Source of the DNA: Escherichia coli
GTDB taxonomy: Bacteria; Pseudomonadota; Gammaproteobacteria; Enterobacterales; Enterobacteriaceae
Direction: 5' to 3' (one strand)
DNA length: 64,000 bases
NCBI RefSeq assembly: GCF_024700885.2
Contig: NZ_CP117016.1
The position numbers and the translations under genes were made by a program. A model generated the notes under the pieces. It was not told the origin of the DNA and did not search any database. It worked only from the letters and a program-made list of their open reading frames with translations. This document shows positions 1-64,000 of this stretch, piece by piece (position 1 is the stretch's first letter; each line of letters begins with the position of its first letter).

Positions 1-467
1 GTCGCAGCACCCGCACCGTAGCGAGGGTTTGTAAAGCAGTTAGCGGTTCCCCACAGCAGCTTCACGCCGCTCTCTTCTTGCTTGCCTGCAAGGACATCAA
101 CCATTTGCGCAAAATTATTGATGTACTCTTTTAACGACGCGCCCTCAGGGGAAACATCCACATCGTGGAAGCAATAAAATGGCACATGTAACTTGTGGAA
201 AAACTCAAATGCGACATCTGCTTTACGCTTCGCCAACGCCAGTGCCTCACCAGGCTGCTGCCACGGACGATTAAACGCCCCCACACCAAACATGTCCGCC
301 CCGTTCCAGCAGAAGGTGTGCCAGTAGCAGGCGGCAAAACGCAAGTGCTCTTCCATACGCTTGCCCAACACCAGTTCGTCGGGATTATAGTGATGGAATG
401 CTAACGGGTTAGAGGATTTTGAGCCTTCATAACGAACGCGATCGAGCTGGTCAAAATAGGCTTGCAT
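1..467 (-). CDS. xylA: Xylose isomerase, N-terminal part (gene continues beyond window start)
   Basis: Reverse-strand translation from the ATG at 465-467 reads [52 protein letters not shown]..., recognised as the XylA N-terminus. Not in the ORF track because the ORF runs off the window edge. Divergent from xylF. Confidence 0.88.
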
Positions 468-832
468 ATTGAACTCCATAATCAGGTAATGCCGCGGGTG
501 ATGGATGATGTCGTAATATTGGGCACTCCCTTTCAGTTGCTCAATTATGTTATTTCACACTGCTATTGAGATAATTCACAAGTGTGCGCTCGCTCGCAAA
601 ATAAAATGGAATGAGGAAACTGGGTAATTCCTCGAAGAGAAAAATGCAATAAGTACAATTGCGCAACAAAAGTAAGATCTCTGTCATAAATCAAGAAATA
701 AACCAAAAATCGTAATCGAAAGATAAAAATCTGTAATTGTTTTCCCCTGTTTAGTTGCTAAAAATTGGTTACGTTTATCGCGGTGATTGTTACTTATTAA
801 AGCTGTCCTCTACCTACAGAAGGCCCTACACC
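468..832. promoter_or_regulatory. Divergent xylA/xylF promoter-operator region
   Basis: AT-rich 365-bp spacer between divergently oriented xylA and xylF. In E. coli this region is known to carry XylR and CRP sites; individual sites were not mapped here. Confidence 0.5.
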
Positions 833-1825
833 ATGAAAATAAAGAACATTCTACTCACCCTTTGCACCTCACTTCTGCTTACCAACGTTGCGGCACACGC
901 CAAAGAAGTCAAAATAGGTATGGCGATTGATGATCTCCGTCTTGAACGCTGGCAAAAAGATCGAGATATCTTTGTGAAAAAGGCAGAATCTCTCGGCGCG
1001 AAAGTATTTGTACAGTCTGCAAATGGCAATGAAGAAACACAAATGTCGCAGATTGAAAACATGATTAACCGGGGTGTCGATGTTCTTGTCATTATTCCGT
1101 ATAACGGTCAGGTATTAAGTAACGTTGTAAAAGAAGCCAAACAAGAAGGTATTAAAGTATTAGCTTACGACCGTATGATTAACGATGCGGATATCGATTT
1201 TTATATTTCTTTCGATAACGAAAAAGTCGGTGAATTGCAGGCAAAAGCCCTGGTCGATATTGTTCCGCAAGGTAATTACTTCCTGATGGGCGGCTCGCCG
1301 GTAGATAACAACGCCAAGCTGTTCCGCGCCGGGCAAATGAAAGTGTTAAAACCTTACGTTGATTCCGGAAAAATTAAAGTCGTTGGTGACCAATGGGTTG
1401 ATGGCTGGTTACCGGAAAACGCATTAAAAATTATGGAAAACGCGCTAACCGCCAATAACAACAAAATTGATGCTGTAGTTGCCTCAAACGATGCCACCGC
1501 AGGTGGGGCAATTCAGGCATTAAGTGCGCAAGGTTTATCAGGGAAAGTAGCAATTTCCGGCCAGGATGCGGATCTCGCAGGTATTAAACGTATTGCTGCC
1601 GGTACGCAAACTATGACGGTGTATAAACCTATTACATTGTTGGCAAATACTGCCGCAGAAATTGCCGTTGAGTTGGGCAATGGTCAGGAACCAAAAGCAG
1701 ATACCACACTGAATAATGGTCTGAAAGATGTTCCCTCCCGCCTGCTGACACCGATCGATGTGAATAAAAACAACATCAAAGATACGGTAGTTAAAGACGG
1801 ATTCCACAAAGAGAGCGAGCTGTAA
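833..1825 (+). CDS. xylF: D-xylose ABC transporter periplasmic binding protein
   Basis: ORF-track protein from internal Met 27 (MKIKNILLTLCTSLLLTNVAAHA..., signal peptide); 330 aa. Track start at 755 rejected as an upstream extension. Confidence 0.93.
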   Translation: MKIKNILLTLCTSLLLTNVAAHAKEVKIGMAIDDLRLERWQKDRDIFVKKAESLGAKVFVQSANGNEETQMSQIENMINRGVDVLVIIPYNGQVLSNVVKEAKQEGIKVLAYDRMINDADIDFYISFDNEKVGELQAKALVDIVPQGNYFLMGGSPVDNNAKLFRAGQMKVLKPYVDSGKIKVVGDQWVDGWLPENALKIMENALTANNNKIDAVVASNDATAGGAIQALSAQGLSGKVAISGQDADLAGIKRIAAGTQTMTVYKPITLLANTAAEIAVELGNGQEPKADTTLNNGLKDVPSRLLTPIDVNKNNIKDTVVKDGFHKESEL

Positions 1826-1830
1826 GCGTT

Positions 1831-1855
1831 ACGCCCCGGCGCAGAGCGGGGGCGT
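1831..1855 (+). terminator. GC-rich hairpin between xylF and xylG (possible partial terminator or attenuator)
   Basis: acgccccggcgcagagcgggggcgt forms an 8-9 bp GC stem directly after the xylF stop. Weak T tract. Confidence 0.35.
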
Positions 1856-1902
1856 GATTTCTCTCCATGCCGCGTGAATGAATTGGCTTAGGTGGAGTCG
1901 TT

Positions 1903-3444
1903 ATGCCTTATCTACTTGAAATGAAGAACATTACCAAAACCTTCGGCAGTGTGAAGGCGATTGATAACGTCAGCTTGCGGTTGAATGCTGGCGAAATCGT
2001 CTCACTCTGTGGGGAAAATGGGTCTGGTAAATCAACGCTGATGAAAGTGCTGTGTGGTATTTATCCCCATGGCTCCTACGAAGGCGAAATTATTTTTGCG
2101 GGAGAAGAGATTCAGGCGAGTCACATCCGCGATACCGAACGCAAAGGTATCGCCATCATTCACCAGGAATTGGCCCTGGTGAAAGAATTGACCGTGCTGG
2201 AAAATATCTTCCTGGGTAACGAAATAACCCACAATGGCATTATGGATTATGATCTGATGACGCTACGCTGTCAGAAGCTGCTCGCACAGGTCAGTTTATC
2301 CATTTCACCTGATACCCGCGTTGGCGATTTAGGGCTTGGGCAACAACAACTGGTTGAAATTGCCAAGGCACTTAATAAACAGGTGCGCTTGTTAATTCTC
2401 GATGAACCGACAGCCTCATTAACTGAGCAGGAAACGTCGGTTTTACTGGATATTATTCGCGATCTACAACAGCACGGTATCGCCTGTATTTATATTTCGC
2501 ACAAACTCAACGAAGTCAAAGCGATTTCCGATACGATTTGCGTTATTCGCGACGGTCAGCACATTGGTACGCATAATGCTGCCGGAATGAGTGAAGACGA
2601 TATTATCACCATGATGGTCGGACGAGAGTTAACCGCGCTTTACCCTAATGAACCACATACCACCGGAGATGAAATATTACGTATTGAACATCTGACGGCA
2701 TGGCATCCGGTTAATCGTCATATTAAACGAGTTAATGATGTCTCGTTTTCCCTGAAACGTGGCGAAATACTGGGTATTGCCGGACTCGTTGGTGCCGGAC
2801 GTACCGAGACCATTCAGTGCCTGTTTGGCGTGTGGCCCGGACAATGGGAAGGAAAAATTTATATTGATGGCAAACAGGTAGATATTCGTAACTGTCAGCA
2901 AGCCATCGCCCAGGGGATTGCGATGGTACCCGAAGACAGAAAGCGCGACGGCATCGTTCCGGTAATGGCAGTTGGTAAAAATATTACCCTCGCCGCACTC
3001 AATAAATTTACCGGCGGTATTAGCCAGCTTGATGACGCGGCAGAGCAAAAATGTATTCTGGAATCAATCCAGCAACTCAAAGTTAAAACGTCGTCCCCCG
3101 ACCTTGCTATTGGACGTTTGAGCGGCGGCAATCAGCAAAAAGCGATCCTCGCTCGCTGTCTGTTACTTAACCCGCGCATCCTCATTCTTGATGAACCTAC
3201 CAGGGGTATCGATATTGGCGCGAAATACGAGATCTACAAATTAATTAACCAACTCGTCCAGCAGGGTATTGCCGTTATTGTCATCTCTTCCGAATTACCT
3301 GAAGTGCTCGGCCTTAGCGATCGTGTACTGGTGATGCATGAAGGGAAACTAAAAGCCAACCTGATAAATCATAACCTGACTCAGGAGCAGGTGATGGAAG
3401 CCGCATTGAGGAGCGAACATCATGTCGAAAAGCAATCCGTCTGA
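1903..3444 (+). CDS. xylG: D-xylose ABC transporter ATP-binding protein
   Basis: 513 aa with two ABC cassettes (Walker [10 protein letters not shown] and a second GLVGAGRTE); position after xylF. Confidence 0.93.
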
Positions 3445-4603
3445 AGTGAAATTGGCCGTACCGACATCCGGTGGCTTTTCCGGGCTGAAGTCACTGAATT
3501 TGCAGGTCTTCGTGATGATTGCAGCTATCATCGCAATCATGCTGTTCTTTACCTGGACCACCGATGGTGCCTACTTAAGCGCTCGTAACGTCTCCAACCT
3601 GTTACGCCAGACCGCGATTACCGGCATCCTCGCGGTAGGAATGGTGTTCGTCATAATTTCTGCTGAAATTGACCTTTCCGTCGGCTCAATGATGGGGCTG
3701 TTAGGTGGCGTCGCGGCGATTTGTGACGTCTGGCTAGGCTGGCCTTTGCCACTTACCATCATTGTGACTTTGGTTCTGGGACTGCTTCTCGGTGCCTGGA
3801 ACGGATGGTGGGTCGCGTACCGTAAAGTCCCTTCATTTATTGTCACCCTCGCGGGCATGTTGGCATTTCGCGGCATACTCATTGGCATCACCAACGGCAC
3901 GACTGTATCCCCCACCAGCGCCGCGATGTCACAAATTGGGCAAAGCTATCTACCTGCCAGCACCGGCTTCATCATTGGCGCGCTTGGCTTAATGGCTTTT
4001 GTTGGCTGGCAATGGCGCGGAAGAATGCGCCGTCAGGCTTTGGGTTTGCAGTCTCCGGCCTCTACCGCAGTTGTCGGTCGCCAGTCATTAACGGCGATTA
4101 TCGTCTTAGGCGCAATCTGGCTGTTGAACGATTACCGTGGCGTTCCCACTCCTGTTCTGCTGCTGACGTTGCTGTTACTCGGCGGAATGTTTATGGCAAC
4201 GCGGACGGCATTTGGACGACGCATTTATGCCATCGGCGGCAATCTGGAAGCAGCACGGCTCTCCGGGATTAACGTTGAACGCACCAAACTTGCCGTGTTC
4301 GCAATTAACGGATTAATGGTAGCCATCGCCGGATTAATCCTCAGTTCTCGACTTGGCGCTGGTTCACCTTCTGCGGGGAATATCGCCGAGCTGGACGCAA
4401 TTGCAGCATGCGTGATTGGCGGCACCAGTCTGGCTGGCGGTGTCGGGAGCGTGGCTGGAGCGGTAATGGGGGCATTCATCATGGCTTCACTGGATAACGG
4501 CATGAGTATGATGGATGTACCGACCTTCTGGCAGTATATCGTTAAAGGTGCGATTCTGTTGCTGGCAGTATGGATGGACTCCGCAACCAAACGCCGTTCT
4601 TGA
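3422..4603 (+). CDS. xylH: D-xylose ABC transporter permease
   Basis: 393-aa hydrophobic polytopic protein; overlaps the xylG stop; operon position. Confidence 0.93.
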
Positions 4604-4680
4604 TTTTGATAAAAATTTTCTCAAAGCCGGTAATGTATTACCGGTTTTGAGTTTTTGCATGATTCAGCAGGAAAAGAACC

Positions 4681-5859
4681 ATGTTTACTAAACGTCACCG
4701 CATCACATTACTGTTCAATGCCAATAAAGCCTATGACCGGCAGGTAGTAGAAGGCGTAGGGGAATATTTACAGGCGTCACAATCGGAATGGGATATTTTC
4801 ATTGAAGAAGATTTCCGCGCCCGCATTGATAAAATCAAGGACTGGTTAGGAGATGGCGTCATTGCCGACTTCGACGACAAACAAATCGAGCAAGCGCTAG
4901 CTGATGTCGACGTCCCCATTGTTGGGGTTGGTGGCTCGTATCACCTTGCCGAAAGTTACCCACCCGTTCATTACATTGCCACCGATAACTATGCGCTGGT
5001 TGAAAGCGCATTTTTGCATTTAAAAGAGAAAGGCGTTAACCGCTTTGCTTTTTATGGTCTTCCGGAATCAAGCGGTAAACGTTGGGCCACTGAACGCGAA
5101 TATACATTTCGTCAGCTTGTCGCCGAAGAAAAGTATCGCGGAGTGGTTTATCAGGGGTTAGAAACCGCGCCAGAGAACTGGCAACACGCGCAAAATCGGC
5201 TGGCAGACTGGCTACAAACGCTGCCACCGCAAACCGGGATTATTGCCGTTACTGACGCCCGGGCGCGGCATATTCTGCAAGTATGTGAACATCTACACAT
5301 TCCCGTACCGGAAAAATTATGCGTGATTGGCATCGATAACGAAGAACTGACCCGCTATCTGTCGCGTGTCGCCCTTTCTTCGGTCGCTCAGGGCGCGCGG
5401 CAAATGGGCTATCAGGCGGCAAAACTGTTGCATCGATTATTAGATAAAGAAGAAATGCCGCTACAGCGGATTTTGGTCCCTCCAGTTCGCGTCATTGAAC
5501 GGCGCTCAACAGATTACCGCTCGCTGACCGATCCCGCCGTTATTCAGGCCATGCATTACATTCGTAATCACGCCTGTAAAGGGATTAAAGTGGATCAGGT
5601 ACTCGATGCGGTCGGGATCTCGCGCTCCAATCTTGAGAAGCGTTTTAAAGAAGAAGTGGGCGAAACCATCCATGCCATGATTCATGCCGAGAAGTTGGAG
5701 AAAGCGCGAAGTCTGCTGATTTCAACCACCTTGTCGATCAATGAGATATCGCAAATGTGCGGTTATCCATCGCTGCAATATTTCTACTCTGTTTTTAAAA
5801 AAGCATATGACACGACGCCAAAAGAGTATCGCGATGTAAATAGCGAGGTCATGTTGTAG
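4681..5859 (+). CDS. xylR: Xylose operon transcriptional activator (AraC family, periplasmic-binding-like N-domain)
   Basis: 392 aa; C-terminal AraC-type helix-turn-helix (…ISQMCGYPSLQYFYSVFKKAYDTTPKEYR); synteny. Confidence 0.93.
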   Translation: MFTKRHRITLLFNANKAYDRQVVEGVGEYLQASQSEWDIFIEEDFRARIDKIKDWLGDGVIADFDDKQIEQALADVDVPIVGVGGSYHLAESYPPVHYIATDNYALVESAFLHLKEKGVNRFAFYGLPESSGKRWATEREYTFRQLVAEEKYRGVVYQGLETAPENWQHAQNRLADWLQTLPPQTGIIAVTDARARHILQVCEHLHIPVPEKLCVIGIDNEELTRYLSRVALSSVAQGARQMGYQAAKLLHRLLDKEEMPLQRILVPPVRVIERRSTDYRSLTDPAVIQAMHYIRNHACKGIKVDQVLDAVGISRSNLEKRFKEEVGETIHAMIHAEKLEKARSLLISTTLSINEISQMCGYPSLQYFYSVFKKAYDTTPKEYRDVNSEVML

Positions 5860-5875
5860 CGATGATGAGAATTGT

Positions 5876-5955
5876 CGGCGTCGCATCAGGTAACTCAGCA
5901 CAACCACCTGATGCGAGCAAAAGCCTTATCCGACTGACAAGTCGGATAAGGCTCG
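5876..5955. repeat. REP-type palindromic units between convergent xylR and bax
   Basis: Two imperfect palindromes (gcatcagg…cctgatgc and agccttatccgac…gtcggataaggct) typical of enterobacterial REP elements. Confidence 0.55.
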
Positions 5956-5966
5956 AGGAAATGCAA

Positions 5967-6791
5967 TTACATATGCGCCGCGATTAACCGTTGGTTATCC
6001 TGGTACATTGCGAACAGGTAGTTGTTATAACTCTTCCCTTTGGTCGAGTAGCCCTTCAGCTTGTGAATCATCGCTGTGGCAGTCACTTCCTGATCCGCTT
6101 TACGCAGCTGTGCACGCGATTTACGGAACGAAGAGTAAGCCGGGTGCGTATTCAGGTTAGTGACATAGGCGCTCACCGATTCTTTGACAGAACTAAACTG
6201 TGAGTACCCTTTCACTTTACCCGGCGCATTGGTACAACGTCCTTTCATGCATTTCATGCCGAACAGATTGTTGTTGTTGCGCGCCAGCTTTGACGTTCCC
6301 CAACCGCTTTCTGCTGCAGCCATCGTCGCCACCATACTGGTAGGGATAATGTCTACGCGTTCAAGCAAGGTATTCCACGGGATTTTTCGCGTATTACCAG
6401 ACCACTTCACCTTGTAGCGTTTGGCGATGTCTTTCAGACGCGCACGCTCAGCAGGTGACCATTGGCCCTGATACTGTTTTGAAATCAGCCAGTTACGTTC
6501 CGCAGTAATGGCCGCATTTTGGCTGGTAATGTAAGGCATTACAGTCCGGAGAAACGCCTTTTTCCTTGGTGTTCCGGAAGGGTATTTTCGCAAATCAGGA
6601 AGTGAACTACTCTTTGCACTATTGCGAGAATACTCTTGTTTACTGCTTACCTGTTTATTACTAGCTTTAGTTAAGTGGGACTTTTGACTCGCTGTTGTTG
6701 TGTGCGTCTTCGCTAACACCTCACTCGAAAACACCAGAGTGAGTAACATAAGAATCATCGCCCCATATCGTCGTATGGGAGTCAAAATCAT
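5967..6791 (-). CDS. bax: Bax protein (putative glucosaminidase-like, signal peptide)
   Basis: 274-aa ORF on the minus strand with an N-terminal hydrophobic leader; position between xylR and malS. Confidence 0.8.
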   Translation of the reverse strand: MILTPIRRYGAMILMLLTLVFSSEVLAKTHTTTASQKSHLTKASNKQVSSKQEYSRNSAKSSSLPDLRKYPSGTPRKKAFLRTVMPYITSQNAAITAERNWLISKQYQGQWSPAERARLKDIAKRYKVKWSGNTRKIPWNTLLERVDIIPTSMVATMAAAESGWGTSKLARNNNNLFGMKCMKGRCTNAPGKVKGYSQFSSVKESVSAYVTNLNTHPAYSSFRKSRAQLRKADQEVTATAMIHKLKGYSTKGKSYNNYLFAMYQDNQRLIAAHM

Positions 6792-7110
6792 CAGGTCTCC
6801 TGGTCGGATTTAATCATTCCAACACCTTATATTTTTCACAAATTTGAGAGTTGAATCTCAAATCATATCAAAAATAGCTGTCAAGAGCACCCCAAGGAAT
6901 AGTCCAAATCTGAAACTATGTCACGAGTTAACGATTCAGATTGGCGCTAAATCGCAGAAAATGTGGGGTTTATCGCAAAATTCAGCCGTTTTTTGCGCGC
7001 GATCGCTCACCCTTGCTTCTCATCCTGTGGACTTACCGCTCAGGGATGAGTTTTGTCTGGCTTATCGCTGGCAAACTGTCTGAAATCGCAGCAATAAGGA
7101 CTCATCCGCC

Positions 7111-9141
7111 ATGAAACTCGCCGCCTGTTTTCTGACACTCCTTCCTGGCTTCGCCGTTGCCGCCAGCTGGACTTCTCCGGGGTTTCCCGCCTTTAGCGAA
7201 CAGGGGACGGGAACATTTGTCAGCCACGCGCAGTTGCCCAAAGGTACGCGTCCACTAACGCTAAATTTTGACCAACAGTGCTGGCAGCCTGCGGATGCGA
7301 TAAAACTCAATCAGATGCTTTCCCTGCAACCTTGTAGCAACACGCCACCTCAATGGCGATTGTTCAGGGACGGCGAATATACGCTGCAACTAGACACCCG
7401 CTCCGGTACACCAACATTGATGATTTCCATCCAGAACGCCGTCGAACCGGTAGCAAGCCTGGTCCGTGAATGCCCGAAATGGGATGGATTACCGCTCACA
7501 CTGGATGTTAGCGCCACTTTTCCGGAGGGAGCCGCCGTCCGGGATTATTACAGCCAGCAAATTGCGATAGTGAAGAACGGTCAAATAACGTTACAACCCG
7601 CTGCCACCAGCAACGGTTTACTCCTGCTGGAACGGGCAGAAACTGACGCCTCCGCCCCTTTCGACTGGCATAACGCCACGGTTTACTTTGTGCTGACAGA
7701 TCGTTTCGAAAACGGCGATCCCAGTAATGACCAGAGTTACGGACGTCATAAAGACGGTATGGCAGAAATTGGCACTTTTCACGGCGGCGATTTACGCGGC
7801 CTGACCAACAAACTGGATTACCTCCAGCAGCTGGGCGTCAATGCTTTATGGATAAGTGCCCCATTTGAGCAAATTCACGGCTGGGTCGGCGGCGGTACAA
7901 AAGGTGATTTCCCGCATTATGCCTATCATGGTTATTACACCCAGGACTGGACGAACCTTGATGCCAATATGGGCAGCGAAGCCGATCTACGGACGCTGGT
8001 TGATAGCGCGCATCAGCGCGGTATTCGTATTCTCTTTGATGTCGTGATGAACCACACCGGCTATGCCACACTGGCGGATATGCAGGAGTATCAGTTTGGC
8101 GCGTTATATCTTTCTGGTGACGAAGTGAAAAAAACGTTGGGGGAACGCTGGAGCGACTGGAAACCTGCCGCCGGGCAAACCTGGCATAGCTTTAACGATT
8201 ACATTAATTTCAGCGACAAAACAGGCTGGGATAAATGGTGGGGAAAAAACTGGATCAGAACCGATATCGGCGATTACGACAATCCGGGATTTGACGATCT
8301 CACTATGTCGCTGGCCTTTTTGCCGGATATCAAAACCGAATCAACTACCGCTTCAGGTCTGCCGGTGTTCTATAAAAACAAAACGAATACCCACGCTAAA
8401 GTCATCGACGGTTTTACCCCTCGCGATTACTTAACCCACTGGTTAAGTCAGTGGGTTCGCGACTATGGGATTGATGGTTTTCGGGTCGATACCGCCAAAC
8501 ATGTTGAGTTGCCCGCCTGGCAGCAACTGAAAACCGAAGCCAGCGCCGCACTTCGCGAATGGAAAAAAGCTAACCCCGACAAAACATTAGATGACAAACC
8601 GTTCTGGATGACCGGTGAAGCCTGGGGCCACGGCGTGATGCAAAGTGACTACTATCGCCACGGCTTCGATGCGATGATCAATTTCGATTATCAGGAGCAG
8701 GCGGCTAAAGCAGTCGATTGTCTGGCGCAGATGGATACTACCTGGCAGAAAATGGCGGAGAAATTGCAGGATTTCAACGTGTTGAGCTACCTCTCGTCGC
8801 ATGATACCCGCCTGTTCCGTGAAGGGGGCGACAAAGCAGCAGAGTTATTATTATTAGCGCCAGGCGCGGTACAAATCTTTTATGGTGATGAATCCTCGCG
8901 TCCGTTCGGCCCCACCGGTTCGGATCCGCTGCAAGGTACGCGTTCGGATATGAACTGGCAGGATGTTAGCGGTAAATCTGCCGCCAGCGTCGCGCACTGG
9001 CAGAAAATCAGCCAGTTCCGCGCCCGCCATCCCGCAATTGGCGAGGGCAAACAAACGACACTTTCGCTGAAGCAGGGCTACGGCTTTGTTCGTGAGCATG
9101 GCGACGATAAAGTGCTGGTCATCTGGGCTGGGCAACAGTGA
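7111..9141 (+). CDS. malS: Periplasmic alpha-amylase
   Basis: 676 aa with signal peptide and GH13 motifs (GIRILFDVVMNHTG, GFRVDTAKHV); synteny. Confidence 0.93.
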   Translation: MKLAACFLTLLPGFAVAASWTSPGFPAFSEQGTGTFVSHAQLPKGTRPLTLNFDQQCWQPADAIKLNQMLSLQPCSNTPPQWRLFRDGEYTLQLDTRSGTPTLMISIQNAVEPVASLVRECPKWDGLPLTLDVSATFPEGAAVRDYYSQQIAIVKNGQITLQPAATSNGLLLLERAETDASAPFDWHNATVYFVLTDRFENGDPSNDQSYGRHKDGMAEIGTFHGGDLRGLTNKLDYLQQLGVNALWISAPFEQIHGWVGGGTKGDFPHYAYHGYYTQDWTNLDANMGSEADLRTLVDSAHQRGIRILFDVVMNHTGYATLADMQEYQFGALYLSGDEVKKTLGERWSDWKPAAGQTWHSFNDYINFSDKTGWDKWWGKNWIRTDIGDYDNPGFDDLTMSLAFLPDIKTESTTASGLPVFYKNKTNTHAKVIDGFTPRDYLTHWLSQWVRDYGIDGFRVDTAKHVELPAWQQLKTEASAALREWKKANPDKTLDDKPFWMTGEAWGHGVMQSDYYRHGFDAMINFDYQEQAAKAVDCLAQMDTTWQKMAEKLQDFNVLSYLSSHDTRLFREGGDKAAELLLLAPGAVQIFYGDESSRPFGPTGSDPLQGTRSDMNWQDVSGKSAASVAHWQKISQFRARHPAIGEGKQTTLSLKQGYGFVREHGDDKVLVIWAGQQ

Positions 9142-9318
9142 CTTTTCCGGCTTCCCGTTCGTCAGTACCTCGGGAAGCCGCCAACCAGGATAAAATGTCA
9201 GCTCTAATCAGCGTTGCAGGATAAAGCACCGCTCCCTCTTCAACAGAGCGATTTGCACCCCAGCAAATGTAGCGTTATTGTTACCTTCCTTGCTACAGAG
9301 TTCGACAGATATCCCGCT

Positions 9319-10572
9319 ATGACATTCTCCCTTTTTGGTGACAAATTTACCCGCCACTCCGGCATTACGCTGCTGATGGAAGATCTGAACGACGGTTTAC
9401 GCACGCCTGGCGCGATTATGCTCGGCGGCGGTAATCCAGCGCAGATCCCGGAAATGCAGGACTACTTCCAGACGCTACTGACCGACATGCTGGAAAGTGG
9501 CAAAGCGACTGATGCACTGTGCAATTACGACGGTCCACAGGGGAAAACGGAGCTACTCACACTGCTTGCCGGAATGCTGCGCGAGAAGTTGGGTTGGGAT
9601 ATCGAACCACAGAATATTGCACTAACAAACGGCAGCCAGAGCGCGTTTTTCTACTTATTTAATCTGTTTGCCGGACGCCGTGCCGATGGTCGGGTCAAAA
9701 AAGTGCTGTTCCCGCTGGCACCTGAATATATTGGCTACGCTGACGCCGGACTGGAAGAAGATCTGTTTGTCTCTGCGCGTCCGAATATTGAACTGCTGCC
9801 GGAAGGCCAGTTTAAATATCACGTCGATTTCGAACATCTGCGCATTGGCGAAGAGACGGGGATGATTTGCGTCTCGCGACCGACGAACCCAACAGGTAAT
9901 GTGATAACCGATGAAGAGTTGCTGAAGCTGGATGCGCTGGCGAATCAGCACGGGATCCCGCTGGTGATTGATAACGCCTATGGCGTCCCGTTCCCGGGCA
10001 TCATCTTTAGCGAAGCGCGCCCGCTGTGGAATCCGAATATCGTGCTATGCATGAGCCTTTCCAAGCTAGGTCTGCCAGGTTCGCGCTGCGGCATTATCAT
10101 CGCCAATGAAAAAATCATCACCGCCATCACTAATATGAACGGCATTATCAGTCTCGCGCCTGGCGGCATTGGTCCGGCGATAATGTGTGAAATGATTAAG
10201 CGTAACGATCTGCTGCGCCTGTCAGAAACGGTCATCAAGCCGTTCTATTACCAGCGTGTTCAGGAGACTATCGCCATCATTCGCCGCTATTTACCGGAAG
10301 ATCGCTGCCTGATTCATAAACCCGAAGGAGCCATTTTCCTCTGGCTATGGTTTAAAGATTTGCCAATTACCACCGAGCAGCTTTATCTGCGTCTGAAGGC
10401 GCGCGGCGTGCTGATGGTGCCGGGCCACAACTTCTTCCCAGGGCTGGATAAACCGTGGCCGCATACGCATCAATGTATGCGCATGAACTACGTACCGGAG
10501 CCGGATAAAATTGAAGCAGGGGTGAAGATTCTGGCGGAAGAGATTGAACGCGCCTGGGCTGAAAGTCATTAA
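9319..10572 (+). CDS. avtA: Valine-pyruvate aminotransferase
   Basis: 417 aa from internal Met 36 of the track ORF (MTFSLFGDKFTRHSGITLLMEDL…); PLP-aminotransferase lysine context (…SLSKLGLPGSRCG…). Confidence 0.9.
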   Translation: MTFSLFGDKFTRHSGITLLMEDLNDGLRTPGAIMLGGGNPAQIPEMQDYFQTLLTDMLESGKATDALCNYDGPQGKTELLTLLAGMLREKLGWDIEPQNIALTNGSQSAFFYLFNLFAGRRADGRVKKVLFPLAPEYIGYADAGLEEDLFVSARPNIELLPEGQFKYHVDFEHLRIGEETGMICVSRPTNPTGNVITDEELLKLDALANQHGIPLVIDNAYGVPFPGIIFSEARPLWNPNIVLCMSLSKLGLPGSRCGIIIANEKIITAITNMNGIISLAPGGIGPAIMCEMIKRNDLLRLSETVIKPFYYQRVQETIAIIRRYLPEDRCLIHKPEGAIFLWLWFKDLPITTEQLYLRLKARGVLMVPGHNFFPGLDKPWPHTHQCMRMNYVPEPDKIEAGVKILAEEIERAWAESH

Positions 10573-10577
10573 AAATT

Positions 10578-10676
10578 GCCTGATGCGCTACGCTTATCAG
10601 GCCTACATGATTTCTGCAATATATTGAATTTGGAAAAATTTGTAGGCCGGATAAGGCGTTTAAGCCGCATCCGGCA
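10578..10676. repeat. REP elements downstream of avtA
   Basis: gcctgatgcgctacgcttatcaggcctaca and tgtaggccggataaggcgtttaagccgcatccggca are classic REP palindromes. Confidence 0.6.
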
Positions 10677-10723
10677 TAAACAAAGCGCACTATTCCTGCG
10701 TTAAAAAACGCCGGAAAAACGTT

Positions 10724-11197
10724 TCAAACAGGCTGTTGTCGTAGCCGATTTCGCTGCACTTTCTCAACATCCATACACTGCAACGCCTTTGTCGGGCAGG
10801 CTTCAACACAGGCCGGCCCTGTCGCCCGATGCCAGCAGAGATCGCACTTAATCGCCCTCGCCTTTGTACGCGATGAAACGACCTCCATTGCACCAAATGG
10901 ACACGCCAGCATGCAGCTTTTACAGCCAATACAACGTGATTGTTCAACGAAAATATGCCCATGTTCGCGGCGAATAGCGTCTACAGGGCAGACATTCGCG
11001 CACGGCGCATCTTCACACTGATGGCAGGCTACTGCCGTGGTCCAGGTGTGGTCTTTAATAACACGGATACGGGAAATAAACTCGTCTGGTGACAACGCAG
11101 CGCAATCCTGATTCTCCTGATGCGACACTGCGCAAGCCACTTCACAGGTACGGCAACCGATACATTTCGTCGCATCCGCAATAATAAACCGGTTCAT
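10724..11197 (-). CDS. ysaA: 4Fe-4S ferredoxin-type protein
   Basis: Multiple CxxCxxCxxxCP cluster motifs (CIGCRTCEVAC, CIGCKSCMLACP); about 157 aa from MNRFIIAD. Confidence 0.85.
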   Translation of the reverse strand: MNRFIIADATKCIGCRTCEVACAVSHQENQDCAALSPDEFISRIRVIKDHTWTTAVACHQCEDAPCANVCPVDAIRREHGHIFVEQSRCIGCKSCMLACPFGAMEVVSSRTKARAIKCDLCWHRATGPACVEACPTKALQCMDVEKVQRNRLRQQPV

Positions 11198-11298
11198 GAT
11201 CACTCCTTTGCACTAAAACAGCAGAGTGCCAGAGAGCGCGTCTCTACTGCTTTGATCCAACGAAGGAAATGTTAAAGTTTTGGCACTTGTCCAAAGCG

Positions 11299-12147
11299 TT
11301 ATGTGATCGCGCCCTGGTCGTCCCTGACAGTAAATCCCAGTTCATTAGAAATAGCCTGCGCGGTTTCACGCAGTGGTTTCAGGAGATTTTTCTCCCCCAC
11401 CTGTTTCAGACGTGATGTCGAAAGCGAAATCGACACGGCGTACGGCACCCGCCCATGAATATCAAACACCGGAACAGCAATACAGGAGACGCCGAGTTCG
11501 TTTTCTTCTCTGTCCATCGCCGCTCCGCTTTCACGAATGTGCGCCAGTTCGTCGAACATCGCGGGCAGCTCGGTAATGGTATTGCGGGTTAACGGCTGGA
11601 TCTCATTCTGATGGCTTTTCCAGTATGACTTCACGTAGTCCGGGTGACCAAACGCCATGTAGATCTTGCCCATTGCGGAACAGTAGAGCGGCATATGCTG
11701 GCCTATATAGGCACGGGTTCGCAGCATCCCAGTTGTGGGTTCCAGCTTATAAATCAAAATAGCGTGATCGTCTTCGCGGCTGGAGAAGTTAATGGTTTCA
11801 CCAGTGGCGATGTTCAGTGCCTCAAGATGCGGAGCGGCGATATGAATGATATTCAGCGAAGACAGCGCCTTCTGCCCGACGGCAATAAATTTGGTAGTCA
11901 GGCGGTAACTCCCTGCGGCGGGCGCGGTGGTCACATAGCCGCAGGACTGTAATCCCTGCAATAAGCGATGGACGGTACTCTTATTTAAACCAGCCAGTTC
12001 CGAAAGATGCGCCAACGGACAACCGTTTGGATAGTTGCTCAAAATCTCAATCAGCATCAACCCGCGAAACAGACTCTGGCTTCCGGCTGGACGCTCTTTT
12101 TCCTGCGCCATCTCGTTCTCTTTTTTTCCCATCACTTCTTTCCCCAT
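11299..12147 (-). CDS. yiaJ: IclR-family transcriptional repressor of the yiaK-sgbE operon
   Basis: 282 aa; N-terminal HTH (…LSELAGLNKSTVHRLLQGL…); divergent from yiaK. Confidence 0.9.
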   Translation of the reverse strand: MGKEVMGKKENEMAQEKERPAGSQSLFRGLMLIEILSNYPNGCPLAHLSELAGLNKSTVHRLLQGLQSCGYVTTAPAAGSYRLTTKFIAVGQKALSSLNIIHIAAPHLEALNIATGETINFSSREDDHAILIYKLEPTTGMLRTRAYIGQHMPLYCSAMGKIYMAFGHPDYVKSYWKSHQNEIQPLTRNTITELPAMFDELAHIRESGAAMDREENELGVSCIAVPVFDIHGRVPYAVSISLSTSRLKQVGEKNLLKPLRETAQAISNELGFTVRDDQGAIT

Positions 12148-12347
12148 TTTGTCGCGTCCTGATGGTAGCGCAAAGTGTGTCGTAGTTCACGATCTCGACA
12201 GATAATTTATAACCACTTGATTTTTAAGTTTTTTGAAATTCATCAATCAGATTGCTTTGTTAAAAAGCGATCGATATATTTGAAATTAGATTTCGCATAT
12301 TGAAATTTTAAGCCAAAAAAGCGATCAAAAAAACAAGGAAGCCAGGG
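12148..12347. promoter_or_regulatory. yiaJ/yiaK divergent promoter region
   Basis: AT-rich 200-bp spacer with repeated tgaaatt/ttgaaat motifs upstream of yiaK. Operator positions not mapped. Confidence 0.4.
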
Positions 12348-13346
12348 ATGAAAGTGACATTTGAGCAGTTAAAAGCAGCCTTTAATCGAGTCTTAATTTC
12401 ACGCGGCGTTGACAGCGAAACGGCTGATGCCTGTGCCGAAATGTTCGCCCGCACCACCGAATCCGGCGTTTATTCTCACGGCGTCAACCGTTTCCCTCGT
12501 TTCATTCAACAACTGGAAAACGGCGATATCATTCCCGATGCCCAACCCAAACGTATAACCAGCCTCGGCGCAATTGAACAGTGGGACGCTCAGCGTTCGA
12601 TCGGTAACCTGACAGCGAAAAAGATGATGGATCGCGCCATTGAACTGGCTGCCGATCACGGTATTGGTCTGGTGGCACTACGTAATGCCAACCACTGGAT
12701 GCGCGGCGGCAGCTACGGCTGGCAGGCGGCGGAAAAAGGCTATATTGGCATTTGCTGGACCAACTCCATCGCCGTAATGCCGCCGTGGGGCGCAAAAGAG
12801 TGTCGCATCGGCACCAACCCGCTGATCGTCGCCATTCCTTCTACCCCAATCACCATGGTCGATATGTCGATGTCGATGTTCTCTTACGGCATGTTAGAAG
12901 TTAACCGTCTGGCAGGTCGTCAGCTCCCGGTTGATGGTGGCTTTGATGATGAGGGCAATTTGACCAAAGAACCTGGCGTTATCGAGAAGAATCGCCGCAT
13001 TTTGCCGATGGGCTACTGGAAAGGTTCTGGCATGTCGATTGTGCTGGATATGATCGCCACTCTCCTTTCCGACGGCGCATCGGTTGCCGAAGTCACCCAG
13101 GACAACAGCGACGAATACGGCGTTTCGCAAATCTTTATCGCCATCGAAGTGGATAAATTGATCGACGGCCCCACCCGCGATGCAAAGCTGCAACGCATCA
13201 TGGATTACGTTACTACCGCTGAACGCGCTGACGAAAACCAGGCCATCCGCTTACCCGGCCACGAATTTACTACCCTGCTGGCCGAAAACCGCCGTAACGG
13301 CATCACCGTTGATGACAGCGTGTGGGCCAAAATCCAGGCGTTATGA
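12348..13346 (+). CDS. yiaK: 2,3-diketo-L-gulonate reductase
   Basis: 332 aa; Ldh_2-type dehydrogenase; first gene of the yiaK-sgbE operon. Confidence 0.9.
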
Positions 13347-13354
13347 GGAGATAA

Positions 13355-13825
<471 letters not shown>

Positions 13826-13942
13826 TCGAATAATCGTCTACGCCAGAACGCCTGGGTAATGTTATTGCTCTAACTATATTAATAATTTAGGTTGCTGCAC
13901 ATGTAACTTGAATTATGACAAACATAGCCTCAAGGAATAGCT

Positions 13943-14416
13943 ATGAAAAAAATACTTGAAGCAATACTGGCGATTAATCTCGCCGTACTTTCCTGTATTG
14001 TGTTTATAAACATTATTTTAAGATATGGTTTTCAGACAAGCATTTTATCTGTAGATGAATTGTCACGTTATTTATTTGTCTGGTTAACATTTATTGGCGC
14101 GATTGTGGCTTTTATGGATAACGCCCACGTTCAGGTCACCTTTCTGGTGGAGAAACTCTCCCCCGCATGGCAGCGACGAGTCGCTCTGGTTACCCATTCC
14201 TTAATCTTATTTATTTGTGGCGCACTGGCCTGGGGCGCAACGCTAAAAACAATTCAGGACTGGAGCGATTATTCACCGATCCTCGGTTTGCCCATCGGCC
14301 TGATGTATGCCGCTTGTCTGCCCACCAGCCTCGTTATCGCATTCTTTGAACTGCGTCATTTATATCAACTCATCACGCGTAGCAATTCTCTAACGTCGCC
14401 ACCGCAAGGAGCTTAA
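13943..14416 (+). CDS. yiaM: TRAP transporter small permease
   Basis: 157-aa hydrophobic protein immediately before the large permease. Confidence 0.88.
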
Positions 14417-14418
14417 TC

Positions 14419-15696
14419 ATGGCTGTGCTGATTTTTCTGGGCTGTCTGTTGGGTGGTATTGCTATCGGTTTGCCTATTGCCTGGGCACTTTTGTTGTGCG
14501 GGGCGGCGTTAATGTTCTGGCTGGATATGTTTGATGTCCAGATCATGGCACAAACGCTGGTGAACGGAGCCGACAGTTTCTCCCTGCTGGCGATACCGTT
14601 CTTTGTGCTGGCGGGTGAAATTATGAATGCGGGCGGCTTGTCGAAACGCATTGTTGACCTGCCGATGAAACTGGTGGGGCATAAACCTGGCGGGCTGGGC
14701 TACGTCGGCGTGCTGGCGGCTATGATTATGGCAAGCCTTTCCGGTTCTGCCGTTGCAGATACCGCCGCCGTCGCCGCGTTACTGGTGCCGATGATGCGCA
14801 GCGCTAACTACCCGGTCAACCGTGCTGCGGGGCTGATTGCCTCTGGCGGGATTATCGCGCCAATTATTCCTCCTTCCATTCCGTTTATTATCTTCGGCGT
14901 TTCCAGCGGATTATCCATCAGTAAGCTGTTTATGGCGGGCATTGCCCCTGGCATGATGATGGGTGCAACGCTGATGCTTACCTGGTGGTGGCAGGCCAGT
15001 CGCCTTAATTTACCCCGCCAGCAAAAAGCAACGATGCAGGAAATCTGGCACTCTTTTGTCTCCGGTATCTGGGCGCTGTTTCTTCCAGTCATCATTATTG
15101 GCGGGTTTCGCTCCGGTCTGTTTACCCCTACCGAAGCCGGGGCCGTTGCTGCTTTCTATGCGCTGTTTGTCGCCACAGTTATTTACCGTGAAATGACCTT
15201 CGCCACACTTTGGCATGTGCTCATTGGCGCAGCGAAAACGACCTCAGTGGTGATGTTTCTGGTGGCCTCGGCACAAGTTTCCGCCTGGCTGATCACCATT
15301 GCTGAACTGCCGATGATGGTTTCTGATTTACTGCAACCGCTGGTCGATTCACCGCGTCTGCTGTTTATCGTCATTATGGTGGCTATCCTGATTGTCGGCA
15401 TGGTCATGGATTTAACGCCGACGGTATTAATTCTTACCCCGGTATTAATGCCTTTAGTTAAAGAGGCAGGAATCGATCCGATTTATTTCGGTGTCATGTT
15501 TATCATTAACTGCTCAATCGGCTTAATTACACCGCCTATCGGTAATGTGCTTAACGTTATTTCAGGGGTGGCAAAACTCAAATTCGATGATGCAGTCAGA
15601 GGCGTTTTCCCTTACGTCCTGGTTTTATATTCATTATTAGTCGTATTTGTTTTTATTCCCGATCTCATCATCCTCCCTTTGAAATGGATTAATTAA
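14419..15696 (+). CDS. yiaN: TRAP transporter large permease
   Basis: 425-aa polytopic membrane protein (DctM-like). Confidence 0.9.
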   Translation: MAVLIFLGCLLGGIAIGLPIAWALLLCGAALMFWLDMFDVQIMAQTLVNGADSFSLLAIPFFVLAGEIMNAGGLSKRIVDLPMKLVGHKPGGLGYVGVLAAMIMASLSGSAVADTAAVAALLVPMMRSANYPVNRAAGLIASGGIIAPIIPPSIPFIIFGVSSGLSISKLFMAGIAPGMMMGATLMLTWWWQASRLNLPRQQKATMQEIWHSFVSGIWALFLPVIIIGGFRSGLFTPTEAGAVAAFYALFVATVIYREMTFATLWHVLIGAAKTTSVVMFLVASAQVSAWLITIAELPMMVSDLLQPLVDSPRLLFIVIMVAILIVGMVMDLTPTVLILTPVLMPLVKEAGIDPIYFGVMFIINCSIGLITPPIGNVLNVISGVAKLKFDDAVRGVFPYVLVLYSLLVVFVFIPDLIILPLKWIN

Positions 15697-15708
15697 AAGG
15701 AAAATATT

Positions 15709-16695
15709 ATGAAATTACGCTCTGTAACCTACGCATTATTCATTGCTGGCCTGGCTGCATTTAGTACATCTTCAATGGCGGCGCAGTCTTTACGTTTCGG
15801 TTATGAAACCTCACAAACCGACTCGCAACATATTGCGGCGAAAAAATTCAATGATTTATTGCAGGAGAGAACCAAAGGCGAGCTGAAATTAAAACTGTTC
15901 CCGGACAGCACTCTCGGTAACGCGCAGGCGATGATCAGCGGCGTACGTGGCGGCACCATCGATATGGAAATGTCCGGCTCGAATAACTTTGCCGGGTTAT
16001 CACCAGTGATGAACTTGCTTGATGTCCCTTTCCTGTTCCGCGATACCGCTCACGCGCATAAAACGCTCGACGGCAAAGTCGGTGATGATTTGAAAGCCTC
16101 ACTTGAAGGTAAAGGACTGAAAGTACTTGCCTACTGGGAAAACGGCTGGCGCGATGTCACCAACTCCCGCGCACCAGTTAAAACCCCCGCAGACCTGAAA
16201 GGGTTGAAAATCCGCACCAACAATAGCCCGATGAATATCGCCGCATTCAAAGTCTTTGGCGCTAACCCGATCCCGATGCCGTTTGCCGAAGTCTATACCG
16301 GGCTGGAAACGCGCACTATCGACGCTCAGGAACACCCGATCAACGTCGTCTGGTCAGCAAAATTTTTCGAAGTACAGAAGTACCTTTCTCTGACGCACCA
16401 CGCCTATTCGCCACTTCTGGTGGTGATCAACAAAGCGAAGTTTGACGGCTTAACCCCGGAGTTCCAGCAGGCGCTGATCTCATCTGCGCAGGAAGCGGGT
16501 AACTACCAGCGCAAACTGGTTGCCGAAGATCAGCAAAAAATCATCGACGGCATGAAAGAAGCGGGCGTGGAAGTCATCACCGATCTCGACCGCAAAGCCT
16601 TTAGCGACGCACTGGGGAATCAGGTTCGCGACATGTTTGTTAAAGATGTGCCGCAGGGAGCTGATCTGCTGAAAGCCGTGGATGAGGTGCAATAA
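15709..16695 (+). CDS. yiaO: TRAP transporter periplasmic solute-binding protein
   Basis: 328 aa with signal peptide; DctP-like. Confidence 0.9.
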   Translation: MKLRSVTYALFIAGLAAFSTSSMAAQSLRFGYETSQTDSQHIAAKKFNDLLQERTKGELKLKLFPDSTLGNAQAMISGVRGGTIDMEMSGSNNFAGLSPVMNLLDVPFLFRDTAHAHKTLDGKVGDDLKASLEGKGLKVLAYWENGWRDVTNSRAPVKTPADLKGLKIRTNNSPMNIAAFKVFGANPIPMPFAEVYTGLETRTIDAQEHPINVVWSAKFFEVQKYLSLTHHAYSPLLVVINKAKFDGLTPEFQQALISSAQEAGNYQRKLVAEDQQKIIDGMKEAGVEVITDLDRKAFSDALGNQVRDMFVKDVPQGADLLKAVDEVQ

Positions 16696-16698
16696 ACC

Positions 16699-18195
16699 AT
16701 GACGCAATACTGGCTGGGGTTAGATTGTGGCGGTAGCTGGCTGAAAGCCGGGCTGTATGACCGCGAAGGCCGGGAGGCAGGCGTGCAACGCCTGCCGCTG
16801 TGCACATTAAGCCCGCAGCCAGGCTGGGCAGAGCGCGATATGGCAGAACTGTGGCAATGCTGCATGGCTGTCATTCGCGCCCTGCTTACCCATTCCGGCG
16901 TTAGCGGGGAACAAATTGTCGGTATCGGCATCTCCGCACAGGGAAAGGGCTTGTTTTTGCTGGATAAAAACGACAAGCCGCTCGGTAACGCCATTTTGTC
17001 CTCGGATCGCCGGGCGATGGAAATCGTTCATCGCTGGCAGGAAGATGGCATCCCGGAAAAACTCTACCCGCTGACCCGACAAACCTTGTGGACCGGGCAT
17101 CCGGTGTCGCTGTTACGCTGGCTGAAAGAGCACGAACCGGAACGCTACGCGCAAATTGGCTGCGTGATGATGACGCACGACTACCTGCGCTGGTGTTTAA
17201 CCGGCGTCAAAGGTTGCGAAGAGAGCAATATTTCTGAGTCCAATCTCTACAACATGAGTCTTGGGGAATATGACCCGTGCCTCACCGACTGGCTTGGGAT
17301 CGCTGAAATCAACCACGCCCTGCCGCCTGTTGTCGGATCTGCCGAAATCTGCGGGGAGATCACCGCTCAGACAGCCGCACTGACCGGTCTGAAAGCGGGT
17401 ACGCCCGTTGTCGGCGGCCTGTTTGATGTGGTTTCCACCGCACTCTGTGCCGGGATCGAAGACGAATTTACCCTTAATGCGGTGATGGGCACCTGGGCGG
17501 TGACCAGCGGAATAACCCGTGGTTTACGTGACGGTGAAGCGCATCCGTATGTCTATGGTCGCTACGTTAACGATGGTCAATTTATCGTTCACGAAGCCAG
17601 CCCCACCTCTTCCGGCAACCTCGAATGGTTTACCGCACAGTGGGGAGAAATCTCGTTTGATGAGATTAACCAGGCCGTTGCCAGCTTGCCAAAGGCCGGG
17701 GGCGATCTCTTTTTCCTGCCGTTCCTGTACGGCAGCAACGCCGGACTCGAGATGACCAGCGGTTTCTACGGGATGCAGGCCATTCACACCCGCGCACACC
17801 TGTTGCAGGCCATTTATGAAGGGGTGGTATTCAGCCATATGACCCATCTCAACCGGATGCGCGAACGTTTTACTGATGTGCACACCCTGCGCGTCACTGG
17901 CGGCCCGGCGCATTCCGATGTCTGGATGCAAATGCTGGCGGACGTCAGCGGGCTGCGTATCGAACTGCCGCAGGTGGAAGAAACCGGCTGTTTTGGCGCG
18001 GCGCTTGCCGCCCGCGTCGGCACCGGGGTTTATCGCGATTTCAGCGAAGCCCAACGTGATTTACAGCACCCAGTACGCACCCTGCTGCCGGATATGACCG
18101 CACATCAGCTTTACCAACAAAAATACCAACGCTATCAGCATCTCATTGCCGCACTTCAGGGCTTTCACGCCCGCATCAAGGAGCACACATTATGA
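16699..18195 (+). CDS. lyxK: L-xylulose/3-keto-L-gulonate kinase
   Basis: 498 aa; FGGY sugar kinase; operon position. Confidence 0.9.
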   Translation: MTQYWLGLDCGGSWLKAGLYDREGREAGVQRLPLCTLSPQPGWAERDMAELWQCCMAVIRALLTHSGVSGEQIVGIGISAQGKGLFLLDKNDKPLGNAILSSDRRAMEIVHRWQEDGIPEKLYPLTRQTLWTGHPVSLLRWLKEHEPERYAQIGCVMMTHDYLRWCLTGVKGCEESNISESNLYNMSLGEYDPCLTDWLGIAEINHALPPVVGSAEICGEITAQTAALTGLKAGTPVVGGLFDVVSTALCAGIEDEFTLNAVMGTWAVTSGITRGLRDGEAHPYVYGRYVNDGQFIVHEASPTSSGNLEWFTAQWGEISFDEINQAVASLPKAGGDLFFLPFLYGSNAGLEMTSGFYGMQAIHTRAHLLQAIYEGVVFSHMTHLNRMRERFTDVHTLRVTGGPAHSDVWMQMLADVSGLRIELPQVEETGCFGAALAARVGTGVYRDFSEAQRDLQHPVRTLLPDMTAHQLYQQKYQRYQHLIAALQGFHARIKEHTL

Positions 18196-18854
18196 GCCGA
18201 CCACTTCTGCAACTGGCCCTCGACCACTCATCACTTGAAGCCGCGCAGCGCGACGTGATGCTGTTAAAAGACAGCGTCGATATCGTCGAAGCGGGCACTA
18301 TTCTCTGTTTAAACGAAGGGCTTGGCGCGGTGAAAGCCTTGCGCGAACAGTGCCCGGATAAAATCATCGTTGCCGACTGGAAGGTCGCCGACGCGGGTGA
18401 AACGCTCGTGCAACAGGCATTTGGCGCAGGCGCTAACTGGATGACCATCATCTGCGCCGCGCCGCTCGCGACGGTGGAAAAAGGCCACGCCATGGCGCAA
18501 CGCTGCGGTGGTGAAATTCAGATAGAACTGTTCGGCAACTGGACGCTGGACGACGCCCGCGACTGGCATCGTATTGGCGTGCGGCAGGCCATTTATCATC
18601 GCGGTCGTGACGCGCAAGCCAGCGGGCAACAGTGGTGCGAAGCCGATCTGGCACGTATGAAGGCGCTTTCCGATATCGGCCTTGAGCTTTCCATTACCGG
18701 CGGGATTACCCCTGCTGACCTGCCGCTGTTTAAAGATATCCGCGTGAAAGCGTTTATTGCCGGGCGGGCGCTGGCAGGCGCAGCAAATCCGGCGCAGGTG
18801 GCTGGCGATTTCCATGCGCAAATCGACGCTATCTGGGGAGGCGCGCGTGCGTAA
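18192..18854 (+). CDS. sgbH: 3-keto-L-gulonate-6-phosphate decarboxylase
   Basis: 220 aa; overlaps the lyxK stop. Confidence 0.9.
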
Positions 18855-19707
18855 TCATCCGTTAGGTATTTATGAAAAAGCGCTGGCGAAAGATCTCTCC
18901 TGGCCTGAGCGGCTGGTGCTGGCGAAAAGCTGCGGTTTTGATTTTGTCGAAATGTCGGTGGATGAAACCGACGAACGTTTGTCACGCCTTGACTGGAACG
19001 CCGCACAACGTGCTTCACTGGTCACTGCGATGATCGAAACGGGTGTTGCCATTCCGTCAATGTGCCTGTCCGCACATCGTCGCTTTCCCTTTGGCAGCCG
19101 GGACGAGGCGGTGCGCGAACGGGCGCGGAAAATCATGAGTAAAGCGATTCGCCTGGCGCGCGATCTCGGCATTCGCACCATTCAACTGGCGGGTTATGAC
19201 GTCTATTACGAAGACCACGACGAAGGCACCCGGCAACGTTTTGCTGAAGGGCTGGCGTGGGCGGTCGAACAGGCGGCGGCATCACAAGTAATGCTGGCGG
19301 TGGAGATTATGGATACCGCGTTTATGAACTCCATCAGCAAATGGAAAAAATGGGACGAGATGCTCGCCTCGCCGTGGTTCACCGTCTACCCGGACGTCGG
19401 CAACCTCAGCGCCTGGGGCAATGATGTTTCCGCCGAACTGAAACTGGGCATTGACCGTATTGCCGCAATCCACCTGAAAGACACCCGGCCAGTGACCGAG
19501 CAAAGCCCCGGACAGTTCCGTGATGTGCCGTTTGGCGAAGGCTGCGTCGATTTCGTTGGCATCTTCAAAACGCTGCATGAACTGAACTATCGCGGTTCTT
19601 TCCTGATTGAGATGTGGACCGAAAAAGCCAAAGAGCCGGTGCTGGAGATTATTCAGGCGCGGCGCTGGATTGAAGCGCGTATGCAGGAGGCTGGATTTAT
19701 ATGTTAG
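18847..19707 (+). CDS. sgbU: L-xylulose-5-phosphate 3-epimerase
   Basis: 286 aa from an in-frame GTG at 18847 ([15 protein letters not shown]…), 8 nt overlap with sgbH. Track start at 18757 rejected as an extension through sgbH. Confidence 0.85.
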
Positions 19708-20396
19708 AGCAACTGAAAGCCGACGTGCTGGCGGCAAATCTGGCACTTCCCGCTCACCATCTGGTGACGTTCACCTGGGGCAATGTCAGCGCGGTAGACG
19801 AAACGCGGCAATGGATGGTAATCAAACCTTCCGGCGTCGAGTACGACGTGATGACTGCCGACGATATGGTGGTGGTTGAGATAGCCAGCGGTAAGGGGGT
19901 GGAAGGCAGCAAAAAGCCCTCGTCCGACACGCCAACGCATCTGGCGCTCTACCGTCGCTATGCCGAAATCGGTGGCATTGTGCATACCCACTCGCGCCAC
20001 GCGACCATCTGGTCACAGGCCGGGCTGGATCTCCCCGCCTGGGGCACCACGCACGCCGATTACTTCTATGGAGCCATCCCCTGCACGCGCCTGATGACCG
20101 CAGAAGAGATCAACGGCGAGTATGAATACCAGACTGGCGAAGTGATCATTGAAACCCTCGAAGAACGCGGCAGGAGTCCAGCGCAAATCCCGGCGGTTCT
20201 GGTACATTCTCACGGCCCGTTCGCCTGGGGTAAAAACGCCGCCGATGCGGTGCATAATGCCGTAGTGCTGGAAGAGTGCGCCTATATGGGCCTGTTCTCG
20301 CGCCAGCTTGCGCCGCAACTCCCTGCGATGCAAAACGAACTGTTGGATAAGCACTACCTGCGTAAGCATGGGGCCAATGCCTATTACGGGCAGTAA
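19701..20396 (+). CDS. sgbE: L-ribulose-5-phosphate 4-epimerase
   Basis: 231 aa; class II aldolase/epimerase; overlaps the sgbU stop. Confidence 0.9.
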
Positions 20397-20427
20397 TCCC
20401 TCACGCCGGGGCTTCATTGCCCCGGCA

Positions 20428-21243
20428 CTACGAATTGATATGTTCCTTGCTGTAACGTCGCTTCCACGCAGCTGGCGTTAAACCGGTGTGTTTGCGAAAA
20501 ATCTGCCGGAAATAGCCAACGTCATTAAACCCACACAACGCCGCCACTTCCGTGAGCGATCGCGCTTCGCTAATTAACAGCTTTTCGGCTTCGCGCACTC
20601 GCTGGCGATGGATTGCTTCTGTTAACGTCAGATGAAACACCCGCCGATAGACGCGCCCAAGATAATCGGCATTGCAGTACAGCTCGCGGGCTAAAAGCGC
20701 CGTGGAAAGCGGGCGATGATATTGCGTGCGGATCAGTTTCTGCGCTTTCCAGGCAAGCGTGGTACCTGCGGCATCGGCCTGTTCATCAAGACGCGCGTCA
20801 CGGGTGAGTTGCTGCAAAATCAGCAGCACAATAAACTCCAGCGCCGGAGTGCGTTGATGCTTTTCCTGTTCGCTTAAGAACTGGCGAAACAGGGCCACCA
20901 GCGCCTGCGGATCGGCAACCTTCGTTTGTTGCGGCACGCTAAGATGAGTGAGCCAGCGCGGGTCGCTATCCGGCGCTTTAACCTCAAAATGCAGCCAGTA
21001 AAATTTGAGATCGGCGGGAAAATCCTCTACCCCAACATGCTGTCGGTTCGGCCAGAGTAATAAACTCTCTCCCGCATCGACCAGAAATATCCGCTCTTCT
21101 TCCTGAATCGTTAATCGACCTTTTTCGACAAAGATAATTTCCCATGACTCCAGCCGCCTTGCCGGATGCCTCCCTACGCCACGGGAAATAAATAATCCAC
21201 CATTTTGCACTTTAATCGGTAACGTCATGGATAATTCGAGCAT
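20428..21243 (-). CDS. AraC-family transcriptional regulator (accessory)
   Basis: 271 aa; C-terminal AraC HTH (…LTEVAALCGFNDVGYFRQIFRKHTGLTPAAWKRR); N-terminal cupin-like sugar-sensing half. True start may be Met 6. Confidence 0.8.
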   Translation of the reverse strand: MLELSMTLPIKVQNGGLFISRGVGRHPARRLESWEIIFVEKGRLTIQEEERIFLVDAGESLLLWPNRQHVGVEDFPADLKFYWLHFEVKAPDSDPRWLTHLSVPQQTKVADPQALVALFRQFLSEQEKHQRTPALEFIVLLILQQLTRDARLDEQADAAGTTLAWKAQKLIRTQYHRPLSTALLARELYCNADYLGRVYRRVFHLTLTEAIHRQRVREAEKLLISEARSLTEVAALCGFNDVGYFRQIFRKHTGLTPAAWKRRYSKEHINS

Positions 21244-21289
21244 TGATATGTAATTTCCCGCTTATTCATTAATGATTAAACACATTACC

Positions 21290-21308
21290 TTTTGATTATT
21301 AATCAAAA
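21290..21308. promoter_or_regulatory. Perfect 9-1-9 palindrome in the divergent AraC/transporter promoter region
   Basis: TTTTGATTA-T-TAATCAAAA read directly from the sequence; candidate operator. Confidence 0.3.
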
Positions 21309-21468
21309 ACATTAATTTCACCTGATCCATTTCACACTTTTAAATTCAGGTCGGAATCGTCACCTTTTTTTACTCTTTTCTCGCCTTGTTGATATTCCCG
21401 TTCACGGCAGAATTAATCATGTCATTGCAATAAAACTAAAAATTGCTCCCTATTCACGAGGAATATCT

Positions 21469-22869
21469 ATGACCTCTACACCGATTACTACCGCTGATAT
21501 CGCTAAAGGTAAAATTGACGATGCGTTATCTGTACGGGAAAAAATAGGCTACGGCCTGGGTGACGCAGGCGGCACCGTAATAACTTGCCTGATCATGAAC
21601 TTTCTCACCTTTTTCTACACCGACGTTTTTGGCTTAACTCCGGCGCTGGTCGGCACGCTGTTTATTGCACTGCGCGTGTTTGATGCCATCTCCGACCCGG
21701 TGATGGGCGTCATTGCCGACCGGACGCAAAGTCGCTGGGGGCGCTTTCGTCCGTGGCAGTTATGGATTGCCATTCCCATCGGCATTATCGGCATCCTGAC
21801 GTTCACCGTGCCAGATGCCAGCATGGGAGTAAAAATCGCCTGGGCGTTCGGCACTTACCTGCTCCTTTCAGTCGGTTATACCGCCATCAACGTGCCGTAC
21901 TGCGCGCTGATCAACACCATGACCACCCGCCACAATGAAGTGATCTCCTGCCAGTCCTGGCGATTCGTTCTCTGCGGCGTAGCGGGATTTCTGGTTTCGG
22001 TTGGCCTGCCGTGGATGGTGGATCTCTTCGGTCAGGGTAATGCCGCGCGCGGCTATCAACTGGGCGTCGGCGTATTGTGCGCCATCGCTGTGGTGATGTT
22101 CCTGTGCTGTTTCTTCTGGGTTCGTGAACGGGTACCACTCTCCACAATGGGGAAATTTACCCTGCGCGAACATCTTGCCGGGCTGCGAAACAACGACCAA
22201 CTGCTGCTGATGCTGGTCATGTCTTTCCTGCTGATTAACGTCTTTAACATTCGCGGCGGTGGGTATATGTACTTCATTACCTACGTCTTACAAGGCAGTA
22301 CGGGCTACACGTCGCTGTTCTTCACCATGGTCACCTTCGCCTCCATTATCGGCTCGGTGATTGTCAGCCCGTTAACGCGACGTTTCGATACCGTCAAAAT
22401 TTACTACTACACCAACCTGCTCCTCGCCGCGCTGGCGGTGTTGATGTGGTTCCTGCCTTCTGGCCCGGCTTATCAAACGCTGTGGCTGGCGGTGATCCTC
22501 GGTAATGGCGTGATTCTTGGCTTCACATTGCCATTGCACTTCTCATTGATGGCCTTTGCCGATGACTACGGCGAGTGGAAAACCCGCGTACGTTCTTCCG
22601 GCATGAACTTCGCCTTCAATCTGTTTTTCATCAAACTGGCCTGGGCCTCCAGCGCCGGGATCATCAGCCTGCTGTTTATTTTTGTCGCCTACCAGCCAGG
22701 CGTGGAAAACCAGACCACCAGTTCGCTTGGCGGGATCACGGCGATGGAAACATTACTGCCTGCGCTATTCCACCTGCTGCTGGCAGGGGCGATCCGCTTT
22801 TGCAAACTCAATAACCCTATGATGTCACGCATTGCTACCGACCTGCGTCAGCGTCATGTACAGCCTTAA
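21469..22869 (+). CDS. GPH-family (glycoside-pentoside-hexuronide) cation symporter
   Basis: 466-aa 12-TM-like protein with the GPH/MelB-like signature near the N-terminus (…GYGLGDAGG…[13 protein letters not shown]…). Confidence 0.8.
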
Positions 22870-22879
22870 GGAGCACAAG

Positions 22880-24844
22880 ATGAACATTTCGGAAGTCGAT
22901 CTGCATAAACTGACGGTCAGCGATCCGTTCCTCGGTCAGTACCAACAACTGGTCCGCGATGTGGTGATTCCTTATCAGTGGGACGCCTTGAACGATCGTA
23001 TCCCAGAAGCGGAACCCAGCCATGCGATTGAAAACTTTCGCATTGCCGCAGGACTGCAAGACGGTGAATTTTACGGGATGGTGTTTCAGGACAGCGACGT
23101 CGCCAAATGGCTGGAAGCGGTAGCCTGGTCGCTGTGCCAGAAGCCGGATGCCGAACTGGAAAAAACCGCTGACGAGGTAATCGAACTGGTCGCTTCCGCC
23201 CAGTGCGAAGATGGCTATCTCAATACTTACTTTACGGTAAAAGCGCCCGAAGAACGCTGGAGCAATCTGGCGGAGTGTCATGAACTTTACTGCGCCGGTC
23301 ATCTGATTGAAGCCGGAGTCGCCTTCTTCCAGGCCACGGGAAAACGGCGCTTGCTGGAAGTGGTTTGCCGTCTGGCCGATCATATCGACAGCGTATTTGG
23401 TCCAGGTGAAAGTAAGTTACACGGTTATCCTGGTCACCCGGAAATTGAACTGGCACTAATGCGCCTGTATGAAGTGACCGAAGAGCCGCGCTACCTGGCG
23501 CTGACAAACTATTTTGTCGAACAGCGTGGTGCGCAACCGCACTATTACGACCAGGAATATGAAAAGCGCGGGCAGACCTCGCACTGGCACACCTACGGCC
23601 CGGCGTGGATGGTGAAAGATAAAGCCTACAGCCAGGCGCATTTGCCCATCGCACAGCAACAAACCGCCATCGGACATGCAGTACGCTTTGTATATCTGAT
23701 GACTGGCGTCGCACATCTGGCGCGTTTAAGTCACGATGAAAGCAAGCGTCAGGACTGCCTGCGGCTGTGGAACAATATGGCCCAGCGTCAGTTATATATT
23801 ACCGGCGGCATTGGCTCACAAAGCAGCGGCGAAGCGTTCAGCAGCGATTACGATCTGCCGAATGACACGGTATACGCTGAAAGCTGCGCCTCCATCGGCC
23901 TGATGATGTTTGCCCGGCGAATGCTGGAAATGGAAGGCGACAGTCAATATGCCGATGTGATGGAGCGCGCGCTGTACAACACTGTGCTCGGCGGCATGGC
24001 ACTGGATGGCAAACATTTCTTCTATGTGAATCCGCTGGAAGTACATCCAAAATCGCTGAAATTCAACCATATCTACGATCACGTTAAGCCGATCCGCCAG
24101 CGTTGGTTTGGTTGCGCTTGTTGTCCGCCAAATATCGCCCGCGTGCTAACCTCGATTGGTCATTATCTCTACACGCCGCGTGAAGATGCGTTGTATATCA
24201 ACATCTACGCAGGAAACAGCATGGAAGTGCCGGTAGAAAATGGCACGCTGCGCCTGCGGGTTAGCGGAAACTATCCGTGGCAGGAGCAGGTGACGATTGC
24301 GGTTGAATCGCCCCAGCCGGTGCGTCATACGCTGGCTTTACGTCTGCCGGACTGGTGCACACAGCCGCAGATCATATTGAATGGGGAAGAGGTCGAGCAG
24401 GATATTCGTAAAGGGTATTTGCACATTACCCGCGAATGGCAGGAGGGCGATATGCTGAATCTGACTTTGCCGATGCCGGTACGCCGCGTTTACGGTAACC
24501 CGCTGGTGCGTCACGTCGCCGGAAAAGTGGCGATTCAGCGCGGCCCACTGGTGTATTGCCTGGAACACGCCGACAACGGCGAGTCACTGCATAACCTGTG
24601 GCTGCCCGCCGATGCGCCATTTACGACATTTGAAGGTAATGGATTGTTCCGCCATAAGATCTTAATCCAGGCTCCGGGTTACCGGTATGAACAGAGCAAT
24701 CCAGAGCAGCAACCGCTGTGGCATTACGACAGCGCGCCAGCCAAACGCCAGCCGCAAACCCTGACCTTTATCCCGTGGTTTAGCTGGGCCAACCGGGGTG
24801 AAGGCGAAATGCGGATCTGGGTGAATGAGGAAACCAGCGCATGA
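22880..24844 (+). CDS. Glycoside hydrolase family 127-like (DUF1680, beta-L-arabinofuranosidase-type)
   Basis: 654 aa from MNISEV with an aaggag RBS; Cys-rich motif FGCACCPPNIARV and the HELYCAGHLIE region are characteristic of GH127. Family assignment from memory. Confidence 0.75.
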   Translation: MNISEVDLHKLTVSDPFLGQYQQLVRDVVIPYQWDALNDRIPEAEPSHAIENFRIAAGLQDGEFYGMVFQDSDVAKWLEAVAWSLCQKPDAELEKTADEVIELVASAQCEDGYLNTYFTVKAPEERWSNLAECHELYCAGHLIEAGVAFFQATGKRRLLEVVCRLADHIDSVFGPGESKLHGYPGHPEIELALMRLYEVTEEPRYLALTNYFVEQRGAQPHYYDQEYEKRGQTSHWHTYGPAWMVKDKAYSQAHLPIAQQQTAIGHAVRFVYLMTGVAHLARLSHDESKRQDCLRLWNNMAQRQLYITGGIGSQSSGEAFSSDYDLPNDTVYAESCASIGLMMFARRMLEMEGDSQYADVMERALYNTVLGGMALDGKHFFYVNPLEVHPKSLKFNHIYDHVKPIRQRWFGCACCPPNIARVLTSIGHYLYTPREDALYINIYAGNSMEVPVENGTLRLRVSGNYPWQEQVTIAVESPQPVRHTLALRLPDWCTQPQIILNGEEVEQDIRKGYLHITREWQEGDMLNLTLPMPVRRVYGNPLVRHVAGKVAIQRGPLVYCLEHADNGESLHNLWLPADAPFTTFEGNGLFRHKILIQAPGYRYEQSNPEQQPLWHYDSAPAKRQPQTLTFIPWFSWANRGEGEMRIWVNEETSA

Positions 24845-24915
24845 TGCGACGCTTAACGCGTCTTATCAGTATCAACATATCGGTGCGGTTGCCCGCCAAC
24901 CATCGAAACGCGAGA

Positions 24916-25326
24916 TTAAACGCCCGGCAATACACGCCGGGCAGCTTCCGCCAGAAACGCACTTCTGTTGGCATAGTCTGGGTTATTGCGCACGTAGGTA
25001 TCAATCTTGTTCAGTAATCTTTTTGGCATCGTAATATTGATACGTTCAGCCCGACCTTCGAACTGATTCATATTGATATCCACCAGCAACCATTGCCCGC
25101 CAATAAAGTCCTGCGCACGCTGGACCAGATGTGTTTCCACAGAGCCTGGAAGCGGCAACTCTTCATTCATCTCGCATAAGGTTTCGAAGTGCGCGACCAG
25201 TGCACTTCGCGCATCCTGGAAAGCGTAGTCCAGCGTATCACCAGCAAAATAACAGCCTGGAACATCAGGGAAAAAACCGCTGGCGCTGCCGTCAGGATCA
25301 CTGTGGATATAGGCGGGATAAAACAT
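24916..25326 (-). CDS. hicB: HicB-family antitoxin
   Basis: 136 aa; HicB-like N-domain plus C-terminal ribbon-helix-helix-like segment (RINITMPKRLLNKID…RSAFLAEAARR); 16 bp after hicA. Confidence 0.7.
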   Translation of the reverse strand: MFYPAYIHSDPDGSASGFFPDVPGCYFAGDTLDYAFQDARSALVAHFETLCEMNEELPLPGSVETHLVQRAQDFIGGQWLLVDINMNQFEGRAERINITMPKRLLNKIDTYVRNNPDYANRSAFLAEAARRVLPGV

Positions 25327-25342
25327 ATTGCCTCCTGAAATT

Positions 25343-25528
25343 TTAAAATGTTAAACCAGCCTGACGCCCAATTTGCGCCAGCGTACCGGGCTTAATATCT
25401 TTTTTAGGGTGCGGAACCGTCACCAGACCCGGATGAACAGGGTGGCGGAACTGATGACGACTGCCACGGGTTCGAATATGTTCCCAGCCATGCTGCTTCA
25501 GGATGGCGATCACGTCTGCACTTTTCAC
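25343..25528 (-). CDS. hicA: HicA-family mRNA interferase toxin
   Basis: 61 aa; HicA/YcfA-like (…HGWEHIRTRGSRHQFRHPVHPGLVTVPHPKKDIKPGTLAQIGRQAGL). Confidence 0.7.
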   Translation of the reverse strand: MKSADVIAILKQHGWEHIRTRGSRHQFRHPVHPGLVTVPHPKKDIKPGTLAQIGRQAGLTF

Positions 25529-26000
25529 ATCCCTGCCCTTCCATGATTATACACACGATACACACACAATTAGCGATAACAATCACGATAGCGCGATTTA
25601 TATGGGCCGTCAGGGGGATAAAGTTGACTCAGGAATGCCGCTCGGAAGAAGAATAACGGTGTGCAGTAATTGGTAGAAAATATGCGAGGATGCTCGCAAT
25701 TTACATATAACTCATAGTATTAGGTGTTAAAAAATCTGTATTAGATTATCCATGCGATATCGAAGCTAGTCTTGCTATAGCTCCAACTCGTATTCATTGA
25801 ACGTTTAAAACAACCAATAAAAGACACTGTTTTATTTTCTTGATAAATATCAAGTTTGTTTCACCATTGTATTTACAATGTGCAAACATTATTTTTTGTG
25901 TGTTATACATTAACTATGACCAATGATAAAGCGTTAATATATAAATATTTTCTATATTTTTATCAAACGCATTTTTATTAAATATATATAAGGAGTTATA

Positions 26001-27080
26001 ATGTCTATGGAGTTTATAGATAAGCTGAATTCATTATCCGCAAAAATAAAACAACAAGCCGGAGTCATTGAAACGGAGGAAGCTACCAAAAATGCTTTCG
26101 TAATGCCGTTCATTAACAATGTGTTAGGTTATGATGTCTTTGATCCTACCGAAGTTATCCCAGAGTTTGTATGCGATATTGGAACGAAGAAAGGTGAAAG
26201 GATTGACTATGCAATCTTAAAAAATAGCGAGGTTCAGATTCTCATTGAATGCAAAAAAATTGGCGATCCTCTAAATATAAATCATGCTTCACAGCTTTTT
26301 CGATACTTTCATGTAACAAATGCAAGAATATCTATTCTAACCAATGGACAAGTTTATAAATTTTTTACTGATTTAGAAGCACCTAATAAAATGGATGAAA
26401 AACCATTTCTTGAGATAGATCTACTTGACTTAGACGAAACAGTTGTTCCCGAGATAAAGAAGCTTACTAAATCAGCATTTGATTTGGAATCAATAATTAA
26501 TGCTGCAGGTGAATTAAAATATGTTAGTTTAATTAAAAAAGTTCTCCATGCACAAATGAATAATCCTGAAGAGGATTTTGTAAAATTCTTTGCAGCAAGA
26601 ATTTATGAAGGTATGTTAACACAAAAGGTAAAAGATACGTTTGCAAAATTAACAAAGAAAGCTGCCAATCAATATATTAACTCTCAAATAAACGAAAGAT
26701 TGAAATCGGCAATAGGTGGTGGGTCATTATCTGTAATTGATTCGAATTCACACAATGAGGAAGTTGAATGTATTAATAAAGAAGAAACCGATATTGCCAC
26801 TACTATGGAGGAACTTGAAGGATTTCATATTGTTAAAGCTATAGTTCGCGTAGTGCTTGATGCACCACGAATAGTCCACAGAGATACAAAAAGCTATTTT
26901 GGTATACTTGTAGATGACAATAATCGAAAGCCACTCTGTAGATTACATTTCAATCGAAATCAAAAATATATTGGTTTATTTGACTTAGAGAAAAACGAAA
27001 CCCGCCATCCTATTGAATCTCTCGATGATATTTATTCTTTCAGCGATGAGTTGAAAGCGACTGCCGCTTTATACAACTAA
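26001..27080 (+). CDS. Orphan HsdR-N-like PD-(D/E)xK nuclease-domain protein (candidate defence gene)
   Basis: 359 aa; aaggag RBS 5 nt upstream; N-terminal region carries D69 (RIDYAIL) and E83-x-K85 (ILIECKK) in the arrangement of type I restriction enzyme R-subunit N-terminal domains. Strongly AT-rich gene and upstream region. C-terminal about 100 aa of unknown function. Confidence 0.7.
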   Translation: MSMEFIDKLNSLSAKIKQQAGVIETEEATKNAFVMPFINNVLGYDVFDPTEVIPEFVCDIGTKKGERIDYAILKNSEVQILIECKKIGDPLNINHASQLFRYFHVTNARISILTNGQVYKFFTDLEAPNKMDEKPFLEIDLLDLDETVVPEIKKLTKSAFDLESIINAAGELKYVSLIKKVLHAQMNNPEEDFVKFFAARIYEGMLTQKVKDTFAKLTKKAANQYINSQINERLKSAIGGGSLSVIDSNSHNEEVECINKEETDIATTMEELEGFHIVKAIVRVVLDAPRIVHRDTKSYFGILVDDNNRKPLCRLHFNRNQKYIGLFDLEKNETRHPIESLDDIYSFSDELKATAALYN

Positions 27081-27083
27081 AAC

Positions 27084-27116
27084 AAAGGCAGACAACTATT
27101 AACGTTGCCTGCCTTT
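27084..27116. terminator. Bidirectional hairpin terminator between the nuclease-like gene and aldB
   Basis: aaaggcagacaa…ttgcctgccttt inverted repeat in the 40-bp convergent spacer. Confidence 0.5.
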
Positions 27117-27120
27117 CACA

Positions 27121-28659
27121 TCAGAACAGCCCCAACGGTTTATCCGAGTAGCTCACCAGCAGGCACTTGGTTTGCTGGTAATGCTCAAGCATCATTTTGT
27201 GGGTTTCGCGGCCAATGCCTGATTGTTTGTAGCCACCAAACGCCGCATGTGCCGGGTAAGCGTGATAACAGTTGGTCCACACGCGCCCGGCCTGAATGCC
27301 GCGCCCCATCTTATAGGCCAGATTACCGTTGCGGCTCCAGACACCCGCGCCCAGGCCATATTTCGTGTCGTTCGCCAGCTCCAGCGCTTCTTCCATCGTT
27401 TTGAAGGTGGTCACCGCCAGCACCGGGCCAAAAATCTCCTCCTGGAACACGCGCATATTATTCTGACCAAACAGAATCGTCGGTTCGAGGTAGTAGCCGT
27501 CTTTCAGTTCGCCTTCCAGCAGCTTGCGCCGCCCGCCGGTGAGCACATCAGCGCCTTCTTTTTTACCGATATCAATGTAATTGAGGATGGTTTCCAGTTG
27601 CCCGTGCGAAACCTGCGCTCCCATTTGCGTCACGCTGTCGAGTGGGTTACCGCTACGAATGCTTTCGACACGGCGGATGGCGCGTTCCATAAAGCGTTCG
27701 TAGATAGACTCCTGTACTAAAGCACGGCTTGGACAGGTGCAAACTTCGCCCTGGTTAAAGGCAAACAGTGCAAAGCCTTCCAGCGCTTTATCGAAAAAGG
27801 CATCTTCTTCATCCATCACATCAGCAAAGAAGATATTTGGCGATTTGCCGCCCAGCTCCAGGGTTACCGGAATAATGTTTTGCGTAGCGTATTGCATAAT
27901 TTGTTGGCCCACTTCCGTTGAGCCGGTAAACGCCACTTTAGCGATGCGTTTCGAGGTCGCCAGATATTCGCCAATTTCCCCACCTGCACCGTTGACCACG
28001 TTCACCACGCCTGGCGGCAGTAAATCACCGACGATTTCCATTAGCAGCAGTACAGAAAGCGGGGTAAGACGTGCGGGTTTCAGCACCACACAGTTGCCCG
28101 CCGCCAGCGCGGGGGCCATTTTCCAGCTCGCCATCAGCAGCGGGAAGTTCCACGGAATAATCTGCCCCACCACGCCTAACGGTTCGTGGAAGTGATAAGC
28201 CACGGTTTCGCTATCCACTTCACTAATACCGCCTTCCTGCGCCCGAATACACGAGGCGAAATAGCGGAAATGGTCAATCGCCAGCGGCACATCGGCAGCA
28301 CTGGTTTCGCGAATGGGTTTGCCGTTATCCCAGGTTTCAGCGGTCGCTAACAGTTCGAGGTTCTGCTCCATCCGATCGGCGATCTTAAACAGAATCGCCG
28401 CGCGCTCCTGCACCGAAGTATGCGCCCATTTATCTTTCACTTTGTGCGCAGCATCCAGCGCCAGATCGATGTCTCGTTTGCCCGAAGACGCCACTTCGCA
28501 CAGCAGCTGCCCGGTCACCGGCGTCAGGTTCTGGTAATACTCGCCGTCGGCAGGGGCTACCCACTCGCCGCCGATAAAGTTGTCATAACGGGCTTTTAAC
28601 TTAAGAGGAAAACCATACTCGCCGGGCTTAATCTGTGCTGAAGGGGGATTATTGGTCAT
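27121..28659 (-). CDS. aldB: Aldehyde dehydrogenase B
   Basis: 512 aa from [17 protein letters not shown]…; ALDH catalytic motifs (…ELGGKSP…, …[12 protein letters not shown]…). Track ORF has a 30-codon upstream extension, rejected. Confidence 0.9.
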
Positions 28660-28784
28660 GATCGTCTCCTTGCGGTGTGAGGTATAACAAGGGTAGACGT
28701 GGCTGGCGAAATCTTCGCCAACTGGTGATAGCTTTACGACGGCTATCACGAATTTACGGGCAAGGATTACAGAGATAACTAAAA

Positions 28785-28844
28785 CTCTCTCAAAAATCGC
28801 AAATTTTGAGAGAGTTTAAAAAATGGCTGACAATTAGCCAGCCA
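28785..28844 (-). terminator. Tandem hairpins downstream of yiaY
   Basis: ctctctcaaaa…ttttgagagag and tggctg…cagcca inverted repeats between the yiaY stop and the aldB start. Confidence 0.4.
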
Positions 28845-28859
28845 TTGGGGGAATGATGA

Positions 28860-30011
28860 TTACATCGCAGCGCGATAAATCGCCACAATTTCTTCGTGAG
28901 TTGCCTGAATCGGGTTAGTAAACCCACACGCATCTTTCAGGGCATTGGTGGCCAGTACCGCGAAATCCTCTTCTTTCACGTTCAGGTCACGCAGGCCTGC
29001 CGGGATATTCACTTTCTTCGCCAGTTCACGGATGGCATTGATGCACGCTTCTGCGCCTTCCGCGTCATTTTTGCCTGTCACGTTCACGCCCATAGCAGCA
29101 GCACAGTCACGCAGACGCGCAGCGGCGACTTTGCTGTTGAATACCTGAACATGCGGCAGCAGAACGGCGTTACATACACCGTGCGGCAGATTGTAGAAAC
29201 CGCCCAGCTGGTGCGCCATCGCATGAACATAACCCAGAGAAGCGTTGTTGAATGCCATGCCAGCGAGGAACTGGGCATAAGCCATTGCTTCACGCGCTTT
29301 AGCATTGCTGCCATTTTCAACGGCTAACGGCAGGTTTTCGGCAATCATGGTCACCGCTTTCAATGCACAAGCGTCAGTGATCGGCGTGGCAGCAATAGAA
29401 ACATACGCTTCGATAGCGTGCGTTAAGGCATCCATACCCGTTGCGGCGGTCAGTGACTGCGGCATACCAATCATCAGAGAGGAGTCATTGACAGAAAGCA
29501 ACGGAGTGACATGTTTATCAACAATCGCCATTTTGATATGACGCGCTTCGTCAGTGATGATGCAGAAACGGGTCATTTCAGAGGCCGTACCCGCCGTGGT
29601 GTTGATGGCGATCATCGGCAGCTGCGGTTTTGCAGAGCGGTCAACGCCTTCGTAATCGCGAATATCGCCGCCATTGGCTGCCACCAGCGCAATACCTTTT
29701 GCGCAGTCGTGCGGAGAACCACCGCCTAAGGAGATCACGCTATCGCAATTATTTTCTTTAAGTAATTTCAAACCTGCAGCGACGTTTTCCGTGGTGGGGT
29801 TAGGTTGGGTGCCATCATAAATAACGCTAAAAATATTGCGTTCTTCCAGTGCTTTTTGCACATCACCCGCCATACCCAATTTCGTTAACATATTGTCAGT
29901 GACAATTAAGGTACGGGTAAATCCATAATCTGCCATCATATTCATTGCATCATTCAATGAATCAGCACCAATAACATTCACGGAAGGAATAAAAAAGGTT
30001 GAAGCTGCCAT
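28860..30011 (-). CDS. yiaY: Iron-containing alcohol dehydrogenase
   Basis: 383 aa; Fe-ADH family (GGGSPHD-type motif present as …[12 protein letters not shown]…). Confidence 0.9.
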
Positions 30012-30109
30012 AACACACTCCTGAAAGTGTAAAAAAGGGCGGGCAGCTTACTGAGGATTTTCATTCGAAAATATGATCAGTATTATTGTTTATCAAAATT
30101 AATCTAATA

Positions 30110-30147
30110 AAAAGCACATTGTATTCATTAAACAATGTGCTTTTTTT
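30110..30147. terminator. Rho-independent terminator downstream of selB (bidirectional form)
   Basis: aaaagcacattgt-attcattaa-acaatgtgcttttttt: 9-bp stem flanked by A and T runs. Confidence 0.55.
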
Positions 30148-30200
30148 AAATTCATAAGAATTTTGTATTAATTTATTTTAAAACTTAATTAATCATTTCC

Positions 30201-32045
30201 TTATTTTTCCGGAAATAATAATGCGTCGCGCAATAAATGATCATTTCCCCGACGACGCGTAAAACCAATGCGGTCAAAATATTCCAGAATTTGAATTGCC
30301 AGTTTTCGACCAACACCTAAACGATCGCGGAAATCCGCCGCGCAGGTTGAACCACATTCCTGATCGAGATCGCGGATCATATTGGCAAATTCGACAATCC
30401 GATCGTTACGGTAATAACGATCTTTAACGATCGCCGTAATTATCCCCTGCTGGGCCGCCTGGCGTAGAGTCAGGCGCATTGCCTGCTCGTCGGTTCCCGT
30501 CTCTTTTGCCAGGTCTCGCACCCACCACGGTTCGTCACCAAACAGCGGCTCTGCTTTTTGCCAGATGGCCTGCTGCTCTTCGCTGAAGCCCGCTTTGTGA
30601 TCCGGCAGATGCAGCCAGCCGTGATGACTGAGGATGTCGCCGCTTTCGCGCATCTTTTCAATCAGCAACAGTACCAGCGCTTCATCTTCCATTGGCAACG
30701 CCATACGTCGCAGACGTTCGCGCCCAGGACCAGGTTCATCGCGATGTTGCTCATGATAAGTCGCTAATGTGTCGAGAATTTTCCGCTGCCAGCGAGCGGC
30801 AACCGGCGCATTCAACAAGCTATAACCAGCCTGAATATAGCCAGGCTGTTGCAGCAGTTCGCGCATCCCTTCGCCGTTGAGCTGCCGTGCCCAGGCGAAA
30901 TCCGCAAGGTTAACCGCTCCGCGTTCCAGATGAACAGATAACGCATCGGCATCGCTCTGCGCCCGTGCAAGAGACGCCAGCCATTGCAGATATTCCGGCT
31001 TACGCTTACCGCGACGCGGCGGGTTAAGCATCACCACACGCGCCCCCGCCAGCGTGTTGCGGGCCGAGATATCGCGCAGCACTAAGCGATCGTTATCCGC
31101 CAGCCACAGCGGCGTGTCGAACACCAGCTCGGCAAGGTTATCTTCCAGCAGCGAAACGCGTCCCGTAACGTGGCTGGCGGCGTGGTGAATATGCAGCGGC
31201 TGCCACTGGGTCAGCGGTGTATGGGTTTGAAGCTCGACAATCACCCGTGTGAACGGCTCCGGCGGCGCATCGGCAAGCAGCCAGTCGCCACGGTTAATCT
31301 GCTCTTTTTCCGCATCACCCGCGATGTTAAGCGCGATACGCTGCCCGGCATGGGCAGTTTCTGTTGGCTGATTTTGCGCATGTAGCGCACGCACGCGCAT
31401 CGGTTTATTTACACCAGTCAGCCAGAGTGAATCGCCTACCTTCACTTCCCCGCTTAACGCCGTACCGGTGACGACCAGCCCGGCACCTTTTACGGTAAAT
31501 GCACGGTCGATCGCGAGGCGGAAACTATGTTGGCTGGCGTGTTCGCGTTCTGGTAACTGAAGCAGATGCTCGCGCAGGGCATCAATTCCCCGACCTTCGG
31601 TTGCTGCGGTGATAAACAGTTTTGCCTCAGCAAAACCGTATTCCCGTAGCACCTCCTTTACCTGGCGTTCAACCTCATCAACACGCGCTTCGTCCACGCG
31701 ATCGGCTTTGGTCAGCGCCACTGTCAGCATCGGATTACCGGTCAGCTGCAAAATCGCCAGATGCTCACGGGTCTGTGCCATCACGCCGTCATCGCACGCC
31801 ACCACCAACAGCGCGTGATCGATACCACCAACGCCCGCCAGCATGTTGGAAAGAAACTTTTCATGACCGGGTACGTCGATAAAACCAGGCACGCGACCAT
31901 CCGGCTGCGGCCAGTAGGCATAGCCGAGATCGATAGTCATGCCGCGCTTTTTTTCTTCCGGCAGACGATCGGCATTTACGCCAGTAATCGCCTGCAATAA
32001 GGTTGTTTTGCCGTGGTCAACGTGTCCGGCAGTCGCAATAATCAT
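30201..32045 (-). CDS. selB: Selenocysteine-specific elongation factor
   Basis: 614 aa; N-terminal GTPase ([18 protein letters not shown]); overlaps selA by 4 nt. Confidence 0.95.
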
Positions 32046-33433
32046 TTCAACAACATCTCCAAAAACCGTTGCTCATCTTCAAGGCAGCGTAAATCCAGCC
32101 ACAATCGTCCGTCATAAATACGACCAATCACCGGCACTGGCAATTCACGCCAGCGGGCGGCTAATGACTCAAGGTGGCTACCGCGTCCATCATGGGGTGT
32201 AAACGTTAATGCCGCACTCGGCAGGCGATCAACCGGCAGCGAACCACTGCCAATCTGCGAAAGACATGGCATAACCTGTACCGCAAACTCCGCGCCGTAA
32301 TGTGTGGCAAGGGGGGCCTGTAAACGTTGTGCCTGGATTTGAATGACCTCTGCGCTGCGGGTAAGCAGACGCAGGGTCGGTAATTTTTCACTCAGCGCCT
32401 CAGGGTGTAAATAAAGACGCAGCGTGGCTTCCAGCGCCGCGAGGGTCATTTTATCCGCGCGTAATGCACGCTTCAGTGGATGGCTTTGCAGGCGGGCGAT
32501 CATCTCTTTTTTACCAACAATAATTCCAGCCTGCGGCCCGCCTAACAACTTGTCGCCGGAGAAGCTCACCAGACTGACGCCCGCCGCAATCAACTCCTGC
32601 GGCATTGGCTCTTTCGGCAAACCGAACTGGCTAAGATCGACCAGCGAGCCACTGCCTAAATCAGTCACTACGGGAACATCCAGCTCTTTGCCGAGCGCCA
32701 CCAGTTCCGCTTCATCTATCGCTTTGGTGAATCCCTGAATGCTGTAGTTACTGGTGTGTACTTTCATCAACAGCGCGGTATTTTCATTCACCGCCTGACG
32801 ATAATCATTAGCGTGCGTGCGGTTGGTGGTCCCCACTTCGTGTAGGGTGCAGCCTGCCTGACGCATGACATCAGGAATACGAAACGCGCCGCCAATCTCC
32901 ACCAGTTCGCCGCGAGAAACCACCACCTCTTTCCCGCTGGCAGTGGCCGCCAACATCAATAACACCGCCGCCGCATTGTTATTAACGATACAGGCATCTT
33001 CCGCTCCCGTAATGCGGCACAGCAGCTGCGCCAGCGCCCGATCGCGATGTCCGCGTCCGGCGTCGTCCAGATCGTACTCGAGGGTCACTGGCGAACGCAT
33101 AGCCTGCGCAACGGCTTCCACCGCGGCTTCTGCCTGTAAAGCTCGCCCAAGATTGGTATGCAGCACGGTTCCCGTCAGGTTGATCACCGGACGCAGCGCG
33201 CTCTGCGCCTCCTTCGTCAGTCGGGCATCGACTTCTTGCGCCCAGTTTTCACACCATGCGGGCAGCGTCTGGCTGTCACGAATCACTTCTCGCGCTTCGT
33301 CAAGCATCTGACGCAGCAATTCCACTACGCGGGTGTGGCCATAAGTATCACGCAAAGAAAGGAAGGAGCTATCGCGCAATAAGCGATCAATAGCCGGAAG
33401 TTGACTATAGAGGGAACGCGTTTCGGTTGTCAT
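32042..33433 (-). CDS. selA: L-seryl-tRNA(Sec) selenium transferase
   Basis: 463 aa; PLP lysine context (…[13 protein letters not shown]…). Confidence 0.95.
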
Positions 33434-33530
33434 AGGAAACCTGGCTGATCAAGGCCCTCTCACACGGAGAAGGGCGTTTAACATAACCACGGATTGTAAC
33501 GTGAGATGGGTCAGGAGGACATATCGCGCA

Positions 33531-34139
33531 TCAAGCCTTTGGCGGTTCGGTGCGAGCAAAACTTTCGCGGCTAAACAGGTTTTCGACCAGTTTGACTAAG
33601 TGTGGGCGGTCGACACACCAGCCTGGCGCAACGCGGCGGAAATTGAGATATCCGACGGCACAGGCAATGGCGATAGTCGCCAGATTGACCGTATCGGTTT
33701 TGAGCGTGCCATCGACCAGATATCCTTCCAGCACATCCAGACTGCGGTTGATTTTCTCCCGCTGGCGTAACAATTCATCTTCAGACTGCTGCGCCGCCGG
33801 ACGCGCCTGTTCACGCACCGATACCAGCCCGGCATCCATAATGCCATCCGCCAGCGCCTCAATTTTGCGCACCCGCAACGACTCCAGCGGATCGCGCGGC
33901 AACATCGCCGGAGCGACATTCATTAATTCAATATATTCAGCGATGATCGGCGAATCAAACCAACATTCGCCCTCTTCGGTCACCAGCACCGGCACTTTCC
34001 CTAACGGGTTAAATTGCGCCACGCCGTTGTCCGCGTTATAGGGCAGTTCATTAATAAATTCGAAAGTTATGCCCTTTTCTAACAACAGAATAGAAAGTTT
34101 GCGTACAAACGGGCTGGTGTAGCTACCGACGAGTTTCAT
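33531..34139 (-). CDS. yibF: Glutathione S-transferase-like protein
   Basis: 202 aa; GST N- and C-domain pattern; position between selA and rhsA. Confidence 0.88.
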
Positions 34140-34367
34140 GCCGAGTCCTTTGTGCGAGGAAAAATATCAGTATGGCCTGGTGATGGGAAAAAGGGCAGAA
34201 AATGTTGATGGTTTGTTACTTCCCAATAAATCACATATTTATCATGGTGATATAAATATTTTCCTAATTGTTCTTATCTGACAGATATCTCACTTAAGGC
34301 TTTCTTATAAATCTGTAGGGTTTCGCCTGTCAGCAGACAAATAACCCGATAAAACAAGGATGAGCAG

Positions 34368-37300
34368 ATGAGCGGAAAACCGGCGGCGCGTCAGGGCGAC
34401 ATGACGCAGTATGGCGGTAGCATTGTTCAGGGTTCAGCCGGGGTACGTATTGGTGCCCCCACCGGCGTGGCCTGTTCGGTGTGCCCCGGCGGGGTGACGT
34501 CCGGCCATCCGGTCAATCCGCTGCTCGGTGCGAAGGTCCTTCCCGGCGAAACCGACCTTGCCCTGCCCGGCCCGCTGCCGTTCATCCTCTCCCGCACCTA
34601 CAGCAGTTACCGGACAAAAACGCCCGCGCCGGTGGGGAGCCTCGGCCCCGGCTGGAAAATGCCCGCGGATATCCGCTTACAGCTGCGCGATAACACACTG
34701 ATACTCAGTGATAACGGCGGCAGGAGCCTGTATTTTGAGCACCTGTTTCCCGGTGAGGACGGTTACAGCCGCAGCGAGTCACTCTGGCTGGTGCGCGGCG
34801 GCGTGGCGAAACTGGATGAAGGTCACCGGCTGGCCGCACTCTGGCAGGCACTGCCGGAAGAGCTTCGCCTGAGTCCGCATCGTTATCTGGCGACGAACAG
34901 TCCGCAGGGGCCGTGGTGGGTACTCGGCTGGTGTGAGCAGGTGCCGGAGGCGGATGAGGTGCTGCCCGCGCCGCTGCCGCCGTACCGGGTACTGACCGGG
35001 CTGGTGGACCGCTTCGGGCGCACACAGACGTTTCACCGTGAGGCTGGCGGCGAAATCACCGGCGTGACGGATGGCGCAGGCCGTCACTTCCGGCTGGTAC
35101 TGACCACGCAGGCGCAGCGGGCAGAAGAAGCCCGGCAGCAGGCCATTTCCGGCGGGACGGAACCGTCCGCTTTTCCTGATACCCTGCCGGGTTACACCGA
35201 ATATGGCCGGGACAACGGCATCCGTCTGTCTGCCGTGTGGCTGACACACGACCCGGAATATCCGGACAACCTGCCAGCCGCGCCGCTGGTACGCTATGGC
35301 TGGACGCCGCGTGGCGAACTGGCGGCGGTGTATGACCGCAGCAATACACAGGTGCGCAGCTTTACTTACGATGATAAATACCGGGGCCGGATGGTGGCGC
35401 ACCGTCACACGGGCCGACCGGAAATCCGTTACCGTTACGACAGTGACGGGCGGGTGACAGAACAGCTAAACCCGGCGGGCTTAAGCTACACGTATCAGTA
35501 TGAGAAAGACCGCATCACCATCACCGACAGCCTGGACCGCCGTGAAGTCCTGCACACGCAGGGCGAAGGCGGGCTGAAGCGGGTGGTGAAAAAGGAACAC
35601 GCGGACGGCAGCGTCATGCAGAGTCAGTTTGACGCGGTGGGCAGGCTTAAGGCACAGACGGATGCCGCAGGCCGGACGACTGAGTACAGCCCGGATGTGG
35701 TGACGGGACTCATCACGCGCATCACCACACCGGATGGCAGGGCATCGGCATTTTACTATAACCACCACAACCAGTTAACGTCAGCCACCGGGACTGACGG
35801 GCTGGAGTTGCGCCGGGAATATGATGAATCCGGCCGTCTGATTCAGGAAACCGCACACAACGGCGATATCACCCGCTACCGTTATGATAATCCACACAGT
35901 GACTTACCCTGCGCAACGGAAGATGCCACCGGCAGCCGGAAAACCATGACATGGAGCCGTTACGGTCAGTTGCTGACCGTCACTGACTGTTCCGGTTATG
36001 TAACCCGTTATGACCATGACCGTTTTGGTCAGGTGACGGCGGTGCACCGCGAGGAAGGGCTGAGTCAGTACCGCGCATACGACAGCCGTGGACAGTTAAT
36101 TGCGGTGAAAGACACGCAGGGCCATGAAACGCGGTATGAATACAACGCCGCCGGTGACCTGACCGCCGTCATTGCCCCGGACGGCAGCAGAAACGGGACA
36201 CAGTACGATGCGTGGGGAAAGGCCATCCGTACCACGCAGGGCGGTCTGACGCGCAGTATGGAATACGATGCTGCCGGACGGGTCATCCGCCTGACCAGTG
36301 AAAACGGCAGCCACACCACCTTCCGTTACGATGTACTTGACCGGCTGATACAGGAAACCGGCTTTGACGGCCGCACACAGCGTTATCACCACGACCTGAC
36401 CGGCAAACTTATCCGCAGCGAGGATGAGGGGCTGGTCACCCACTGGCACTATGACGAAGCAGACCGCATCACGCACCGCACCGTGAAGGGTGAACCGGCA
36501 GAGCAGTGGCAGTATGATGAACGCGGCTGGCTGACACAAATCAGCCATCTCAGCGAAGGCCACCGGGTGACGGTGCATTACGGGTATGATGAGAAAGGCC
36601 GCCTGACCGGTGAGCGCCAGACGGTGCATCACCCGCAGACGGAAGCACTGCTCTGGCAGCATGAAACCAGACACGCTTACAACGCGCAGGGACTGGCGAA
36701 CCGCTGTATACCGGACAGCCTGCCCGCCGTGGAATGGCTGACTTACGGCAGCGGCTGGCTGGCAGGCATGAAACTCGGCGACACACCGCTGGTGGAGTAT
36801 ACCCGCGACCGCCTGCACCGGGAAACGCTGCGCAGCTTCGGCCGTTATGAACTCACCACCGCTTATACCTCTGCCGGGCAGTTACAGAGCCAGCACCTGA
36901 ACAGCCTGCAGTATGACCGCGATTACACCTGGAACGACAACGGCGAACTCATCCGCATCAGCAGCCCGCGACAGACCCGGAGTTACAGCTACAGCGACTC
37001 CGGCAGGCTGACCGGCGTCCACACCACCACCTCAAATCTGGATATCCGCATCCCGTATGCCACGGACCCGGCAGGCAACCGCCTGCCCGACCCGGAGCTG
37101 CACCCGGACATCACCCTCAGCATGTGGCCGGATAACCGTATCGCCCGTGACGCGCACTATCTTTACCGGTATGACCGTCACGGCAGACTGACGGAGAAAA
37201 CCGACCTCATCCCGGAAGGGGTTATCCGCACGGACGATGAGCGGACTCACCAGTACCATTACGACAGTCAGCACCGGCTGGTGCACTACACGCGGACACA

Positions 37301-38555
37301 ATATGCAGAGCCGCTGGTCGAAAGTCGCTATCTTTACGACCCGCTGGGCCGCAGGGTGGCAAAACGGGTATGGCGGCGTGAACGGGACCTGACGGGCTGG
37401 ATGTCGCTGTCACGGAAACCGGAAGTGACCTGGTACGGCTGGGACGGCGACCGGCTGACCACGATACAGAACGACAGAACCCGCATCCAGACGGTTTATC
37501 AGCCGGGGAGCTTCACGCCACTCATCAGAGTTGAAACCGCCACCGGTGAGCTGGCGAAAACGCAGCGCCGCAGCCTGGCGGATGCGCTTCAGCAGTCCGG
37601 CGGCGAAGACGGTGGCAGTGTGGTGTTCCCGCCGGTGCTGGTGCAGATGCTCGACCGGCTGGAAAGTGAAATCCTGGCTGACCGGGTGAGTGAGGAAAGC
37701 CGCCGCTGGCTGGCATCGTGCGGCCTGACGGTGGAGCAGATACAAAACCAGATGGACCCGGTGTACACGCCGGCGCGAAAAATCCACCTGTACCACTGCG
37801 ACCATCGCGGCCTGCCGCTGGCGCTTGTCAGCACGGAAGGGGCAACAGAATGGTGCGCAGAATACGATGAATGGGGCAACCTGCTGAATGAAGAGAACCC
37901 GCACCAGCTGCAGCAGCTCATCCGCCTGCCGGGTCAGCAGTATGATGAGGAGTCAGGCCTGTATTACAACCGCCACCGCTATTATGACCCGCTGCAGGGG
38001 CGGTATATCACTCAGGATCCGATTGGGCTGAAGGGGGGATGGAATTTTTATCAGTATCCGTTAAATCCGGTTCAGTATATAGATTCAATGGGACTGGCAT
38101 CTAAATATGGACACTTAAATAATGGCGGATATGGAGCGAGACCCAACAAACCGCCTACGCCCGATCCAAGTAAGTTGCCAGACATAGCGAAACAATTAAG
38201 ACTGCCATATCCTATTGACCAGGCCAGTAGTGCGCCTAATGTTTTCAAAACATTCTTCAGAGCATTAAGTCCTTACGATTACACACTGTATTGCAGGAAG
38301 TGGGTAAAACCCAATCTGACTTGTACGCCGCAGGATGATCCCCAGTATCCAGGGATGGAGACAAAGACAGCAAGTGATTACCTGCCACAGACAACTTGGC
38401 CAACAACTCAATTACCACCAGGATATACTTGTGCAGAACCCTATTTATTCCCAGACATTAATAAACCCGATGGGCCAGCAACAGCAGGGATAGATGATTT
38501 GGGTGAAATTTTAGCTAAAATGAAACAGAGAACATCGAGAGGAATAAGAAAATGA
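34368..38555 (+). CDS. rhsA: Rhs-family polymorphic toxin (RhsA locus) with a divergent C-terminal toxin domain
   Basis: 1395 aa; N-terminal PAAR-like region, long YD-repeat core (…YRYD…, …YDxxGR…), the core-end motif …[31 protein letters not shown]…, then an AT-rich, compositionally distinct C-terminal tip of about 155 aa. Confidence 0.9.
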
Positions 38556-39121
38556 AAAGAGCTTTGTTCTTTTTGCTGATGATATTCGTTAGTTTTGGTG
38601 TTATAGCTAATTGCGAAACACAAGCTAAAGATCAAGATTGCTTTACCATTTTCACTAAGGGTACTATTTTTTCCGCGTTTCCTGTCTTAAATAATAAAAC
38701 CATGTGGAGATGGTATCAGAATGAGGACATAGGTGAGTATTATTGGCAAACAGAGCTTGGTATATGTAAAAATAACAAATTCACACCAAGCGGGGCGAGA
38801 CTCTTAATTCTCGTCGGATCACTACGCCTTAATGAAAATCATGCAACCAAAGGAACGTTGCAGGAGTTGCTAAATACAGCAGAAAAAACGGCGTTTCTCG
38901 GCGATCGGTTTAGAAGTTATATAAGAGCGGGTATCTATCAAAAAAAGAGCAGTGATCCAGCTCAGTTGTTGGCAGTCCTTGATAATTCAATCATGGTTAA
39001 ATATTTTAAAGATGAGAAGCCAACTTATGCTCGAATGACAGCACATCTCCCGAACAAAGATGAGTCTTACGAATGTTTAACAAAAGTACAGCATGAACTG
39101 CTTCGTAGTGAAGAAAAATAA
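38552..39121 (+). CDS. Putative cognate immunity protein of the rhsA C-terminal toxin
   Basis: 189 aa; start overlaps the rhsA stop (ATGA); AT-rich; N-terminal hydrophobic leader ([19 protein letters not shown]) suggests export. Role inferred from position only. Confidence 0.5.
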
Positions 39122-39289
39122 AATCTCTTCCTGAGAAAATAAATTAACTATTCGAAAAAATATGTTCTTAATGGGTATCCAGGAACACCAGAAGGTCGAT
39201 TTGGAAAAATGGATTCCGATGGTAAGAATATCATATATTCTGAATGTAATGTTTTACCCACAACTTTTGAGATTCGATAGGTGTAGAGC

Positions 39290-39637
39290 ATGAGAAACTC
39301 ACTAATATTACTTATTATGATATTGTTTACAATATCACACTCAGTATTTGGAAAAGAAAATTCAGCGGAAATTTTAGTAAATAGTCGTGAAATGGCTTTG
39401 GAATTATCATATGTTTATATTAAATATATATACGGGAAAGAAAAAGCAGAATTTCAGAAACCATATAGTATTACAGATGACAATAATTGTTGGAAAATCG
39501 AGGGAAAACAACCGAAGACGTTAGGAGGAAATTTTACAATACTAATAGCGAAAAAAGATGGGCAAGCGTTGGATGTAATACACAAAATAATCCACTGTTC
39601 AGACGATTCAAATATTTTACCAAGGTGTGTTTCGTAA
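39290..39637 (+). CDS. Small secreted immunity-like protein
   Basis: 115 aa; signal-peptide-like N-terminus; paralogous to the frameshifted ORF at 41240-41507. Confidence 0.45.
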   Translation: MRNSLILLIMILFTISHSVFGKENSAEILVNSREMALELSYVYIKYIYGKEKAEFQKPYSITDDNNCWKIEGKQPKTLGGNFTILIAKKDGQALDVIHKIIHCSDDSNILPRCVS

Positions 39638-39799
39638 CTATTTTGTGTACAATATGACTCTACATATCGACGAAAAAACCACTTGATTTGACAGGAACAC
39701 ATTCAAAAAAATTTCTTTTTCATTTCAGGAGCGATTTTCATCTGTTACTTGAAGTATCTGTGAGATTAAGTGACTCCCCCTAACGTCGTACTAAATAGT

Positions 39800-40100
39800 A
39801 ATTACTGGCCATACCGGGAGCAGTATTCGGCGCTTCCCACATGCAGCAGAATAACCGCATCAGCGAAGATGTATTGTATTTTTACTATCACAATGTGTAC
39901 GGACGGTTTATGGAAAAGAATGAACATTAGATACGCGATGCGGCGGCAGGTTACACGGTTATCACTACGATAGCCAATACTGGCTGGTGCATTACCGCCG
40001 TGAACAATAGGACGCCGTACTGCTGGAAATTTCTTACCTTTATGACTCCCCGCGCCGCCGTATTGGGAAACGGGAAGCAATCAAGATGAGGCTGATATAA
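39800..40100 (+). pseudogene. Degraded Rhs core remnant 1
   Basis: Translates in pieces to …QNNRISEDVLYFYYHNVYGRFMEKNEH*… and …HYDSQYWLVHYRREQ*…YLYDSPRRRIGKREAIK…, alignable to rhsA residues …[26 protein letters not shown]…[13 protein letters not shown]…[13 protein letters not shown]…; in-frame stops. Confidence 0.55.
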
Positions 40101-40297
40101 TGTGCGGAATGCCTGAGTATTTTTAGAATAGGGGGGTAATATGTTTGATAGAATATATCTTGGTGATCGAGCAATAAAAAATTGAATTTGATTTATGGAG
40201 TAAACAAATTAGAATTCAGGTTAATTTAATCTCAAGGATAGCCTATGGTACAACAGAATGGAATTTTTATGATAATGAAGACTTAGAAGATGGTTAT

Positions 40298-40540
40298 TTG
40301 GTATTTTCAGATGTTAGTTTCTTCAATATAACTCCTAATGGCTCTATTCCAGATGATTATATAATTTCAATAATTACAGATAATGTCAATGTTGAATATT
40401 TTGAATCAACTATAGTTGCTGTTGGTCAAATTCGAAACACAAATGTTGGTGACATTGATAATATTGGTGAATGTCAAATTTTCATCAGGTATAAAGACAG
40501 CTGGATTGAGAATAAACTCAAAGAAAAAATAATTGAATAA
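40298..40540 (+). CDS. Hypothetical small protein (TTG start in track)
   Basis: 80-aa ORF in the AT-rich spacer after Rhs remnant 1; no recognisable motif. Confidence 0.25.
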   Translation: MVFSDVSFFNITPNGSIPDDYIISIITDNVNVEYFESTIVAVGQIRNTNVGDIDNIGECQIFIRYKDSWIENKLKEKIIE

Positions 40541-40639
40541 CCATGTTATGTATAGACATTTTAGATGGAACGAACCAGAGGAAGGCATGCCTCCGACTTG
40601 GGTTATATGGGCACGGAGTTTTAGTGTAGTGAACTCAAC

Positions 40640-40710
40640 GACGCAAACCGAATAACCTGCCGCTGGCGCTTATCAGCACGTAAGGGACAACAGCGTAGTA
40701 CGTAGAATAA
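40640..40710 (+). pseudogene. Degraded Rhs core remnant 2
   Basis: cctgccgctggcgcttatcagcacgtaagggacaacag… matches the rhsA core segment cctgccgctggcgcttgtcagcacggaaggggcaacag… at about 37810. Confidence 0.45.
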
Positions 40711-40792
40711 TCCTACCCACGTAGTATGGACACAGGCCTAAGCGAGGTTCTGGTTTTCAAATTTTTCGGGAGTTAGATGATTGGAGGAACAG

Positions 40793-41158
40793 ATGATAAG
40801 AATCGCATTTTTAATAACCAATAAATTTCTTGAGATAGATAGTACCACTCTTGCTGGATATGATTTTAGCGGGATGAATCTACATCGTGCCACCCTCAAT
40901 GGTTATTGTCTTGATGGGGCGAAATTTGAAAAAACTCATTTAAGAAATGTAATGATTCAACATACATCAACTAGAAATGCTGTCTTTCGCAATGCGGCTC
41001 TGATGAATGCTATTCTGAATAACTCAGATTTCACTGGAAGTGATTGTAGTAATTCAAGGTCAATAGGTGAAAATTTTAAAGCAATAGATAATCATGGGAA
41101 AGATATAATAAATGGAAAAGGATTGCCTAATGTTTGCAAAATACATGACAACGTATAA
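40793..41158 (+). CDS. Pentapeptide-repeat protein
   Basis: About 121 aa from MIRIAF (ggagga RBS); tandem pentapeptide-like repeats (…ATLNGYCLDGAKFEKTHLRNVMIQHTSTRNAVFRNAALMNAILNNSDFTGSDCSNS…). Confidence 0.5.
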   Translation: MIRIAFLITNKFLEIDSTTLAGYDFSGMNLHRATLNGYCLDGAKFEKTHLRNVMIQHTSTRNAVFRNAALMNAILNNSDFTGSDCSNSRSIGENFKAIDNHGKDIINGKGLPNVCKIHDNV

Positions 41159-41239
41159 GAAAATATTATTCAGAACCTATGTGATTGTATCTTTATTTTT
41201 ACATACAACACATGGGCGCAGTGTAATAATATTATTATA

Positions 41240-41507
41240 ATGCGCAAGTATGAAAGTGAGGGGAAATACACCGTTAGAAATTTGGTCAAAAATAAAGCTA
41301 TAGCATTGGAATTAGCTGAGATGTATGTTAAAAATCGTTATGGACATGATGCCGAAGAAGAAAAAAAAACCATACAAAATCATGGAATTACCAACAAGTT
41401 GGATTGTTGAAGGCACCATTGAATCAGACCAAATTGCTGGTAGGGTTTTTATTATAGAAATAGGCAAAAATGACGGGAGAATTCTAAATTTTGGCCACGG
41501 AAAATAA
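41240..41507 (+). pseudogene. Frameshifted paralog of the 39290-39637 immunity-like gene
   Basis: Frame 1 from ATG 41240 reads MRKYESEGKYTVRNLVKNKAIALELAEMYVKNRYGHDAEEEKK, then an A9 homopolymer (41361-41369) shifts the frame into the track ORF 41325-41507 (…PYKIMELPTSWIVEGT…GKNDGRILNFGHGK). Removing one A restores an intact reading frame of about 88 codons. Confidence 0.5.
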
Positions 41508-41611
41508 GTATGTAAGGATAAACAAACATCGTGTGTGCTGATGGCAGAGTAGGTGGAGGACTCCAGACAGTCAAACGATAGAAAAAGATAGTCTTTATGG
41601 AGGTTCCTGCA

Positions 41612-42454
41612 ATGTCGAATACATACCAGAAAAGAAAGGCAAGTAAAGAGTATGGTTTATACAATCAATGTAAGAAACTAAATGATGATGAATTATTTCG
41701 CTTACTTGATAATCGCAATTCATTGAAAAGGATTTCATCTGCCAGAGTATTGCAGCTAAGAGGTGGGCAAGACGCTGTTAGATTGGCAATTGAATTCTGC
41801 GCTGACAAAAATTATATCCGTAGAGATATAGGAGCATTTATACTCGGGCAAATAAAAGTTTGCAAAAAATGCGAAGATAGCGTTTTTAATATTTTAAAAA
41901 AGATGGCACTGAATGATAAAAGTGCTTGCGTTCGAGCTACAGCAATCGAGTCAACTGCTCAGCGATGCAAGAAAAACCCAATTTATTCACCTAAAATAGT
42001 AGAACAATCTCAAATTACTGCTTTTGATAAATCGGCTAATGTCAGACGTGCTACGGCATTTGCTATTTCTGTTATCAATGATAAAGAAACAATTCCACTA
42101 TTGATTAATCTGTTAAAAGATCCAAATGGAGATGTCAGAAACTGGGCCGCATTTGCAATAAATATCAATAAATATGATAATAGTGATATTAGGGATTATT
42201 TTGTGGAGATGCTTCAGGATAAAAATGAGGAAGTCCGTATTGAAGCAATAATCGGACTTTCCTACAGAAAAGATAAAAGGGTTTTATCTGTTTTATGCGA
42301 TGAGTTAAAAAAAAATACTGTTTATGATGATATCATTGAAGCTGCGGGTGAATTAGGTGATAAAACGCTACTTCCTGTTTTAGATACTATGTTGTACAAG
42401 TTTGATGACAATGAAATTATAACTTCCGTTATTGATAAGCTGAAGCGTTCATAG
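41612..42454 (+). CDS. yibA: HEAT-repeat protein YibA
   Basis: 280 aa from MSNTYQKRKASKEYGLYNQ…; recognised as the K-12 rhsA-adjacent YibA. Track start is 5 codons upstream. Confidence 0.85.
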   Translation: MSNTYQKRKASKEYGLYNQCKKLNDDELFRLLDNRNSLKRISSARVLQLRGGQDAVRLAIEFCADKNYIRRDIGAFILGQIKVCKKCEDSVFNILKKMALNDKSACVRATAIESTAQRCKKNPIYSPKIVEQSQITAFDKSANVRRATAFAISVINDKETIPLLINLLKDPNGDVRNWAAFAININKYDNSDIRDYFVEMLQDKNEEVRIEAIIGLSYRKDKRVLSVLCDELKKNTVYDDIIEAAGELGDKTLLPVLDTMLYKFDDNEIITSVIDKLKRS

Positions 42455-42495
42455 CGTGAGTTGCCTATGCACAGTGAGGTATTCCCGCCGGCACG

Positions 42496-43305
42496 GTGCA
42501 GATGCTCGACCGGCTGGAAAGTGAAATCCTGGCTGACCGGGTGAGTGAGGAAAGCCGACGCTGGCTGGCATCGTGCGGCCTGACGGTGGCGCAGATGCAA
42601 AACCAGATGGACCCGGTGTACACGCCGGCGCGAAAAATCCACCTGTACCACTGCGACCATCGCGGCCTGCCGCTGGTGCTTATCAGCACGGAAGGGGCAA
42701 CAGAATGGTGCGCAGAATACGATGAGTGGGGCAACCTGCTGAATGAAGAGAACCCGCACCAGCTGCAGGGGCGGTATATCACTCAGGATCCGATTGGACT
42801 GAAGGGGGGATGGAATTTTTATCAGTATCCGTTGAATCCGATAACTGATATTGACCCGTTGGGATTAGCGACCTGTTTATACAGCATAACTTTAGGTATG
42901 CTTTCATGCGTTTCAGATACGCCAAGTGATGATAATTCTTATGGTGTGCTTACTATTTCAGTCGCCTCTGGTAATAATGGTAATAATATGCAATGTAAAA
43001 ATAATCCTGGTTGTACACACTTACAAAATAGAGGCCCAATACCTCCAGGGGTATGGAGCTGGAATGTTAATGGTCCTGGAGCAACTAATAGAAAACCTAA
43101 TGGTATACGTTTAGTACCGTCAGCAAATACAGAAACGTATAATCGTGATGGATTTTTAACACATAGTTGTTTAAACGCTTTTGGTCCATCTTTAGGACCT
43201 CGATTCTGTTCCGAGGGTTGTATAACTGGTTCATCTAATGACATGCAAAAATTAAATGAGCTAATATTTTCAGAGCCAGATAGCACATTAACAGTGACGG
43301 ACTAG
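42496..43305 (+). CDS. yibJ: Orphan Rhs C-terminal fragment with Cys/Gly-rich toxin-like tip
   Basis: 269-aa ORF; its first about 100 aa match the end of the rhsA core (…[16 protein letters not shown]…[18 protein letters not shown]), with a 28-codon deletion spanning [12 protein letters not shown]. Symbol from position. Confidence 0.65.
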
Positions 43306-43309
43306 AAAT

Positions 43310-43705
43310 ATGGCAAGGTTATTAACAATTGTGCTTTTTTTCTCTATTTCTGCGAATGCAGTTACTGTAAACCAATTTCAGAGAGAGTTGGATTTGGCAG
43401 ACAAGGCAATATTATGGGCACTAATATCAGCCAGTACCCAAGAGGGACGAAAAGCGTGTTCACTTAGCTATTTTTCATGTAAAGCCGCAGAGGCTGAACT
43501 CGGACTGGCATATATGGCTGCTAATGATAACAAGGCATTTCTCACATCCTTATCTAGAATAATGATGTACAAAATAGATGCTGGACTTTCCGAATCCTAT
43601 ACATGCTATTTATTAAGCAAGGGAAAGATCATAAGACCATATCTGAAGAATCTAAATCCACACCAACTTGTCGCTGATTGCATTGAAACTGTAAATAAAA
43701 GATAA
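43310..43705 (+). CDS. yibG: Small secreted protein, putative immunity partner of the yibJ fragment
   Basis: 131 aa; signal-peptide-like N-terminus (MARLLTIVLFFSISANA); 4 bp after yibJ. Symbol assigned by position only. Confidence 0.4.
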   Translation: MARLLTIVLFFSISANAVTVNQFQRELDLADKAILWALISASTQEGRKACSLSYFSCKAAEAELGLAYMAANDNKAFLTSLSRIMMYKIDAGLSESYTCYLLSKGKIIRPYLKNLNPHQLVADCIETVNKR

Positions 43706-44283
43706 AAATAAAAAAATCATTGATATAGATTCAGTTAATATTTGCAATGATAATAAAAATATAAATTGGAGAGTTAATAGTACTATTGTAGCCATTGATG
43801 ATTCTATAAAATGCATCGATGAATAATAACTTAATTATATTTAAAAATATATTAATGACTCACTCTCCAGGAGTTTTTTAACTTAGTGTTATAATGAATA
43901 CGATAATTAAAAGTGAAGAGAAAAATAGTTGTATACATATATTACATGAACCTACATTGTGATCTATAAATTAAATATTTTTAAATGTGACTGTCATCCT
44001 TCAGATAATAAAGCCATCATCGCAATAGATGGAAAAGCACTCCTGCTCTTTTTTGATTAGAGCCGTGGCAGAGGAACAACTCATATCATCATTGCGATCT
44101 CGACAATGTATGGTCTGATCCTTCGGCAGATCAAGACGGATAAAAAATCCAATGAGTTCACACTCATCCCGAACTTCTTAACATAATGGATATTAACGAA
44201 AAATCATCGCAGCCAATGAAGTAATATGCAAAAATAATTAGTCCTTACAGGGAGCAAAGTTCCATAATCTCCCCCTTCCCTAC

Positions 44284-45420
44284 TCAATGATCCAAATAAA
44301 GATAATGCATCCAACTGGTCATTCTCAGCAGCACCTTCCGCATCACCGAAACATGGCTGAAATGGTCGGAGTAAACTGCCACCTGGGCGTAGATGCCGTC
44401 GGGTAAGGCATCGATATCAGCGTTAGGGTCCAGTTCAATGGTTCCCAGCACACCGTCCGTGCCGGGCACGACCGTTAATGATTGCAATACCCCCTGCGCC
44501 TGATAAGAACCGCCTGGCACGACAGGTAAAATACTGGTCAGTTTGCCGTGGAACACCTGCCCAGGTAGCGCGTTAAACACCACTTCCGCATCATCGCCGG
44601 GTTTCAGACGTAACAGCGAGTTTTGCCGAAATTGGGCGACAATTTGCCGTTTTTGCTCGGGGATGAAAACCATCACCGGACGCAACGGCAAGGCAGCTGC
44701 GTATGTACCTGGGCGGATCAGTACCTGAGTAACGTAGCCATTGCTCGGCGCGCGAATGACAGTCTGCTCAAGGTTATATTTTGCTTCAGTAAGTTGCGCT
44801 CTTAAGCTCACAATCTGCGATTGCTCGCCGTTAACCATACTATCGAGCTGGCTCTGGATCTGCGCCTGCTCCGCCACCGAGCCTTTCACCAGCGCATCCT
44901 GCGCGAGGAAATTTTGCCGCGCATCGTCGATGTCACGTTCCGAGAACGGATTCACCGCCGCCTGGCTGCCTTTCAGATAACGTTGATAATTATTAAACAG
45001 ACGGTCGCGCTCCGCTGAAACCTGGGTGGTGTTGGCCTGCGCTTCAGTGAGCTGCGCGCGCAGCGTCTTTATATTATGCGTCGCCGTCATCAGGTCAGCC
45101 TGAAGTCTGTCAACTCGCGCCTGGTAACGAACCGGGTCGAGCTTAAAAAGCACCTCGCCCTTTTGAATAAGCTGATTATTCTTGTCAGTGACTTCAGTAA
45201 CAATTCCCGTCACCTGTGGCGTGATGGGGATCGCAATCACTGCCTTTTGCGCGGTAAAAGTGTAAGGGTGGTTGTAGTTCATCAACAAAATCAAACCACT
45301 CACCAGAAACACGCCTCCCAGCGCCGCCGTCGCCAGCGTCCACTGATTTACCGGAATGCGGAAGATTTTAAAGACCGCCCACGCCAGCGCCACGTAAGTT
45401 AAAACAATCAATAGATCCAT
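44284..45420 (-). CDS. yibH: HlyD-family membrane fusion protein
   Basis: 378 aa; N-terminal TM segment, coiled-coil region, biotinyl/lipoyl-like hairpin. Confidence 0.88.
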
Positions 45421-45422
45421 AT

Positions 45423-45785
45423 TTAGATCTCCGGGAACGTGGAATAGTCAGTCTTTTTCTCGGCGGCGAGTTGATGCTCCAGCCGGGAAATTCGGTCAGA
45501 AAGTGCGGCGATTTCCGGGTCAGCCGCTTTCTCCTGCGACGCAACATGTGACTGCATACCCCAGCCACGCTCCGGTTGATAGAGCGTCGCCCAGATCCAC
45601 AGAAACGGCCAGATAACATGCAGAGTAAACAGGCTCACCCAGCCCGCCGTATGAATAGCGTCGGCATGGGGATGGTTGCGCTTTTTGGCAATCAGATAAG
45701 GGATGTCATGTATCGCGATGATTCCATAAAAAATCACCAGAAAGACGAAGATCAGCACTCCCAACGCGAAATAGTTTAGAAACAT
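45423..45785 (-). CDS. yibI: DUF3302-type small inner membrane protein
   Basis: 120 aa; two hydrophobic segments; immediately upstream of yibH on the minus strand. Confidence 0.82.
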
Positions 45786-46321
45786 ATCTGCCTCGGATTC
45801 ACGTTTATCGGTGTTGTTTTTTGGCTGGCAGCCAGAAGGGAGTCAGGCTGATATTTTGACAATAATTCGGGTTCGCGATTCTCGCCATAACACCAAAGAA
45901 TAATTTTTAGAGGTGATGAGTTGCTTAGTTACATAACGATTTTATGACGAAGGCATAACATGCTGCAGATCACATCAGGTGAACGCCGTAAGAAAATATC
46001 TTGTGATTCAGATCACAAAGATTCAACAAACTAACAAAACAAAAATGTGACATTACTCACATTTAAATGCCATTTTTAGCGAAAATCGCCGCCTTGTTGC
46101 TTTTTTACACAGTCGTTTTGTGATGAGCATCACGTCAATTACCTCTCTACCCCCTATATTTATGTGACTGATATCACACAAAAGGCCGTCGACTGGACAG
46201 TTAACCGATTCAGTGCCAGATTTCGCAGTATCTACAAGGTCCGGCTACCTCTGCCGCCACATTAACAAAAAACCTCGGGCTTCCAGCCTGCGCGACAGCA
46301 AACATAAGAAGGGGTGTTTTT
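45786..46321. promoter_or_regulatory. mtlA upstream regulatory region
   Basis: 536-bp non-coding region before mtlA. The mtl operon promoter is known to be CRP- and MtlR-regulated; sites not mapped here. Confidence 0.45.
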
Positions 46322-48235
46322 ATGTCATCCGATATTAAGATCAAAGTGCAAAGCTTTGGTCGTTTCCTCAGCAACATGGTGATGCCAAATATCGGCGCGT
46401 TTATCGCGTGGGGTATCATCACCGCGTTATTTATTCCAACAGGGTGGTTACCGAACGAAACGCTGGCGAAGCTGGTCGGGCCAATGATCACTTATCTCCT
46501 GCCGCTGCTGATCGGTTATACCGGTGGTAAGCTGGTAGGCGGCGAACGTGGCGGTGTAGTCGGTGCCATCACCACCATGGGCGTTATCGTCGGCGCAGAT
46601 ATGCCAATGTTCCTTGGTTCTATGATTGCAGGTCCGCTGGGCGGCTGGTGCATTAAGCACTTCGACCGCTGGGTAGACGGTAAGATCAAATCCGGTTTTG
46701 AGATGCTGGTGAATAACTTCTCCGCAGGCATCATCGGGATGATCCTCGCTATTCTGGCATTCCTCGGCATTGGCCCGATTGTTGAAGCCCTGTCCAAAAT
46801 GCTGGCTGCGGGCGTTAACTTCATGGTTGTCCATGACATGCTGCCGCTGGCGTCTATCTTTGTTGAACCGGCGAAAATCCTGTTCCTCAACAACGCCATT
46901 AACCACGGTATCTTCTCGCCGCTGGGTATTCAGCAGTCCCATGAACTGGGTAAATCCATCTTCTTCCTGATTGAAGCTAACCCAGGTCCGGGTATGGGCG
47001 TGCTGCTGGCGTACATGTTCTTTGGTCGTGGTAGCGCTAAACAGTCTGCGGGCGGTGCGGCAATCATCCACTTCCTGGGCGGTATCCACGAAATCTACTT
47101 CCCGTATGTGCTGATGAATCCGCGTCTGATTCTGGCCGTTATCCTCGGTGGTATGACTGGCGTGTTCACGCTGACTATCCTGGGCGGTGGTCTGGTTTCT
47201 CCGGCATCTCCGGGTTCTATCCTTGCTGTACTGGCGATGACACCAAAAGGTGCTTATTTCGCTAACATCGCGGGTGTGTGTGCGGCGATGGCTGTCTCCT
47301 TCGTTGTCTCTGCTATTTTGCTGAAAACCAGCAAAGTGAAAGAAGAAGATGATATTGAAGCAGCAACTCGTCGTATGCAGGACATGAAAGCTGAGTCTAA
47401 AGGTGCGTCTCCGCTGTCTGCGGGCGATGTGACTAACGACCTGAGCCACGTACGTAAAATCATCGTTGCCTGTGATGCCGGTATGGGTTCCAGTGCAATG
47501 GGCGCAGGCGTGCTGCGTAAGAAAATTCAGGATGCAGGTCTGTCGCAGATTTCTGTTACTAACAGCGCGATCAACAACCTGCCGCCAGATGTGGACCTGG
47601 TCATCACTCACCGTGACCTGACCGAACGCGCTATGCGCCAGGTTCCGCAGGCACAGCATATTTCGCTGACCAACTTCCTCGACAGCGGCTTGTACACCAG
47701 CCTGACCGAACGTCTGGTTGCTGCCCAGCGCCATACTGAAAACGAAGTGAAAGTGAAAGACAGTCTGAAAGACAGCTTTGACGATTCCAATGCTAACCTG
47801 TTCAAGCTAGGCGCGGAGAACATCTTCCTCGGTCGCAAAGCGGCCACCAAAGAAGAAGCGATTCGTTTTGCTGGCGAGCAACTGGTGAAAGGCGGTTACG
47901 TTGAGCCGGAATACGTTCAGGCGATGCTGGATCGTGAAAAACTGACCCCGACTTATCTGGGTGAGTCTATCGCGGTGCCACACGGTACGGTTGAAGCGAA
48001 AGATCGCGTACTGAAAACGGGCGTGGTGTTCTGCCAGTACCCGGAAGGCGTGCGCTTCGGTGAAGAAGAAGATGACATTGCCCGTCTGGTGATTGGTATT
48101 GCTGCCCGTAACAACGAGCACATTCAGGTTATCACCAGCCTGACCAATGCACTGGATGATGAATCCGTCATCGAGCGTCTGGCACACACCACCAGCGTGG
48201 ATGAAGTGCTGGAACTGCTGGCAGGTCGTAAGTAA
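46322..48235 (+). CDS. mtlA: PTS mannitol-specific EIICBA component
   Basis: 637 aa; membrane EIIC domain plus EIIB (…[14 protein letters not shown]…) and EIIA (…[10 protein letters not shown]…) domains. Confidence 0.95.
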
Positions 48236-48239
48236 TCCA

Positions 48240-48310
48240 ATCCTACCCTCTCCTCACGGAGAGGGTTTGGGTGAGGGAAAAGCCTCACCCCAGCCCTCTC
48301 GGGTAAAAAC
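48240..48310. repeat. Intergenic palindromic repeat units between mtlA and mtlD
   Basis: ccctctcc-tcac-ggagaggg and gggtgagg…cctcaccc hairpins. Confidence 0.5.
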
Positions 48311-48329
48311 ATTGATGAAGGTTAATACT

Positions 48330-49478
48330 ATGAAAGCATTACATTTTGGCGCAGGTAATATCGGTCGTGGCTTTATCGGTAAACTGCTGGCAGACGCGGG
48401 TATCCAACTGACGTTTGCCGATGTCAATCAGGTGGTACTTGATGCCCTGAATGCCCGTCATAGCTATCAGGTTCATGTGGTCGGTGAAACCGAGCAGGTA
48501 GATACCGTTTCCGGCGTCAATGCCGTCAGCAGCATTGGTGATGATGTCGTTGATCTGATTGCTCAGGTTGATTTAGTCACTACCGCCGTTGGTCCGGTTG
48601 TGCTGGAACGTATTGCTCCGGCAATCGCCAAAGGGCTGGTGAAACGTAAAGAACAAGGTAATGAATCCCCGCTGAACATTATCGCCTGTGAAAACATGGT
48701 ACGCGGCACCACGCAGCTGAAAGGCCATGTGATGAACGCCCTGCCGGAAGATGCCAAAGCGTGGGTAGAAGAACACGTTGGCTTTGTCGATTCCGCCGTT
48801 GACCGCATCGTGCCGCCTTCGGCTTCTGCAACCAACGATCCGCTGGAAGTGACGGTAGAAACATTCAGCGAATGGATTGTTGATAAAACCCAGTTCAAAG
48901 GCGCGCTGCCGAACATCCCAGGAATGGAGTTAACCGACAACCTGATGGCATTTGTCGAACGTAAACTCTTCACCCTGAATACAGGTCATGCTATAACCGC
49001 GTACCTCGGAAAACTGGCCGGTCATCAGACCATTCGTGACGCTATTCTCGACGAGAAAATCCGCGCGGTGGTAAAAGGTGCGATGGAAGAAAGTGGTGCA
49101 GTATTGATCAAGCGCTACGGCTTTGACGCAGACAAACATGCGGCGTACATCCGGAAAATCCTCGGTCGTTTCGAGAACCCGTATCTGAAAGATGATGTAG
49201 AGCGCGTAGGCCGTCAGCCGCTGCGTAAACTGAGTGCTGGCGACCGTCTGATCAAGCCACTGCTCGGAACGCTGGAATATGGTCTGCCACATAAAAACCT
49301 GATTGAAGGTATTGCCGCTGCAATGCACTTCCGCAGTGAAGATGATCCGCAGGCTCAGGAACTGGCAGCACTGATCGCTGACAAAGGTCCGCAGGCGGCG
49401 CTGGCACAGATTTCCGGTCTTGATGCCAACAGCGAGGTTGTATCCGAGGCGGTAACCGCTTATAAAGCAATGCAATAA
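48330..49478 (+). CDS. mtlD: Mannitol-1-phosphate 5-dehydrogenase
   Basis: 382 aa from [17 protein letters not shown] (Rossmann GxGxxG). The 61-codon upstream extension in the track runs through the repeat units and is rejected. Confidence 0.93.
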
Positions 49479-50065
49479 TGGTGGACCAGGCGCAGGATAC
49501 CCTGCGCCCGAATAACAGATTGTCAGATATGCAGGCAACAATGGAACAAACCCAGGCCTTTGAAAACCGTGTGCTTGAGCGTCTGAATGCTGGCAAAACC
49601 GTGCGAAGCTTTCTGATCACCGCCGTCGAGCTTTTGACCGAGGCGGTAAATCTTCTGGTGCTTCAGGTATTCCGCAAAGACGATTACGCGGTGAAGTATG
49701 CTGTAGAACCGTTACTCGACGGCGACGGTCCGCTGGGCGATCTTTCTGTGCGTTTAAAACTCATTTACGGGTTGGGCGTCATTAACCGCCAGGAATACGA
49801 AGATGCGGAACTGCTGATGGCATTGCGTGAAGAGCTAAATCACGACGGCAACGAGTACGCGTTTACCGACGACGAAATCCTTGGACCCTTTGGTGAACTG
49901 CATTGCGTGGCGGCGTTACCACCGCCGCCACAGTTTGAACCTGCAGACTCCAGTTTGTATGCAATGCAAATTCAGCGTTACCAACAGGCTGTGCGATCAA
50001 CAATGGTCCTTTCACTGACAGAGCTGATTTCCAAAATCAGCTTAAAAAAAGCCTTCCAAAAGTAA
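49478..50065 (+). CDS. mtlR: Mannitol operon repressor
   Basis: 195 aa; ATG overlaps the mtlD stop by 1 nt. Confidence 0.9.
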   Translation: MVDQAQDTLRPNNRLSDMQATMEQTQAFENRVLERLNAGKTVRSFLITAVELLTEAVNLLVLQVFRKDDYAVKYAVEPLLDGDGPLGDLSVRLKLIYGLGVINRQEYEDAELLMALREELNHDGNEYAFTDDEILGPFGELHCVAALPPPPQFEPADSSLYAMQIQRYQQAVRSTMVLSLTELISKISLKKAFQK

Positions 50066-50076
50066 GCAACGTCTGC

Positions 50077-50286
50077 TTACTGCCCCTCTACCTGCTTCGG
50101 CCGATAAAGCCGACGATAATACTCCAGACGTTGTAGATATAACGGCACGCTTTCATCAGGTATTCCGGACGGAATCGCGTTACGGGGAGGTAGTTTTTTC
50201 AGATACTCCCGGAACGCCTGGCTCGATGCCATGAAATCTACGGCTTTATCGATAAGAAGCGGAACGTTTTCACCTAATTTGCCCAT
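50077..50286 (-). CDS. yibT: Small protein YibT
   Basis: 69-aa minus-strand ORF convergent with mtlR; position. Confidence 0.65.
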
Positions 50287-50569
50287 GATGATATCTCCGT
50301 ATTACCCCGCGCCGGGAATGCGCGGCCGCCAATTTTAGTTTAGATCCCGGTATAAATGACATTAAGGAAAACGTGCTCAATCCTCAATAATCATCCGTTT
50401 CTATTAACTATCTTTTTTCTTTAAATTTCTTAATTAATCAATAAATTGCGTAGTTTTTAAGCATGTTAATGTTTACGTTATAGAACTATTGCAATGTCAT
50501 CAGTTGTGAACAAAGCACCTGGTCGCGCATACTAGGGGCTATAAATTTATCTTTATCAGAAGCCATCAC

Positions 50570-50932
50570 ATGAAAGAAGTCGAAAAAAACGAAATCAAAC
50601 GTCTCAGCGATCGTCTGGACGCCATCCGCCACCAGCAGGCCGATCTGTCGCTGGTTGAAGCCGCAGACAAATATGCTGAACTGGAAAAAGAGAAAGCCAC
50701 TCTGGAAGCAGAAATTGCTCGCCTGCGCGAAGTTCACAGCCAGAAACTCAGTAAGGAAGCACAGAAGCTGATGAAGATGCCGTTCCAGCGCGCGATTACT
50801 AAAAAAGAGCAAGCTGATATGGGCAAACTGAAGAAGAGCGTTCGCGGACTGGTCGTTGTGCACCCAATGACCGCGCTGGGCCGCGAAATGGGCCTACAAG
50901 AGATGACAGGGTTCTCTAAGACTGCGTTTTAA
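50570..50932 (+). CDS. yibL: DUF2810-type ribosome-associated protein
   Basis: 120 aa; highly charged, coiled-coil-like. Confidence 0.82.
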
Positions 50933-51490
50933 GTTCCTTTCTCGTCGCTGTAATTACAGCCACTCACGATTTACTCGCTCCTGCTGGCACATGCAGGGGC
51001 CTGTTTTAGCGATCGAATATTTATAACGTTCTTAACATTATATATTCAACTCCACCTACACTTCTGAGCGCTCGGAGCAGGCTAAATTCTGAAAATCCGG
51101 TACAAATTAAAGAATGATGTATCAATATTAACAATGAATTGCCGCATATCAATGCTTGAAACATAATTAATTATTTAAATTTTTCTATCAGCATCGCAAA
51201 CTTCGCAATAAAACATCACTCAACTGAATATTTACCTTTCCCTGCCCTGGGCCTTTATCCGGTGAAACATTTGACATTGATTGACACCGATCATTAAAAT
51301 CCGCGCGATTAATATTATTGGCTACAAACCGAAATTGTTTGACACTTAATAACATATTCGCACAACCAATTAATACAAAAATTCTCTAACAAATTTATTT
51401 GTCGGATATGCTCCACTCTAATCATTCATAAAAAAAATGATTGTGCCGTAATTATCAACTGTATCGGGATTATGAAAAGGAATTCATCCT

Positions 51491-52174
51491 ATGAACCTAA
51501 AGAAAACACTGTTAAGCGTGTTAATAATAGTGCCTCTCTGCTTATTGGCAGGGTGTGACTATATTGAAAAAGCGAGTAAGGTCGACGACCTCGTTACACA
51601 GCAAGAGTTGCAAAAAAGCAAAATTGAGGCGCTTGAGAAACAACAGGAACTCGATAAGCGAAAGATAGAACATTTTGAAAAACAACAAACTACTATCATA
51701 AATAGTACCAAGACGCTCGCTGGCGTGGTGAAAGCGGTTAAAGACAAACAGGACGAATTTGTCTTTACAGAATTTAACCCGGCACAAACACAATACTTCA
51801 TTCTAAATAACGGTTCTGTCGGTTTGGCAGGTCGGGTGCTGGCTATTGATGCGGTTGAAAACGGCAGCGTTATTCGTATTTCACTAGTCAATCTATTAAG
51901 CGTTCCCGTATCAAATATTGGCTTTCATGCGACATGGGGCAATGAAAGACCCACCGATGCCAAAGCTCTGGCGAAGTGGCAACAATTACTTTTCAACACC
52001 ACCATGAATTCCACTCTGCAATTAATGCCTGGTCAATGGCAAGACATTAATCTGACATTAAAAGGCGTTTCGCCTAATAACCTGAAGTATCTGAAGTTGT
52101 CCATCAATATGGCAAATCTCCAGTTCGACACTGTTCAATCTGCTGAAACTCGGCAGCGAAAAAACAAAAAATAA
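51491..52174 (+). CDS. Lipoprotein with N-terminal coiled-coil segment
   Basis: 227 aa; lipobox LLAGC after the signal peptide; repeated KQQEL/EKQQ heptad-like segment; AT-rich context; immediately upstream of the autotransporter. Confidence 0.6.
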   Translation: MNLKKTLLSVLIIVPLCLLAGCDYIEKASKVDDLVTQQELQKSKIEALEKQQELDKRKIEHFEKQQTTIINSTKTLAGVVKAVKDKQDEFVFTEFNPAQTQYFILNNGSVGLAGRVLAIDAVENGSVIRISLVNLLSVPVSNIGFHATWGNERPTDAKALAKWQQLLFNTTMNSTLQLMPGQWQDINLTLKGVSPNNLKYLKLSINMANLQFDTVQSAETRQRKNKK

Positions 52175-52217
52175 ATGCAGCTTCTGCGCTTATATCAAGG
52201 AATAGAGAGCATCAATA

Positions 52218-55200
52218 ATGAACAAAATTTTTAAAGTTATCTGGAATCCAGCGACGGGCAGTTACAGCGTTGCCAGCGAAACGGCGAAGAGCCGTGGCAA
52301 AAAGAGCGGACGCAGTAAGCTGTTAATTTCTGCGCTGGTTGCGGGTGGGCTGTTGTCGTCGTTTGGGGCAAGTGCAGATAATTACACTGGGCAGCCAACT
52401 GATTATGGCGATGGCTCAGCAGGTGACGGCTGGGTTGCTATCGGTAAAGGTTCAAAAGCAAATACCTTTATAAACACAAGTGGCGCGAGTACAGCTTTAG
52501 GTTATGACGCGATAGCCGAAGGTGAGTACAGCTCTGCCATCGGGTCAAAAACCCTCGCAAGTGGTGGAGCATCCATGGCGTTTGGGGTTAGTGCAAAAGC
52601 ATTAGGTGACAGAAGTGTCGCGCTGGGTGCATCTTCAACAGCAACTGGCGATCGTTCGATGGCTCTTGGTCGTTACGCAAAGACGAACGGTTTTACATCT
52701 CTTGCTGTTGGGGACTCCTCCCTTGCCGATGGTGAAAAAACTATTGCGTTAGGAAATACGGCTAAAGCTTACGAAATTATGAGCATCGCCCTCGGTGATA
52801 ATGCCAATGCGTCAAAAGAATATTCAATGGCGCTGGGTGCAAGTAGCGCCGCATCTGCGGCTAACGCGATTGCAGTAGGCCGCAACAGTGCTGCTGCTGG
52901 CGTAGACAGCCTCGCATTAGGTAGACAATCACTTGCCAGTGCAGCGAACGCCATTACGATTGGTGCTGAAAGCGAAGCCGCTGAAAATGCGACGGCTGTA
53001 GGTACTAAAGCGAAAGCTCGAGGCAAAAACAGTCTTGCATTAGGTGCAAACAGTGATTCAACAGGTGAAGGTTCTGTTGCCCTGGGATATACAGCAGCGG
53101 CTGCTGGCGCAAGTGCTCTTGCCTTGGGGCAAAATGCGCAAGCATCAAACACAAACACCATTGCATTAGGCCAGAACAGCAGCGCATCAACCGCAAATGC
53201 TATTGCGATCGGTACAGGAAGTTCTGCGGTTGGATCAAACAGTCTTGCATTGGGAAGTTCATCTTCTGCAGGAGGGAATAATTCCGTCGCGATTGGTGCA
53301 AGCTCTACTGCAGATGAAGACAACGTTGTGTCGGTCGGCTCAGGGTCAGCACAGCGTCGCATCGTCAATATGGCGGCAGGTGAAATCTCAACAGACAGTA
53401 AAGAAGCCATTAACGGTTCACAACTTTACGCCATTAGTCGGTCGGTAGCAGACAGGCTGGGAGGCGGAGCAGATGTAGCCAGTAACGGAACAATAAAGGG
53501 GATGTCTTATAAACTGAAGAAAAGGGATTTCAATAACGTTGGTGAAGCACTCCAGTACCTTGACAATGAAACTCTGCACTGGGACTCAGCTAAAGGGGCT
53601 TTCAGCGCCAGTTATATTGTTAAAAATGCTGATGGAACGATTGCCAGTACCGTAGCAGAAAACAAAATCATCAATGTAAAAGATGGCGATATTTCGGCTA
53701 CCAGTAAAGACGCCATTAACGGCTCTCAGCTGAAAACCACCAACGATAACGTAGCGACCAACACCACCAATATCACCAACCTGACTGATTCCGTTGGCGA
53801 CCTTAAAGACGATGCCCTGCTGTGGAATGGCACCGCATTCAGCGCCGCTCACGGTACCGATGCCACCAGCAAAATCACCAACGTCAAAGACGGTGACCTG
53901 ACGGCTGGCAGCACTGACGCGGTAAACGGCTCTCAGCTCAAAACCACTAACGATGCCGTGGCAGCCAACACCACCAATATCGCCACGAACACCACCAACA
54001 TCACCAACCTGACTGACGCTGTTGACAGTCTCGGTGATGACTCTCTGCTGTGGAACGCTACTGCGGGGGCATTCAGTGCCGCGCACGGTACTGATGCCAC
54101 CAGCAAAATCACTAACGTCAAAGACGGTGACCTGACGGCTGGCAGCACTGACGCGGTTAACGGCTCTCAGCTCAAAACCACTAACGATGCCGTGGCAGCC
54201 AACACCACCAATATCGCCACGAACACCACCAACATCACCAACCTGACTGACGCTGTTGACAGTCTCGGTGATGACTCTCTGCTGTGGAATGATGCAGCGA
54301 AAGCATTCAGCGCCGCGCACGGTACTGATGCCACCAGCAAAATCACCAACGTCAAAGACGGTGACCTGACGGCTGGCAGCACTGACGCGGTTAACGGCTC
54401 TCAGCTAAAAACCACTAACGATGCCGTGACAGCCAACACCACCAATATCGCCACTAACACCACCAACATCACCAACCTGACTGACGCTGTTGACAGTCTC
54501 GGTGATGACTCTCTGCTGTGGAACGCTACTGCGGGGGCATTCAGCGCCGCGCACGGTACTGATGCCACCAGCAAAATCACTAACGTCAAAGACGGTGACC
54601 TGACGGCTGGCAGCACTGACGCGGTTAACGGCTCTCAGCTCAAAACCACTAACGATGCTGTGGCAGCCAACACCACCAATATCGCCACGAACACCACCAA
54701 CATCACCAACCTGACTGACGCTGTTGACAGTCTCGGTGACGATTCCCTGCTGTGGAACGCTACGGCGGGGGCATTCAGTGCCGCACACGGTACTGATGCC
54801 ACCAGCAAAATCACTAACGTCAAAGACGGTGACCTGACGGCTGGCAGCACTGACGCGGTTAACGGCTCTCAGCTCAAAACCACCAACGATAATGTGGCAA
54901 CCAACACCACCAATATCGCCACGAATACCACCAACATCACCAACCTGACTGACGCTGTTGACAGTCTCGGTGACGATTCCCTGCTGTGGAACGCTACGGC
55001 GGGGGCATTCAGTGCCGCACACTGTACTGATGCCACCAGCAAAATCACTAACGTCAAAGACGGTGACCTGACGGCTGGCAGCACTGACGCGGTTAACGGC
55101 TCTCAGCTCAAAACCACCAACGATAATGTGGCAACCAACACCACCAATATCGCCACGAATACCACCAACATCACCAACCTGACTGACGCTGTTGACAGTC

Positions 55201-57947
55201 TCGGTGATGACTCTCTGCTGTGGAACGCTACGGCGGGTGCATTCAGTGCCAAACACGGCACCAACGGTACTGACAGCAAAATCACCAACTTACTGGCAGG
55301 CACTGTATCCTCTGATAGCACTGACGCCATTAATGGCTCACAACTTTATGGCTTAGCTGATTCATTTACGTCATACCTTGGCGGTGGTGCTGATATCAGT
55401 GATGCGGGTGTATTAACCGGGCCAACCTACACTATTGGTGGTACTGACTACAATAACGTCGGTGATGCTCTGGCTGCCATTAACACGTCATTTAGCACAT
55501 CACTCGGTGATGCCCTACTCTGGGATGCGACCGCCAAGGGCGGTGACGGTGCGTTTAGCGCCGGTCGCGGAAAAGATAACACGGCCAGCATCATTACTAA
55601 TGTTGCAGACGGTGCAATTTCCTCTACCAGCAGCGACGCTATTAACGGCTCACAGCTCTATGACACCAGCAAGTACATTGCCGATACTCTGGGTGGTGAC
55701 GCAGAAGTCAATGCTGACGGCACAATCACCGCACCGACTTATGCCATCGCTGGCGGCAGTTACAGCAACGTCGGTGACGCGCTGGAAGCGATCGATACCA
55801 CGCTGGATGACGCTCTGTTGTGGGATGCAACAGCCAATGATGGCAATGGTGCATTTAGCGCCGCTCACGGAAAAGATAAAACAGCCAGTGTAATCACTAA
55901 CGTCGCTAACGGTGCAATCTCTGCCACCAGCAGCGATGCCATTAACGGTTCACAACTGTATACCACCAACAAGTACATTGCCGATGCCCTGGGTGGTGAC
56001 GCAGAAGTTAACGCTGATGGTTCTATTACTGCGCCGACTTACACCATTGCAAATGCCGAGTACAACAACGTCGGTGACGCCCTGGATGCGCTCGACGATA
56101 ACGCTCTGCTGTGGGATGCAACAGCCAATGACGGCGCAGGTGCCTACAACGCCAGCCATGACGGCAAGGCCAGCATCATCACAAATGTTGCTGATGGTAA
56201 CATTGGCGAAGGCAGCACTGACGCCATCAACGGTTCTCAGCTGTTTAACACCAATATGCTGATCCAGCAGAACAGCGAAATCATCAATCAGCTTGCCGGT
56301 AACACCAGCGAAACCTACATCGAAGATAACGGTGCGGGCATTAACTATGTACGTACCAACGACAACGGCTTAGCGTTCAACGATGCCAGCGCTTCAGGTA
56401 TTGGCGCTACGGCTGTGGGTTATAACGCTGTCGCCTCAGGCGAAAGCAGCGTAGCCATTGGTCAAGGTAGCAGCAGCTCCGTTGATACGGGTATCGCCCT
56501 GGGTAGCAGTTCCGTTTCCAGCCGTGTAATAGTTAAAGGTTCTCGTGACACCAGCGTGTCGGAAGAAGGTGTTGTGATTGGTTATGACACCACGGATGGC
56601 GAACTACTTGGTGCGTTGTCTATTGGTGATGACGGTAAATATCGTCAAATCATCAACGTAGCCGATGGTTCCGAAGCCCATGACGCCGTTACGGTTCGCC
56701 AGTTGCAAAATGCCATTGGTGCAGTCGCTACCACGCCGACCAAATACTTCCACGCTAACTCAACAGCTGAAGATTCACTGGCTGTCGGTGAAGACTCGCT
56801 GGCAATGGGTGCGAAAACCATTGTTAATGGTGATGCAGGGATCGGTATTGGCCTGAACACTCTGGTGTTAACTGATGCAATCAACGGTATTGCTATCGGT
56901 AGCAACGCGAGTGCAAATCATGCAAACAGTATTGCGATGGGTAGTGGTTCCCAGACCACCCGTGGTGCGCAGACTGACTACACCGCCTACAACATGGACG
57001 CGCCGCAGAATTCTGTCGGTGAATTCTCTGTCGGCAGCGAAGACGGTCAACGTCAGATCACCAACGTCGCGGCTGGTTCAGCGGATACCGATGCGGTTAA
57101 CGTAGGTCAGTTGAAAGTCACTGATGAGCGCGTAGCGCAAAATACCCAGAGCATTACTAACCTGAACAATCAGGTGACGAATCTGGATACTCGCGTTACC
57201 AATATCGAAAACGGCATTGGCGATATCGTAACCACCGGTAGCACCAAATACTTCAAGACCAACACCGATGGCGTAGATGCCAACGCGCAGGGTAAAGATA
57301 GTGTTGCGATTGGTTCTGGTTCCATTGCTGCCGCTGACAACAGCGTCGCGCTGGGTACCGGTTCCGTGGCCAACGAAGAAAACACCATCTCTGTGGGTTC
57401 TTCTACCAACCAGCGTCGTATCACCAACGTTGCTGCAGGTGTTAATGCCACCGATGCGGTTAACGTTTCGCAGCTGAAGTCTTCTGAGGCAGGCGGCGTT
57501 CGTTACGACACCAAAGCTGATGGTTCTATAGACTACAGCAACATCACTCTCGGTGGTGGTAATGGCGGTACGACTCGCATCAACAACGTCTCCGCTGGCG
57601 TCAACAACAACGACGCAGTGAACTATGCGCAGCTGAAGCAAAGCGTGCAGGAAACGAAGCAATATACCGATCAGCGGATGGTTGAGATGGATAACAAACT
57701 GTCCAAAACCGAAAGCAAGTTGAGCGGTGGTATCGCTTCTGCAATGGCAATGACCGGTCTGCCGCAGGCTTACACTCCAGGTGCCAGCATGGCCTCTATT
57801 GGTGGCGGTACTTACAATGGTGAATCGGCTGTTGCTTTAGGTGTGTCGATGGTGAGCGCCAATGGTCGTTGGGTCTACAAATTACAAGGTAGTACCAATA
57901 GCCAGGGTGAATACTCCGCCGCGCTCGGTGCCGGTATTCAGTGGTAA
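52218..57947 (+). CDS. upaG: Trimeric autotransporter adhesin (UpaG/EhaG-like)
   Basis: 1909 aa; extended signal peptide ([21 protein letters not shown]…); many head/neck repeats with INGSQL and NVAAG motifs; C-terminal YadA-type anchor ending …[13 protein letters not shown]. Symbol from recalled location beside lldP; exact allele not determinable. Confidence 0.85.
53845..55260 (+). repeat. In-frame 234-bp tandem repeat array (about 6 units) inside the adhesin gene
   Basis: The 60-mer acgtcaaagacggtgacctgacggctggcagcactgacgcggt(a/t)aacggctctcagctca recurs at 53881, 54115, 54349, 54583, 54817 and 55051, a spacing of exactly 234 bp; each unit encodes a 78-aa repeat. Confidence 0.9.
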
Positions 57948-58244
57948 TGATCCATTAACTTAGTGTGACTAAGGGCAATTCTCTGATGAGGATTGCCCTT
58001 TTCTTTACCAGACATCTCCCTCCACCAAGAATTGGCCCTACCAATTCTTCGCTTATCTGACCTCTGGTTCACAATTCCCCAATTAAAACTCACATCAATG
58101 TTGCCAATGCATAACATTTAGTTAACCATTCATTGTCATTATCCCTACACAACACAATTGGCAGTACCACTTTTACACAACGTGTGACAAGGAGATGAGC
58201 ATCAGACTCATTACACGATGTGCGTGGACTCCAGGAGACCTGCA

Positions 58245-59900
58245 ATGAATCTCTGGCAACAAAACTACGATCCCGCCGGGAATATCTGGCTTTCCAGTCT
58301 GATAGCATCGCTTCCCATCCTGTTTTTCTTCTTTGCGCTGATTAAGCTCAAACTCAAAGGTTATGTCGCCGCCTCATGGACGGTGGCAATCGCCCTTGCC
58401 GTGGCTTTGCTGTTCTATAAAATGCCGGTCGCTAACGCGCTGGCCTCGGTGATTTATGGCTTCTTCTACGGTTTGTGGCCCATCGCGTGGATCATTATTG
58501 CAGCGGTGTTCGTCTATAAGATCTCGGTGAAAACCGGGCAGTTTGACATCATCCGCTCGTCTATTCTTTCGATAACCCCTGACCAGCGCCTGCAAATGCT
58601 GATCGTCGGTTTCTGTTTCGGCGCTTTCCTTGAAGGAGCCGCAGGCTTTGGCGCACCGGTAGCAATTACCGCCGCATTGCTGGTCGGCCTGGGCTTTAAA
58701 CCGCTGTACGCCGCCGGGCTGTGCCTGATTGTTAACACCGCGCCAGTGGCATTTGGCGCGATGGGTATTCCGATTCTGGTCGCCGGGCAGGTAACAGGCA
58801 TCGACAGCTTTGAGATTGGTCAGATGGTGGGGCGTCAGCTGCCGTTTATGACCATTATCGTGCTGTTCTGGATCATGGCGATTATGGACGGTTGGCGCGG
58901 TATCAAAGAGACGTGGCCTGCGGTCGTGGTTGCAGGTGGTTCGTTTGCCATTGCTCAATACCTCAGCTCTAACTTCATTGGGCCGGAACTGCCAGACATT
59001 ATCTCTTCGCTGGTATCACTGCTCTGCCTGACGCTGTTCCTCAAACGCTGGCAACCAGTGCGCGTATTCCGCTTCGGTGACTTGGGGGCGTCACAGGTTG
59101 ATATGACGCTGGCTCACACCGGTTACACCGCAGGTCAGGTGCTTCGCGCCTGGACACCGTTCCTGTTCCTGACCGCCACCGTAACGCTGTGGAGTATTCC
59201 ACCGTTTAAAGCCCTGTTCGCTTCGGGTGGTGCGCTGTATGAATGGGTGATCAATATTCCGGTGCCGTACCTCGATAAACTGGTTGCCCGTATGCCGCCA
59301 GTGGTCAGCGAAGCGACAGCGTATGCCGCCGTGTTTAAGTTCGACTGGTTCTCTGCCACCGGTACCGCCATTCTTTTTGCTGCCCTGCTCTCGATTGTCT
59401 GGCTGAAGATGAAACCATCTGACGCTATCAGCACCTTCGGCAGCACGCTGAAAGAACTGGCTCTGCCTATCTACTCCATCGGTATGGTGCTGGCGTTCGC
59501 TTTTATCTCGAACTATTCCGGACTGTCATCAACGCTGGCGCTGGCACTGGCGCACACCGGCCATGCATTCACCTTCTTCTCGCCGTTCCTCGGCTGGCTT
59601 GGTGTCTTCCTGACCGGATCGGATACCTCATCTAACGCCCTGTTCGCCGCCCTGCAAGCCACTGCAGCACAACAAATTGGCGTTTCTGACCTATTGTTGG
59701 TTGCCGCCAACACCACCGGTGGTGTCACCGGTAAGATGATCTCTCCGCAATCTATCGCTATCGCCTGTGCGGCGGTAGGCCTGGTAGGCAAAGAGTCAGA
59801 TCTGTTCCGCTTTACCGTCAAACACAGCCTGATCTTCACCTGTATGGTGGGCGTGATCACCACGCTTCAGGCTTATGTCTTAACGTGGATGATTCCTTAA
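58245..59900 (+). CDS. lldP: L-lactate permease
   Basis: 551 aa from [18 protein letters not shown]…; polytopic membrane protein. Confidence 0.93.
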
Positions 59901-60676
59901 TGATTGTTTTACCCAGACGCCTGTCAGACGAGGTTGCCGATCGTGTGCGGGCGCTGATTGATGAAAAAAACCTGGAGGCGGGCATGAAGTTGCCCGCTGA
60001 ACGTCAACTGGCGATGCAACTCGGCGTATCGCGTAATTCACTGCGCGAGGCGCTGGCAAAACTGGTGAGCGAAGGCGTGCTGCTTAGTCGACGCGGCGGC
60101 GGGACGTTTATTCGCTGGCGTCATGACACATGGTCGGAGCAAAACATCGTCCAGCCGCTGAAAACGCTGATGGCCGATGATCCGGATTACAGTTTCGATA
60201 TTCTGGAAGCCCGCTACGCCATTGAAGCCAGCACCGCGTGGCATGCGGCAATGCGCGCCACACCAGGCGAAAAAGAGAAAATTCAGCTTTGCTTTGAAGC
60301 AACGCTAAGTGAAGACCCGGATCTCGCCTCACAAGCGGACGTTCGTTTTCATCTGGCGATTGCCGAAGCCTCACATAACATCGTGCTGCTGCAAACCATG
60401 CGCGGTTTCTTCGATGTCCTGCAATCCTCTGTGAAGCATAGCCGCCAGCGGATGTATCTGGTACCCCCGGTTTTTTCACAGCTGACCGAACAACATCAGG
60501 CAGTCATTGACGCCATTTTTGCCGGTGATGCTGACGGGGCGCGTAAAGCAATGATGGCGCACCTTAGCTTTGTTCACACCACCATGAAACGATTCGATGA
60601 AGATCAAGCTCGCCATGCACGCATTACCCGCCTGCCTGGTGACCATAATGAGCATTCGAGGGAGAAAAACGCATGA
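59900..60676 (+). CDS. lldR: GntR/FadR-family L-lactate regulator
   Basis: 258 aa from [17 protein letters not shown]…; ATG overlaps the lldP stop by 1 nt; N-terminal GntR HTH. Confidence 0.88.
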
Positions 60677-61863
60677 TTATTTCCGCAGCCAGCGATTATC
60701 GCGCCGCAGCACAACGCATTCTGCCGCCGTTCCTGTTCCACTATATGGATGGGGGTGCATATTCTGAATACACGCTGCGCCGCAACGTGGATGATTTGTC
60801 AGAAGTGGCGCTGCGCCAGCGTATTCTGAAAAACATGTCTGACTTAAGCCTGGAAACGACGCTGTTTAATGAGAAATTGTCGATGCCGGTGGCGCTGGCT
60901 CCGGTGGGTTTGTGTGGCATGTATGCGCGTCGTGGCGAAGTTCAGGCTGCCAAAGCGGCGGATGCGCATGGTATTCCGTTTACTCTCTCGACGGTTTCCG
61001 TTTGCCCGATTGAAGAAGTCGCTCCAGCTATCAAACGTCCGATGTGGTTCCAGCTTTATGTGCTGCGCGATCGCGGCTTTATGCGTAACGCGCTGGAGCG
61101 AGCAAAAGCAGCGGGTTGTTCGACGCTGGTTTTCACCGTGGATATGCCGACACCGGGCGCACGTTACCGTGATGCACATTCTGGGATGAGCGGCCCGAAC
61201 GCGGCAATGCGCCGCTATTTGCAGGCGGTGACGCATCCGCAATGGGCGTGGGATGTGGGCCTGAACGGTCGTCCACATGATTTAGGTAATATTTCGGCTT
61301 ACCTCGGCAAACCGACCGGACTGGAAGATTACATCGGCTGGCTGGGGAATAACTTCGATCCGTCCATCTCATGGAAAGACCTTGAGTGGATCCGCGATTT
61401 CTGGGATGGCCCGATGGTGATCAAAGGGATCCTCGATCCGGAAGATGCGCGCGATGCAGTACGTTTTGGTGCTGATGGGATTGTGGTTTCTAACCACGGT
61501 GGCCGCCAGCTGGACGGTGTACTCTCTTCCGCTCGTGCATTGCCCGCTATTGCGGATGCGGTGAAAGGTGATATTGCCATTCTGGCAGATAGCGGGATTC
61601 GTAACGGGCTTGATGTCGTGCGTATGATTGCGCTCGGTGCCGACACCGTACTGCTGGGTCGTGCTTTCCTGTATGCGCTGGCAACAGCGGGCCAGGCGGG
61701 CGTGGCAAATCTGCTTAATCTAATCGAAAAAGAGATGAAAGTGGCAATGACGCTGACTGGCGCGAAATCGATTAGCGAAATTACGCAAGATTCGCTGGTG
61801 CAGGGGCTGGGTAAAGAATTGCCTGCGGCACTAGCTCCGATGGCGAAAGGGAATGCAGCTTAA
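60673..61863 (+). CDS. lldD: FMN-dependent L-lactate dehydrogenase
   Basis: 396 aa; alpha-hydroxy-acid oxidase family (…SNHGGRQLD…). Confidence 0.95.
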
Positions 61864-61886
61864 GGGTTAGACGAATATCTGCTATC

Positions 61887-61909
61887 CTGCCCCCGCACTA
61901 AGGGGGCAG
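61887..61909 (+). terminator. GC hairpin between lldD and trmL, overlapping the trmL ribosome-binding region
   Basis: ctgccccc-gcactaa-gggggcag ends 2 nt before the trmL ATG. Confidence 0.35.
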
Positions 61910-61910
61910 T

Positions 61911-62384
61911 ATGCTAAACATCGTACTTTACGAACCAGAAATTCCGCCAAATACTGGCAACATCATCCGTCTTTGCGCTAATACCGGCTTTCGTCTGCAT
62001 ATCATCGAACCAATGGGATTTGCCTGGGACGATAAGCGCCTGCGCCGCGCGGGGCTGGACTATCACGAGTTTACCGCCGTTACGCGTCATCATGACTATC
62101 GCGCGTTCCTCGAAGCAGAAAATCCCCAGCGCCTGTTTGCCCTCACCACGAAAGGTACGCCTGCTCACAGCGCCGTAAGCTATCAGGATGGCGATTATCT
62201 GATGTTCGGCCCGGAAACACGCGGCCTGCCAGCAAGCATTCTTGATGCCCTGCCCGCTGAACAAAAAATTCGCATTCCAATGGTGCCGGACAGCCGCAGC
62301 ATGAACCTGTCCAATGCGGTGTCGGTCGTGGTGTATGAAGCCTGGCGGCAGCTGGGATATCCGGGAGCGGTGTTGAGAGATTAG
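61911..62384 (+). CDS. trmL: tRNA (cytidine/uridine-2'-O)-methyltransferase (SpoU/TrmL)
   Basis: 157 aa; SPOUT methyltransferase motifs (…[11 protein letters not shown]…); position. Confidence 0.9.
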
Positions 62385-62391
62385 TTACTGT

Positions 62392-62423
62392 ATGCCGGAT
62401 AGATGATTACATCGCATCCGGCA
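62392..62423. repeat. REP-type palindrome between convergent trmL and cysE
   Basis: tgccggat…atccggca inverted repeat. Confidence 0.5.
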
Positions 62424-62436
62424 CAATCACAGGACG

Positions 62437-63258
62437 TCAGATCCCATCCCCATATTCAAACGTATGGTTAATACCGTTGAAATGCTGATCCATATCCATT
62501 GACGGTTTATCGCTATCCGGCTTGCCGACAATGCGTGCCGGAACGCCAGCGGCGGTGGTATGCGGCGGCACCGGTTGCAGCACCACGGAACCTGCGCCAA
62601 TCTTCGCGCCGCGCCCAACTTCAATATTGCCGAGGATTTTCGCGCCCGCGCCAATCATCACACCTTCACGAATTTTCGGATGACGGTCGCCACCAGATTT
62701 ACCCGTACCGCCAAGCGTCACAGATTGCAGAATCGATACGTCGTTTTCAATCACCGCCGTTTCACCGACGACGATGCCCGTCGCATGGTCAAGCATGATA
62801 CCGCGGCCAATTTTTGCTGCCGGGTGAATATCAACCTGGAACGTCACAGAAACCTGGTTTTGCAGAAAGATTGCCAGTGCGCGGCGGCCCTGATTCCACA
62901 GCCAGTGACCGATACGATAGGCCTGCAAGGCATGAAAACCTTTCAGATATAACAATGGCGTCGAATATTTATCGACTGCCGGGTCGCGGGTACGCACCGC
63001 CTGAATATCACAGGCCGCAGAGGCGATCATTTCCGGGTCGGCGGCGTAGGCTTCTTCCACCACTTCGCGGATAGCAATGGCAGGCATAATTGGCGATGAC
63101 AGCTTGTTCGCCAGCATGTAGCTCAGTGCACTGCCCAGGTTTTCGTGCTTGAGTAGCGTCGCGTGGTAAAAACTGGCCAGCATTGGCTCACAGTCCGCCA
63201 GGGTTCTGGCTTCAGCTTTAATATTGTTCCAGACAATTTCCAGTTCTTCACACGACAT
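62437..63258 (-). CDS. cysE: Serine O-acetyltransferase
   Basis: 273 aa; left-handed beta-helix hexapeptide repeats near the C-terminus; N-terminus MSCEELEIVWNNIKAEAR. Confidence 0.95.
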   Translation of the reverse strand: MSCEELEIVWNNIKAEARTLADCEPMLASFYHATLLKHENLGSALSYMLANKLSSPIMPAIAIREVVEEAYAADPEMIASAACDIQAVRTRDPAVDKYSTPLLYLKGFHALQAYRIGHWLWNQGRRALAIFLQNQVSVTFQVDIHPAAKIGRGIMLDHATGIVVGETAVIENDVSILQSVTLGGTGKSGGDRHPKIREGVMIGAGAKILGNIEVGRGAKIGAGSVVLQPVPPHTTAAGVPARIVGKPDSDKPSMDMDQHFNGINHTFEYGDGI

Positions 63259-63336
63259 TGCTTACTCCACACGATGAGATAATGACCGGCCCGTTCTGCG
63301 CGGGCCGGGTCATAGCGGTAACAAAGTTCCCTGGGA

Positions 63337-64000
63337 TTAGTGGCTGCTGCGCTCGTCCTTGCGTGCACGACCTAATAACGTCAATGCTGCCTCGCGCGCG
63401 TTTTTTCCGCAATATAATACTTGATAAATTTCCTCGGTTATTGGCATTTCAACGCCGAAGCGATGCGCCAGTTCGCGGACTTCTTTCGTATTGCGGTAGC
63501 CTTCAACCACCTGACCAATCTTCTCCTGCGCGCTTTGTACATCCATGCCCTGACCGAGCATCATGCCAAAACGGCGGTTACGCGACTGGTTGTCGGTACA
63601 GGTCAGCACCAAATCGCCCAGCCCCGCCATGCCCATAAAGGTGGCAGGATCGGCCCCCAGCGCCGCACCAAGACGCGACATTTCAGCCAGCCCACGGGTG
63701 ATCAGCGCCGTACGCGCATTCGCACCAAAACCGATACCGTCGGACATCCCCGCGCCAATGGCGATGACGTTTTTCACCGCGCCGCCAAGCTGCACGCCAA
63801 TGAAATCCGGGTTGCTGTAAACGCGGAAACTTTTGCCGCAGTGCAGCAGCTGCTGGAGATCATCGGCAAAGGTCTGGTCGGTCGAGGCCAGCGAAATAGC
63901 CGTCGGTAAACCTGCCGCCAGTTCTTTCGCAAACGTTGGGCCAGAGATAACCGCCAGCGGAATTTGATCGCCTAACGCCTCACGCGCCACGTCCTGCAAC
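63337..64000 (-). CDS. gpsA: NAD(P)H-dependent glycerol-3-phosphate dehydrogenase, C-terminal part (gene continues beyond window end)
   Basis: Minus-strand ORF open to the window edge; stop at 63337; C-terminal GpsA sequence (…[52 protein letters not shown]). Confidence 0.9.

Follow-up and report, generated by a model that had tools for sequence, protein, structure and literature searches.

Copy-number variation of near-identical 234-bp stalk modules in an Escherichia coli trimeric autotransporter adhesin of the SadA/UpaG/EhaG type

A gene for a SadA/UpaG/EhaG-type adhesin, located in a 64,000-nucleotide stretch of Escherichia coli DNA (GCF_024700885.2, NZ_CP117016.1; hereafter the window), carries six near-identical stalk modules in tandem within its passenger, and misaligned pairing among these modules very probably varies their number and with it the length of the stalk. 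Near-identical units of 234 bp would pair out of register during homologous recombination, with whole modules gained or lost as a result, and the reading frame would stay intact because the unit length is a multiple of three. Unequal sister-chromosome exchange, replication slippage and gene conversion are the candidate routes within this inferred pathway. The same misaligned pairing would also shuffle sequence among units, and its expected outcome would be a set of alleles in which stalk length and the count of DALL-neck hairpins are the chief differences, with head, anchor and neighbouring genes constant.

By its domain content the encoded protein appears to be a trimeric autotransporter adhesin (type Vc secretion), with many YadA_head and YadA_stalk/neck Pfam matches in the passenger, and its family membership suggests a trimer on the outer membrane. 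Judged from sequence and position, it is an E. coli member of the SadA/UpaG/EhaG adhesins: the locus order is mtlA-mtlD-mtlR-yibT-yibL-sadB-adhesin-lldP-lldR-lldD, which places the gene between the mtl and lld operons, the position that defines this group according to PMC3953254. The upstream sadB-like open reading frame is named 'SadB/YajI family lipoprotein' or DUF3251 in RefSeq; it had no NCBIfam match at E<=1e-3, and its identity came from the match to PDB 4c47. It is separated from the adhesin gene by 43 bp, compared with 44 bp between sadB and sadA in Salmonella, where the sadBA operon lies between mtl and lld (PMC3953254), and the two genes probably form one operon. An NCBIfam scan of the adhesin surfaced no UpaG, EhaG or SadA model, and its matches to Vomp, EmaA, Ata, BimA and YadA all fell far below their cut-offs. 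The RefSeq-annotated UpaG of ATCC 25922 aligns with 72% identity over 1828 aa. The adhesin gene is 100% identical to its counterpart in NZ_CP117013.1 (strain MLI114), the product of which is already a RefSeq entry (WP_265255676.1, 'YadA-like family protein'); this exact protein is found on 3 contigs, and the common six-unit allele on 37. As the first-pass annotation had stated, the allele is longer than UpaG (1778 aa, PMC12525524), in this case by 131 aa, and than EhaG (about 160 kDa, PMC7247748). E300010, with 2065 aa, encodes a longer protein still. Features of the gene and its surroundings are collected in Table 1.

Table 1. Features of the adhesin locus; positions are counted from the first letter of the window.
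Feature	Position	Strand	Basis
sadB-like inner-membrane lipoprotein gene, 227 aa	51491-52174	+	SadB structure 4c47 match, E=2.6e-69
Trimeric autotransporter adhesin gene, 1909 aa plus stop	52218-57947	+	ORF call; positional orthologue of UpaG/EhaG/SadA
Extended signal peptide region (ESPR), residues 1-48	52218-52361	+	Pfam PF13018, E=2.9e-15
N-terminal YadA-like head repeats, residues about 91-377	52488-53348	+	Multiple PF05658 matches
Diverged upstream stalk unit, 79 aa, residues 461-539	53598-53834	+	Repeat families; AFSA anchor at residue 461
Six-unit array, residues 540-1007	53835-55238	+	Tandem Repeats Finder, repeat search, Pfam, SadA structure alignment
21-bp (heptad) sub-repeat in coiled coil, 1.9 copies, encoding [14 protein letters not shown]	53967-54006	+	Tandem Repeats Finder, period 21
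Private substitution in unit 6, T against G in ten other aligned arrays	55023	+	Array alignment
Four older, diverged, longer stalk units of the same family	55239-56255 (end approximate)	+	Tandem Repeats Finder, repeat families
C-terminal YadA-like membrane anchor, residues 1849-1909	57762-57944	+	Pfam PF03895, E=2.6e-19

Tandem Repeats Finder reports a single array at 53835-55250 with period 234, 6.1 copies, 96% matches, 0% indels and a score of 2531, and a second repeat search recovers six copies at a spacing of exactly 234 nt. The units start at 53835, 54069, 54303, 54537, 54771 and 55005, and the array is in frame with the open reading frame. The next 234 nt differ from the units at 155-162 positions and are unrelated at this level; the full units therefore number six, the last of which ends at 55238. 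A six-unit periodicity of this kind is far beyond chance. The 60-nt segment that the first-pass annotation had described as recurring six times at this exact spacing does so: the copy at 53845-53904 is found again at 54079, 54313, 54547, 54781 and 55015 with 2-4 mismatches, and has no further occurrence on either strand of the window with up to 12 mismatches allowed. The coordinates given there, 53845-55260, describe the same array with its phase shifted by 10 nt.

Pairs of units differ at 5-17 of 234 nt and at 0-6 of 78 aa, corresponding to 93-98% nucleotide and 92-100% protein identity, and each of the six has its own substitution pattern. Sixteen of the 25 variable columns are third codon positions, and the amino-acid differences concentrate in two short patches (DAVAAN/DNVATN and NATAG/NDAAK). 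Three elements make up each unit: the DALL connector [12 protein letters not shown], the DDSLLWN part of which closes the preceding unit; the short neck [23 protein letters not shown]; and a coiled coil with NTTNIxT heptads, about 35 residues in length. The identification of the repeat as a 78-aa adhesin stalk module, also proposed initially, is upheld by the presence of ESPR, YadA_head, YadA_stalk/neck and YadA_anchor domains, by one YadA_stalk Pfam match per unit, and by alignment of the unit to three SadA DALL-neck constructs of solved structure, 2ynz, 2yo2 and 3zmf (E=1e-15 to 3e-13), the first of which is listed as a DALL exemplar (PMC7247746). The heptad sub-repeat of the first unit occurs again in units 2-4 at 54201, 54435 and 54669. 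The private substitution in unit 6 produces Gly936Cys, the sole cysteine of the protein, and is confined to the window's allele. Flanking the array, the upstream stalk unit shares about 75% nucleotide identity with the array units over 132 nt; the first three diverged units downstream are 104, 100 and 97 aa long and contain an extra insert, the fourth starts at 56142, and a repeat of 300-bp period with copies 79% identical covers 55548-56095. Two long minus-strand open reading frames across the region (53586-54320 and 54405-55256) were rejected as genes, given that substitutions between units favour third positions of the plus-strand frame; their length follows from the periodicity, which leaves one antisense frame with only one stop in six units.

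Using the adhesin gene minus its array as query, we identified 30 complete E. coli genomes with flanks at least 99% identical. The gene spans 5730 bp in 24 of these, 5720, 6198, 5496 and 5262 bp in one each, and 5028 bp in two. Six units are present in the 24, six units with probable sequencing errors in SW4848, and 8 (E300010), 5 (AST240), 4 (F344), 3 (TUM14759) and 3 (UID2309220033) units in the others; intact genes differ in span only by whole multiples of 234. The variant alleles are annotated as intact coding sequences of 2065, 1831, 1753 and 1675 aa, and the examined alleles with 3, 4, 5, 6 and 8 units are intact open reading frames. Outside the array (1617 and 2709 nt of the gene, and 1500 nt on each side) the near-identical genomes show 0-2 differences, and nearly all polymorphism across 8.7 kb falls within the array, a distribution indicative of unequal recombination and gene conversion. 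In the variant arrays units are chimeric, follow a different order and in places repeat unchanged (five consecutive identical units in E300010), and three six-unit alleles with identical flanks differ in composition. In both AST240 and F344 the 25 kb upstream are about 100% identical to the window. The expectation that such an array expands and contracts by recombination and so alters adhesin length is supported by this comparison, with counts of 3, 3, 4, 5, 6 or 8, chimeric units and flanks that differ by 0-2 bases. Any single variant count (3, 4, 5 or 8) rests on an assembly and could in principle be a collapse or an expansion, and de Bruijn collapse could create chimeric units too.

The first-pass annotation had also flagged the array as an assembly hazard, and the corresponding alternative is that the six-unit count in the window is itself an artefact, a repeat collapsed or over-expanded by short reads. 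An array of 234-bp units, 93-98% identical over 1.4 kb, does exceed typical short reads, and the related assembly SW4848 has sequence-quality problems restricted to the array. We nevertheless regard an artefact in the window as extremely improbable: 24 further complete genomes, each assembled independently and drawn from various hosts and countries, have the same 5730-bp gene length, MLI114 matches with 100% identity across the gene and 25 kb upstream, and each unit is distinguishable by its own substitutions. The hazard is plausible as a general matter, with indirect support from the errors of SW4848 inside the array; the window is not mis-assembled. Of the two outcomes that were named as counting against the proposal, other assemblies of the window's allele do not differ in copy number, and across isolates the count varies. 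The SW4848 allele, annotated 'frameshifted', has ten single-base deletions, all within the array and none in its flanks, that sit in short base runs or simple repeats such as G5, A4 and CTCT; they look like unpolished long-read error within a repeat, and for these reasons a natural pseudogene is less likely than sequence error.

Surface proteins commonly use repeat-mediated switching, and shuffling resembling phase variation has been proposed for badA (PMC8859334). The array could accordingly be viewed as a contingency locus, programmed for phase or antigenic variation by on/off switching or high-frequency epitope change, the more so as the amino-acid differences between units gather at DAVAAN/DNVATN and NATAG/NDAAK. 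This is very unlikely. A unit of 78 codons keeps every gain or loss in frame and the examined variant alleles are intact, the sole frameshifted copy shows the scattered deletions typical of sequencing error, and shuffling units that are 92-100% identical in protein would yield almost no new epitopes. Neither a dedicated recombinase nor a silent cassette was found in the locus neighbourhood. The same count also occurs in 24 of the 30 nearest genomes, which span hosts and continents, and this indicates that the array is not hypervariable on short time scales, although the prevalence of six units may partly reflect sampling of one clone.

Across the species, megablast matched the unit in 1029 of 5426 complete E. 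coli genomes, at 1-8 places per genome (median 4), a measure that only approximates unit number, as strain 042 gives 4 places against 3 strict 78-aa units. Gene length at the adhesin locus ranges from 1518 to 2065 aa among the alleles examined. Scaled from published SadA and BadA fibre lengths, each unit would contribute roughly 4-8 nm of stalk, and length may in turn affect adhesion, aggregation, masking by O-antigen or capsule, and antigenicity. Copy-number differences could equally be real and functionally neutral, a mutational by-product in which stalk length has no selected role, a reading that we find plausible if, on balance, slightly doubtful. Counts in E. coli run from 0 or 1 up to 8, and no clear link to host stands out among the entries seen; binding of fibronectin and collagen by BadA followed expression and not the observed length differences (PMC8859334), and PMC7688925 argues for non-adaptive evolution of trimeric autotransporter repeats in Brucella/Brucellaceae. 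Against neutrality, the high protein identity of the units and their mostly synonymous differences suggest that the modules are under purifying selection or frequent homogenisation. Repeat number in Cha alters adhesion and aggregation and that in YadA must match injectisome length, as cited in PMC9704523, and fibronectin binding by BadA is a cumulative effect of its DALL-neck motifs (PMC9602544). These effects belong to other trimeric adhesins and would extend to UpaG or EhaG by analogy.

A more specific functional proposal, which we consider unlikely, treats the array as a selectable dial of length and avidity, in which 3-8 units, the range within one near-clonal E. coli lineage, set both the projection of the head past O-antigen or capsule and the number of DALL-neck hairpins available for matrix binding, with the co-encoded SadB required to hold three chains of near-identical modules in register. 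Were it true, unit number would co-vary with O/K surface type or niche, and dependence on SadB would grow with unit number.

Several characterised systems can be compared with the recombining stalk array proposed here. UpaG (of the uropathogenic E. coli CFT073 type) and EhaG (EHEC O157:H7), for which extracellular-matrix binding, autoaggregation and biofilm formation have been reported (PMC7247748, PMC12525524), share with the adhesin the locus yibL-sadB-adhesin-lldP and the domain architecture. UpaG is above 90% identical across the C-terminal two thirds, whereas its head region aligns differently, and it has three 78-aa units about 87% identical to the consensus, plus shorter variants, where the window's allele has six. 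SadA of Salmonella enterica is the positional orthologue, between mtl and lld with sadB upstream, and has the DALL-neck-coiled-coil module in common. It is 1461 aa long, its fibre has been modelled at about 108 nm, and it contains six consecutive stalk repeats of 70-120 aa with 55 to over 90% identity (PMC3953254). The repeats of the E. coli adhesin are the more homogeneous of the two (exactly 78 aa, 92-100% protein identity), and their number varies among near-identical strains; SadA, in contrast, is described as strongly conserved in S. enterica (PMC7247748).

Variation in repeat number is itself documented in more distant adhesins. BadA of Bartonella henselae is likewise trimeric, with a stalk of repeated FGG, coiled-coil and DALL-neck domains; badA length varies by recombination between isolates, correct sizing needed long reads, and fibre length tracks gene length (PMC8859334). 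It differs in scale and setting, with 2920-4407 aa, about 30 domains, an island with pseudogene donors and inactivation by frameshift, as against a single gene with a short array and no donor cassettes in E. coli. Cha (Haemophilus cryptic genospecies) and YadA are also trimeric, and as summarised in PMC9704523 their stalk repeat number either changes adhesion and aggregation or must match another surface machine; their repeats are shorter and unrelated in sequence, and the experimental functional effect belongs to them. The Periscope Proteins (SasG, Sgo_0707, Rib and others) combine near-identical DNA repeats with a rod-like stalk of strain-variable repeat number in long-read assemblies, for which a like mechanism, intragenic recombination followed by length selection, has been proposed (PMC8201768). 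The adhesin shows the repeat property of these proteins, with 93-98% nucleotide identity and 3-8 units in near-identical backgrounds, but the class comprises monomeric proteins with individually folding repeats and explicitly excludes trimeric autotransporters (PMC9704523). By analogy, the adhesin would work like a periscope protein while standing outside the class.

Nothing here is new in kind, as repetitive SadA stalks and repeat-number variation in BadA, Cha and YadA are already published, and the copy-number variation, while real, is expected behaviour of such proteins. The practical points are modest, and the current understanding of the SadA/UpaG/EhaG family is unchanged. Both UpaG and EhaG have been considered as targets for vaccines and for anti-adhesion approaches, and near-identical strains can differ by up to 390 aa, so that gene-presence typing and short-read assemblies can misreport the adhesin; residual errors inside the repeat may also lead annotation pipelines to call a pseudogene, as in SW4848. 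For the biology of the family, the natural series of 1-8 modules would be a handy one in which to test the role of stalk length in trimeric adhesins, and that of SadB in guarding chain register.

A single strong tandem array of period 234 lies in frame within the only long plus-strand ORF, spanning 6.1 copies at 96% matches without indels (score 2531, Tandem Repeats Finder), and a separate repeat search returned six copies at an exact 234-nt spacing. The first-pass annotation had described this same array 10 nt out of phase, as a recurring 60-nt segment encoding a 78-aa stalk repeat; the segment indeed occurs five further times, each copy 234 nt after the last and carrying 2-4 mismatches, and nowhere outside the array on either strand of the 64-kb window, and one unit corresponds to 78 residues. 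Any two units differ at 5-17 of 234 nucleotides and 0-6 of 78 residues, with third codon positions making up 16 of the 25 variable columns among the six. Because the 234 nt following the sixth unit are unrelated at such similarity, there are exactly six full units. Two antisense ORFs over the array (244 and 283 aa) were rejected as genes and regarded as by-products of repeat periodicity, since one antisense frame contains a single stop across six units.

Features of the adhesin locus (window coordinates, or residues of the 1909-aa protein)
Feature	Position	Strand	Basis or remark
SadB orthologue (DUF3251 ORF)	51491-52174	+	Salmonella SadB crystal structure 4c47, E=2.6e-69; 43 bp upstream of adhesin
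Adhesin gene	52218-57947	+	1909 aa
ESPR extended signal peptide	residues 1-48		Pfam
YadA-like head repeats, block	residues about 91-377		Pfam
YadA_stalk/neck			Pfam; one match per repeat unit, more on both sides
YadA_anchor, C-terminal	residues 1849-1909		Pfam
Diverged stalk unit preceding array	53598-53834		one unit
Array, as detected	53835-55250		period 234
Array, six full units	53835-55238		
Longer diverged stalk units, same family	55239 to about 56255		four units
Second tandem repeat	55548-56095	+	period 300, 1.8 copies, 79% identical
Antisense ORF, rejected	53586-54320	-	244 aa
Antisense ORF, rejected	54405-55256	-	283 aa

Judged by its Pfam matches, the encoded protein has the complete architecture of a trimeric autotransporter adhesin, with ESPR, head, stalk/neck and anchor. 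E. coli strain MLI114 has a 100% identical gene, whose product is recorded as 'YadA-like family protein' (WP_265255676.1); the order there is mtlA-mtlD-mtlR-yibT-yibL-DUF3251-adhesin-lldP-lldR-lldD. The upstream SadB orthologue had no NCBIfam match at E<=1e-3, and newer RefSeq records call it 'SadB/YajI family lipoprotein'. Members of the SadA/UpaG/EhaG orthologous group are recognised by a sadB-sadA operon lying between mtl and lld, which K-12 has lost by deletion (PMC3953254). ATCC 25922 carries at the same position a gene annotated upaG, whose 1778-aa product is shorter than the window allele, in agreement with the first-pass annotation; the two proteins are 72% identical over 1828 aa and almost the same in their C-terminal two thirds. 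Genes in the 25 kb upstream (27001-52000) include selAB, aldB, yiaY, the mtl operon and one for an RHS element core protein. Coverage of this stretch falls to about 81-85% for many genomes that are otherwise close, suggesting that its variable part is the RHS region.

[quoted passage not shown] Read on this alignment, one period comprises a coiled coil, a DALL connector and a short neck, the coiled coil being built of NTTNIxT heptads that Tandem Repeats Finder reports as a 21-bp sub-repeat. Diverged units on both sides of the array mark the six near-identical ones as the recent centre of a repeat series that is itself older. Stalk units encoded by the second, older tandem repeat are longer (about 100 aa) and carry an additional insertion separating the neck from the coiled coil.

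A full-gene search returned 25 complete genomes at >=99% identity, of which 24 had 5730 bp and one (SW4848) 5720 bp; gene lengths in close relatives were 5496 and 5262 bp, 234 and 468 bp shorter. A second search used the gene minus its array (4326 nt), so that array length could be read from the distance spanned in each genome. Flanks were >=99% identical in 30 genomes; taking each variant count as assembly-level evidence, 24 of these carry six units (5730 bp), SW4848 six with ten single-base deletions (5720 bp), E300010 eight (6198 bp), AST240 five (5496 bp), F344 four (5262 bp), and TUM14759 and UID2309220033 three (5028 bp). Tandem Repeats Finder and RefSeq coding sequences confirmed the counts of 8, 5, 4 and 3, in intact ORFs of 2065, 1831, 1753 and 1675 aa. 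Six units is the clear mode (24/30, or 25/30 with SW4848), and the array is thus not hypervariable. Gene length varies likewise in another allele family (5253 bp, with variants of 5019 and 4785 bp), alleles examined at the locus encode from at least 1518 up to 2065 aa, and the unit itself matched 1029 of 5,426 genomes by megablast, at 1-8 places per genome (median 4).

Outside the array the compared alleles differ at 0-2 positions in the gene (4326 nt) and 0-2 in the 1500 nt either side; on direct comparison all remaining differences are confined to the array. Over the 25 kb upstream, identity to the window is about 100% for both AST240 and F344. The variant arrays are chimeras of the window's units: AST240 units 3 and 4, mutually identical, join the 5' part of window unit 3 to the 3' end of unit 2. 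PCP07014, WP4-S18-ESBL-07 and S1-SRL-01-C have six units and identical flanks, yet differ in unit composition, and only two changes separate the window from the commonest allele, a block of 7 nt where unit 3 ends and a single substitution in unit 6. Chimeric units on near-identical flanks bear the mark of unequal exchange and gene conversion among the units, and point to an array changing much faster than substitutions build up in its flanks. The expansion and contraction by recombination proposed in the first-pass annotation is therefore supported by 3-8 units on near-identical flanks. Modules are gained and lost in frame and units homogenised, possibly by RecA-dependent unequal exchange or slippage; the array is not a frameshift-type contingency locus.

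The longest allele seen, in E300010 (NZ_CM128601.1, locus 1501-7698; 8 units, 2065 aa), contains five consecutive identical units, a 1170-bp perfect repeat that short reads could not resolve and that indicates a very recent expansion. The region upstream of this locus is absent among the best 45 matches to 27001-52000; beyond the locus, E300010 may thus differ from the window.

Mis-assembly, the hazard also raised for such arrays, is very unlikely in the window given the same six-unit count in 24 other assemblies; the hazard does appear in SW4848. There (NZ_CP107284.1, locus 1501-7220), ten single-base deletions relative to the nearest alleles fall in the equivalent of window 54065-55001, mostly in short base runs or simple repeats (e.g. 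G5, A4, CTCT), and the gene is annotated 'frameshifted'. A true pseudogene is disfavoured because all ten lie inside the array and none in about 7.3 kb of flanks; judging from the assembly alone, the simplest explanation is long-read error, probably unpolished, left in a repeat beyond the reach of short-read polishing.

In unit 6 of the window, a T at 55023 converts the conserved Gly of AFSAAHGTD to Cys (codon 936), the only cysteine in the adhesin; all ten other arrays aligned have G. Just 3 contigs encode exactly this 1909-aa protein, compared with 37 that encode the common six-unit allele; the T may be a sequencing error or a SNP private to this allele. In a homotrimer, Cys936 would place three cysteines at one fibre level.

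The adhesin resembles Periscope Proteins in its near-identical DNA repeats, strain-variable repeat number and rod-like stalk, but that class is monomeric with independently folding domains, and trimeric autotransporters are explicitly outside it (PMC9704523). The array is real, was correctly interpreted at first pass, and is an ordinary feature: the exact protein is already in RefSeq, and repetitive stalks in this group and recombination-driven stalk length variation in trimeric adhesins are already published. A census of 3-8 units on identical flanks within a lineage may be unreported for this locus, and is what a specialist would expect.

Published fibre lengths, about 108 nm for the 1461-aa SadA (PMC7247746) and 155-243 nm for BadA of 2920-4407 aa (PMC8859334), correspond to about 0.05-0.07 nm per residue, and adding a ~35-residue coiled coil to a DALL-neck gives a slightly higher figure. 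By analogy, one unit would contribute roughly 4-8 nm, and 3- and 8-unit alleles would differ in length by some 20-40 nm. Precedents for an effect of length point different ways: repeat number alters adhesion and aggregation by Cha, YadA length must match the injectisome (both cited in PMC9704523), and BadA DALL-neck motifs bind fibronectin cumulatively (PMC9602544), whereas BadA binding does not track natural length differences (PMC8859334). Since LPS and fimbriae mask SadA function (PMC7247748), stalk length is a plausible variable, and it may matter for UpaG/EhaG function. SadB, a trimeric inner-membrane lipoprotein, has been proposed to synchronise export of repetitive adhesin chains and to prevent their out-of-register pairing (PMC3953254); with six to eight near-identical modules, this register problem would be acute.

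Follow-up and report, generated by a model that had tools for sequence, protein, structure and literature searches.

A conserved hairpin overlapping the Shine–Dalgarno sequence and a putative promoter of trmL in Enterobacterales

The insertion sequences IS10 and IS50 are said to protect themselves against outside transcription by 'fold-back inhibition', reportedly described by Davis, Simons and Kleckner in 1985 and by Krebs, Schulz and Reznikoff in 1986–91. By analogy with these elements, the trmL locus of Escherichia coli appears to carry an inverted repeat that spans the start site of the resident promoter, such that RNA entering from outside, which would contain both arms, would occlude the ribosome-binding site, and resident RNA, which would contain the distal arm only, would be translatable. 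In contrast to the transposase genes of the insertion sequences, trmL is a core housekeeping gene, and its cassette has been kept by vertical descent throughout an order, with compensatory substitutions. The trmL arrangement would also go beyond IS10 and IS50 in two respects that we infer for this locus, namely the disposal of the foreign transcript by Rho and the use of the stem as a 3′ cap for the upstream mRNA.

In IS200, a terminator against impinging transcription is combined with a separate hairpin that sequesters the Shine–Dalgarno (SD) sequence (PMC4513863). Levy et al. (2017; bioRxiv 10.1101/086108) reported a short pyrimidine-rich anti-SD motif in sigma-54 promoters, located no more than 25 nt upstream of the SD sequence, which they proposed to base-pair with the ribosome-binding site and so keep the next gene silent on read-through RNA. 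The arrangement predicted for trmL resembles these sigma-54 insulators, in that an anti-SD embedded in a promoter would silence the downstream gene on read-through RNA. However, the elements of Levy et al. are CT motifs of 3–5 nt that were studied in synthetic libraries and are preferentially associated with sigma-54, whereas trmL has a perfect stem of 8–11 bp and what appears to be a sigma-70 extended −10 promoter.

The pyrC and pyrD leaders offer another comparison. As in these leaders, the C-run of the discriminator that follows the putative −10 element of trmL forms the 5′ arm, the SD sequence forms the 3′ arm, and formation of the hairpin would depend on where the RNA starts. In pyrC, however, both RNAs come from one promoter and begin 2 nt apart, whereas the two RNAs of trmL would come from different promoters, and small shifts of the start are predicted to have a negligible effect. 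Finally, Dar and Sorek (2018) described Rho-dependent transcripts that are trimmed by 3′ exonucleases and end precisely at a stable stem without a U tract, with the rut site downstream. Our search of the literature found no paper describing such an arrangement for trmL.

The trmL hairpin and the conserved motif that overlaps it

The DNA analysed here is a 64 kb stretch of the E. coli genome, referred to as the window. Its plus strand carries lldP-lldR-lldD-trmL, followed by convergent cysE and gpsA, and the identities of LldD and TrmL were confirmed by NCBIfam. The 47 nt spacer between lldD and trmL reads gggttagacgaatatcTGcTATCCTGCCCCCgcactaaGGGGGCAGt. The features of this region are listed below.

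61861–61863, plus strand: lldD stop codon TAA, 23 nt upstream of the 5′ arm
61880–61888, plus strand: putative extended −10 element TGcTATCCT, with the TG at 61880–81 and the hexamer TATCCT at 61883–88
61887–61894, plus strand: 5′ arm of the hairpin, CTGCCCCC, which is also the last 2 nt of the putative −10 hexamer plus a G+C-rich discriminator
61895, plus strand: predicted transcription start of trmL, a G that is 7 nt past the −10 hexamer and opens the loop, giving a 16-nt leader
61895–61901, plus strand: hairpin loop GCACTAA, 7 nt, which varies across species in length (3–9 nt) and in sequence
61900–61906, plus strand: SD sequence AAGGGGG, 4 nt before the ATG, its five G's being the inner part of the 3′ arm
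61902–61909, plus strand: 3′ arm of the hairpin, GGGGGCAG
61911–62384, plus strand: trmL ORF, 157 aa, a match to the TrmL equivalog

A preliminary description of this DNA had noted the stem ctgccccc/gggggcag at 61887–61909, and these coordinates proved exact. It placed the stem 2 nt before the trmL start; the stem does adjoin the start codon, but the gap is the single base T61910 between the end of the stem and the ATG (61911–61913), a trivial difference. The stem-loop is G+C-rich, and seven of the eight pairs of its perfect stem are G–C. Folded as a 27-nt RNA segment, the hairpin has an energy of −18.1 kcal/mol (z = −3.6), and none of 200 dinucleotide shuffles was as stable. In a 77 nt context the stem was kept and the additional pairs G61881–C61914, C61882–G61913, A61884–U61912 and U61885–A61911 were formed; these take in the A, the U and the G of the start codon, so that the AUG is partly paired too. 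AAGGGGG is the sole SD-like sequence in the lldD–trmL spacer.

The window holds several times as many perfect GC-rich stems (8 bp or longer, loop 3–10 nt) as first-order Markov simulations do, with eight distinct stems (10 overlapping hits) observed against 1.5 ± 1.3 hits simulated. The hairpin upstream of trmL is real and is not a chance feature. A search of the site with Rfam covariance models gave no match, even at E-values of up to 10. An RNA thermometer of the ROSE or fourU type, which would mask the SD sequence with an imperfect stem of marginal stability that melts at 37–42 °C, was rejected, since a perfect, G–C-rich 8-bp stem with this folding energy at 37 °C is too stable.

At its distance from the 5′ arm, a ribosome terminating at the lldD stop codon cannot reach the hairpin. 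Outside the hairpin region the lldD–trmL spacer is polymorphic: it measures 47 bp in the window, 72 bp in one strain and 185–197 bp in O157 and K-12, where the greater length is due to two inverted boxC-type repeats (named 'HPGQ' by Kaplan et al.).

In an alignment of 43 species, the near-invariant columns upstream of the hairpin read T-x-T-G-x-T-A-T-x-C-T, and the columns farther upstream were unconserved. T−12, A−11 and T−7 were invariant, and the TG at −15/−14 was at least 90% conserved. We read the conserved motif TGnTATnCT, in which exactly the positions critical to sigma-70 are fixed, as a putative sigma-70 extended −10 promoter. The last two bases of the hexamer TATCCT are the first two of the stem, the element abutting and overlapping the 5′ arm. 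No conserved −35 element was found in the 43-species alignment, and a consensus promoter scan, which demands a −35 match, made no call at the site. The missing −35 fits the extended −10 type, as well as an upstream sequence that differs even among E. coli alleles. The conserved putative promoter that overlaps the 5′ arm was absent from the preliminary description.

The primer JW10180, with which Adams et al. (2021) covered the 'entire 5′ UTR' of trmL, starts GCACTAAGGGGGCAG, at the base equal to 61895, K-12 position 3781199; the TSSs in that study were taken from the dRNA-seq data of Thomason et al. (2015). As the 5′ arm consists of the end of the −10 hexamer plus the discriminator, it lies upstream of trmL's own predicted start site, occupying −8 to −1 relative to G61895, a TSS predicted from the cloning primer together with −10 geometry. 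The remaining forward primers of Adams et al. likewise begin where the 5′ end of the transcript is known; that for cspG, for instance, begins at the cold-box sequence. In all 51 distinct species variants, the first base of the 5′ arm lies at −1 to +5 nt relative to the end of the hexamer and that of the loop at +3 to +11, in most cases +5 to +11, and RNA from the embedded promoter would accordingly lack all or most of the 5′ arm. The mRNA made from trmL's own putative promoter should lack the 5′ arm and keep its SD sequence open.

Conservation of the hairpin and covariation between its arms

A near-identical copy of the hairpin was present in 5420 of the 5426 complete E. coli genomes, and a 54 nt segment (61878–61931) showed at least 99% identity in 5342 of the 5420 that matched. 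When one genome was scanned for each species, 80 TrmL loci were obtained, about 50 of which were from Enterobacterales and had a common layout directly before the ATG: the conserved motif (consensus ttTCTGCTATtCT) leads without a gap into a hairpin of −9 to −21 kcal/mol, and the SD sequence makes up the 3′ arm. In some 50 species of the order, the hairpin is thus flanked by a TGnTAnnCT motif on one side and the ATG on the other. The SD sequence coincided with the 3′ arm in every species, with the end of the stem −1 to +7 nt from the AUG, and z was below −2 for the hairpins of 40 of the 43 species sequences.

The upstream gene was co-oriented at 48 hairpin-bearing loci and encoded CpxA in 29, LldD in 14 and an MFS protein, an aromatic-acid transporter, in five; downstream of trmL, a convergent cysE was present in 56 loci. 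Since the layout is the same behind cpxA, lldD or the MFS gene, the cassette belongs to trmL and not to lldD, and the tie to lldD that had been drawn in the preliminary description does not hold. The cassette was absent from Pasteurellaceae, in which the rsmD stop codon lies 8–9 nt before the trmL ATG, and from Xenorhabdus, in which the stop codon of the upstream ORF overlaps the trmL start codon (ATGCTAA); in these taxa trmL is simply operon-packed against the upstream ORF. Two Yersinia species with a divergent ada upstream had the weakest hairpins of the set, at −9.4 kcal/mol. Photorhabdus has a strong hairpin though the nearest called upstream ORF (of at least 100 aa) ends approximately 700 nt away, and this case counts against a model in which the hairpin filters read-through transcripts, a weak point of the account that we favour below.

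RNAalifold predicted no consensus structure from a MAFFT alignment of the 43 species, because the G-runs align by sequence and leave the 3′ arms 1–3 columns out of structural register. Since the stems differ by internal indels, any alignment by columns would have presupposed the structure; covariation was assessed instead by permutation of cognate and non-cognate arms, by a table of pairs anchored on the −10 hexamer, and by comparison of sense and antisense folds. The mean pairing energy of cognate arms was −16.6 kcal/mol, compared with −14.0 kcal/mol for non-cognate arms, and none of 20000 permutations reached the observed value. Counted from the gap-free 5′ side, the third base beyond the −10 hexamer formed a C–G pair in 15 sequences, G–C in 24 and G–U in two, and the pair that follows was C–G in 30, G–C in nine, G–U in two and U–A in one; the species are related and not independent, so that covariation events are fewer than these counts, and per-sequence folds are biased towards pairing. 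At least four lineage-specific double changes were found, from C–G to G–C in Erwiniaceae and from C–G to U–A separately in Rahnella, Tatumella and Photorhabdus. A further symmetric difference, the 2 nt 'CG' in each arm, separates stems of the E. coli type (CUG-CCCCC / GGGGG-CAG) from those of the Edwardsiella type (CUGCGCCCCC / GGGGGCGCA). For 36 of the 43 sequences, folding of the sense RNA was more favourable than that of the antisense RNA (Wilcoxon p = 1.3e-6), and G–U pairs were present in 23 of 43 stems. These comparisons of sequences argue that selection acts on an RNA hairpin of the sense strand and not on duplex DNA or an operator for a protein.

It could be argued that the pairing is a coincidence, in which a G+C-rich discriminator (GCCCCC or GCGCCCC) kept for ppGpp-sensitive stringent control happens to face a G-rich SD sequence, and the hairpin either has no function or is a DNA hairpin or operator. 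A C-run and a G-run are complementary by default, and C-rich discriminators resemble those of rRNA-type promoters. In published data, the mRNA of yibK, another name of trmL, was 0.65-fold in a 6S RNA mutant, dropping together with the ribosomal-protein mRNAs. Coincidence of this kind is nevertheless very unlikely to explain the stem, as pairs outside the C-run/G-run core co-vary too (Erwiniaceae, Rahnella, Tatumella, Photorhabdus and the Edwardsiella type), the cognate arms win in 20000 of 20000 permutations, the G–U pairs and the greater stability of the sense fold favour sense RNA, and the sequence and spacing of the half-sites are too variable to be recognized by one conserved DNA-binding protein. 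Growth-rate or stringent control might nonetheless be a further effect of the G+C-rich discriminator.

Three further candidates were rejected. The variable half-sites and spacing exclude a DNA operator, and a terminator for antisense transcripts is excluded by a minus strand without a U tract and by the weaker antisense fold. TrmL needs a full-length tRNA with i6A37, and autoregulation by TrmL through a mimic of the anticodon stem-loop was dismissed on the grounds that neither the length (3–9 nt) nor the sequence of the loop is conserved.

Access to the Shine–Dalgarno sequence, RNA 3′ ends and Rho

The predicted accessibility of the SD sequence differed between the two RNAs. In trmL's own RNA, taken to start at 61895, the probability of being unpaired was 0.2–0.57 for the SD G's, and opening the ribosome-binding region cost 7.4 kcal/mol; in read-through RNA from lldD, the corresponding probability for the GGGGGCAG/SD G's was 0.00, and opening cost 18–22 kcal/mol. 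At 0.2–0.57 for the G-run, the own transcript is not fully open. The gap in opening cost was found beyond E. coli in Serratia, Pantoea, Edwardsiella, Rahnella and Erwinia, the ranges across the six species being 7–10 kcal/mol for own RNA and 14–21 kcal/mol for read-through RNA.

As is characteristic of SD-sequestering hairpins, in which the SD sequence and/or the AUG is paired in a stable local structure, both elements are engaged here, and the 8 nt from the 5′ arm (61887–94) to the G-run (61902–06) fall within the approximately 25 nt upstream of the SD sequence in which an anti-SD is expected. The preliminary description was right that the stem includes the trmL SD sequence, as the five G's of AAGGGGG lie in the 3′ arm and are predicted to be fully paired in read-through RNA. 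It had also suggested that the hairpin limits trmL translation from read-through transcripts; SD masking is indeed predicted there, but trmL's own mRNA should escape it.

The layout of the region also matches that of a pyrC/pyrD-type switch, with a C-run 6–7 nt after the Pribnow box, then a G, and the SD sequence in the complementary arm. In such a switch, a nucleotide-pool-sensitive choice between C and G starts within the C-run would set how much of the 5′ arm the trmL mRNA contains. However, moving the start between +6 and +9 changed the predicted opening energy by 0.1 kcal/mol in E. coli and by no more than 2 kcal/mol in the five other species, and two extra C's would yield just a 2-bp stem in E. 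coli, and we regard a switch of this type as highly improbable.

Published K-12 data bear on transcripts that cross the hairpin, the sequence of which is identical in K-12 and in the window. The relevant positions are as follows.

61914, plus strand: site equal to the K-12 Term-seq 3′ end 3781218, which is the fourth nucleotide of the ORF and lies 5 nt beyond the stem
61890–61997, plus strand: C-rich, G-poor stretch (C/G 1.7–1.8), a candidate Rho loading (rut) region
62070–62177, plus strand: second C-rich stretch (C/G 1.7–1.9), with the strongest K-12 Rho read-through signal just downstream

The Term-seq 3′ end at 3781218 has a score of 1468, compared with 1018 for the 'primary' lldD 3′ end in the boxC repeat. 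Its intrinsic-terminator score is 1.92, below the threshold of 3.0, and its Rho score of 3.68 is flagged as significant, the reads upstream and downstream being 425 and 96 without treatment and 942 and 784 with bicyclomycin. The strongest Rho signal of the region in K-12 (score 8.4) is at 3781497, 283 nt into trmL, which corresponds to approximately 62193 in the window. An RNA that ended 19 nt from the trmL start would not be recoverable by Term-seq, and these 3′ ends must come from transcripts initiated upstream, which supports the existence of read-through transcripts.

Like an intrinsic terminator, the hairpin is a G+C-rich stem-loop downstream of a stop codon; unlike one, it lacks a U tract and is associated with Rho. 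The tail after the stem, UAUGCUAA, has three U's in its first 8 nt, and a U tract (at least five U's in eight) was present in only eight of the 51 species variants, although the stems of Serratia and some Pantoea are followed by U-rich tails such as UUUUUAC. A terminator scan, which demands a U tract, made no call at the site. A canonical intrinsic (Rho-independent) terminator was rejected on the missing U tract, the score below 3 and the association with Rho in the published K-12 data. The lldD terminator proposed in the preliminary description can be kept in a Rho and exonuclease sense only: the upstream RNA does end here, 5 nt past the stem by Term-seq, but not by intrinsic termination.

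The hairpin shares with the protective stems of Dar and Sorek a stable stem free of U-rich sequence, a steady-state 3′ end directly downstream, C-rich, rut-like sequence next to it, and Rho-dependent read-through. It differs from those stems in that it contains the SD sequence of the next gene and overlaps the putative promoter of that gene; trimming back to the stem by PNPase and RNase II, as in those transcripts, may produce the 3′ end at trmL. These likenesses raise the question of whether the hairpin is only a 3′-end element of the upstream gene, ancestrally cpxA, acting as a terminator or an exonuclease block, with the overlap of the SD sequence a by-product of tight packing. The mapped 3′ end 5 nt after the stem, the U-rich tails of Serratia and some Pantoea, and the precedent of the protective stems speak for this reading. 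Yet a U tract is found in so few variants, and once lldD or the MFS gene had become the upstream neighbour, it was trmL and not cpxA that retained the hairpin. In K-12, moreover, lldD has a 3′ end of its own before the hairpin is reached, in the boxC repeat, and the hairpin is nonetheless unchanged, and a pure 3′-end element would not need a 3′ arm that is the SD sequence everywhere, with a stem end held at −1 to +7 nt from the AUG. That the hairpin is a 3′-end element and nothing else seems unlikely to us, although this explanation partly overlaps with the one that we favour, filtering by transcript origin, rather than excluding it.

A further published result concerns a transcriptional lacZ fusion of trmL made by Adams et al., with an insert beginning at GCACTAAGG (the TSS). 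This fusion showed no Rho effect (1.0–1.4-fold), which the authors called unexplained, given the strong genomic Rho score. The fusion began at the TSS and was thus without the 5′ arm, and filtering by transcript origin predicts exactly this lack of Rho dependence. One inconsistency is a weak point: the filter of Adams et al. should have dropped a 3′ end 19 nt from that TSS. The 3′ end 3781065 was kept, which implies a further TSS within 200 nt upstream, and some trmL-directed transcripts may begin upstream and carry the hairpin.

If all trmL mRNA began upstream, whether by read-through from lldD or at an upstream start site, the hairpin would be a constant throttle that keeps TrmL low at all times, and TGcTATCCT would be conserved for some other reason, such as a single-stranded region for RNase E or for ribosome standby. 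The cell's demand for TrmL is low and the SD sequestration is strong, both of which are consistent with a throttle, as is the additional TSS upstream of 3781065 that the filtering rules imply. Against it, the positions critical to sigma-70 (−12T, −11A, −7T and the TG) are fixed or nearly so and their neighbours vary, the 5′ UTR as published begins 7 nt past the hexamer, and an opening cost of 18–22 kcal/mol would nearly abolish the translation of a conserved housekeeping gene. In addition, trmL is catalogued as its own one-gene operon, RegulonDB-derived tables listing it as 1/1 and lldD as 3/3. We consider a constant throttle quite improbable.

Possible filtering of trmL expression by transcript origin

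We propose that the hairpin and the embedded promoter probably form a single cassette that filters trmL expression by transcript origin, a reading in which we have moderate confidence. RNA polymerase bound at TGcTATCCT would start at approximately G61895, within the loop, and make a 16-nt leader that has the SD sequence, lacks the 5′ arm and is translatable. RNA from the co-oriented upstream gene, lldD here and cpxA in most other Enterobacterales, would carry both arms and fold into the hairpin of −18 kcal/mol, burying the SD sequence and part of the AUG, such that trmL would not be translated from it. The untranslated, C-rich RNA of the 5′ coding region of trmL would then be open to Rho, and transcription would stop inside trmL. 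Trimming by 3′ exonucleases back to the hairpin would leave the stem as a stable terminus for the mRNA of the upstream gene. The steps of this scheme that we infer are the precise position at which transcription starts, the silencing of translation and a causal connection with Rho. Lesser lines of support are the listing of trmL as a one-gene operon, the weak hairpins of the Yersinia species beside ada, and the packing of trmL against the upstream ORF in taxa that lack the cassette.

The class of mechanism is known from transposons and from sigma-54 promoters; what is new is a well-conserved example at a sigma-70 housekeeping gene, and not a new principle. A more general reading, which is speculative and on balance rather unlikely, is that the trmL cassette is the first recognized housekeeping case of a general design, in which a sigma-70 discriminator is selected as an anti-SD, a transcript can be translated or not according to the promoter it came from, and foreign transcripts are cleared by Rho polarity. 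If this were true, similar unannotated cassettes might precede many genes that lie directly downstream of regulated operons. In a weaker variant of that reading, the choice of start within the C-run may tune TrmL synthesis to nucleotide pools, as in pyrC.

Filtering by transcript origin would offer a testable account of a published anomaly, the strong genomic Rho signal at trmL alongside a TSS-started fusion without a Rho effect. It also carries a caution for annotation: without a known start site, a hairpin that covers an SD sequence cannot be taken to mean that the gene's own mRNA is repressed. The proposed cassette would unite a promoter, an anti-SD, an SD sequence and a 3′ cap for the upstream mRNA in 40 nt. 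With such a cassette, a small housekeeping gene could sit 35–50 nt behind strongly regulated operons, such as the lactate-induced lldPRD and the envelope-stress-induced cpxRA, without inheriting their regulation.

Length alleles of the lldD–trmL spacer

The spacer between lldD and trmL varies in length within E. coli (window 61864-61886; 463-647 and 463-534 in L001 and L002, comparison trmL loci of other strains; 69-265 in L083, the K-12 locus). A 47-bp spacer is carried by the window, the GTDB E. coli representative and E. albertii, a 72-bp spacer by one strain, and spacers of 185-197 bp by O157 and K-12. The long alleles contain two inverted, G/C-rich, boxC-like repeats, for which the name HPGQ 43/44 has been given (Kaplan et al. 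2016). Homology between the alleles restarts at 61878, immediately 5' of the trmL -10 element. Elsewhere in the window, two neighbouring stems resemble the boxC/HPGQ repeats found in the long spacers of other strains:

48246-48290, two perfect 8-bp G/C stems, CCCTCTCC..GGAGAGGG and GGGTGAGG..CCTCACCC

In the E. coli collection, partial copies of lldD also occur on plasmids (18 places, for example NZ_CP076705.1 46485-46572). These fragments cover part of the query, and the trmL cassette, comprising the extended -10 promoter and the hairpin over the Shine–Dalgarno sequence, is missing from them.

Published K-12 3' ends and holoenzyme binding

According to their stated filter, Adams et al. discarded 3' ends lying ≤20 nt from a transcription start site (TSS). 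The Term-seq end at 3781218 (L083 269) was kept, though it lies 19 nt away from where their own trmL 5' UTR primer begins, an inconsistency in the filtering. Retention of the end at 3781065 (L083 116) implies a further TSS ≤200 nt upstream, in the 3' end of lldD or in the spacer. In Genomic SELEX, the RpoF and RpoE holoenzymes bind the K-12 lldD–yibK (trmL) spacer in vitro, with intensities of 9.2 and 10.8 (PMC5493296); we assumed that the position reported there, 3779166, follows the older U00096.2 numbering. A text-match count found no occurrence of yibK in the text of the RpoD holoenzyme paper.

Palindromes flanking cysE

Two further palindromes lie downstream of trmL, on either side of the convergent cysE gene:

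62394-62424, REP-like palindrome tgccggat...atccggca between trmL and cysE
63283-63311, minus strand, 10-bp G-C hairpin gacccggcccg...cgggccggtc in the gpsA–cysE spacer

The first overlaps a weak Rfam match to the REP-derived naRNA4 (62393-62428, E = 0.077), which is far under the gathering score. The second has no U tract, is positioned 24 nt upstream of the cysE ATG and is preceded by gcTATGAc. A very strong K-12 Term-seq 3' end (3782582, score 46938) falls directly after it. The gpsA–cysE hairpin is possibly a further case of a Rho-type 3' end capped by a stem right before the next gene.

The trmL locus in other taxa

In taxa without the promoter–hairpin cassette, trmL is packed into an operon. 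The stop codon of the upstream ORF overlaps the trmL start in Xenorhabdus (ATGCTAA; L051 and L052, 1430-1510), and 8-9 nt separate the end of rsmD from the trmL ATG in Pasteurellaceae (L058-L060, L063, L068 and L074; 1480-1503). Three Serratia loci (L042, L045 and L033) are the hairpin-bearing loci that lack cysE ≤1.5 kb downstream. In these, UUUUUAC comes after the equivalent hairpin (about 1470-1500), which gives the hairpin the look of a canonical terminator. The cassette may thus function in Serratia as a genuine intrinsic terminator.
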